A stretch of DNA of 34,159 nt from Flavobacteriales bacterium (GTDB lineage: Bacteria; Bacteroidota; Bacteroidia; Flavobacteriales_F; PHOS-HE28): contig DAORNP010000015.1 in assembly GCA_035441065.1 (NCBI GenBank), positions 1 through 34,159 of the forward strand, in the 5' to 3' direction. The notes under the pieces were generated by a model. The model saw only the letters and a list, made by a program, of their open reading frames with translations. It searched no databases and had not been told where the DNA came from. Both the position numbers and the translations under genes were made by a program. Of this stretch, positions 1-34,159 are shown in pieces (positions within the stretch are counted from its first letter, which is position 1; each line of letters starts with the position of its first letter).

Positions 1-1
1 T

Positions 2-166
2 GGCCGTCTGAGCACGCGCATGAGCCAGCGCCCCGCCATCCTGATCGCGCGTGCCGTGTTCCCCGAAGTGGTGGAGCGCCTGCGCGTGATGAAGGATGAA
101 TGGCCTCAGCCTGCGACCGCGAACGACACCACGTTGGCCACCGATTCCTCCAGCGTGCGGAACTGA
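2..166 (+). CDS. possible 3' end of a CDS truncated by the window edge (product unknown)
   Basis: Frame 2 is open from the window edge to TGA at 164-166. 29 of its first 34 codons end in G/C, like the confident genes here. It would overlap the convergent 106..1113 gene by about 60 nt. No recognisable motif. Confidence 0.3.
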   Translation, partial: GRLSTRMSQRPAILIARAVFPEVVERLRVMKDEWPQPATANDTTLATDSSSVRN

Positions 167-1113
167 TGCCCCAGCAGCGCCTTCACCTTGGCATTGCTGT
201 AGGCCCGTTTGTTCAATGAACTGGCCGCTGTGGCCTTCGTCACCATCGGCGATGCCCCGGTGAGCCAGCCGCGCAGGCGCTCGGCACGCCACGCCAGATC
301 CAGCATCCAGGGCCTCACCTCCTTCCTGGGCAATGGATGGCCAAAGGCAGAAGCCAGCAGCTCGAACAAGCGCTTGTATCCTGCGTTCTCGCCGACCAGC
401 AGGTAACGCTCACCGGTGATGCCTTTGTCCATGAGCGTGATCATGCAGGCCGCTACATCGCGTGCATCAACGAACGCATTGGTGCCCGCTGTGTACCAGC
501 GCGTGCCCTTGCGCAGGCGATCAACGATGGTCATGCTGCTGCGGCCCCACTGCCCCGGACCAATCACCACGCTTGGGTTCACGATCACGGCCTCCAAGCC
601 TTCGGCGATACCGCGTTGCACCTCCAACTCCGCCCAGTGCTTGCTGCGCGAATAGTCCGAAACGCGCTTGTGGTCGGACCACGGCAGCGCCTCATCGCCC
701 ATGATGCCCGGCGCCGGTGTGCCGATAGCTGCTGTGGAACTCACGTGGCAGAGCCGCTTCACGCCCGCCTCCAGTGCTGCGTTCACCACGTTCGCCGTGC
801 CTTGCACATTCGAGCGCAGCATGGCGTCGCCCTTCCGCGGATCGAAGCTCACCAAGGCAGCCGCGTGATAGACCCGATCAACGCCATGCATCGCATCAGC
901 CAACGCGCTCACGTCCATCACATCGCCCTCAATCCATTCGATCCGATCAGACAGCTCGCGATGCCCATAGTGCCTAAAAATGCGCTGAACAATGCTGCGA
1001 TCTGAACCTTCGCGATACAAGGCCCGCACGCTATCTCCAGCGCGCAGCAACTCGAGAAGCACGTGTGCGCCTACAATGCCAGTACCGCCAGTGACGAGGT
1101 TCACGGCGCGCAA
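106..1113 (-). CDS. NAD(P)-dependent epimerase/dehydratase, extended SDR family (dihydroflavonol/cinnamoyl-CoA-reductase-like)
   Basis: 335-aa ORF. N-terminal Rossmann motif TGGTGIVG, catalytic YxxxK (YSRSK), typical SDR length. Confidence 0.85.
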   Translation of the reverse strand: MRAVNLVTGGTGIVGAHVLLELLRAGDSVRALYREGSDRSIVQRIFRHYGHRELSDRIEWIEGDVMDVSALADAMHGVDRVYHAAALVSFDPRKGDAMLRSNVQGTANVVNAALEAGVKRLCHVSSTAAIGTPAPGIMGDEALPWSDHKRVSDYSRSKHWAELEVQRGIAEGLEAVIVNPSVVIGPGQWGRSSMTIVDRLRKGTRWYTAGTNAFVDARDVAACMITLMDKGITGERYLLVGENAGYKRLFELLASAFGHPLPRKEVRPWMLDLAWRAERLRGWLTGASPMVTKATAASSLNKRAYSNAKVKALLGHQFRTLEESVANVVSFAVAG

Positions 1114-1133
1114 GGTAGATGAGCCTCAGCCGC

Positions 1134-3317
1134 TCATCGCCTCAGCACGATCCAGGTGTGCAGCTGACGGCCTGCCACTTCTCTCAGTCTCAACAGGTAA
1201 GTGCCATTGGAATAGGAACTCAGATCAATCGTCGCGGCCTTACCGTGGAGGTATCCAACCATCGAGCTGCGACCGAGCGGGTCGATCAAATCGATGGAAT
1301 AGGTCCCGGAATCAGAAACCTCCATTCGGAGATCGCCACTCGCCGGATTCGGGTATACGCGCATCAGCTCAGATTGAGGATCGCTCACGCGCATCGGCTC
1401 CATGGCGACAAGCTCGCTCGTGTTCGTGCGGATCGGTGGATTGAAATCGAAGTAGATGTCGGCCGCATTCCGATAGAGCGTGCCCGGTAGCTCGCTGAAT
1501 GGCCTTAACCGGAATCGTGCAAAGCCATTGCTCCCCATGGGGTCCGAAGCGCTATCGGGCAATTGGATGTTCGGAAAGTCGAAGCGCAGCACGCGGTCGG
1601 GCAGCAGGCTCAGTTGAATGTCATGTGAAGCGGCGAGGAGCACGAAGGAGCCCAGATCGAGTTCGGGCGCGATGGTATCGATCAGGAAGACGTGCTGCGC
1701 TGGGGCCGTTCCGGTGTTCTGGAACCGGATGGTGTAGTCGATGTGCTCATCAATCGGGATGAGGAAGTGCTCCGAGCTGGCACCGGAACTCGTGCGCGCT
1801 CGTTTGTCGTTGGGATCGTACGCGCCAACGGTTATGCTATTCAGCAGGCAAGTGTCGTTCGATGGGTTGGCATCAGCCACTGTACCGCTGATCATGCATT
1901 GCGCGGTGAGGGTGGTTCCGATCAGGCCCGGATCCGGGGGCAATTGCACCTGTATCCAGAAATCCTGTGATGAGAACGGGTCGAGGGCGGCAATGTCCCA
2001 GTTGATGAAGCCAGGGCCCTGCGCGGTCGGGGCCGGATCGGATGCAACGAATGAAAGGAGCGGATCGAACGCGATGGTCAGCGTCAAGTCGCTCATGGCG
2101 ATCGGTCCATCATTGTGCACCGACGTGACATAGTAGGTGGAGAATCCCGGCGCATGTGAGCCCGCGCCCAGATAGGTATAGGCGTCGGGGCCGGAGCCAT
2201 AGGTCATGGCCATGTCGAGTTGCGCGTCGGGTTGCAGCACCGTGAGGGTGAAAGGCGCAGGCAACGTTGCGGGACAGTTCGGGTCAAAGCCGGGCGCAGC
2301 GATCGTGGCGGTGTATGCTCCGAGCGGCATGCCTCGCGTGTAAGCGCCTTGGCTGTTGGTGAAGGCATACGCGCCCGTCGGCGAGATGGTGATCATGCGG
2401 TTCGGCAAGCCGGGCTCACCGCCCGCCTGCGCGCAATCGCCATCCAGATCGGCGAAGGCGATTCCGCTGAGCGTGCCGCACCCTGCAGGCAACGTGGGCA
2501 CTACGACCAGAATGGTGTCGAAGCAGGTCGGGTTGGGTGAAGGTTGCGCGTAGAACTGATACATCCCAGCTGGAAGGCCATCGACCTGCACTTGCCCCGG
2601 TGTGGGGTAGCTGATCGCAATGGTGTTCGTGGCCCCGGGTGCGCTTGCTACGTAGAGGTCAACAGGCATGTCGAATTGGAAGGTGGCGCTTCCATTCGCA
2701 TCACCCGCGCAACTGCCCGTGATGGATTGCAACAGCAAGTCGGGGGAGGGCTCATCGACCACCACGAGCTGGGTTTCGGCAGTGCAGCCCAGCGCATCAC
2801 TCAGCGCCACGTCGTACACCTGCCCGGCGCAAAGGGCACCCATGCCGAGGTACGATCCGCTCAAGGAATAGGTGCCGGGAGCAAGGCCCGATACGGTGTA
2901 CGGGCCGCCTGCCGTGCCTCCAGCGTATGGCAGCGCCAGGCTCAAGATGGCACATCCGCCATCACAAGATGTCACCGAATAACTGGGTTGCCAGTTCACC
3001 TGCAACGAAGGCACCGTGATCACATCGGCGCTCTCTGTGAACACCGCGCCGAGTGCATCGGTGATGGTGAGCGAGTAGGTGCCGGCGAAGAGCCCGTTGA
3101 TCGTCAGGTCAAGCGTGTCACCGCTGGAGGTGAGGCCCGTGCTCCATTCCGCAGTGACCGGCCATTCAAAATCGAGCAGGCTTGCTGAAACCGCACCATT
3201 TCCGTTCCCGCAGGCGTCATGCACCACTGAAAGGGTGATGGTTTGCGATTGCACGACAGGAATGAATGCCACGGCAAAGCCGGTCAGCAGGGTGCGCCGC
3301 ATGGCAGGGTATTTCAT
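1134..3317 (-). CDS. secreted cell-surface protein with T9SS (Por) C-terminal sorting domain
   Basis: Start trimmed to MKYPAMRRTLL.., which gives a signal-peptide-like N-terminus ending VVQSQ. N-terminal Cys-x-Gly-x-x-N-G Ig-like segments (ACGNGNGAV, SCAGDANGSAT) are reminiscent of SprB-type repeats. Central YDPNDK / IYFDFNPP module is common in Bacteroidota adhesin-like proteins. C-terminal ~75 aa (VYPNPASGDL...YLLRL...) is a typical T9SS type-A CTD. Confidence 0.85.
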   Translation of the reverse strand: MKYPAMRRTLLTGFAVAFIPVVQSQTITLSVVHDACGNGNGAVSASLLDFEWPVTAEWSTGLTSSGDTLDLTINGLFAGTYSLTITDALGAVFTESADVITVPSLQVNWQPSYSVTSCDGGCAILSLALPYAGGTAGGPYTVSGLAPGTYSLSGSYLGMGALCAGQVYDVALSDALGCTAETQLVVVDEPSPDLLLQSITGSCAGDANGSATFQFDMPVDLYVASAPGATNTIAISYPTPGQVQVDGLPAGMYQFYAQPSPNPTCFDTILVVVPTLPAGCGTLSGIAFADLDGDCAQAGGEPGLPNRMITISPTGAYAFTNSQGAYTRGMPLGAYTATIAAPGFDPNCPATLPAPFTLTVLQPDAQLDMAMTYGSGPDAYTYLGAGSHAPGFSTYYVTSVHNDGPIAMSDLTLTIAFDPLLSFVASDPAPTAQGPGFINWDIAALDPFSSQDFWIQVQLPPDPGLIGTTLTAQCMISGTVADANPSNDTCLLNSITVGAYDPNDKRARTSSGASSEHFLIPIDEHIDYTIRFQNTGTAPAQHVFLIDTIAPELDLGSFVLLAASHDIQLSLLPDRVLRFDFPNIQLPDSASDPMGSNGFARFRLRPFSELPGTLYRNAADIYFDFNPPIRTNTSELVAMEPMRVSDPQSELMRVYPNPASGDLRMEVSDSGTYSIDLIDPLGRSSMVGYLHGKAATIDLSSYSNGTYLLRLREVAGRQLHTWIVLRR

Positions 3318-3377
3318 GGACAAGGTAACAGCTAGACCCACATGCTCCTGGCCGCGTTGCCTCAAAGAAGGCCCTTC

Positions 3378-3385
3378 TACCTTCG
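3378..3385 (+). promoter_or_regulatory. candidate Bacteroidota -7 promoter box (TACCTTCG) for tyrS
   Basis: TAnnTT(C)G box 18 nt upstream of the tyrS ATG. A TTG at 3357-3359 lies 18 nt further upstream, as a possible -33 element. Confidence 0.35.
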
Positions 3386-3403
3386 CCGCGCATTCGCTAC
3401 AAC

Positions 3404-4681
3404 ATGAAGAATTACATCGCCGAGCTCCGCTGGCGCGGCCTCCTGCACGACAGCATGCCGGGCGCCGAAGAGCAGCTGGCCAAGGGACCGCAACGCGGCT
3501 ACATCGGCTTCGACCCTACGGCCGACAGCCTGCACGTGGGCAACATGGTGCAGATCATGATGCTTGTGCATTTCCAGCGCTGCGGCAACACGCCCATCGC
3601 GCTCGTGGGCGGCGCCACCGGCATGGTGGGCGATCCCAGCGGCAAGAGCAGCGAACGCAACCTGCTCGACGAGGACGCGCTGCGCCACAACCAAGCGTGC
3701 GTGCAAGCGCAGCTCGAGCGCTTCATCGACTTCACCGGCCCCAACGCCGCCGAGCTGGTGAACAACTACGACTGGTTCAAGGACTTGGGCTTCCTGCGCT
3801 TCATCCGCGAAGTGGGCAAGCACATCACCGTGAACTATATGATGGCCAAGGACAGCGTGAAGAACCGCCTGGACACCGGCATCAGCTTCACGGAGTTCAG
3901 CTACCAGCTGGTGCAGGGCTACGACTTCTACTGGCTGTGGAGGAACAAGGGGTGCAACTTCCAGATGGGCGGCAGCGACCAATGGGGCAACATCACCACA
4001 GGCACCGAGCTGATCCGGCGCATGGGTGGCGAAGAGGCGATGAGCAATCCCGCCTTCGCCATCACCACGCCGCTGCTCACCAAGGCCGATGGCAGCAAAT
4101 TCGGCAAGAGCGAGAGCGGTAACGTGTGGCTCGACGCCAAGCGCACCTCACCCTACAAGTTCTACCAGTTCTGGATGAACGTGGGCGACGAAGAAGCCGC
4201 GAAGTGCCTGCGCATCTTCACCACCTGGGAGCAGGCGCAAGTTGAAGGTGTGCTGTCCGAGCATGGCAAGGCGCCGCATCTGCGCCTTGCGCAGAAAGCA
4301 CTGGCCGAAGAGATCACACGACGGGTGCATGGCGATGGTGAGTTGAAGGGCGCGCAACAGGCGAGCGAGATCCTCTTCGGCAGTGCAACGGCTAATGCGC
4401 TCACCCAACTCTCCGACCAGCAGTGGCTAGACGTGTTCGAGGGCGTGCCGCAAGCGGAGGTCTCGCGCGATGCACTGACCGGAACAAGCATCATCGACCT
4501 GCTCACTGACCGCACAGGCTTCCTGCCCAGTAAGGGCGAGGCGAAACGCGCACTGAAGGAAGGCAGCATCAGCGTGAACCGGCAGAAGGTAGATGAAGCC
4601 TGGATCTCGAATGCCGACGGGCGTTTCATCCTACTGCAACGCGGCAAGAAGAACTACTTCCTGGTGAAAGTCGTCGGCTAG
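3404..4681 (+). CDS. tyrS: tyrosine--tRNA ligase
   Basis: 425 aa. Class-I HIGH motif (LHVGN), KMSKS-type motif (KFGKS), C-terminal S4-like RNA-binding domain. Strong overall TyrRS resemblance. Confidence 0.97.
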
Positions 4682-5688
4682 GCCTCCAGCAGCAGATTGC
4701 AACCCCGTGCATCGCTGTTGTCGAAGCGACCGAGCACCTCGAACGACCCATCGGCATGCATGCGCCCGAGGTCCTGCGTGCTGATGAAGGGGCAGCTGGC
4801 GATGTTGGCCAGGTCGATGAAATCGATGCCGCCGGTGCGCCCAACGGGAACGGAAGCGAAGGGATCATTCACCTCGCGCAAGCGCACCTGCATCCACGGC
4901 GGGCAGCGGTAGAGGCCGTCGCCGGTGCTCCAGGCTTGCGAGAGCAATTCAGTCATTCCGTATTCGCTGTGGATGGAGGGCACCTGGAACGCGTGCTTCA
5001 GTATGGAGTGCAGTTCCTCGCGCACGATCTCCGGTCGTCGTCCTTTCATGCCGCCCGTTTCCATGATGATGGTATGGCGCAGTGGCATCGGGAAGCGCTC
5101 GGCGAGGTCGAGCAGCGCGAAGGTGACGCCGAGCAGGAGCGTCTTGCGGCCCTTTGCTTCGGACTGCTGCAGTGTTTGCGCCAAGCGATCGAGATCGTGC
5201 AGGTAGAAGCCGCTCAGCGCATCGCCAGTTGCCGTGATGAGCTTCTCGGCCATGTACACCAAGGAGCTGCCGGTGCGCTCCAAATACGAAGGCAGCAGCG
5301 CGAGGATCCGCCATTCGCGCGGATCACCATAGACCGCTTGGAAAGAGGTAAGGAACGAACGCTCGTAATGCCCGGGCCAAGGCACGTGGTGCGTGCTGGT
5401 GATGCTGCCGGTGGTGCCGCTGCTGGTGAAGGAGACCGTCGGCTCCAGGCCGTCGAGCAGATTGCGCTGGCTCCGGAAGAGCGTGATGGGCAGGAATGGA
5501 ATCGCCGAAATGCCCGTGATGCCTTGCGGATCGCGGCCCAAGGCCAGCAGATAGCGGCGATACACCGCGTTGTGGGCGGCATGCAGGCGGAAGAGCTCCA
5601 TCGCCAACGACTCGAACGCAGCGGCGTCCTTCACCGAAAAAACGTCGTCGCGCAAGTGGGCAACGGCGTGGGCGAGGGTACTGGGCAT
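4678..5688 (-). CDS. LuxE-family acyl-protein synthetase / acyl-adenylate-forming enzyme (function unknown)
   Basis: The N-terminal region ([29 protein letters not shown]) and C-terminal [14 protein letters not shown] tail match the conserved Bacteroidota LuxE-like family as I recall it. Start trimmed to MPSTL to avoid overlap with the divergent lipoprotein gene. Confidence 0.7.
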
Positions 5689-5703
5689 CCTACTTTTGGG
5701 ACC

Positions 5704-6219
5704 ATGCACAAAGGCATGCGCACAAGGGCGAAGGTAGCCGGGGCCATCGGTCTGCTGCTCTTGGCGCTCACTGGATGCCGGCCCGAGAAGAAGTTCCCGG
5801 CTGAGCCCGTGATCGAGTTCAAGTCGTTCACGCAGTACGGCGATTCAGCCTCGTTGGTGATCAACTTCACCGATGGTGATGGAGACATCGGCTTGGGCGA
5901 ATCGGACAGCCAACCGCCCTTCGATACGGGCAGCACCTATTACCACAACCTGTTCGTGGAATACGACACCTTGGAGAACGGCACATGGCGACGCGTGCAA
6001 TTCCTGCTCCCGCTCTACTACCGCATCCCGCGCATTACGCCCACTGGGCAGAACAAGACCTTGGAAGGCGAGATTGCCGTGGCCCTGAAGCCGTGGCCTT
6101 TGGTCACCTACCCCACTGGTTGGCCAGCGGATACCATTCGCCTCACCGTGACCTTGGTTGACCGTTCGCTGAACGTGAGCAACGCCGTGGAGAGCCCGCC
6201 GCAGCGGATCGTGTACTGA
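5704..6219 (+). CDS. hypothetical lipoprotein
   Basis: This is the in-frame distal part of the 4756..6219 ORF. Starting at MHKGMRTRAKVAGAIGLLLLALTGC gives a signal peptide plus lipobox (LTGC). The upstream part of the ORF is antisense to the LuxE-like gene. Confidence 0.6.
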   Translation: MHKGMRTRAKVAGAIGLLLLALTGCRPEKKFPAEPVIEFKSFTQYGDSASLVINFTDGDGDIGLGESDSQPPFDTGSTYYHNLFVEYDTLENGTWRRVQFLLPLYYRIPRITPTGQNKTLEGEIAVALKPWPLVTYPTGWPADTIRLTVTLVDRSLNVSNAVESPPQRIVY

Positions 6220-7905
6220 TCACGTCTCACCCGCAAGTGCCTCGCTCACGTTGATGAGGTGATCGCCCACCTTCTCGCAGCTGCTGAAGAGGTCGTGATA
6301 GACCAATCCGCTTCGCACGTTGTAATCGCCCTCTTCGATGCTCCGCCAGTGCTTCAGGCGCAAATGGTCGCGCATGGCGTTGATGCGCTGCTCCGCCTCC
6401 ACCGCCGCATCAAGCCGCACGGCCTCCTGCTCCGCATCCAGGTTGGTGACCATCACCTCGAAGGCCTGATTGAGCAGGTCGAGCATGGCGAGCAGGTCCT
6501 GACGCTGCTCCGGTGAGAACCAGAGCTTGTCGTCGAGTTTGCGCTCCATTGACTTGCTCATCTGGAAGAAGATGTCGCCCACTCGCTCCAAGTCGCCCAC
6601 GATGCTGAGCATGCCGCGGATGCGCCCGCTCAGCTCTTCATTGCGCGCCTCGGTGCTGGTCTTCGTGAGGTATTTGCCCACTTCCACCTCCAGGCGGTCG
6701 GTGATCTGTTCATAGCGTTCGAGGCGCTGCATGAGGCGGTCGCGCGCGATGGGGTCGCGCATGGTGAGCAATTGGCGCGTCATGCCCAGCATCTCGTGCG
6801 TGAGCTTGCCGAAGCGCGCGATCTCACGGCGCGCTTCGATCAGCGACACTTCGGGCGAGAGCGGGATATCGGCATCAAGGTACTCCAGACGGTACTCCTC
6901 GTCGAGCTGGGTCCGCGCCGGCACCATCCATGTGACGATGCGCTCAAGCATGGGCACGAAGCCGACCAAGAGCAGCGTGTTGGCCACGTTGAAGCCGATG
7001 TGCAAGGCGGTGAGCGCCCATTTGATGCTCGATGGCTCGGTGTAGGGCGAGGCGCCGAATTGGAAGGTGATGAGTGCATCGATCGCATCGAGCATGGGCT
7101 TGAACAGGAGCAAGGCCCACGCCGCGCCGATGAGGTTGAAGAGCAAGTGCGCGCGCGCCGTGCGCTTCGCCCAAGCGCTGGCCACCAGCGCGGCGATGTT
7201 GGCGGTGAGCGTGGTGCCGATGTTCTCGCCGATGATCAGCGCGGCGGCCATGTCGTAGCCAATGGTGCCATTCTCACAGAGCACCAGCGTGAGCGCGATG
7301 GAAGCGCTCGAGCTCTGGATCACCGCAGCCAGCAGGGTTCCAACACCAACGAAGAGCAGGACCGAAAGCAAACCGCGATCGCTCAGGCCGCGCAGGAAGC
7401 TGAGCGCTTCGGCCGATGGCGTCGGCACCGACTGCTTCAGGAACTCGATGCCCAAGAAGAGCAACGCGGCCCCCATGAGAAACTCGGCGCCGGCCCGCGC
7501 GCGCGGCGACTTGATGAAGAGCAACGGAAAGGCGATGCCGATGATGGGGATGGCCAGCTTGGTGATGCTCATGTCGGCGAACACCGCCCAACTGAAGAGC
7601 ACGGCCTTAATCGTAGTGCCGATGTTGGCACCCATGATCACGCTTATGGCCTGCCGAACGCTGAGCAGTCCCGCGTTCACAAAACCCACTACCATCACTG
7701 TTGCCGCGCTACTGCTCTGGATCACGCCTGTGCTCACCAGGCCGGTGAGCACGCCGCGGAAACGATTGGCCGTCATGCTCGCAAGCACCGTTCGCATGCG
7801 GCGGCCAGCCACGCGCTGCAGGCCCTCGCTCATCACCTTCATCCCGTAGATGAACAGGCCCAGCGATCCCGCAAGGGTGAGGAACTCGATGAGGCCGAAA
7901 TGCAT
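6220..7905 (-). CDS. Na+/phosphate cotransporter family protein with C-terminal PhoU-like domain
   Basis: Polytopic N-terminal half with the duplicated Na/Pi-cotransporter signature (QSSSA appears twice). Soluble helical C-terminal half is of PhoU type. Start trimmed to MHFGLIEFLTLAG. Confidence 0.9.
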   Translation of the reverse strand: MHFGLIEFLTLAGSLGLFIYGMKVMSEGLQRVAGRRMRTVLASMTANRFRGVLTGLVSTGVIQSSSAATVMVVGFVNAGLLSVRQAISVIMGANIGTTIKAVLFSWAVFADMSITKLAIPIIGIAFPLLFIKSPRARAGAEFLMGAALLFLGIEFLKQSVPTPSAEALSFLRGLSDRGLLSVLLFVGVGTLLAAVIQSSSASIALTLVLCENGTIGYDMAAALIIGENIGTTLTANIAALVASAWAKRTARAHLLFNLIGAAWALLLFKPMLDAIDALITFQFGASPYTEPSSIKWALTALHIGFNVANTLLLVGFVPMLERIVTWMVPARTQLDEEYRLEYLDADIPLSPEVSLIEARREIARFGKLTHEMLGMTRQLLTMRDPIARDRLMQRLERYEQITDRLEVEVGKYLTKTSTEARNEELSGRIRGMLSIVGDLERVGDIFFQMSKSMERKLDDKLWFSPEQRQDLLAMLDLLNQAFEVMVTNLDAEQEAVRLDAAVEAEQRINAMRDHLRLKHWRSIEEGDYNVRSGLVYHDLFSSCEKVGDHLINVSEALAGET

Positions 7906-7919
7906 GGGTAAGCGGGCGG

Positions 7920-7927
7920 CGAATCTA
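7920..7927 (-). promoter_or_regulatory. candidate -7 promoter box (TAGATTCG on minus strand) for the Na/Pi transporter gene
   Basis: TAnnTT(C)G box 14 nt upstream of the ATG at 7905, with a TTG 17 nt further upstream on the same strand. Confidence 0.35.
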
Positions 7928-7991
7928 CCCGTGCCCTGTTTCGGCAAGGTTAAGTCTGCGTGCTGCGGGGCCATGCTGCGCAAGCGGCGCC

Positions 7992-7999
7992 TAAACTTG
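7992..7999 (+). promoter_or_regulatory. candidate -7-like box (TAAACTTG) for the histidine kinase gene
   Basis: 16 nt upstream of the ATG at 8016. The same 12-mer TAAACTTGCGCC recurs upstream of purH. It overlaps a 7-bp inverted repeat (7978-7984 / 7996-8002). Confidence 0.3.
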
Positions 8000-8015
8000 C
8001 GCCAACAGCCCGTTC

Positions 8016-9050
8016 ATGGATCAGCTCACCACGCGCCAAGTCGCACTGCTCGCCGCGCTCGTGGTGGCCGTGGCCGGCGGGCTTCTCGCTGGCGTAGCGG
8101 TCGACATCACCGGCTCGTCGATTGCGCGCTGGTGGCCCTTCATCTGCGCACTTCTCGTGTTCGGGGTCGCCTACGGCGTTTTCGCATTCGGCATCGAGCG
8201 CTTCGTGCATGGGCGCATCAAGACCCTGTACCGCACCGTGCATGACCTGCGACGCGCGAAGCCCGACGCCTCCGCATCGAATGCCGGTGACGAGTTGAGC
8301 CGCGTGAACGCAGAAGTGGCCGAATGGGCCAGCGAGCGGCGCACCGAGATCCGCGGCCTGCAAGAGCGCGAGAAATTCCGCCGCGAATTCATCGGCAACC
8401 TCGCGCACGAGCTCAAGACGCCCATCTTCAACATCCAGGGCTACATCCTCACTTTGCTCGAGGGCGGCCTTGAGGATGGCAAGGTGAACCGCGATTTCCT
8501 GGAGCGCGCATCGAATGGCGTGGACCGCCTGATGAAGATCGTGGAGGACCTGGACATGATCACCAAGCTCGAGAGCGGCGCGATGGAGCTGCGTGTGGCC
8601 CGCACCGATCTGCACACGGTGGTGAAAGAGGCGATCGAAGGCCTTGAGCTGAATTCGCGGGAGAAGGGCGTGCGCCTGGTGAACGAAGTAGCGCCGGGCA
8701 CCGAGGTGATGGCCGACCGCAACCGCTTGCTCCAGGTCTGCACGAACCTGCTCAACAATGCAATCAACTACGGTCGCGAAGGCGGACGATGCACCATCTC
8801 GTGCTACCCCCTCGGCGAGCAGATCGCCGTTGATGTGAGCGACGATGGAATCGGCATCAGCCCCGAGCACCTGCCGCGCCTCTTCGAGCGCTTCTATCGC
8901 GTGGGCAAGAGCCGCGCGCGCAACGAGGGCGGATCAGGGCTGGGACTGGCCATCGTGAAGCACATCATCGATGCGCATGGGCAGACCATTGCGGTGAAGA
9001 GCGATGAAGGGAAGGGCACCACCTTCACCTTCACGCTGCAAGGACGGTAG
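8016..9050 (+). CDS. membrane sensor histidine kinase (HisKA + HATPase_c), no adjacent response regulator
   Basis: Two N-terminal hydrophobic helices with a very short connecting loop. H-box HELKTP, N-box NLLNNAINY, G-boxes DDGIGI and GGSGLGLAIVK. Confidence 0.9.
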   Translation: MDQLTTRQVALLAALVVAVAGGLLAGVAVDITGSSIARWWPFICALLVFGVAYGVFAFGIERFVHGRIKTLYRTVHDLRRAKPDASASNAGDELSRVNAEVAEWASERRTEIRGLQEREKFRREFIGNLAHELKTPIFNIQGYILTLLEGGLEDGKVNRDFLERASNGVDRLMKIVEDLDMITKLESGAMELRVARTDLHTVVKEAIEGLELNSREKGVRLVNEVAPGTEVMADRNRLLQVCTNLLNNAINYGREGGRCTISCYPLGEQIAVDVSDDGIGISPEHLPRLFERFYRVGKSRARNEGGSGLGLAIVKHIIDAHGQTIAVKSDEGKGTTFTFTLQGR

Positions 9051-9066
9051 GCAGATGGCGTAGAGC

Positions 9067-10305
9067 CTATTGCTCCTTCACCGCATCCTCATACAGCACC
9101 ACCTCCTTCTCGTTATTGATGCTGATGCGCGCGATCTCGTCGAACAAGGTGACCTTGCCGGTGACGCAGACTTTCTTGTTCAGTAGCCATTGCTCCGGGT
9201 CGTAGCTGAAGTTGATGCCATTGTTCTGCCAGATGGTTGCGTAGAACTGCTCGTTCGGGCTCTTGGAGTCGAAGTTCAGGTAAATGGCCTTGGCCTTCAC
9301 GGTGGTACGCGTGCTCACCACCGTCCCACAGACGGTCACGGTCTTGCCCACGTGGTATTTCGCCTGCGCGCTGTTGAACATGCCCTTGGGCAAAGGCGCT
9401 TTCAAAGGCGGCACTTCGCCGGCATTGGGGTCGCCATCGGGATACCAGTCACGTGTTTCGCTCATGCGCTCGATCCGCTCCTCAACCGCATCGCCAAGGG
9501 CGGGGAAGAAGTCGATCCCAGTGAGCTTCTCCACACTATCCACTGGAACGGCGTAGCTGATCACGGGCAGGTCCAGCTTGGCATTGCTCATCACGAAGGC
9601 AATGGCTTTGGAATCGTCGCCGTCCAGGTCGGCGATCACTTTCCAGAACAGCTCTGGGATGCTCACCTCATTCTTGCGATCGGGCTTCTGCATGGTGGGC
9701 AATCCATCGCGCAGCACAGGGCCCGTGGCAATGAATAGCCTCCGCTTCGAGTAGTACACGTAGCGGCGCGTCCAATCCTCTAATTCGGCCCAACGCCCGC
9801 GATTGAAGTCGGCCAGTTGAGGGCTGATGTTCGAGTAGTAATAGGTGGCGCGCAGGGCGTCGACGTTCCAGCGCATATCGGCACTCGGCACCAAGTGCCC
9901 GCGGTCGAAGCCGCTGTTCCAGTAGTCGGCGGTCACCGCAGTGCCCGTCTTCACCTTGGGATCGGGAATGAAGGAATCGATGCGCGCGAGATTTCCGGTG
10001 ATCAGTTCAGGCGCAGCAATGTGCACGGTCCATTTCGGCTGCTCGTGCTTCTCCTCATACACCAGCATGTGGCCGGGATGCTCGATCACTTCATCGCCGG
10101 GCATCAATGCCGGGAGCCCCAGTTTCCATAGGTCGCGGCGCATGATGGCCAGTTTCACGGAATCCAGCTTCGCGATGCTCGCGCGCTGCTGGTCCTGCAA
10201 GCGCTCGTGCTGCTGCTGCACGCGCTTGAGCTGCTCGTCGAGATCGTATTGGGCGGAGGCGCTTGCCGCTAGAAGCGTGCAGGCCAGGAGTAAGGGTCGC
10301 ATCAT
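9067..10305 (-). CDS. secreted DNA/RNA non-specific endonuclease (NucA/EndoG beta-beta-alpha-Me family) with C-terminal OB-fold-like domain
   Basis: Signal peptide MMRPLLLACTLLAASASAQ. Catalytic DRGH motif (GFDRGHLVPSADM) and downstream NISPQ...NRGRWAELE. The last ~97 aa have an alternating beta pattern (TVTVCGTVVS...KVCVTGKVTLF) resembling an OB fold. Confidence 0.85.
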   Translation of the reverse strand: MMRPLLLACTLLAASASAQYDLDEQLKRVQQQHERLQDQQRASIAKLDSVKLAIMRRDLWKLGLPALMPGDEVIEHPGHMLVYEEKHEQPKWTVHIAAPELITGNLARIDSFIPDPKVKTGTAVTADYWNSGFDRGHLVPSADMRWNVDALRATYYYSNISPQLADFNRGRWAELEDWTRRYVYYSKRRLFIATGPVLRDGLPTMQKPDRKNEVSIPELFWKVIADLDGDDSKAIAFVMSNAKLDLPVISYAVPVDSVEKLTGIDFFPALGDAVEERIERMSETRDWYPDGDPNAGEVPPLKAPLPKGMFNSAQAKYHVGKTVTVCGTVVSTRTTVKAKAIYLNFDSKSPNEQFYATIWQNNGINFSYDPEQWLLNKKVCVTGKVTLFDEIARISINNEKEVVLYEDAVKEQ

Positions 10306-11402
10306 GCTCGGCGCAAGGTAGTCGGCGCGCGGCGGAGCAAGAGCGAGGCCAGATCTTCCATGGCCTCCTCCAATAGGTCGCCGCCTTGCGGAGCCAGCGG
10401 TTGTGCGAACCGGCGCATCTGCTGCAACGCGCTCTCGAGGTCGATGGCTTCCTGCTTCTGCACGACGAAGCGGCCTGTGCGCGCATGCAAGCGGCCGAGG
10501 TATTCCTGCTCCTCTTGCCCCGGTGTGGGAATGATGAGCGCACTGCGGCCCAATGCCGCGAGGTCCATCAACGTGGTGTAGCCGCTGCGCGAAACGACCA
10601 GCTCTGCGCCCAGCATCGCATTCGCCAATTCAACTCCGCTCATGTGCGAGCGCACGCGCACATTGCCCTGCTGCTCATCGCGCGGATGCTGCGGTTGCCC
10701 AAGCACCAGCAGGTGATCGCCCGGCAATGCGTGAAGGGCATCGAGCAAACGCTGCTCGAGCAAGGAGCGCTGCGGCTCAGGACCGCTGATCACGGCGGCG
10801 ACCGTGTAGCTCGGTGCTGTCCCTTGCTTCGCGGATGACATTCTGCTCACCACCCCGATGTAGCGCGCGTTCGGCGGAAGCGCATCACCATGCGAAAGGT
10901 CGCCCGCCAGCCCTGGTGCCTGCGCCTCGTCCATGATCCAGCTGCGATCGAAACGGCCGATATGGCGCAGGTTCAGCTTGCGCAAGGCGCGCTGCGCCAA
11001 GGGCGTGAACGGGAAGACCTGATGCGTGACGAGCACGCTGGGAAGCTCAGCGCAGCGCACGCCGAAACGCTGGTCGCTGATCACTGCATCGAGGCGCACC
11101 TGCTGGCGGATGCGATCGAAGGCCGCGCGCTCGGCCTGCACGCTGCGCACCATTGCGGGGAATTGCCGCGCCATGCTCCAGATCTGAGTGCTGGTCTTGG
11201 AGTAGCGCACCTCCACGCCGGGCAGCCGAACGAATTCGAGTTGCGGGAACTCCGCGCGCAGCAACGCCAGCGGACCGCCATCGGCACCGATGATGGGCAG
11301 CGCGTTGCGCGCAATTAGGCGTTGAATGATGGGCACGCAGCGAGCGGCATGGCCCAGGCCCCAGTCGAGCGGGGCAACCAAGATGCGAGCACCGTGCAGC
11401 AT
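10302..11402 (-). CDS. GT-B fold glycosyltransferase (MurG/GT28-C-terminal-like, uncharacterised subfamily)
   Basis: N-terminal G-x-G-H motif (PLDWGLGHAARCVPI). C-terminal nucleotide-sugar binding region (SRSGYTTLMDLAALGRSALIIPTPGQEEQ). The stop overlaps the nuclease start (ATGA). Confidence 0.75.
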   Translation of the reverse strand: MLHGARILVAPLDWGLGHAARCVPIIQRLIARNALPIIGADGGPLALLRAEFPQLEFVRLPGVEVRYSKTSTQIWSMARQFPAMVRSVQAERAAFDRIRQQVRLDAVISDQRFGVRCAELPSVLVTHQVFPFTPLAQRALRKLNLRHIGRFDRSWIMDEAQAPGLAGDLSHGDALPPNARYIGVVSRMSSAKQGTAPSYTVAAVISGPEPQRSLLEQRLLDALHALPGDHLLVLGQPQHPRDEQQGNVRVRSHMSGVELANAMLGAELVVSRSGYTTLMDLAALGRSALIIPTPGQEEQEYLGRLHARTGRFVVQKQEAIDLESALQQMRRFAQPLAPQGGDLLEEAMEDLASLLLRRAPTTLRRA

Positions 11403-11470
11403 ATCTCCTTCCCGCATTGCGAGCGTGCGAAGGTGGTCACACCGGAGTGAAGCCGATGTTACTCGGCGGC

Positions 11471-11478
11471 TACTTTCG
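11471..11478 (+). promoter_or_regulatory. candidate -7 promoter box (TACTTTCG) for trmB
   Basis: TAnnTT(C)G box 13 nt upstream of the ATG at 11492. Confidence 0.3.
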
Positions 11479-11491
11479 CGCGCCTTTCACC

Positions 11492-12187
11492 ATGGGTAAG
11501 AACAAACTCGCTCGCTTCGCCGAGAACCTCACCTTCGAGCATGTGGTGCAGCCCACCTTTGAGGAGCTCATGCAGGGCGGCCTTCACTTCAAGGGCCGTT
11601 GGAACTCTGACTTCTTCGAGCGCGAGGCGCCATTGGTGCTGGAGCTGGGCTGCGGCGGGGGCGAGTACACCGTGGGCCTCGCACGGCTCTATCCGCAGCG
11701 CAACTTCATCGGTGTCGATATCAAAGGCGCTCGGCTTTGGCGGGGCGCACGCACGGCCCAAGAGGAAGGCCTCACGAACGTCGGCTTCCTGCGGACGCAT
11801 GTCGATCACTTGCTGAAGTGCTTCGGTCCGCAGGAAGTGGACGAGATCTGGCTCACCTTCAGCGATCCGCAGATCGGCAAGGCGCGCAAGCGATTGACGA
11901 GTCCCTTATTCCTCAATCGGTACAGGCAAGTGCTCAAGCCCGGTGGCCTCATCCACCTGAAGACCGATAGTCCCTTGCTTTACGAATACACCTTGGAGAT
12001 GATCGCCGAGCACAAGCTCAAGGTGCATGAGCAGAGCGCTGAGGTGTATGCTGATCTCGTGCATCGCGTATCGCCCGAGGAGCAGGCCGTGCTGAACATC
12101 CGCACCTATTACGAGCAGATGTGGCTGGCCGAGGGAAGAACGATCCATTACGTGCGGTTCAGCCTTGATGGGGCGCAGAAAATCTGA
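11492..12187 (+). CDS. trmB: tRNA (guanine46-N7)-methyltransferase
   Basis: Start trimmed to MGKNKLARFAEN. SAM-binding LELGCGGGEY, conserved FSDPQ..KARKRL segment, length about 231 aa. Confidence 0.9.
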   Translation: MGKNKLARFAENLTFEHVVQPTFEELMQGGLHFKGRWNSDFFEREAPLVLELGCGGGEYTVGLARLYPQRNFIGVDIKGARLWRGARTAQEEGLTNVGFLRTHVDHLLKCFGPQEVDEIWLTFSDPQIGKARKRLTSPLFLNRYRQVLKPGGLIHLKTDSPLLYEYTLEMIAEHKLKVHEQSAEVYADLVHRVSPEEQAVLNIRTYYEQMWLAEGRTIHYVRFSLDGAQKI

Positions 12188-12216
12188 TTGAAACACGCAT
12201 CACCGATAATCGTCAG

Positions 12217-12585
12217 ATGGCCAGACGCGTTGTAATCAATGATGCGGTGAACGAGCGCGACTTCTTCGCCGACGTGATGGACGTAGTGCGCCAGATCCCA
12301 CGCGGACGGGTAACGAGCTACGGCGCCATCGCGAAATACCTCGGTGCCGCACGCTCGGCGCGCATCGTGGGCTATTGCATGAACAATAGCCACACCGTGA
12401 AGCCGACCGTTCCTGCGCATCGTGTAGTGAACAGCGCGGGCATCCTCAGCGGCAAGCACCACTTCGGCCCCGATGACCGCATGCAGCGACTATTGGAGAA
12501 GGAAGGCGTGAAGGTGAATGACGACCAGGTGGTTGACTTCGCCAAGCGCTTCTGGGACCCGGCTGTGGAGCTAGGCCTTGGGTGA
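12217..12585 (+). CDS. alkyltransferase-like (ATL) protein, MGMT-family DNA-binding domain without the acceptor cysteine
   Basis: Matches the YbaZ/Atl1 pattern: IPRGRVTSYGAIAKYLG..RSARIVG, then VPAHRVVNSAGILS. An MGMT would have PCHRV at that position, so Cys is replaced by Ala. 122 aa with no N-terminal MGMT domain. Confidence 0.85.
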   Translation: MARRVVINDAVNERDFFADVMDVVRQIPRGRVTSYGAIAKYLGAARSARIVGYCMNNSHTVKPTVPAHRVVNSAGILSGKHHFGPDDRMQRLLEKEGVKVNDDQVVDFAKRFWDPAVELGLG

Positions 12586-12729
12586 ATGAAATGACACGCC
12601 GAGCACGCTGAAAGACCTGCGCAATCACAGCACACGGGCAGCCCACCACTGGCCTGGTCCTCTCCAGCACATTGTCAACCCTTGATTATCAATCATTTGC
12701 AAGCGACCCTCCGGTAGCAACTGCCCACC

Positions 12730-12737
12730 TATATTCG
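12730..12737 (+). promoter_or_regulatory. candidate -7 promoter box (TATATTCG) for the ppiD-like gene
   Basis: Lies in the locally most AT-rich intergenic stretch, 20 nt upstream of the ATG at 12758. Confidence 0.3.
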
Positions 12738-12757
12738 CAGCCCCAATTCCAGCAGAT

Positions 12758-14839
12758 ATGGCAGTCATCGGCAAAATCCGCGAGCGCAGTGGCCTCTTGA
12801 TCGTGCTCGTGGGCGGCGCATTGGCCCTTTTCATCCTCGATGCCCTTCTATCGAACCGTGGCGGCCCCACCGGCCGTGGCGACGACCCTGTTGGCGAGAT
12901 CGCCGGGGAGGAAATCAAGATCGGGGATTTCGATCGTCGTGTGAGCGATGAGGTGGAGAGCTACCGGAACGAGTTCGGCCAACCCGCGAATGCGCAGGTG
13001 AGCGAGCAGGTCCGGAATACGGTCTGGAATGAGATCATCAAGGCTCGCGTGCTGCTCAACCAGGTCGAGGCCGCTGGCTTCACCATCACCAAGGCGGAGT
13101 ATGACGATGTGCGCTTCGGCGACAACGTGGCGCCTGAATTCCGCGGCCAGTTCAACGGTCCCGATGGCCAGCCGGACAAGACCCGCCTGCGCGAGTACTT
13201 CAGCAGCATTCAGATCAATGCGCCGGTGTACCACGAGATCCAGAGCCGCCGGATCCAGGAGAACCGCCTCTACGCCAAGTTCAACGCCTTGGTGAAAAAG
13301 AGCGTGTACGTGAACAGTGCGCAGGCCCGCGACGAGTTCAACGCCAAGAACACACGCGCCACCTTCAGCTTCGTGGCCAAGCGCTACGATAGCGAGCCCG
13401 ACAGCCTCTATCCCGTCAGCGACAAGGACCTGCGCCGCTACTACGACGAGCACAAGAACGACTCCAAGCACAAGCAGAAGGCATCACGCACCTTCGACTA
13501 TGTCCTTTTCCCTGTGTTGCCCAGCGATGATGACCGCGAGGCCCTCGCCCGCAACCTTGCTGCCCTGCGCGGCCCCTTCGAGCAAACGGATGACGACAGT
13601 GCCTTCGTCGTGGCCAACGCCGAGTCGCGTGCCTACAGCAAGGTGCCTTACACCGAAGGCAGCATCGACAAACTGAACGACTCGCTGATCGTGAATGGAG
13701 CCGTGGGTGCCGTTGTGGGCCCCTTCCTCGAAGGCAACGCCTACAAGCTCGTGAAAGTGAAGGAACTCGCTGGCGTTCCCGAGGCCCGTGTGCGCCACAT
13801 CCTGCTCAGCACCCAGAAGGGCAAGGATGAAGACGAACAGAAGAAGCGCGCCGACAGCCTGCTCACCGTGGTGAAGCGCGACAAGAGCAAGTTCGAGGCG
13901 ATGGTGACCGCGTTCAGCGACGACCCCGGCAGCGTGAGCAACGGCGGCGTGTACGAATGGTTCGGCAAGGAGCAGATGGTGCCCGAGTTCACCAAGGCCA
14001 GCTTCGATGAGAAAGTGGGCGCCACCACCATCTGCAAGACCAGCTACGGCTTTCACATCGTGGAGGTGCTCGGTCAGCGCACGCGTCAAGAGCGCCGCAT
14101 CATCACCGTTGACCGCAACGTGAAGCCCAGCGCCGCCACCTTCAAGGAAGTGTACAAGAAGGCGAACGAGTTCAGCCTGCGCAACAAGACCCCTGAGGCC
14201 CTGAAATCCTCTGCTGCAGAGCAAGGCCTGCAGGTCACCAACGTGCCCGACTTCCGCGCCGATAGCCGTTTCGTGCAGGGCCTGAGCGAGCCCGGCAGCG
14301 TGATCGGCTGGGTGAATCGCGCCAAATTGAACGAGGTGAGCGAACCCAAGGACGCCGGCGACAACTACGTGGTGGCCGCCTTGCTTAAGGTGAAGGAAGA
14401 AGGCGTGCCCGAGCTCGATGATGTGCGCGAGGCCTTCACCAAGGAAGCCGCCAAGCAGAAGAAGGCAGAAGCCTGGATGGAGAAGATGAAGGGCAAGACC
14501 GATCTGAACGCGCTGGCCGGCGAGCTCGGCTCGAGCGTGCAGGATGCGAACGACATGGCCTTCAACAACTTCAGCATCCCCGGCGGCTATGCCGAGTACG
14601 AGGTCATCGGCAAGATCTTCGGGCTGCAAGCCGGACAAGCGAGCGTGCCGCTGAAAGGCGAGACCGCCGTGTTCGTGGCGCAGATGAACAGTCGCAGCGA
14701 AGCTCCCGCCGATGGCGACATCGCGGGCGAGAAGGGCAGCCTGCTCGGCCGCTTGCAGAGCCGCGCGGAGAACGCCGTCCTCAATGCCCTTCGCGAAGCA
14801 GCTGGCGTGAAGGACAACCGCCACCTGCACTACAACTGA
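12758..14839 (+). CDS. periplasmic chaperone / peptidyl-prolyl isomerase, PpiD/SurA-like
   Basis: N-terminal membrane anchor (IRERSGLLIVLVGGALALFILDALL) typical of PpiD. Central parvulin domain (ARVRHILL...GGVYEWFGKEQMVPEFTKASF...TSYGFHIVEV). 693 aa. Confidence 0.85.
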   Translation: MAVIGKIRERSGLLIVLVGGALALFILDALLSNRGGPTGRGDDPVGEIAGEEIKIGDFDRRVSDEVESYRNEFGQPANAQVSEQVRNTVWNEIIKARVLLNQVEAAGFTITKAEYDDVRFGDNVAPEFRGQFNGPDGQPDKTRLREYFSSIQINAPVYHEIQSRRIQENRLYAKFNALVKKSVYVNSAQARDEFNAKNTRATFSFVAKRYDSEPDSLYPVSDKDLRRYYDEHKNDSKHKQKASRTFDYVLFPVLPSDDDREALARNLAALRGPFEQTDDDSAFVVANAESRAYSKVPYTEGSIDKLNDSLIVNGAVGAVVGPFLEGNAYKLVKVKELAGVPEARVRHILLSTQKGKDEDEQKKRADSLLTVVKRDKSKFEAMVTAFSDDPGSVSNGGVYEWFGKEQMVPEFTKASFDEKVGATTICKTSYGFHIVEVLGQRTRQERRIITVDRNVKPSAATFKEVYKKANEFSLRNKTPEALKSSAAEQGLQVTNVPDFRADSRFVQGLSEPGSVIGWVNRAKLNEVSEPKDAGDNYVVAALLKVKEEGVPELDDVREAFTKEAAKQKKAEAWMEKMKGKTDLNALAGELGSSVQDANDMAFNNFSIPGGYAEYEVIGKIFGLQAGQASVPLKGETAVFVAQMNSRSEAPADGDIAGEKGSLLGRLQSRAENAVLNALREAAGVKDNRHLHYN

Positions 14840-14856
14840 TCGCGAGGGATCTCGCA

Positions 14857-14886
14857 ACGAGCGCCGGCCCGAGGGTCGGCGCTCGT
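14857..14886. terminator. candidate bidirectional stem-loop between convergent genes
   Basis: Perfect 10-bp inverted repeat ACGAGCGCCG (14857-14866) / CGGCGCTCGT (14877-14886) with a 10-nt loop. It sits exactly between the ppiD-like stop (14839) and the stop of the minus-strand ORF (14890). No U-tract follows. Confidence 0.35.
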
Positions 14887-14889
14887 GCT

Positions 14890-15531
14890 TCAGGGTCTGC
14901 CCAAGCGCAGCCGGCAGCCCACCTTAACCCTTGCGGCAGGGCTCGAGGGCCATGGCTCATGGCGTTCTGCCTGAAGAAGCAGATGGCCCTCGAAGAACAA
15001 GGCACCCCGGCGCGTCACCCGCTCGTATCCGGAGAACAACGTGAGCCCTCCCAGCCAGCGCGTGTGATCGTATGAAATCGGCGAGCTATAGCCCGTGGTG
15101 AGGTCCGTACGCTGCCCTCGGCTGCGCGTGTGCATGCGCTGCAGCGAGGCGCCAATGCCAGCGATCGCATACCCCTTGCGCTCTGTCCATCCTGCATTCC
15201 CAAGCCGAATGGCGCAGCCCAGATCCAGCGATGCATTTGAGCGTGCGAGATCGTACCTGTGCCTTGCATGTGTCGTGTCGCCACCAACAGGCAATGATCT
15301 TGCGCTAGAGGTGTATTCCACCTCGCTCTTCTTCGGCACCGCCCAGAAGCCCGCCCAACGCGTGCTCCAGCGCTCATTGAGCCGAAAATCGGCCTGTGCC
15401 ATGGGGCCGAAGTACACCTCACGATCGCGGCGCTCGGCATGGATCACCGCGCCGCCGCCAAGGCTCCATTGGCCGAAGCTTGAAATCGAAACAACCAACG
15501 TTGCTGAAGCGACCGTCGGGCGGAACGGCAT
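14890..15531 (-). CDS. hypothetical protein, possibly a small outer-membrane beta-barrel
   Basis: ORF downstream of rodA on the same strand. Start taken at MPFRPTVASATLVVSISSFGQ (signal-like). Alternating hydrophobic/polar segments (YAIAGIGASLQ, LGGLTLFSGYERV, ALFFEGHLLLQ). No family recognised. Confidence 0.4.
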   Translation of the reverse strand: MPFRPTVASATLVVSISSFGQWSLGGGAVIHAERRDREVYFGPMAQADFRLNERWSTRWAGFWAVPKKSEVEYTSSARSLPVGGDTTHARHRYDLARSNASLDLGCAIRLGNAGWTERKGYAIAGIGASLQRMHTRSRGQRTDLTTGYSSPISYDHTRWLGGLTLFSGYERVTRRGALFFEGHLLLQAERHEPWPSSPAARVKVGCRLRLGRP

Positions 15532-15565
15532 GGCTGCCGAACGCAAGAGTGTGGATGATGTTGCC

Positions 15566-16888
15566 CTACCTCAACTGGCTCAACCGTTCCGCATCCAAGC
15601 GCACCAGCGTGCCCAGCAGCAGGGTAAAGCCGATCATACTGCTGCCGCCGTAGCTGAAGAAGGGCAGCGGTATGCCGATCACGGGCGCCAGTCCGATGGC
15701 CATGCCCACGTTGATGGTGAGGTGCAGGAAGAAGATGCTGGCCACGCAGTACGCGTAGATGCGCGTGAACTTCGAGCGCTGGCGGTCGCTGATCTGGATG
15801 ATGCGCAGGATGAGCACGGTGAAGAGGATCACCACGAAAGCAGTGCCCAGGAAGCCCCACTCTTCGCCAACGGTGCAGAAGATGAAATCGGTGCTCTGCA
15901 TGGGCACGTACTTGAACTTGGTGAGCGTGCCATCGAGGTAGCCCTTGCCGCTGAAGCCGCCGCTGCCGATCGCGGTCTGGCTCTGCTTCACGTTGTAGCC
16001 GATCCCCTGCGGGTCGTCCATCTGGCCCAGCATCACCAGGATACGGTCGCGTTGGTGCTGCGCGAGGACTTTCTCGAAGGCGTAATCGATGCTGCCGATG
16101 CAGCCCGCGCTGGCCAAGACGCCCAATATGATGTAGGCATGGATGCGACGGCGCAGCCGCTTCACCACCAGGTTGCGCGCGGCGAACCAGGCCAGCGCGC
16201 CGATGATTGCGATCACCAGCAGCAGGAACATCGGCCCACTGAGCTGCTTATCGGTGAAGGGCAGATCGAAGAAGCTCTCTTTGAGGATGAGCGAGAGGAT
16301 GGCGAGGAAGGCCGCCAGGATGCCCAGCAGCAGGATGTTGCCCGAGAGCCCCTCGCGGTAGAGCACGAGGATGAATGCGCCGCTCACGAGGGCGGTGCCG
16401 GTATCGGGCTGCAGCATGATCAGCGCCACCGGAGCGAGGATGATCGCGGTGCTGATGGCGCGCGAGCGGAAATCGATGAGCGCCTTGAGGCCGCTGAGGT
16501 AACGCGTGAGCGCGAGCGCCGTGGCGTATTTGGCGAACTCGGCGGGTTGTATGCCGAAACTGCCTACGCCGAACCACGCCTTCGCGCCGTTCACCTCCTT
16601 GCCGATGACAAGCACGAGTGCAAGCAGCAGCAGCACGAAGGCATAGATTCCATTGGCCCAATCGCGGAAGATGTGCCCGCGCACCAAGAGGATGGCACCG
16701 CCCAGGGTGAGGCTGATGCCCATCCACACGGCCTGCTTGCCGTACTCCTTGCTCTGGTCGAAGATGCTCGCGTGCTCCGGATCGTAGGCGGCGCTGTAGA
16801 TGTTGGCCCAGCCCATGAACATCAAGGCCAGGTACATCAGCAGTAGCGGCCGATCGAAATTGGCGGAGACGTTCTCGCGGGCACTCAT
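15566..16888 (-). CDS. rodA: rod shape-determining protein RodA (SEDS-family peptidoglycan polymerase)
   Basis: Start trimmed to MSARENVSANFDRPLLLMYL, and this ATG overlaps the mrdA stop (ATGA). Polytopic. Conserved PLPFFSYGGSS motif near the C-terminus. Confidence 0.93.
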   Translation of the reverse strand: MSARENVSANFDRPLLLMYLALMFMGWANIYSAAYDPEHASIFDQSKEYGKQAVWMGISLTLGGAILLVRGHIFRDWANGIYAFVLLLLALVLVIGKEVNGAKAWFGVGSFGIQPAEFAKYATALALTRYLSGLKALIDFRSRAISTAIILAPVALIMLQPDTGTALVSGAFILVLYREGLSGNILLLGILAAFLAILSLILKESFFDLPFTDKQLSGPMFLLLVIAIIGALAWFAARNLVVKRLRRRIHAYIILGVLASAGCIGSIDYAFEKVLAQHQRDRILVMLGQMDDPQGIGYNVKQSQTAIGSGGFSGKGYLDGTLTKFKYVPMQSTDFIFCTVGEEWGFLGTAFVVILFTVLILRIIQISDRQRSKFTRIYAYCVASIFFLHLTINVGMAIGLAPVIGIPLPFFSYGGSSMIGFTLLLGTLVRLDAERLSQLR

Positions 16889-18741
16889 CGGCGTTGGCGC
16901 TGCTTCTTGGGCTTCTTCACGAAATGCTTCTCGGCCTCGATCAGGTCGGCCTCGAGCATGCGCTTCATCACATCGGGACGCGTGATGGTGTCGGTGAGGT
17001 ATTGCTCCATGAGCAGGCTGGCGATGGGAGCCGCCCATGTGCCGCCGAAGCCGCTGTTCTCCACATAGACCGCCATAGCGATCTTGGGGTCCTCCATCGG
17101 CGCGAAGCAGATGAAGACCGCGTGGTCCTGCCCGTGCGGGTTCTCCGCAGTGCCGGTCTTGCCGCACACGGTGATGCCCGGAATGCGTGCCTGCCGCGCG
17201 GTTCCGCCCGCTTCATGCACCACGCGCCGCATGCCTTCCTGGATGTGATCGAACCAATGCGGTGCCACCTCCACCACATGCTTCTCACGGTAGCGCGCCT
17301 GCACGCTGTCCGCTTCGCCGATGGCGCGCACCACGTGCGGATCGTAATACCAGCCTTTGTTGGCGAAGATGGCCGCGAGGTTCGCCATCTGAATGGGCAC
17401 GGTGAGCACTTCGCCCTGGCCGATGCTCACGCTGTAGATGGTGCTGAAGGCCCAGCGCTCCTTACCATACTTGCGATCATAGTACGCAGGGCCGGGGATG
17501 TTGCCGCCCTTGAGCGATGGCAGATCCATACGCGGCTTCTCGCCCAGGCCGAAGCTCTTCATGCGGCGCTCCCATTCAGCCAGGCCCAAAGCAGCATCCC
17601 GGAATCGGCTCTTCTTATCGAGGTTCTGCTCGACCATGCGCTCAAAGACACGGTAGTAATAGGGGTTACAGCTGAACTGGATAGCCTGTTCGATGCTGGT
17701 GGCAGTGGGGTGCGCATGGCAGCCCACCAGGCTCTTGATGCAAGGGAAGCTGGTGTTGACCTTGATCACGCCCTCGTCGAGCGCGATGAGCGATTGCGCG
17801 ATCTTGAAGATGGAGCCCGGCGGGTACTGGGCCTGCAGCGCGCGATCAAAGAGCGGCTTGATGGGGTCGTTCTGCAGGATGCCATAGTTGGTGTTCCGGA
17901 CCCGGCCCACGAGCAACTCGGGGTCGTACGTTGGACTGCTCACCAAGCAGAGCACCTCGCCGGTGCGCGGGTCGAGCGCCACGATGCTGCCCTTCTTGTT
18001 CCGCATGAGCTGCTCGCCCAGTCGCTGCATATCGATATCGATGCCCGTGAAAAGGTCCTTGCCTTCCACAGCGAGCGTATCGTATCGCCCCTCTTTGAAG
18101 CTGCCCTTGATGTTGTTATGCACATCAACCAGCACGTAGCGCGAACCGCGCCGACCACGCAGCACATCTTCGTAGTACTGCTCCAAGCCGCCCACGCCGA
18201 CCACGTCGCCCGATTTGTAGTAAGGGTCGGCCGCCACCTTAGCGGGGCTCACCTCGCTGAGGTAACCGAGCAGGTGCGCCGCCACGCGCGGCGGGTAGGT
18301 GCGCAGGGTGCGGCTCTGCCCATAGAATCCAGGATACTTGTGAAGGTGCACGCTGATGGCCGCATACTGCCCGGCAGGGATCTGCTTCTCAATCACACTG
18401 GGCTTGTACAGCGAGTATTTGCGCGCATCGATCATGCGCTGGTGCAGCTCGGGCAAGGGCACGCCGATAAGCTGCGCGAAGGCGGTGGTGTCGAAAGACT
18501 TCACCTCGCGCGGCACCATCATGACGTCATACACGGGCGTGTTGGCCACGAGCAGGCGGCCCTTGCGGTCGTAGATGAAACCGCGCGCGGGATAGTCGGT
18601 GATCTTGCGCTCGGCCATGCTCGCCGCGCTGGCCTTCCACTTGTCATCAACCACCTGTATCCAGAACAGGCGCAGGATGAAGATGAAGGCGATGGCGAGC
18701 ACCGCAGCGATGAGCACGTATTTGCGCCCCTCGAAGTTCAT
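16885..18741 (-). CDS. mrdA: penicillin-binding protein 2 (elongasome transpeptidase)
   Basis: N-terminal anchor. Transpeptidase motifs SxxK (SIFK), SxN (SCN) and KTG (KTGT). Position between mreD and rodA. Confidence 0.95.
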   Translation of the reverse strand: MNFEGRKYVLIAAVLAIAFIFILRLFWIQVVDDKWKASAASMAERKITDYPARGFIYDRKGRLLVANTPVYDVMMVPREVKSFDTTAFAQLIGVPLPELHQRMIDARKYSLYKPSVIEKQIPAGQYAAISVHLHKYPGFYGQSRTLRTYPPRVAAHLLGYLSEVSPAKVAADPYYKSGDVVGVGGLEQYYEDVLRGRRGSRYVLVDVHNNIKGSFKEGRYDTLAVEGKDLFTGIDIDMQRLGEQLMRNKKGSIVALDPRTGEVLCLVSSPTYDPELLVGRVRNTNYGILQNDPIKPLFDRALQAQYPPGSIFKIAQSLIALDEGVIKVNTSFPCIKSLVGCHAHPTATSIEQAIQFSCNPYYYRVFERMVEQNLDKKSRFRDAALGLAEWERRMKSFGLGEKPRMDLPSLKGGNIPGPAYYDRKYGKERWAFSTIYSVSIGQGEVLTVPIQMANLAAIFANKGWYYDPHVVRAIGEADSVQARYREKHVVEVAPHWFDHIQEGMRRVVHEAGGTARQARIPGITVCGKTGTAENPHGQDHAVFICFAPMEDPKIAMAVYVENSGFGGTWAAPIASLLMEQYLTDTITRPDVMKRMLEADLIEAEKHFVKKPKKQRQRR

Positions 18742-19265
18742 GCACGTGCGCGCTCAGAAGCGCGCGAGGTGAGGAATTGCGTCAGCAGCGCAAGGCCCAA
18801 GGTGAAGGCGGCACTGAGGATGGCGCGCAGCAGGGTGGCGAAGAAGGCATCGAAGCGATGCATCTCCACGAAGAAGAGCCAGAGGTGATGCAGTAGTATC
18901 AGCACGCCCGCGTTTGTGGCGAACCACGCGAGACCCATGCGCGGCACCGTGGGCCGCATGCCGAACTCGTAGCCATCGCGCGGGGCCATGAGGCGCAACA
19001 GATGGATCCGCGCGAACATCATCACGGTGCAGGCGCTCATGTGCATGCCGGGCGTGCTTCCGAAGGCATCGAGCACAAGACCCGTGACCGCGCCGATCAG
19101 CATGCCCGCCCAGTTCGGCAGCTCGAATGGCAGCATGAGCAGGAACAGCACGTAGAGGTAAGGCACAATCCAGCCGTTGGCCACGTCGAGCCGCTCGAGG
19201 ATGAGTACCTGCAGCAGCACCAGCAGGAAGAAGCGGCCCAGGTTCGATGCGAGCGTGGTGATCAT
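18738..19265 (-). CDS. mreD: rod shape-determining protein MreD
   Basis: 175-aa polytopic hydrophobic protein between mreC and mrdA, with ATGA overlaps at both ends. Confidence 0.85.
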   Translation of the reverse strand: MITTLASNLGRFFLLVLLQVLILERLDVANGWIVPYLYVLFLLMLPFELPNWAGMLIGAVTGLVLDAFGSTPGMHMSACTVMMFARIHLLRLMAPRDGYEFGMRPTVPRMGLAWFATNAGVLILLHHLWLFFVEMHRFDAFFATLLRAILSAAFTLGLALLTQFLTSRASERARA

Positions 19266-20092
19266 CGGGTGGGCTGCAGGCTTTCGAGTGAATCACGTTC
19301 GCTGCGCAGTCGGTCCTCCACCACGTACACATAACCCACGCGGGCCATGTCCTCGAAGAGGCGGATGCGCACGTTCAGGTCCGGCCTTCCCGGAGGATTA
19401 TCGACACTGAGCACTTCGCCCACGGGAACACCGGGCGGGAAGATGCCGTCGCCGCCCATGGTCACGATGGTATCCTGTTCACGAACACGGCCATGCTTCG
19501 GGATGTCGATCACCGAGGCCGTGGCGGCATCCATCGTGTTCCAGTAGAGCAGTCCGAAGTGGCCGGTGCGCTTCACCTTCACGCTGGTGCGCAAATCGGT
19601 ATTGAGCACGCTGATCACCGAGGCGAAGCGCGGACTCACCGCGCGCACCACGCCAACGATGCCGCTCGGGCCCACCACGCCCATGTCCTCATGCAGATGC
19701 GAAACGGAGCCCTGATCAAGGGTGAGGTAGTTGAGCGGCTTGTGGTAAGTGGCATGCACCACTTTGGCCGCCGTGAAAGTGAAGGGCTGCCAGATGGCTG
19801 AATCGCCTGCAGGACGCAGGGTCGAGTCCATGACATCGGCGCCGATGCCAAAGCGATTGCGCCATGCCGTGTTCTCCTCGACCAACCGCGCGTTCACTTC
19901 CCGCAAGTTCGTGTACTCGGTCACTTGATTCCGCCAGGTGAAGAGCGTGCCCGCAACAGCGTTGCTGCTATTGATCGCGATGGACCGATGGTGCATGTTG
20001 CCGTTATACAGCAGCACCAGGGCAATGAGCAGCAGCGCCAGGAACAGCAGCGTGTCGCGGATGCGGTAGAGGAAGCGGAAGAGGTCGCGCAT
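19262..20092 (-). CDS. mreC: rod shape-determining protein MreC
   Basis: N-terminal anchor (LLFLALLLIALVLLY), coiled region, then beta-rich C-terminal domain with GGDGIFPPGVPVG. Synteny after mreB. Confidence 0.9.
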   Translation of the reverse strand: MRDLFRFLYRIRDTLLFLALLLIALVLLYNGNMHHRSIAINSSNAVAGTLFTWRNQVTEYTNLREVNARLVEENTAWRNRFGIGADVMDSTLRPAGDSAIWQPFTFTAAKVVHATYHKPLNYLTLDQGSVSHLHEDMGVVGPSGIVGVVRAVSPRFASVISVLNTDLRTSVKVKRTGHFGLLYWNTMDAATASVIDIPKHGRVREQDTIVTMGGDGIFPPGVPVGEVLSVDNPPGRPDLNVRIRLFEDMARVGYVYVVEDRLRSERDSLESLQPTR

Positions 20093-20117
20093 GCGATCAA
20101 GCGGCTAGTGTATAGCG

Positions 20118-20163
20118 GCGAGCGGCAAGTCGCAGGGAATGCATGTGGGCACTTGCCGCTCGC
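20118..20163 (-). promoter_or_regulatory. intercistronic RNA stem-loop between mreB and mreC
   Basis: Perfect 13-bp inverted repeat GCGAGCGGCAAGT (20118-20130) / ACTTGCCGCTCGC (20151-20163) with a 20-nt loop. It is followed on the plus strand by five tandem heptamers (TTGCCGC TCGCGAC TCGCCGC TTGCCGC TTTCCGC, 20153-20187). Confidence 0.45.
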
Positions 20164-20193
20164 GACTCGCCGCTTGCCGCTTTCCGCACTTCA

Positions 20194-21219
20194 TCACTCC
20201 CGCATTAGGAACTGGAAGCGATCGATGTTCTTGAGGGCGATGCCGGTACCACGGGCTACGGCGCGCAGCGGGTCGTCAGCCACGTGAACAGGCAACTTGG
20301 TCTTGATGCTGATGCGCTTGTCCAGGCCGCGCAGCAGGGCGCCGCCACCAGCGAGGTAGATGCCGGTCTTGTAGATGTCGGCGCTGAGCTCGGGCGGTGT
20401 GGCCTCCAAGGCGCTGAGGATCGCCTCTTCGATCTTGCTGATGCTCTTGTCGAGCGCCTGCGCGATCTCGCTGTAGGTCACGGTGATCTCCTTCGGGATG
20501 CCCGTCATCAAGTCGCGGCCGCGCACGGCATAATCAGGCGGTGGGCTGTCGAGCTCGGTCAGTGCCGCGCCCACCTCGATCTTGATCGTCTCGGCGGTGC
20601 GCTCGCCCACCAGGATGTTGTGCTGGCGGCGCATGTACTCCTCAATGTCGTTGGTGAACTCATCACCGGCCACGCGGATGTTCTTGTCGCACACGATGCC
20701 GCCCAGCGCGATCACGGCGATCTCCGAGGTGCCGCCGCCGATGTCGATGATCATGTTGCCCATGGGCTCCTCTACATCGATGCCGATGCCGATGGCTGCG
20801 GCCATGGGCTCGTGGATCATATACACCTCTTTGGCACCGGCATGCTCGCTGCTGTCCTTCACCGCGCGCTTCTCCACCTCGGTGATGCCGCTGGGGATGC
20901 AGATCACCATGCGCAGATTGGGCGTGAAGAGACGGCGGCCGGGATTGATCATGCGGATCATGCCCTTGATCATCTCCTCGGCGGCCTTGAAGTCGGCGAT
21001 CACGCCATCACGCAGCGGACGAATGGTCTTGATGTTCTCGTGGGTCTTGCCGTGCATCTGCTGCGCTTGGCGGCCTACTGCGATCACCTTGCTGGTGGCG
21101 CGGTCAATGGCCACGATACTGGGCTCGTCCACCACCACCTTGTCGTTGTGGATGATGAGGGTGTTGGCCGTGCCAAGGTCGATGGCGATCTCCTGGGTGA
21201 AGAGGTTTAACCAGCTCAT
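20194..21219 (-). CDS. mreB: rod shape-determining protein MreB (actin homologue)
   Basis: Start trimmed to MSWLNLFTQEIAIDLGTANTLI. Actin-fold phosphate/adenosine motifs (DLGTANT, DIGGGTSE). 342 aa. Confidence 0.97.
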   Translation of the reverse strand: MSWLNLFTQEIAIDLGTANTLIIHNDKVVVDEPSIVAIDRATSKVIAVGRQAQQMHGKTHENIKTIRPLRDGVIADFKAAEEMIKGMIRMINPGRRLFTPNLRMVICIPSGITEVEKRAVKDSSEHAGAKEVYMIHEPMAAAIGIGIDVEEPMGNMIIDIGGGTSEIAVIALGGIVCDKNIRVAGDEFTNDIEEYMRRQHNILVGERTAETIKIEVGAALTELDSPPPDYAVRGRDLMTGIPKEITVTYSEIAQALDKSISKIEEAILSALEATPPELSADIYKTGIYLAGGGALLRGLDKRISIKTKLPVHVADDPLRAVARGTGIALKNIDRFQFLMRE

Positions 21220-21232
21220 GCGTAGGTGATGG

Positions 21233-22762
21233 TCAGTGTTTGAAGTGGCGCGTGCCGGTGATGCACATCGCAAGGCCGTGCGTGTTGCAATAATCGATGC
21301 TGTCCTGGTCGCGGATGCTGCCGCCCGGATGCACCACGGCGGTGATCCCGGCCTTGTGCGCGATTTCCACGCAGTCGGGGAACGGGAAGAAGGCGTCGCT
21401 GGCCATCACGGCGCCGTTCAGGTCGAAGTTGAATTTGCCCGCCTTGGCGATGGCCTGCTCAAGGGCATCCACCCGACTGGTCTGGCCAGTGCCGCTGGCG
21501 AGCAACTGGTTGCCCTTGGCCAGCACGATGGCGTTGCTCTTGGTGTGCTTCACGAGCATGGTGGCGAAGACCATGTCACTCATCTCTTGCGCGCTCGGCG
21601 CTTTGGTGGTGGCGGTCTTCATGCTCGCAGCCGATGCCACTACGGTATCCGCATCCTCGGTGAGCACCCCATTGAGCGCGGTGCGCACTTTCACCTTGGA
21701 ACGAGCAGCTGGTTTGCGCAGCAGGATCATCCGGTTCTTCTTCTTCCGCAGGATCTCCAGCGCGTCATCGTCGTAGCCCGGTGCGGCGATGATCTCGAAA
21801 AAGATCGTGTCAATGGCCTCAGCAGTAGCCCTATCGATGCGGGCCGTGGTGATGAGCACGCCGCCGAAGGCGCTTACCGGATCGCCCGCCAGCGCTGCAT
21901 CCCATGCCTCCTTCACCGTGGCACGAACGGCGGCGCCACAGGCGTTGTTGTGCTTCAGGATCGCGAACGGGACCCCTTCAAGCGTATCCAGATCCTCGAT
22001 CAGCTCAACAGCTGCATCAAGGTCGAGCAGATTATTGTAGCTGAGCTCCTTGCCGTTGAGTTGCTCGAACATGCCCGCCAGATCGCCATGGAAGGCGCCC
22101 TGCTGGTGCGGGTTCTCGCCGTAGCGCAGCACCGTGGTGGGGCCTGCGCTCAAGCGCAGATCTCCTTGCCCACCGCTGAACCAGTTGTAAATGGCGCCAT
22201 CGTAGTGGCTGCTCACGGCGAAGGCCGCTGCCGCGAACGATCGGCGTTGCGAGAGCGTGGTGCATCCGTCCTGTCCCTTCAGCAGGCGAAGCAGTTCGGC
22301 GTACTGGTTCATGCTGGGCACGATCACCACATCGGCGTGGTTCTTCGCACCGGCGCGAATCAGGCTGATGCCACCGATGTCGATCTTCTCGATGATATCA
22401 GACTCGCTTCCACCAGCCGCCACTGTGGCCTCAAAGGGATAGAGGTCCACGATCACCAGATCGATGGGCGGGATGGCATATTCCTCGAGCTGCGCCACAT
22501 CGCTTTCCAGGTCGCGGCGCCCAAGAATGCCGCCGAAGACCTTCGGATGCAGGGTTTTCACGCGGCCGCCAAGGATGCTCGGATAGGTGGTGAGCTCTTC
22601 GACGGGCGTTACCGGAATGCCGAGCCCTTCGATGAAGGATTGCGTTCCGCCCGTGCTGTACAACTGCACGTTCAGCCGGTGCAGCTCACGGATGATGGGT
22701 TCGAGCCCATCCTTGTGGAAGACCGAGATGAGCGCGCTCTGAATGCGTTTTTGCCCGTCCAA
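21233..22762 (-). CDS. purH: bifunctional AICAR formyltransferase / IMP cyclohydrolase
   Basis: 509 aa. N-terminal MGS-like domain (ALISVFHKDGL, KTLHPKVFGGIL) and C-terminal AICARFT domain ending ..TGTRHFKH. The start codon as drawn is TTG. Confidence 0.97.
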   Translation of the reverse strand: MDGQKRIQSALISVFHKDGLEPIIRELHRLNVQLYSTGGTQSFIEGLGIPVTPVEELTTYPSILGGRVKTLHPKVFGGILGRRDLESDVAQLEEYAIPPIDLVIVDLYPFEATVAAGGSESDIIEKIDIGGISLIRAGAKNHADVVIVPSMNQYAELLRLLKGQDGCTTLSQRRSFAAAAFAVSSHYDGAIYNWFSGGQGDLRLSAGPTTVLRYGENPHQQGAFHGDLAGMFEQLNGKELSYNNLLDLDAAVELIEDLDTLEGVPFAILKHNNACGAAVRATVKEAWDAALAGDPVSAFGGVLITTARIDRATAEAIDTIFFEIIAAPGYDDDALEILRKKKNRMILLRKPAARSKVKVRTALNGVLTEDADTVVASAASMKTATTKAPSAQEMSDMVFATMLVKHTKSNAIVLAKGNQLLASGTGQTSRVDALEQAIAKAGKFNFDLNGAVMASDAFFPFPDCVEIAHKAGITAVVHPGGSIRDQDSIDYCNTHGLAMCITGTRHFKH

Positions 22763-22798
22763 TGGGAGATTCCGAGGGTCTAGGCCTCGTTATGGGCG

Positions 22799-22806
22799 CA
22801 AGTTTA
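22799..22806 (-). promoter_or_regulatory. candidate -7-like box (TAAACTTG on minus strand) upstream of purH
   Basis: 36 nt upstream of the purH start. The 12-mer TAAACTTGCGCC is identical to the one upstream of the kinase gene at 7992. Confidence 0.3.
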
Positions 22807-22876
22807 CAGCGCCTATTGAGCCTGCGGCGGAAGCCTCCCTTCGCGGTTATCCGAAGGTTACCAACAAGAGCAAGGG

Positions 22877-23602
22877 TCAGAATCGAAGCCCCACGCCGAA
22901 GGTGAGGTTGATGACCCTGGTGCCGCTCGAGAGCGTGCCATAGCCCACATTGCCGTCGGCATCAATGGCGATGGAATTCGGATTCACATACGCCACCCGG
23001 CCGCCATTGAGGCGCTCGAGCCTCAATTCTGCGAAGAAGTTGCGTGTAGGCGCGTAGTTCAACCCGGCCGCCCAGCCGATGCTGCCGACGGCCGCGCTGG
23101 CCAGCCGCTCGGTGCTCACCGGATCATCCACGCCACGGGCCTTCACCTCGGAGCGGGTGATGAAATGGCGGAAGCCCGCCATGAACTCAGCGTATGGGCT
23201 CACCTTGCCCTGCACGGGCTGCAGGCGCAGCAAACCGTGGTAGCCATAGATGGTGCTGCGCACCGTGAGCTCGCCCGTATTGGCGCTCACATTCTGCAGG
23301 TTCACGGGCACCTCCTGCTTCTTCGAGCCCATGCGCTGCCAACTGAAATCGAATCCGTAGCTGAACGGGAGGCGTCGCATCGGCATGGTGAAATTGGCGC
23401 TGAGGCCGGCCATCTGACGTCCCCAGGCATCGTCGAACTCGCCGAGCGGGATCCCGATCTCCAGGCCCCCGGCAACCGTTGCAGGGCGATCGTTCCAGCG
23501 TGAAGCCGGACGATCGTTCCAACGCTGCTGGTTCCGTTGGGCCAAGGCCTGAAGGGTGGTGCCGATGAGCAGGGTCGATAGAAACAGATGGCGGGTTCTC
23601 AT
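22877..23602 (-). CDS. outer-membrane beta-barrel protein (hypothetical)
   Basis: Start trimmed to MRTRHLFLSTLLIGTTLQALAQ (signal peptide). Tandem RWNDRPA duplication, amphipathic beta-strand pattern, and a C-terminal aromatic residue (..TFGVGLRF) typical of OMPs. Confidence 0.65.
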   Translation of the reverse strand: MRTRHLFLSTLLIGTTLQALAQRNQQRWNDRPASRWNDRPATVAGGLEIGIPLGEFDDAWGRQMAGLSANFTMPMRRLPFSYGFDFSWQRMGSKKQEVPVNLQNVSANTGELTVRSTIYGYHGLLRLQPVQGKVSPYAEFMAGFRHFITRSEVKARGVDDPVSTERLASAAVGSIGWAAGLNYAPTRNFFAELRLERLNGGRVAYVNPNSIAIDADGNVGYGTLSSGTRVINLTFGVGLRF

Positions 23603-23669
23603 GGCTTGGGGAGATTGGTACGCGGCGGGCCAAAGGTTATGCCGAAGGGCGTCGGATACCTTGCGCCGC

Positions 23670-24113
23670 ATGGGCTTCGACCTCGGACCCGAATGGACAA
23701 CGATGGGCCTGCTGGGCTTGTTCCTGGCGTGCTTCCTGGCAGCCACGGTACTGCCCTTCAGCTCGGAATTGGTCCTTGTGGCCATGCTGGCCGGGCCTTG
23801 GAGCCCCATGACGGTATGGGCGGTCGCAAGCCTGGGCAATTGGCTCGGCGGCATGAGCAGTTTCGGCTTGGGGCGCTTAGGCGATCTGGAGCGCGTTGGC
23901 CGTTGGCTGCGCATGAAGCCCGAGGAGGCTGAGCGCTGGCACCTCCGGATAGGCCGATACGGCGCATGGGCCGCATTGCTCTGCTGGGCCCCCATCATCG
24001 GTGATCCGATTGCCGTGGCGCTTGGTCTGGGCCGGGCAAGATTGCTGCCCACAGCCGCACTGATGTTCATTGGCAAGGCCGCACGCTACGCCGTCCTGGT
24101 GGCCATCTGGTAA
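23670..24113 (+). CDS. YqaA-family (DedA/SNARE-associated-like) small membrane protein
   Basis: Start trimmed to MGFDLGPEW. Conserved VLPFSSELVL, GNWLGGM and IGDPIAVALG segments typical of YqaA. Confidence 0.8.
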   Translation: MGFDLGPEWTTMGLLGLFLACFLAATVLPFSSELVLVAMLAGPWSPMTVWAVASLGNWLGGMSSFGLGRLGDLERVGRWLRMKPEEAERWHLRIGRYGAWAALLCWAPIIGDPIAVALGLGRARLLPTAALMFIGKAARYAVLVAIW

Positions 24114-24257
24114 TAAACGCGCCTTCAACGTCCGTCACGGACAAGGGCGCCGATGAATGAGGCTTCTGCGATCAGTCGGCACCGAAGCCTGCGCAATTTG
24201 CCCGGCAATGCTCACCTTTCGGACCCAACGTTTTCAGACAACCTGAATCCAGACTGC

Positions 24258-25904
24258 ATGGCCAAGAAGAAGTCCGCTGCGCGCAAGAAATCCACCAGCA
24301 AGGCCTCTCGCGCACGCAAGCCAGCCCGTACATCGCCGCGGAAGAAGACAACCCTGGCCCGCAGGCCTGCGGCCAAGCCGACAGGTCCCGCCAAACCGGG
24401 GAAGCGCCCCGCAAAGAAGAAGCCCGCCAACCTCCTCAAGGGCATCAGCGACATCCGCCGCTTCTTCCACCGCAACGAGGTGCCGCTCTACTTCATCAGC
24501 GCCACCAACTTCAACCTGCTGGGCGCCGACGAGTGGATCAAGGGCTTCAAGTTCATCACCTACATCGACTGCTTCGATGGGCTGCATCCTAACCTGATGA
24601 GCCCGCGCACCGAGGAGCCGCACGAGGAGTTCCAAAGCATCGAGGACATCAACAACTACCTGCTCACCCATAGCGAGGTGCGCGACTACATCGAGAGCCG
24701 GCGCATGAGTCCGAAGTCCGCGGGCAAGGCGCTCTTCCTCATGTTCGATGAGAGGACCGAGGCGCTCGCGAAGAAGGCCGGGCTGGAGGTGATCTTCCCT
24801 CCTGCGAAACTGCGCAGCTGGCTCGACAACAAGGTGAACACCAACCGCGTGGCGGAGAAGGCCGGAGTGCCCTGCGTGCCCTACGTGCTGCACCCGGTGA
24901 AGAGCTTCGAGCACTTGATGCAAGTGGCCGCGAAAGGCAAGCTCGGCAACGACCTCGTGGTGCAAACGCCCTACGGCGATAGCGGCCACACCACCTTCTT
25001 CATCAAGACCCAAGCGGACTACGACAAGTACGCGAAGGAGATCGAAGCGGAGAAGGAGTGCAAGATCATGAAACGCATCAACTGCCGGGGCGCGGCCATG
25101 GAAGCGTGCGTCACGCGGCACGGCACCATCGTGGCCCCGCTCATGACGGAGCTGGTGGGCTTCAAGGAGCTCACGCCCTACAAAGGCGGCTGGTGCGGCA
25201 ACGAGATCTTCGCCGACACCTTCACGCCGGAGATCCGCGCGAAGGCCCGGCGCTACGCGAAGAAGTTCGGCGATCAATTGCTGAAGGAGGGCTACAAAGG
25301 CTACTTCGAGCTGGATTACCTCATCGATAAGGACAGCGGCGAGATCTACCTCGGCGAATTGAACCCGCGCGTCACCGGTGCGAGCTCCATCACCAACCAC
25401 GCGGTCTTCGCGCTGAGCGATGCGCCGCTGCATCTCTTCCACACGCTGGAATGGATGGACGTGCCCTACGAGCTGAGCGTGAACGCGCTGAACCGCCGCT
25501 GGTCCGACCCGCGCAACATCGACAGCTGGGGCCAGATGGTGATCAAGTACACCACCGACGATGTGCAGCGCGTGACCGACGCGCCTCGCAGCGGCATCTG
25601 GCGCATGCGCGACGATGGCAGCATCTACTTCTGGCGAATGGACACGCACCGCCGCTACGTGGAGAAGGACAACGAGGCCTTCTTCCTGCGCATCACGCGT
25701 CCTGGAGACTGGTTCTACGAGGGCGCCGACATGGGCATCCTCGTTATGCGCGGCCGGATGATGACCGACGACTTCCAACTGACCGAGCGCGCGAAGAAGT
25801 GGCTGGCGGCGATACGCACGCAGTTCAAGAGCGTTGCTCCGGGAGCGCACAGCTCCAGCGGACATGAGCACATGCTTGAGATCGGAGGGTTCAAAATGAT
25901 GTGA
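24258..25904 (+). CDS. ATP-grasp superfamily ligase with a ~56-aa K/R/P/A-rich N-terminal tail (substrate unknown)
   Basis: ATP-grasp core: DLVVQTPYGDSGHTTFFI, KIMKRINCRGAAMEACV, GGWCGNE, and the Mg-ATP loop YFELDYLID...IYLGELNPRVTGAS (E-x-N-x-R). Start placed at MAKKK (24258), because codons 24153-24257 are rich in A/T-ending codons, unlike the rest of the gene. Confidence 0.85.
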   Translation: MAKKKSAARKKSTSKASRARKPARTSPRKKTTLARRPAAKPTGPAKPGKRPAKKKPANLLKGISDIRRFFHRNEVPLYFISATNFNLLGADEWIKGFKFITYIDCFDGLHPNLMSPRTEEPHEEFQSIEDINNYLLTHSEVRDYIESRRMSPKSAGKALFLMFDERTEALAKKAGLEVIFPPAKLRSWLDNKVNTNRVAEKAGVPCVPYVLHPVKSFEHLMQVAAKGKLGNDLVVQTPYGDSGHTTFFIKTQADYDKYAKEIEAEKECKIMKRINCRGAAMEACVTRHGTIVAPLMTELVGFKELTPYKGGWCGNEIFADTFTPEIRAKARRYAKKFGDQLLKEGYKGYFELDYLIDKDSGEIYLGELNPRVTGASSITNHAVFALSDAPLHLFHTLEWMDVPYELSVNALNRRWSDPRNIDSWGQMVIKYTTDDVQRVTDAPRSGIWRMRDDGSIYFWRMDTHRRYVEKDNEAFFLRITRPGDWFYEGADMGILVMRGRMMTDDFQLTERAKKWLAAIRTQFKSVAPGAHSSSGHEHMLEIGGFKMM

Positions 25905-25916
25905 GGAGGAGCACGC

Positions 25917-26909
25917 ATGTACGTACATCTGAAGCTTGTGAAGGAGCCTTGGCCGAGCGACCGCTGGCAATCGTTCTTCGACCATGCCTGGCCCTTGTTC
26001 CGGATCTGGTATGAGAGCGAAGGGCTGGAGAAGCGCCCGGACCTGGTGACCTGCCGCAGCATGCTGGAGCTGCACATGCCGGAGCTGATCCCGGTGTACA
26101 ACAGCCTATGCCGCCTCGCGAACAACGACGACGTGGCCTGCCGCTTCCTCACCATGTGGAACCCGCCGCCCTACATGGCCGGCTGCTCCCAGGTGGCCTG
26201 GACCAAGGGCGCGCCCACGCTCATCCGCAACTACGACTTCGACCCGCGCTACTTCGATGGGCGCATGCGCTACAGCGAGTATGTTAAACCGGTGATCGGG
26301 ATCCAGGACAGCGGCTGGGGCCTGCTCGACGGCATGAACAGCGATGGTCTTGCCGTGGCGCTCGCCTTTGGTGGGAGGAAGGTGTGGGGCACAGGTTTCG
26401 GCATACCGCTGGTGATCCGCTACGTGCTGGAGACCTGCAGCACCACGGACGAAGCCTGCGACGTGCTGCGGCGCATCCCCGTGCACATGGGCTATAACGT
26501 CACCGTGGTGGACAAGAGCGGCAAGTACGCCACCGTGTACATGAACCATGATCGTCCGGCACAGGTGATCTACCAGGCCGTGGCGTGCAACCACCAGCAC
26601 CAGGTGGAGTGGGACGAGTACGCGGCCTTCACGAATACCATCGAGCGCAAGCACTTCCTCGAGCACAGCATCGCGCAGCCCAAGCTCACCCGCGCCCAGC
26701 TCATCAAGCAGTTCCTGAAACCACCGCTGTATAGCCAGCAATACCTGCGGGGCTTCGGCACACTCTACACCGCAGCCTACGATGTGGCCAAGGGCCGCGT
26801 GCAGATCATCTGGCCCGACAAGCAGGTGGAGGCAAGTTTTTCCCGCTTCGAGGAACAGGAGGTGCAGGTGGTGTTGCTAAGGCCGGTGGGGAGGTACTTG
26901 GCGAAGTAG
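25917..26909 (+). CDS. C45-family Ntn hydrolase / acyl-CoA:6-aminopenicillanic-acid acyltransferase-like protein
   Basis: Gly-Cys candidate autoprocessing site (YMAGCSQVAW, Cys90 at 26184-26186). Downstream motifs IRNYDF, GMNSDGLAVAL and GYNVTVVD fit the C45/choloylglycine-hydrolase-like fold. The start is 12 nt after the ATP-grasp stop and is preceded by GGAGGA. Confidence 0.8.
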   Translation: MYVHLKLVKEPWPSDRWQSFFDHAWPLFRIWYESEGLEKRPDLVTCRSMLELHMPELIPVYNSLCRLANNDDVACRFLTMWNPPPYMAGCSQVAWTKGAPTLIRNYDFDPRYFDGRMRYSEYVKPVIGIQDSGWGLLDGMNSDGLAVALAFGGRKVWGTGFGIPLVIRYVLETCSTTDEACDVLRRIPVHMGYNVTVVDKSGKYATVYMNHDRPAQVIYQAVACNHQHQVEWDEYAAFTNTIERKHFLEHSIAQPKLTRAQLIKQFLKPPLYSQQYLRGFGTLYTAAYDVAKGRVQIIWPDKQVEASFSRFEEQEVQVVLLRPVGRYLAK

Positions 26910-27004
26910 ATGTGCGTCCCGGTCCTCGCCGTGTGAGTCCATCGGTTTCGCGCTTCACAAACGGCACTCCAAGCCTCACGCTTTCAGTCAGGTACTTTTG
27001 CCTC

Positions 27005-28453
27005 ATGTCTCAGACGCTGATCGCCTCGCTCTTCACCCCCGCCAACTACATCAACGGCTCCTGGTCCTTCGAGGGCGATGGCAGCTTCAACACCGTGGTG
27101 GACAAGTACCACGGCGCCGAGCTGGCACGGATCCCGAACGCGTCGGAGGCGCAGATGGAAGAAGCGATCGCCGCTGCTCATGCGAGCCGCGATGTGCTGC
27201 GGAAGATGAGCGCCGGCGAGCGCAGCGCGAAGCTCGATGCACTGGCCGCGCTGATCGCGAAGCACGAAGACGAGATTGCCGAGCTGATGGTAAAGGAGGC
27301 CGGCAAGCCCATCGGCGCGGCGCGGGTCGAGGTGGCGCGCAGCATCACCACAGTGCGCACGGCCGCTGCGGAAGCGCTTCGATTCGGTGGTGAGGTCACG
27401 CCCATGGACTTCGGCGCGGGCGTTGGCAAGACCGCCTTCACCAAGCGCTTCCCGATCGGTGTCATCGCCGCCATCACGCCTTTCAACTTCCCGCTGAACC
27501 TGGTGCTGCACAAGGTGGCGCCGGCCATGGCGGTGGGCTGTCCAGTGGTGCTGAAGCCCTCTCCTCAAGCACCGCTGTGCTCCTTCGTGCTCGCGCGCTT
27601 CATGGAGGAGATTGGCTGGCCCAAGGAGGCCTTCCATGTGTTGATGTGCGGCGTGTCTGTGGCTGAGAAGCTCGTGAAGGACGAACGCGTGGCCATGCTC
27701 AGCTTCACCGGCAGTGACAAAGTGGGCTGGCACCTGAAGAATATCTGCGGCAAGAAGAAGCTCGCGCTGGAGCTGGGCGGCAACGCAGCCGTGATCATCG
27801 ACGATGGCACCGACCTCGCCGCTGCTGCGAAGACCGTGGCCGCAGGTGCCAACGCCTACGCCGGGCAGACCTGCATCAGCACGCAGCGCATTTATGCCGT
27901 GAAGAGCGTGTTCGCGCAGTTCCGAGATCTGCTCGTGAAGGAGTACGCCGCATTGAAGGCAGGTGATCCCAGCGACGCCAGCGTGACCGCAGGCCCCATC
28001 ATCGACAAGGGGCACTTCGAGCGGATAGGCGGTTGGGTGGCTGAAGCTGTGCAGGGCGGAGCGCGACTGCTGGCGGGTGGGAAGCCAGTGGATGCGGCGC
28101 GCAACGTGTATGCACCGACCCTGCTCACCGGCACCAAGGACAGCATGAAAGTGAGCTGCGCGGAAGTGTTCGGTCCAGTCGCAGTGCTCGAAGAGGTTCC
28201 GGACTTCAGCGAAGCGATCGCTCAAGTGAACAACAGCACCTACGGCCTGCAGGCGGGTGTTTTCACCGATTCAGTGATGCACATGAAGCAGGCGCACGAG
28301 GAGCTGGAGGTGGGCGGCATCATCATCGGCAATGTGCCGGGTTTCCGTATCGACAGCATGCCCTACGGTGGCATCAAGGACAGCGGGCTGGGGCGCGAGG
28401 GCGTCAAGTACGCCATGGAGGAGATGAGCGAGCCGCGGCTGCTGGTGTATTGA
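27005..28453 (+). CDS. NAD(P)+-dependent aldehyde dehydrogenase
   Basis: Start trimmed to MSQTLIASLF. Catalytic Glu (LALELGGNA) and Cys (AGQTCISTQR), C-terminal EEMSEPRLLV-type tail. 482 aa. Confidence 0.93.
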   Translation: MSQTLIASLFTPANYINGSWSFEGDGSFNTVVDKYHGAELARIPNASEAQMEEAIAAAHASRDVLRKMSAGERSAKLDALAALIAKHEDEIAELMVKEAGKPIGAARVEVARSITTVRTAAAEALRFGGEVTPMDFGAGVGKTAFTKRFPIGVIAAITPFNFPLNLVLHKVAPAMAVGCPVVLKPSPQAPLCSFVLARFMEEIGWPKEAFHVLMCGVSVAEKLVKDERVAMLSFTGSDKVGWHLKNICGKKKLALELGGNAAVIIDDGTDLAAAAKTVAAGANAYAGQTCISTQRIYAVKSVFAQFRDLLVKEYAALKAGDPSDASVTAGPIIDKGHFERIGGWVAEAVQGGARLLAGGKPVDAARNVYAPTLLTGTKDSMKVSCAEVFGPVAVLEEVPDFSEAIAQVNNSTYGLQAGVFTDSVMHMKQAHEELEVGGIIIGNVPGFRIDSMPYGGIKDSGLGREGVKYAMEEMSEPRLLVY

Positions 28454-28454
28454 C

Positions 28455-29156
28455 TCAGCGCCCGGTCCAAGCCGCGCGGACCGCTTCTTTGTGCGTACGG
28501 CCGAGCGGGAGGCTCGCTCCGTCGAGCAGCACCTCCTTCTCGGTGAGCGCGGTGATGCGTCGCGCATCGACCAGGAAGCCTCTGTGGATGCGCACGAAAT
28601 GCGGCGAAGCCAGGCGCTCTTCCATGCCATTGAGTGTTGCGGTGAGCACGTAGCGCTGTCCCACCGTGTGGATCACCACATAGTTGTCGTCCGCTTCCAT
28701 GTAGCGGATGTCGTCGATGCGTACCTTCACTAACCGCCCCTTGTCGCGCACGAGCAGATGGTCCTTGGCTACGCCGAAGCCGATTCGCGCCAATGCGATG
28801 GTGATCTGCGCGCGCAGGTCGGCGGCCTCGAACGGCTTGATCACGAAGCCTTCGGGCCTTGTGGCCTTCACACGTTCAAGCGTTGCTGAATCGGCATGCG
28901 AGGTGATGTAAAGGAAGGGTATGCGCAATCTGCTCGTGAGCTCTTGTGCTACTTCAACGCCGTCAGGAGCGCCGTGCAACCGGATATCGAGCAGCGCCAA
29001 GTCGGGCTGTTCTTGCTGCGCCAAGGTGATTGCCATGTTGCCGTTGTGCGCGATGCCCACCACCATGTGCCCCATCTCCTCCAGCATCGCCTGCATGTCA
29101 GCAGCGATGAGCGGCTCGTCCTCGACGATGAGCAGTCGTGCGCGCTGCATGTTCAT
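28455..29156 (-). CDS. LytTR/AlgR-family response regulator (REC + LytTR DNA-binding domain)
   Basis: REC domain (LLIVEDEPLIA..., phosphoacceptor region LALLDIRL). C-terminal LytTR domain (IRYMEADDNYVVIHT...FVRIHRGFLV). Confidence 0.92.
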   Translation of the reverse strand: MNMQRARLLIVEDEPLIAADMQAMLEEMGHMVVGIAHNGNMAITLAQQEQPDLALLDIRLHGAPDGVEVAQELTSRLRIPFLYITSHADSATLERVKATRPEGFVIKPFEAADLRAQITIALARIGFGVAKDHLLVRDKGRLVKVRIDDIRYMEADDNYVVIHTVGQRYVLTATLNGMEERLASPHFVRIHRGFLVDARRITALTEKEVLLDGASLPLGRTHKEAVRAAWTGR

Positions 29157-30958
29157 GCGGTGATCCTGAATTCGCGGATGGCCATGCGCACAGCAGTCCC
29201 CGGCGATCCGTTCATCACGTAGGTCGCGTTCAATCGCGTGGCGAAGCTCTTCAGCAATTGCAACCCGAAGCCCTCGTGCTCGGCCTTGTCCGAATGGCCC
29301 ACGCCATCATCAACCACATGCAGTTGGAGCTCATCGCCTGCGAGGCGGAGCGATACGACGATACGGCCCGTGCGTCCTTCTGGGAACGCATGCTTCATGG
29401 CGTTCACCAGCAGCTCATTCAGGATGAGCCCGATGGGGACGGCGGTATCCACGTCGAGCCGGATATCGTCAACCTGTGCTTCGATGCGGATGCGATCCTC
29501 CGTGAGGCCGTGACTCTCGAGCAGTCCTTGAATGAGCTTCTGCACGTAGGGCCGCATGGCGATTCCGCGCGGATCATCCGCGCGGTAGAGATCCTGGTGA
29601 ATGAGCGCCATGCTGCGCACGCGGTCCTGGCTCTCACGCACGGCATCGCGCGCGGCGGGATCGTTGATGCGTCGCCCTTGCATGCGCAACAAGCTGCCTA
29701 CCAGCTGCAGGTTGTTCTTCACGCGGTGGTGCAGTTCGCGCAGCAGCAGGTCCTTCTCGCCAATGGCACCCTCTAGTGCTTGGTTCTTCGTGCCCAGCGC
29801 GAGGGTAAGCGCTCGCCGCTGCCGATACGCGCGCAGCAGCAACAGGCCGGCAATCGCCATGATCAGTGCTGCGGCCCCGGCCATCCAGGCCATGCGCGTG
29901 CGTTGCAGCACCTGTGCGCGCTGCTGCTCAATCTCCGCATCCTTGCGCGCGCTGTCGAAGCGTTCTTGCGCCTCGGCCACGGCTCGCTGCTGTTCGGTGC
30001 GGAAGAGCGTGTCGCGCCAGCTCAGGTGCTCTTGGAGCCGCTCGTATGCCAGCGCGTTGTTGTTCATGGCATGCGCCGCCATGGCCTGCGCATGCAGCGC
30101 ATCGGCGAGCGATGCTGCCAGGTTCGCGCTGCGTGCTATCGCGGTCGCGAGCACCAAGTGCTCCATGGCCTCCGCCGGCCTCTTGGCAGCGATGAGCGCG
30201 TTGCCAAGGCCGATATGCATACCACAGCGCACCGGCGAATCGCCTGAAGTGCCAATGGACGCAAGCGCTTCATGGTACAGTGGTATGGCCGCTAGATGAT
30301 CACCGCGCATGGAACGCAGTTGCGCCAACTCGAATCGCGCGATGGCACCGTGCGCCTCACCAGCTCCGGTGAGCAGTTCAACGGAGCGGCTCAAGCAGGC
30401 CTCGGCGCTATCAAGCTGCCCCGCATCGCGGTATGCTTTGCCGAGCTCCTGCATCATGCCCGCTTGCCAGAGCGGCTGCCCTGTGCTCGCGTAGCCATCG
30501 GCAGCCGTGCGGTAATGCTCCACCGCCTTGTCGAAGCGCTTCAGTGCTGCATGCGCGTTGGCCACATTGCTATGGATGATAAAAGTGGCTTCGCGCTCAC
30601 CGGCCTCTTCATAGAGTGCAATCGACCGGAGGTAGTGCTCGAGCGCGCGGTCATGCCGGCCCATGAGCGTGAGCGGCATGCCTACCGCATTCTCAGCCTT
30701 CGCGCGACGCATCAGCGACGCGCTGGCTGCCACGCCGCGCATCGCTTCTGCATGGAATAGCGCGCTATCCGGCGCGCTGCGCAAATGGGCGCGGAACAGC
30801 GCGAGGTGCGCCTCGTAGCGCAAGCTGTCATCCGTTGCTTGCGCCAGCATGCTGCGCAACGAGTCGAGCCTCAGTTGGGCGTTGACTGTTGCCACCTGCA
30901 TGACGGCAGCGAACAGGAATCCGAATCGCATTGATGCCCGCATGCTGCGAAGGAACAT
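29153..30958 (-). CDS. TPR-repeat sensor histidine kinase (HisKA_2 / HATPase_c)
   Basis: Signal-like N-terminus (MRFGFLFAAVMQVATVNAQ), about 300 aa of TPR-like helical repeats, one TM helix (MAWMAGAAALIMAIAGLLLL). HisKA_2 H-box LHHRVKNNLQLV, ATPase N- and G-boxes (LNELLVNAMKHAF, DDGVG, GFGLQL). ATGA overlap with the response regulator gene. Confidence 0.88.
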   Translation of the reverse strand: MFLRSMRASMRFGFLFAAVMQVATVNAQLRLDSLRSMLAQATDDSLRYEAHLALFRAHLRSAPDSALFHAEAMRGVAASASLMRRAKAENAVGMPLTLMGRHDRALEHYLRSIALYEEAGEREATFIIHSNVANAHAALKRFDKAVEHYRTAADGYASTGQPLWQAGMMQELGKAYRDAGQLDSAEACLSRSVELLTGAGEAHGAIARFELAQLRSMRGDHLAAIPLYHEALASIGTSGDSPVRCGMHIGLGNALIAAKRPAEAMEHLVLATAIARSANLAASLADALHAQAMAAHAMNNNALAYERLQEHLSWRDTLFRTEQQRAVAEAQERFDSARKDAEIEQQRAQVLQRTRMAWMAGAAALIMAIAGLLLLRAYRQRRALTLALGTKNQALEGAIGEKDLLLRELHHRVKNNLQLVGSLLRMQGRRINDPAARDAVRESQDRVRSMALIHQDLYRADDPRGIAMRPYVQKLIQGLLESHGLTEDRIRIEAQVDDIRLDVDTAVPIGLILNELLVNAMKHAFPEGRTGRIVVSLRLAGDELQLHVVDDGVGHSDKAEHEGFGLQLLKSFATRLNATYVMNGSPGTAVRMAIREFRITA

Positions 30959-30960
30959 CC

Positions 30961-33141
30961 TTAGGGCAGCTGCTGTAAGCGCGTCGCTGTGGGATTTCCG
31001 CCGCCGATATTCACCAGTATCGGATCGCGGTCATTGTACTGTCCGACGTACTTCACGATGCCATCCAAGTTGGTATCCTCGGGCCAGTAGCCGATCACGG
31101 TAATGGTAGGATTGCTTCCTCCGATGCGGGCAAGGATCGGATCGCGGTCGTTGTTCTGCCCGATGTATTTGAGCGCGCCATCCGGTTCAACATTTCCCGC
31201 CCAGAGCACCATGTGATCTCCGATTTGCTTGCGCGCGTCGGTGCCCCAAGTGGGTGTGGCAGGGGCGGTGAAGTCAACCACCAATGGAGCAGCGGACAAG
31301 GTCACCGGCTGGGCGGTCATCACAGCCAAGTGGTTGCGGTGCCTGATGGCGATGTGGTAGTCGCCATCACCGGCACAGAAACCCACTGGCGCCACGCCAT
31401 CCACGGCCACGATATCGCCATCGCGCTGGAGCAGTGCGGCGCGCCGGGCGATCACAACGCTGGGATCATTGGCCACGCGCAGCTCCACGAGCACCCAATC
31501 GACAATGGCCGGCGAAAGCGTCCACGTGAGCACTTGCGGCGTGGTGCTCGCATCCTGTTCCAGCATGAAGCCCATATCGCTGTATGGCTCGTTCAGCGGG
31601 ATCAGTCCGGCCAAACGGAGCTCGTCGCGTTGCGGCAAGAAGAACTCCGTGTCATAAGCGCCTTCGAGGAAAACCTTCGGGCGAACGAAGATTCCCGCGC
31701 AATCGGGCTTGCGGTATTGGATCACGAAGGCATCGGTGCTGCCGGCATTCGTGAGCAGTTGCACGCCCGGCCCTGGGTCTGCATCGAGGGTTTGCAGGTA
31801 GCTGCCTGCCACAACGAAACGACCTTGGGTGCCGAGTGCCACGGCATTGGCCCTATCGTTCTGCGCCGACCCGAAACCGAAGCCGAAGATGAGCGCGCCG
31901 CCAGCGGTGTAGCTGGCCACGAAGGCATCGCCACCACCATTGGTGAGCAGGTTCAAGGTGCCGGGGCCGGGATCCAGGTCCAGCGCCGTGGTGCCGAAAG
32001 TGCCGTACTCGCCGCAAACCATGATGCGGTTGAGCGCATCCACCTTCAGGGAAAAGCCCTCATTGATGAAGCTCTTGAGCATGAAGGACCACGCGAAGGA
32101 GCCATCGCTGTTGAGCTTGGCCACGAATGCGGGCTCCGTGAAATCGCCCGCAAGGTTGAAGACGCCCGGTCCGGGGTCGAAGTCGGCATTGCTTGTTATG
32201 CGGCCGGTGAAGACAGGGCCACCATCGGGTCCCACACCGATGGCTCGACCACGCTCATTGCCGGTTGCGCCGATGCCATGACCCCATAGGAAGCCGCCTG
32301 CCGAGGACAACTTGAGCACGAAGATGTCGGCATCGCCGCCACTGGTGCGCGAGGTCATGCCGGCTCCAGGATCCAGATCGATGGTGTTACGGAACTCGCC
32401 GGTGACGATGACGTTGTCCAGCGCATCCACGCACACGGCGTAGGCAATGTCATGCGCGGTGCCGCCGACCGAAACGCCCCAGATGAAATTGCCATCCGGA
32501 TCCATCTTCTGCACGAAGGCGTCCTGCTGGCCATTTCCACCGGCGGTTGCAACGCCGGGTCCGGGATCCAGATCGCCGCTGCTCCCCAAGGAGCCCACGG
32601 TGATCACATTGCCTTGGCCGTCGATGGCGATTCCGTAACCCTCGTCGTTGCCTAACCCCCCGAAGATGCGCCCCCACTGGTAGTCGCCATTCGATGCGAG
32701 CTTGATGACGAAGACGGCGTGGACCGTATTGGGGGTGGTTCGAAGATCAGTGCCCGGACCGGGATTCAGGTCAACCGTGCCCCCCACGCGCCCTGTGATG
32801 TACACGTTGCCTTGCCCATCCACTGCCAAGCTGCGCGCGTATTCGGCGTTGCTGTTGCCAATGGAACCGCCCCAGAGGAAGTGACCGGCTGAATCGAGCT
32901 TCTGAAGGTAGATGTCGTGGCTGCCATTGCTGGTCACATTGAACACGCCTGGGCCGGGGTCCAGGTCCACGGTGTTCACGAAGATGCCTGCGGTGATCAC
33001 GCTGTTCTGGTCATCGATGGCGGTGGCGTAGGCATTCTCGGTCGAGGTGCCGCCCACGGAGCGCGCCCAGTCGAGCGACTGCGCCGTGCCAGCGGATGCA
33101 ATGAGTATTAGCGTGGCAGGCAGGAAATGGCGCGCATTCAT
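30961..33141 (-). CDS. secreted seven-blade SBBP-like beta-propeller protein with C-terminal duplicated dockerin-like Ca-binding segment
   Basis: Start trimmed to MNARHFLPATLILIASAGTAQS. Seven ~65-aa repeats each contain D(L/F/A)(D/N)PG(P/A)G and (F/Y)(V/L)xK(L/M) ...G...W. Then comes a conserved module (KVFLEGAY...VDWVLVELR...LLQRDGDIV...IRHRNHL). The tail has two copies of DG..KY.GQ.NDRDPIL..IGG.NPT. The stop is 2 nt before the kinase start. Confidence 0.85.
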   Translation of the reverse strand: MNARHFLPATLILIASAGTAQSLDWARSVGGTSTENAYATAIDDQNSVITAGIFVNTVDLDPGPGVFNVTSNGSHDIYLQKLDSAGHFLWGGSIGNSNAEYARSLAVDGQGNVYITGRVGGTVDLNPGPGTDLRTTPNTVHAVFVIKLASNGDYQWGRIFGGLGNDEGYGIAIDGQGNVITVGSLGSSGDLDPGPGVATAGGNGQQDAFVQKMDPDGNFIWGVSVGGTAHDIAYAVCVDALDNVIVTGEFRNTIDLDPGAGMTSRTSGGDADIFVLKLSSAGGFLWGHGIGATGNERGRAIGVGPDGGPVFTGRITSNADFDPGPGVFNLAGDFTEPAFVAKLNSDGSFAWSFMLKSFINEGFSLKVDALNRIMVCGEYGTFGTTALDLDPGPGTLNLLTNGGGDAFVASYTAGGALIFGFGFGSAQNDRANAVALGTQGRFVVAGSYLQTLDADPGPGVQLLTNAGSTDAFVIQYRKPDCAGIFVRPKVFLEGAYDTEFFLPQRDELRLAGLIPLNEPYSDMGFMLEQDASTTPQVLTWTLSPAIVDWVLVELRVANDPSVVIARRAALLQRDGDIVAVDGVAPVGFCAGDGDYHIAIRHRNHLAVMTAQPVTLSAAPLVVDFTAPATPTWGTDARKQIGDHMVLWAGNVEPDGALKYIGQNNDRDPILARIGGSNPTITVIGYWPEDTNLDGIVKYVGQYNDRDPILVNIGGGNPTATRLQQLP

Positions 33142-33163
33142 GGTCCTCCGGATTTGAAGCGGG

Positions 33164-33171
33164 CAAACTAG
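33164..33171 (-). promoter_or_regulatory. candidate -7-like box (CTAGTTTG on minus strand) for the propeller-kinase-regulator operon
   Basis: 22 nt upstream of the ATG at 33141. The same octamer occurs on the opposite strand at 33265-33272. Confidence 0.3.
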
Positions 33172-33264
33172 GCGCTGGTCGATCAAGGTGTGTTCGCTCC
33201 GAACGCCAACGACAGGCTTTCGGTGGTGGGCGGCTCATAGGCTTGCACCTATGGCTCCAACCGA

Positions 33265-33272
33265 CTAGTTTG
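33265..33272 (+). promoter_or_regulatory. candidate -7-like box (CTAGTTTG) for the divergent YVTN-propeller gene
   Basis: 53 nt upstream of the ATG at 33326. It mirrors the box at 33164-33171. Confidence 0.25.
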
Positions 33273-33325
33273 GCGGGCCTCAAAACAGCCGGGTTGCGCC
33301 TTGCCCGGTCTCAAGCCCCAAGACC

Positions 33326-34159
33326 ATGCGCTTCTTCAACGCCAATCGCAAGTCCATCATCCTGCTCGCCTGCACAGGCCTAATCGCAGGGCTTTCCGCC
33401 TTCGAGGAGAAGGAGCAAACTGGCGGAACAGCCAAGGCCATCGGCGGTGGCGTACCGGCTAGCAGCTTCACCAACTTCGAGTCGGCGCACGTTAGCCCGT
33501 TGGCGCTCACACCAGATGGGACGAAGCTGCTGGCCGTGAACACCGGCAACAACAGCTTGGAGGTTTATGCGGTATCTGCCGAAGGGCTCACGCACACGGC
33601 CACCATCCCTGTTGGCCTCGACCCTGTGACCGTGCGCGCACGCACCAACAATGAGGCATGGGTGGTTTGCACCGTGAGCGATGAGATCAGCATCGTGGAC
33701 CTCACGCTGGGGGCCACCATCCGCAGCGTCACCACCCAGAATGAACCATCGGATGTGGTCTTTGCGGGCAGCCCGCAGCGCGCCTTCGTGAGCTGCGCCG
33801 AGCGCGAGAGCGTGCAAGTTTTCGATCCGGCTAATCTGGGAACCGCACCAGTTGAAGTCCTGCTCAAAGGAGAGCAGCCTCGTGCATTGGCGGTGAGCCC
33901 AGATGGCAACACGGTGTATTGCGCCTTCTTCGAGAGCGGCAACGCCACCACAGTGCTCAATGGCAACAGCTTCTTCAACTTCCAGCATGGCACATTCGGC
34001 AACGGCAACCCGAAGCGAGGCGTTTGCTCGCCGCAGGGCGGCTGTACTGTGATCCCGAACGACGTGACCAACCCTGCCGGTCCATACGGAGGTTCGTTGA
34101 ACGCTGCTGCAGGCATCGTACCCAACGCTGGCACCGGGTTCCAGCCGCCGCTGAACGGC
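33326..34159 (+). CDS. secreted YVTN-type beta-propeller repeat protein, 3'-truncated by the window edge
   Basis: My own translation from the ATG at 33326 is open for all 278 codons to the window end. It is absent from the ORF track because it has no stop. Sequence MRFFNANRKSIILLACTGLIAGLSA.. is signal-like. Repeated (T/S)PDG(T/N)..(L/V).. motifs (LTPDGTKLLAVNTGNNSLEVY, VSPDGNTVYCAF). Third positions are G/C-rich. Confidence 0.75.
   Translation, partial: MRFFNANRKSIILLACTGLIAGLSAFEEKEQTGGTAKAIGGGVPASSFTNFESAHVSPLALTPDGTKLLAVNTGNNSLEVYAVSAEGLTHTATIPVGLDPVTVRARTNNEAWVVCTVSDEISIVDLTLGATIRSVTTQNEPSDVVFAGSPQRAFVSCAERESVQVFDPANLGTAPVEVLLKGEQPRALAVSPDGNTVYCAFFESGNATTVLNGNSFFNFQHGTFGNGNPKRGVCSPQGGCTVIPNDVTNPAGPYGGSLNAAAGIVPNAGTGFQPPLNG

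Follow-up and report, generated by a model that had tools for sequence, protein, structure and literature searches.

In Escherichia coli, the Puu and AST pathways follow an attach, oxidise and detach logic, with a glutamine-synthetase-like ligase and, for detachment, enzymes of the glutamine-amidotransferase type or a desuccinylase. In Mycobacterium tuberculosis, Rv2531c was proven in 2026 to be an L-glutamate decarboxylase of the GABA shunt; it displays hysteresis and cooperativity, which hint at regulation, and Flavobacteriia share a similarity cluster with it (PMC13506015). In ALDH21, Arg121 and Arg457 bind the carboxylate of succinate semialdehyde (bioRxiv 10.64898/2026.01.13.699213). In this study, we analyzed three genes of a Flavobacteriales bacterium that encode an ATP-grasp enzyme, a C45 hydrolase and an aldehyde dehydrogenase (ALDH); the whole stretch of DNA under analysis, 34,159 nucleotides, is called the window. 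An earlier note on this DNA knew of no named pathway with this gene set, and our literature search likewise found no paper on the ATP-grasp/C45 pair or on the trio.

Layout of the locus and predicted enzymes

All three open reading frames are intact in the window sequence and point in the same direction (Table 1). An alternative upstream ATG for the ATP-grasp gene lies at position 24153; the database gene call (P0001) gives a protein of 548 aa. The stop codon TGA of this gene (25902-25904) and the C45 start codon at 25917 are separated by 12 nt, and a further 95 nt lie between C45 and the ALDH start codon at 27005. The trio is preceded by a gene for a VTT/YqaA-type membrane protein, scoring exactly at the Pfam cutoff, and followed by convergent genes for a LytTR response regulator and a HisKA_2/TPR kinase (Pfam). 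The gene identities, spacings, GGAGGA position, GELNPRVTG motif and flanking genes given in the earlier note were all confirmed. Its emphasis on GGAGGA as a Shine-Dalgarno-like feature did not hold up: most lineages have ATP-grasp/C45 gaps of 1 to 8 nt and no GGAGGA, and the two closest relatives (L010 and L101) carry a ~90-nt palindromic insert in its place. The motif has little weight as evidence. Upstream of ALDH, TACTTTTG is the sole plus-strand match to TAnnTTTG in 23900-28700, with ~0.4 expected by chance by our own estimate, and represents a possible internal promoter of this gene.

Table 1. Coordinates of genes and sequence features in the window
Feature	Position	Strand	Remarks
ATP-grasp gene	24258-25904	+	NF005096/PRK06524 family, 548 aa
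Polycationic low-complexity N-terminal tail of ATP-grasp	24258-24431	+	58 aa: 15 K, 8 R, 12 A, 8 P
GELNPRVTG, E-x-N-x-R Mg-ATP/acyl-phosphate loop of ATP-grasp	25353-25379	+	residues 366-374
LEIGGFKMM, conserved extreme C-terminal tail of ATP-grasp	25875-25901	+	after variable, disordered linker
GGAGGA	25905-25910	+	6 nt before C45 ATG
C45 Cys-Ntn hydrolase gene	25917-26909	+	PF03417 + NF040521, 330 aa
G89/C90-S-Q (G89|C90), predicted site of autoprocessing, with Cys90 as N-terminal nucleophile	26181-26192	+	conservation
TACTTTTG	26993-27000	+	fits TAnnTTTG, the -7 promoter box of Bacteroidota; 4 nt upstream of the ALDH start codon
ALDH gene	27005-28453	+	PF00171, ALDH21-like, 482 aa

The ATP-grasp protein matched NCBIfam model NF005096 with 775.5 bits (cutoff, 684), a family labeled "biotin carboxylase" by NCBI/PGAP. 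Its only Pfam match, to CPSase_L_D2, was sub-threshold, and curated models for accC, pyruvate carboxylase and other biotin carboxylases (BC) yielded 15 to 31 bits against cutoffs of 400 to 1100 (true accC models, 19 to 31 bits only). Foldseek aligned the AF2 model (pLDDT 93) over its full length with BC and PurK (TM ~0.6, 12 to 16% identity), and the family profile retrieved from the PDB only BC (1e-12), CPS (3e-5) and PurK (5e-3). The earlier note had seen none of the extra domains of BC; the model instead predicts a full BC/PurK-like fold lacking the catalytic Glu. In alignments, GELNPRVTG pairs with EVNPRIQVE of pyruvate carboxylase, and, at low identity, the BC catalytic base Glu296 (QVE) is replaced by Ala (TGA) and Lys238 also by Ala. 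Profile, structure and literature searches placed the protein in no experimentally characterised family.

More than 100 metagenomic proteins share 72 to 95% identity with this enzyme, and the conservation of its core is unusual (Flavobacteriales versus Gemmatimonadaceae, 82% identity). The N-terminal tail varies in length and sequence among aligned orthologues and is missing in some. The final 17 residues have a pLDDT below 50 in the AF2 model. The protein ends in [FY]-K-hydrophobic(1-2)-COOH in 73 of 99 loci (Bacteroidota, Gemmatimonadota and Proteobacteria) and in L-[TM]-K-COOH in 19 of 99; rhizobial sym-plasmid orthologues and distant members have no aromatic-Lys motif. The type of tail co-varies with the length of C45 (median, 330 versus 403 aa).

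C45 matched PF03417 (4e-33) and NF040521 (161 bits; cutoff, 85) and is by homology assigned to the Cys-Ntn autoproteolytic amidohydrolase/acyltransferase family. The top PDB fold match of its AF2 model (pLDDT 94) was the isopenicillin-N acyltransferase (IAT) precursor 2x1c (TM 0.68); NAAA, bile-salt hydrolases and acid ceramidase ranked next. Cys90 is invariant in two alignments (23 and 28 homologues), and the residue before it is Gly or Ala; RNYD (104-107), FGG(R) (151-154) and N225/Q227 are invariant or nearly so in the same alignments. The Gly89|Cys90 site parallels the autoprocessing site of IAT, Gly102|Cys103. Modelling and conservation support the predicted fold and the role of Cys90 as nucleophile.

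The ALDH matched PF00171 (2e-136), and its best PDB matches were a Burkholderia ALDH (5jry/5kf0) and moss ALDH21 (5mz5; 2e-106). The catalytic residues Cys290 (GQTC) and Glu256 (ELGGN) are present. Arg112 and Arg448 align with Arg121 and Arg457 of ALDH21; Tyr296 is displaced by one position in this alignment. Judged by homology and the two arginines, the enzyme probably acts as a succinate-semialdehyde-type dehydrogenase.

Gene neighborhoods in related genomes

We surveyed synteny in 80 related species-level genomes, with counts over evaluable loci only. Of 71 loci, 66 had C45 on the same strand no more than 3 kb downstream of the ATP-grasp gene, and in 56 of the 71 the distance was at most 300 nt. 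ALDH was the least constant partner: it lay downstream of the pair in 38 of 60 loci and was missing in 22, including those of Gemmatimonadaceae, and across loci its slot holds two unrelated types, both succinate-semialdehyde-dehydrogenase-like. Dozens of genomes belonging to several phyla contain the trio or the pair, so the adjacency is not a matter of chance, and the trio is a real conserved unit as the earlier note had proposed. Gaps of 1 to 8 nt or 4-nt overlaps between genes of the ATP-grasp operons imply co-translation.

A decarboxylase gene was found upstream of ATP-grasp in 63 of 69 loci; this strongest partner lies outside the stretch covered by the earlier note. Of 62 loci, 47 further had a CN-hydrolase, 39 a VOC-like protein and 36 an aminotransferase; flank length limits the aminotransferase count. 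The full operon comprises, in order, a GabT-like class-III aminotransferase, CN-hydrolase, a small VOC-like protein, an Rv2531c-type decarboxylase, ATP-grasp, C45 and ALDH, sometimes with an APC permease between decarboxylase and ATP-grasp. Within the window's clade, L105 (91% identity) carries the full operon and L101 (95% identity) decarboxylase, ATP-grasp, C45 and ALDH. Decarboxylase, ATP-grasp and C45 are still together at 40 to 44% ATP-grasp identity (L081 and L082), as well as in cultured Proteobacteria and Chondrinema; the pair is also found without an adjacent decarboxylase. Annotated neighbors include gabT, permeases, Lrp/AsnC or MurR regulators and ABC importers, and in Cupriavidus necator a CN-hydrolase lies directly 5' of ATP-grasp. 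The 34-kb window contains no decarboxylase, aminotransferase or CN-hydrolase gene; its lineage appears to retain at this site only ATP-grasp, C45 and ALDH, the 3' half of the operon, and a decarboxylase may lie elsewhere in the genome.

The upstream decarboxylase (917 aa) aligned over its full length with the Rv2531c structures 9n0n/9n0o (E = 3e-243 to 5e-235) and keeps H405, K406, K570, R576, T606 and N731; it is an Rv2531c orthologue and a predicted long-form glutamate decarboxylase. The best matches of the aminotransferase were GABA transaminases (482 bits, below cutoff), and the PGAP annotations of Chondrinema and Roseobacter ponti list it as gabT. By homology, the full operon would direct catabolism of glutamate via GABA to succinate. 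In Shinella, Sinorhizobium RAC02 and on a plasmid of "Roseateles" sp. XES5 (a record flagged UNVERIFIED_ORG), ATP-grasp and C45 lie inside an arginine-degradation operon (arginine to 2-ketoarginine to 4-guanidinobutyrate to GABA) with an AruI of 737 bits (cutoff, 500), to all appearances a second, independent GABA-forming context. In most genomes, the genes upstream of the pair include those for glutamate decarboxylase, the GabT-like enzyme and CN-hydrolase, which indicates catabolism rather than biosynthesis of a small metabolite. It is very likely that the trio belongs to this operon and pathway. From the earlier idea of a small amide metabolite, the making and breaking of an amide survives in our leading model, whereas its biosynthetic setting does not.

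Possible roles of the ATP-grasp/C45 pair

Our preferred reading, held tentatively and at somewhat less than even chances, is that these three genes make up the distal half of a widespread operon for glutamate/GABA catabolism, in which the pair acts as a conjugation/deconjugation couple. The decarboxylase, encoded outside the window, would convert glutamate to GABA, as suggested by homology to a biochemically proven enzyme. The ATP-grasp enzyme would spend ATP to join a carboxylate to an amine, both from the glutamate/GABA pool, giving a hypothetical gamma-glutamyl- or gamma-aminobutyryl-type amide conjugate. C45 would cleave itself at Gly89|Cys90, and Cys90 would then attack a linear amide, re-cleaving the conjugate or its oxidised form. 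Based on homology and its two arginines, the ALDH would convert succinate semialdehyde or a matching carboxy-aldehyde to the acid, closing the shunt. The logic would be that of Puu and AST with unrelated enzymes, an ATP-grasp replacing the glutamine-synthetase-like ligase and a Cys-Ntn hydrolase the detaching enzymes. In favor of such a couple, IAT, the closest fold to C45, cleaves an acidic amino acid's omega-amide.

The chemistry assigned here to the pair, ligation and then deconjugation, is nevertheless rather doubtful. The GABA shunt needs neither ATP nor a ligase, so the role of the pair is not dictated by the pathway, and BC, CPS and PurK, the nearest relatives of the ATP-grasp enzyme, activate bicarbonate and not an organic acid. 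Rv2531c acts on free glutamate, and its gene does not lie beside an ATP-grasp gene. Free acids, and not conjugates, are also the substrates suggested by the two arginines of the ALDH and by Arg576 of the decarboxylase, the residue that binds the gamma-carboxylate. The scheme also gives CN-hydrolase and the VOC-like protein no role, and with decarboxylase, aminotransferase and CN-hydrolase missing from the window, the role of the trio at this site may be narrower.

Bicarbonate-dependent N-carboxylation, an unlikely alternative, would have the ATP-grasp enzyme make carboxyphosphate and carboxylate a small-molecule nitrogen (for example the amine of GABA, or the N-H of a lactam or amide like 5-oxoproline or 2-pyrrolidone). 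Carboxylation would activate a C-N bond that is stable by itself, and C45 or CN-hydrolase would then cleave it, in analogy to urea carboxylase plus allophanate hydrolase but without biotin. The full-length fold matches, the profile and the sole Pfam match all agree with this, as do adjoining CO2-releasing decarboxylases (glutamate decarboxylase or AruI) and the CN-hydrolases, which typically act on N-carbamoyl compounds and accompany the pair in nearly all contexts, including C. necator. The two Ala replacements, seen at low identity, speak against it, as do the lack of a fitting known substrate and the instability of simple-amine carbamates; the clade also contains PurT, whose substrate is an organic acid, and so does not by itself settle which acid is used. 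That the protein is a genuine subunit of a biotin-dependent carboxylase, as databases name it, is barely credible: the NF005096 score and BC-like fold are offset by the low scores with curated models, the absent catalytic Glu and a C45 hydrolase as constant partner, and no annotated neighborhood contains a biotin-carrier gene or a conserved carboxyltransferase gene.

A cycle at the protein level, for which LysW/LysX and BCCP are precedents, appears quite improbable. Here, the ATP-grasp enzyme would modify a protein Lys or Glu, for example in the decarboxylase or at its own C terminus, where the flexible tail carries a conserved Lys, and C45 would remove the modification, for regulation or as a covalent swinging-arm carrier of pathway intermediates. 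The Lys-containing tails behind a disordered linker, found across phyla, their co-variation with C45 length, the conserved core and the kinetics of Rv2531c would fit, but orthologues without the motif, pairs without an adjoining decarboxylase and C45 relatives that use small-molecule amides do not. The biosynthetic order of the earlier note (ALDH supplies a carboxylate, ATP-grasp ligates it to an amine, C45 transfers the acyl group or trims, yielding a small amide or peptide) is formally possible chemistry for a co-directional trio that is syntenic in the window's clade. We nonetheless regard it as very improbable: ALDH is absent from many operons and elsewhere replaced by a non-orthologous succinate-semialdehyde-dehydrogenase type, the neighbors are catabolic, and export and tailoring genes are not present. 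Because it is the least constant partner, occurs in swapped types and keeps both arginines, ALDH seems to complete the GABA shunt as its final enzyme rather than to supply ATP-grasp. Together, ATP-grasp and C45 constitute a conserved orphan pair within GABA operons.

Conservation of the trio within a larger operon

The three open reading frames for an ATP-grasp enzyme, a C45 Ntn-hydrolase and an aldehyde dehydrogenase (ALDH) are present in the window as the earlier note had described them, with gaps of 12 and 95 nt. Database gene calls and orthologue alignments led us to prefer an ATP-grasp start that is identical to the call for an identical 548-amino-acid protein over an upstream in-frame ATG, which would lengthen the enzyme by 35 residues. 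Pfam and NCBIfam searches also bore out the flanks, namely a VTT/YqaA-type membrane protein upstream and a convergent LytTR regulator with a HisKA_2/TPR kinase downstream.

Synteny was surveyed with one genome per species. Relatives of the ATP-grasp enzyme occur in at least 585 species-level genomes of Bacteroidota, Gemmatimonadota and Proteobacteria, including rhizobial symbiosis plasmids beside nif, and the best 80 loci were examined; because these rank highest in similarity among at least 585, they over-represent Bacteroidota. The C45 gene lies on the same strand at most 3 kb downstream of the ATP-grasp gene in 66 of 71 evaluable loci and within 300 nt in 56 of 71, while an ALDH gene follows within 5 kb in 38 of 60. 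These counts across the best 80 of at least 585 loci rule out chance adjacency of the trio.

Clustering of all ORFs of the surveyed loci revealed a larger operon. A gene for a 917-amino-acid pyridoxal phosphate (PLP)-dependent decarboxylase lies upstream of the ATP-grasp gene (63/69 evaluable loci) and generally adjoins or overlaps its start. Genes for a CN-hydrolase (47/62), a VOC-like protein of about 136 amino acids (39/62) and a class-III aminotransferase (36/62, a count bounded by the 6-kb flank) are found 5′ of the decarboxylase gene, and in Cytophagales an APC permease gene is located between decarboxylase and ATP-grasp genes. Gene junctions measure 1 to 8 nt or are 4-nt overlaps. The ATP-grasp core is 82% identical between Flavobacteriales and Gemmatimonadaceae and 55 to 64% identical to proteobacterial members; the set of decarboxylase, ATP-grasp and C45 genes is also present in Gemmatimonadaceae and is retained down to 40 to 44% ATP-grasp identity. 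It occurs in the cultured Roseobacter ponti (ATP-grasp protein WP_169642560), Cupriavidus oxalaticus and Chondrinema litorale (WP_284687742) and on symbiosis plasmids of Rhizobium leguminosarum and Sinorhizobium meliloti. A few loci from metagenome-assembled genomes (MAGs) labelled Burkholderiales, Limnohabitans or Hyphomicrobiales encode proteins 71 to 73% identical to a Flavobacteriales protein and are possibly mis-binned.

In the high-GC Flavobacteriales clade to which the window belongs, one locus (L105, 91% identical) carries the full operon and another (L101, 95% identical) the decarboxylase, ATP-grasp, C45 and ALDH genes. The window and the related loci L010 and L087 have the trio alone, preceded by unrelated genes, and tblastn gave no match to the decarboxylase, aminotransferase, CN-hydrolase, VOC-like protein or permease within the 34-kb window. 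Since a related MAG (L104) carries the decarboxylase gene on its own, the two halves of the operon can be unlinked.

Several local features accompany these loci (see the table). In several high-GC Flavobacteriales relatives, a PF13366 (PDDEXK_3) gene of the PD-(D/E)XK nuclease superfamily is inserted between operon genes, leaving their order undisturbed. A palindromic repeat of about 90 nt (gcgagtggcgagt...actcgccactcgc), which may represent a short mobile element or a REP-like one, separates the ATP-grasp and C45 genes in the closest relatives, L010 and L101, where the window has just 12 nt. In the rhizobial plasmids of R. leguminosarum (L094, L095) and S. meliloti (pSmeSM11c, L088), the core is followed by genes for a peptide-type ABC importer, an amidase, a MurR/RpiR regulator and a serine hydrolase, and in one rhizobial strain it directly adjoins nifHDKEN.

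The GGAGGA between the ATP-grasp and C45 genes, previously read as a Shine-Dalgarno sequence, proved uninformative, as even the closest relatives lack it. Promoter and terminator consensus matches in 23900-28700 were at background level; the only plus-strand match to the Bacteroidota -7 box TAnnTTTG in this region, TACTTTTG, ends 4 nt ahead of the ALDH ATG. It suggests a candidate internal promoter upstream of ALDH, possibly giving a leaderless transcript. A single nucleotide lies between the stop codons of ALDH and the convergent LytTR gene, with no terminator-like hairpin between them. Searching the window together with five full operons against Rfam revealed no riboswitch or other RNA family able to name a ligand.

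Features of the window and of loci in related genomes
Feature	Sequence	Position	Strand	Remark
Alternative ATP-grasp start	window	24153-24257		in-frame ATG at 24153
ATP-grasp gene	window	24258-25904	+
N-terminal tail	window	24258-24431	+	58 aa, K/R/A/P-rich, histone H1 tail-like
C-terminal motif	window	25875-25901	+	LEIGGFKMM; aromatic-Lys-hydrophobic-COOH after variable disordered linker
GGAGGA	window	25905-25910		after ATP-grasp stop
C45 gene	window	25917-26909	+
TACTTTTG	window	26993-27000	+	match to -7 box TAnnTTTG
ALDH gene	window	27005-28453	+
ALDH/LytTR junction	window	28453-28455
PF13366 gene	L002/L087	11803-12189
PF13366 gene	L009	5313-5708
PF13366 gene	L105	8799-9185
Palindromic repeat	L010	5818-5910
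Palindromic repeat	L101	~11630-11720
AspT-flanked decarboxylase locus	L097	6063-12638

Partner enzymes and the link to GABA

The decarboxylase matches PDB entries 9n0n and 9n0o, which represent Rv2531c of Mycobacterium tuberculosis, over its full length (E = 3e-243 to 5e-235). Rv2531c is inactive on lysine, ornithine and arginine and was described in 2026 as a long-form L-glutamate decarboxylase feeding the GABA shunt; Flavobacteriia share its similarity-network cluster (PMC13506015). The residues singled out in that study, H405, K406, R576 (which binds the γ-carboxylate), T606 and N731, are kept in the Flavobacteriales enzyme, as is the PLP lysine K570, while R718 is replaced by lysine. The idea that the upstream enzyme is an ornithine, lysine or arginine decarboxylase whose diamine product is subsequently protected was dropped, because the enzyme is orthologous to the glutamate decarboxylase Rv2531c and keeps Arg576. 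Papers on S. meliloti give expression data for the decarboxylase gene SMa0682, which they treat as a putative polyamine gene activated by FixJ and induced by stress. A distant long-form decarboxylase on Ensifer canadensis plasmid pT173d (L097), 45% identical to the S. meliloti one, sits between two genes for AspT-type aspartate:alanine antiporters near an aspartate 4-decarboxylase gene, with no ATP-grasp gene at the locus. This arrangement looks like a precursor/product-exchange decarboxylation module and fits an acidic amino-acid substrate.

The top matches of the aminotransferase are GABA transaminase models (482 bits, under cutoff), and it is named gabT by PGAP in two cultured carriers. The CN-hydrolase falls into the Nit2/omega-amidase branch (PDB matches 1j31 and 2w1v).

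The window ALDH (PF00171, 2e-136) has the catalytic Cys290 (GQTC) and Glu256 (ELGGN) and has its nearest matches in Burkholderia ALDH 5jry and moss ALDH21 (2e-106). ALDH21 is a succinate-semialdehyde dehydrogenase that holds the carboxylate of its substrate through Arg121, Arg457 and Tyr296 (bioRxiv 10.64898/2026.01.13.699213). Assuming an 18-residue tag offset in the PDB chain, Arg121 and Arg457 of the moss enzyme (PpALDH21) align with Arg112 and Arg448 of the window protein, and Tyr296 is off by one residue. No curated model covers ALDH21; the window enzyme scores under the curated succinate-semialdehyde dehydrogenase cutoff (TIGR01780, 329 versus 646 bits), and its best NCBIfam match is lactaldehyde dehydrogenase (427 bits, cutoff 650). 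Half of the ALDH-positive loci have orthologues of the window ALDH and half another type at just 27 to 30% identity, which is GabD-like (NF006915, 508 bits, under cutoff) and annotated as succinate-semialdehyde dehydrogenase in Chondrinema. The window ALDH is probably a succinate-semialdehyde-type dehydrogenase.

From the identities of its partners, the conserved operon comprises a complete GABA shunt plus the ATP-grasp enzyme, C45 protein, CN-hydrolase and VOC-like protein, and the view that the trio forms the distal end of an operon for glutamate/GABA catabolism is well supported. The window itself has no Rv2531c-type decarboxylase gene with K406, R576 and T606, and in this it differs from the mycobacterial system. 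The trio's parent operon resembles the Rv2531c/GabT/GabD shunt in encoding a full-length Rv2531c orthologue with the key residues kept, a GabT-like aminotransferase and succinate-semialdehyde-dehydrogenase-like ALDHs. In contrast, the M. tuberculosis decarboxylase has not been described with an ATP-grasp enzyme, C45 protein or CN-hydrolase, and such neighbours are unmentioned in the Rv2531c paper (PMC13506015).

A second, independent GABA context was found in Shinella zoogloeoides, Sinorhizobium sp. RAC02 and "Roseateles" sp. XES5 (a record flagged UNVERIFIED_ORG), on whose plasmids the ATP-grasp and C45 genes lie mid-operon. These operons encode an amino-acid permease, an agmatinase-family enzyme, an amino/guanidino-aldehyde-type ALDH, a 5-guanidino-2-oxopentanoate decarboxylase (737 bits, cutoff 500), a D-amino-acid dehydrogenase and an Orr-like racemase, with a divergently transcribed CN-hydrolase gene and an Lrp regulator gene. 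We take this gene set to convert arginine via 2-ketoarginine and 4-guanidinobutyrate to GABA and urea, as in the arginine transaminase and D-arginine dehydrogenase routes of Pseudomonas. The ATP-grasp/C45/CN-hydrolase module is therefore common to two unrelated GABA-forming routes. In Cupriavidus necator N-1, the CN-hydrolase gene lies directly 5′ of the ATP-grasp gene without an intervening decarboxylase gene.

Fold, family and tails of the ATP-grasp/C45 pair

The AlphaFold2 (AF2) model of the ATP-grasp enzyme (pLDDT 93, pTM 0.91) shows a three-domain fold with a central nucleotide-binding domain, and Foldseek matched it to many ATP-grasp structures with a probability of 1.00. Biotin carboxylase (BC) and PurK align over the whole length (about 490 columns, TM ~0.6, 12 to 16% identity), and a profile of 35 diverse family members retrieved from the PDB BC (1e-12), carbamoyl-phosphate synthetase (CPS; 3e-5) and PurK (5e-3) and nothing else, with no match to Ddl, RimK, GshB or amino-acid ligases. 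The enzyme thus has the full BC/PurK-type architecture, and the earlier note was wrong in seeing none of the extra domains of BC. The E-x-N-x-R Mg-ATP/acyl-phosphate loop, GELNPRVTG (residues 366 to 374), is common to this clade as well; its E367, N369 and R371 are invariant among orthologues and nearly so in a diverse alignment. Unlike the BC/PurK/CPS clade, the window enzyme has extra N- and C-terminal tails.

Pfam gave a sub-threshold match alone. NF005096 (PRK06524), named "biotin carboxylase", matches at 775.5 bits (cutoff 684; model positions 8 to 478 of 493), and public MAG annotations carry this name; we found no experimental basis for it. A BC function is unlikely, because TIGR00514 (accC) reaches 19 bits against a cutoff of 626 and other BC and pyruvate carboxylase models 15 to 31 bits against cutoffs of 400 to 1100, because Glu296 (QVEH) and Lys238 of BC are replaced by alanine (QVE/TGA and EK/EA; a moderately reliable phmmer alignment to pyruvate carboxylase at low identity), and because the annotated neighbourhoods of 12 loci contain no biotinyl carrier or conserved carboxyltransferase. 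A lone, non-conserved Carboxyl_trans gene lies 6 kb off in L087 only. The name is probably a systematic misnomer.

Orthologues differ in the length and sequence of the N-terminal tail, and some have none; since the tail is lysine-rich in a genome of 62% GC, it appears to be translated and under selection. The aromatic-Lys-hydrophobic-COOH motif at the C terminus occurs in 73 of 99 loci from Bacteroidota to Proteobacteria, with variants such as FKIL in Proteobacteria and YKVF in a 44%-identical member, and 19 of 99 have a second lysine-terminal type, G-S-L-T-K. C45 length and ALDH type vary together with the type of tail, GSLTK going with a longer C45 protein and the GabD-like ALDH. The C-terminal lysine tail looks like a docking peptide or a swinging arm.

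The C45 protein scores above the cutoffs of its family models (PF03417, 115 bits versus 23, 4e-33; NF040521, 161 versus 85). As phmmer gave no real match to PDB sequences, folds were compared instead: the AF2 model (pLDDT 94) shows the Ntn-hydrolase αββα fold, with isopenicillin-N acyltransferase (IAT; 2x1c/2x1d, TM 0.61 to 0.69, 2x1c 0.68) as top match, followed by NAAA, bile-salt hydrolases, acid ceramidase and penicillin V acylase. Each of these matches is a Cys-Ntn hydrolase that acts on linear, non-peptide amides. IAT, the founder of peptidase family C45, cuts the omega-amide of an acidic amino acid and processes itself. Cys90, preceded by glycine or alanine, is invariant in alignments of 23 and 28 homologues, and at least one of the two alignments also shows RNYD, FGG, GFG and N225/Q227 as invariant. 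With the Gly/Cys self-cleavage site placed as in IAT, self-processing to fragments of about 10 and 27 kDa would be expected by analogy. In contrast to IAT, the window protein is bacterial, shares about 15% identity and is not tied to β-lactam genes or acyl-CoA supply.

Proposed roles and meaning

All functional readings of trio and operon draw on homology, modelling and gene context. We prefer to see the pair as a putative conjugation/deconjugation couple, in which the ATP-grasp enzyme, as an ATP-dependent amide ligase, would form a glutamate- or GABA-derived amide that the C45 protein would split as a Cys-Ntn amidohydrolase. This logic would follow that of the Puu and AST pathways. The Puu pathway of E. 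coli uses the glutamine-synthetase-like ligase PuuA, the ALDH PuuC, the class-I amidotransferase-type hydrolase PuuD, and PuuE and YneI. On this reading, both systems would pair ATP-dependent amide ligation and amide hydrolysis with an ALDH, a GABA transaminase and a succinate-semialdehyde dehydrogenase, and both end in the conversion of GABA to succinate. The likeness is in logic only: the enzymes are unrelated, with an ATP-grasp ligase and a Cys-Ntn hydrolase in place of the enzyme types that mark Puu-type γ-glutamylation, no oxidase is present, and glutamate (or arginine) rather than putrescine apparently enters the pathway. The order proposed in the earlier note, in which the ALDH product feeds the ligase before acyl transfer or hydrolysis, is disfavoured, because no other partner is as dispensable and interchangeable as the ALDH, which moreover has succinate-semialdehyde-type substrate residues.

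The main rival to a conjugation/deconjugation couple is bicarbonate-dependent N-carboxylation by the ATP-grasp enzyme, which would activate a C-N bond for cleavage by the C45 protein or the CN-hydrolase and matches the structural kin of the enzyme. It is less likely that the lysine tail takes part in a protein-level cycle or serves as a carrier. In the LysW/LysX system, an ATP-grasp enzyme acts together with a reactive residue that ends a flexible C-terminal tail, alongside a class-III aminotransferase and a final hydrolase. The likeness to LysW/LysX, and to the swinging arms of BCCP, is a resemblance only, in that such a tail terminates in a conserved reactive residue; here, the tail is on the ATP-grasp enzyme itself and ends in lysine, not glutamate. 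It seems improbable that the enzyme is a self-contained carrier whose own active site covalently loads the C-terminal lysine for unloading by the C45 protein. The proposed load would be CO2, in a biotin-free carboxyl carrier, or else a glutamate- or GABA-derived acyl group, in a LysW-like substrate carrier. The flexible arm would in that case present the load to neighbouring enzymes, and the operon, if so, would encode a version of the GABA shunt mediated by a carrier protein.

Literature searches on NF005096/PRK06524, the ATP-grasp/C45 pair or the full operon found no relevant paper, nor did searches on γ-glutamyl/putrescine and biotin-carboxylase-like/polyamine topics. The kinds of enzyme are known, and we found no description of the conserved way in which they are combined with the newly recognised glutamate decarboxylase; the lysine tail could prove the more unusual part. 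Long-form glutamate decarboxylase was tied to the GABA shunt only in 2026 (PMC13506015), and outside mycobacteria it is usually joined to the uncharacterised ATP-grasp/C45 pair and a CN-hydrolase. Cultured, genetically workable carriers make direct functional testing feasible; among them are S. meliloti, with its pSymA locus next to a decarboxylase of 994 amino acids, C. necator N-1 (pBB1), Taibaiella lutea and Salinimicrobium flavum. The GABA shunt is a textbook pathway that needs no ATP, yet these bacteria keep a conserved ATP-spending step in it.
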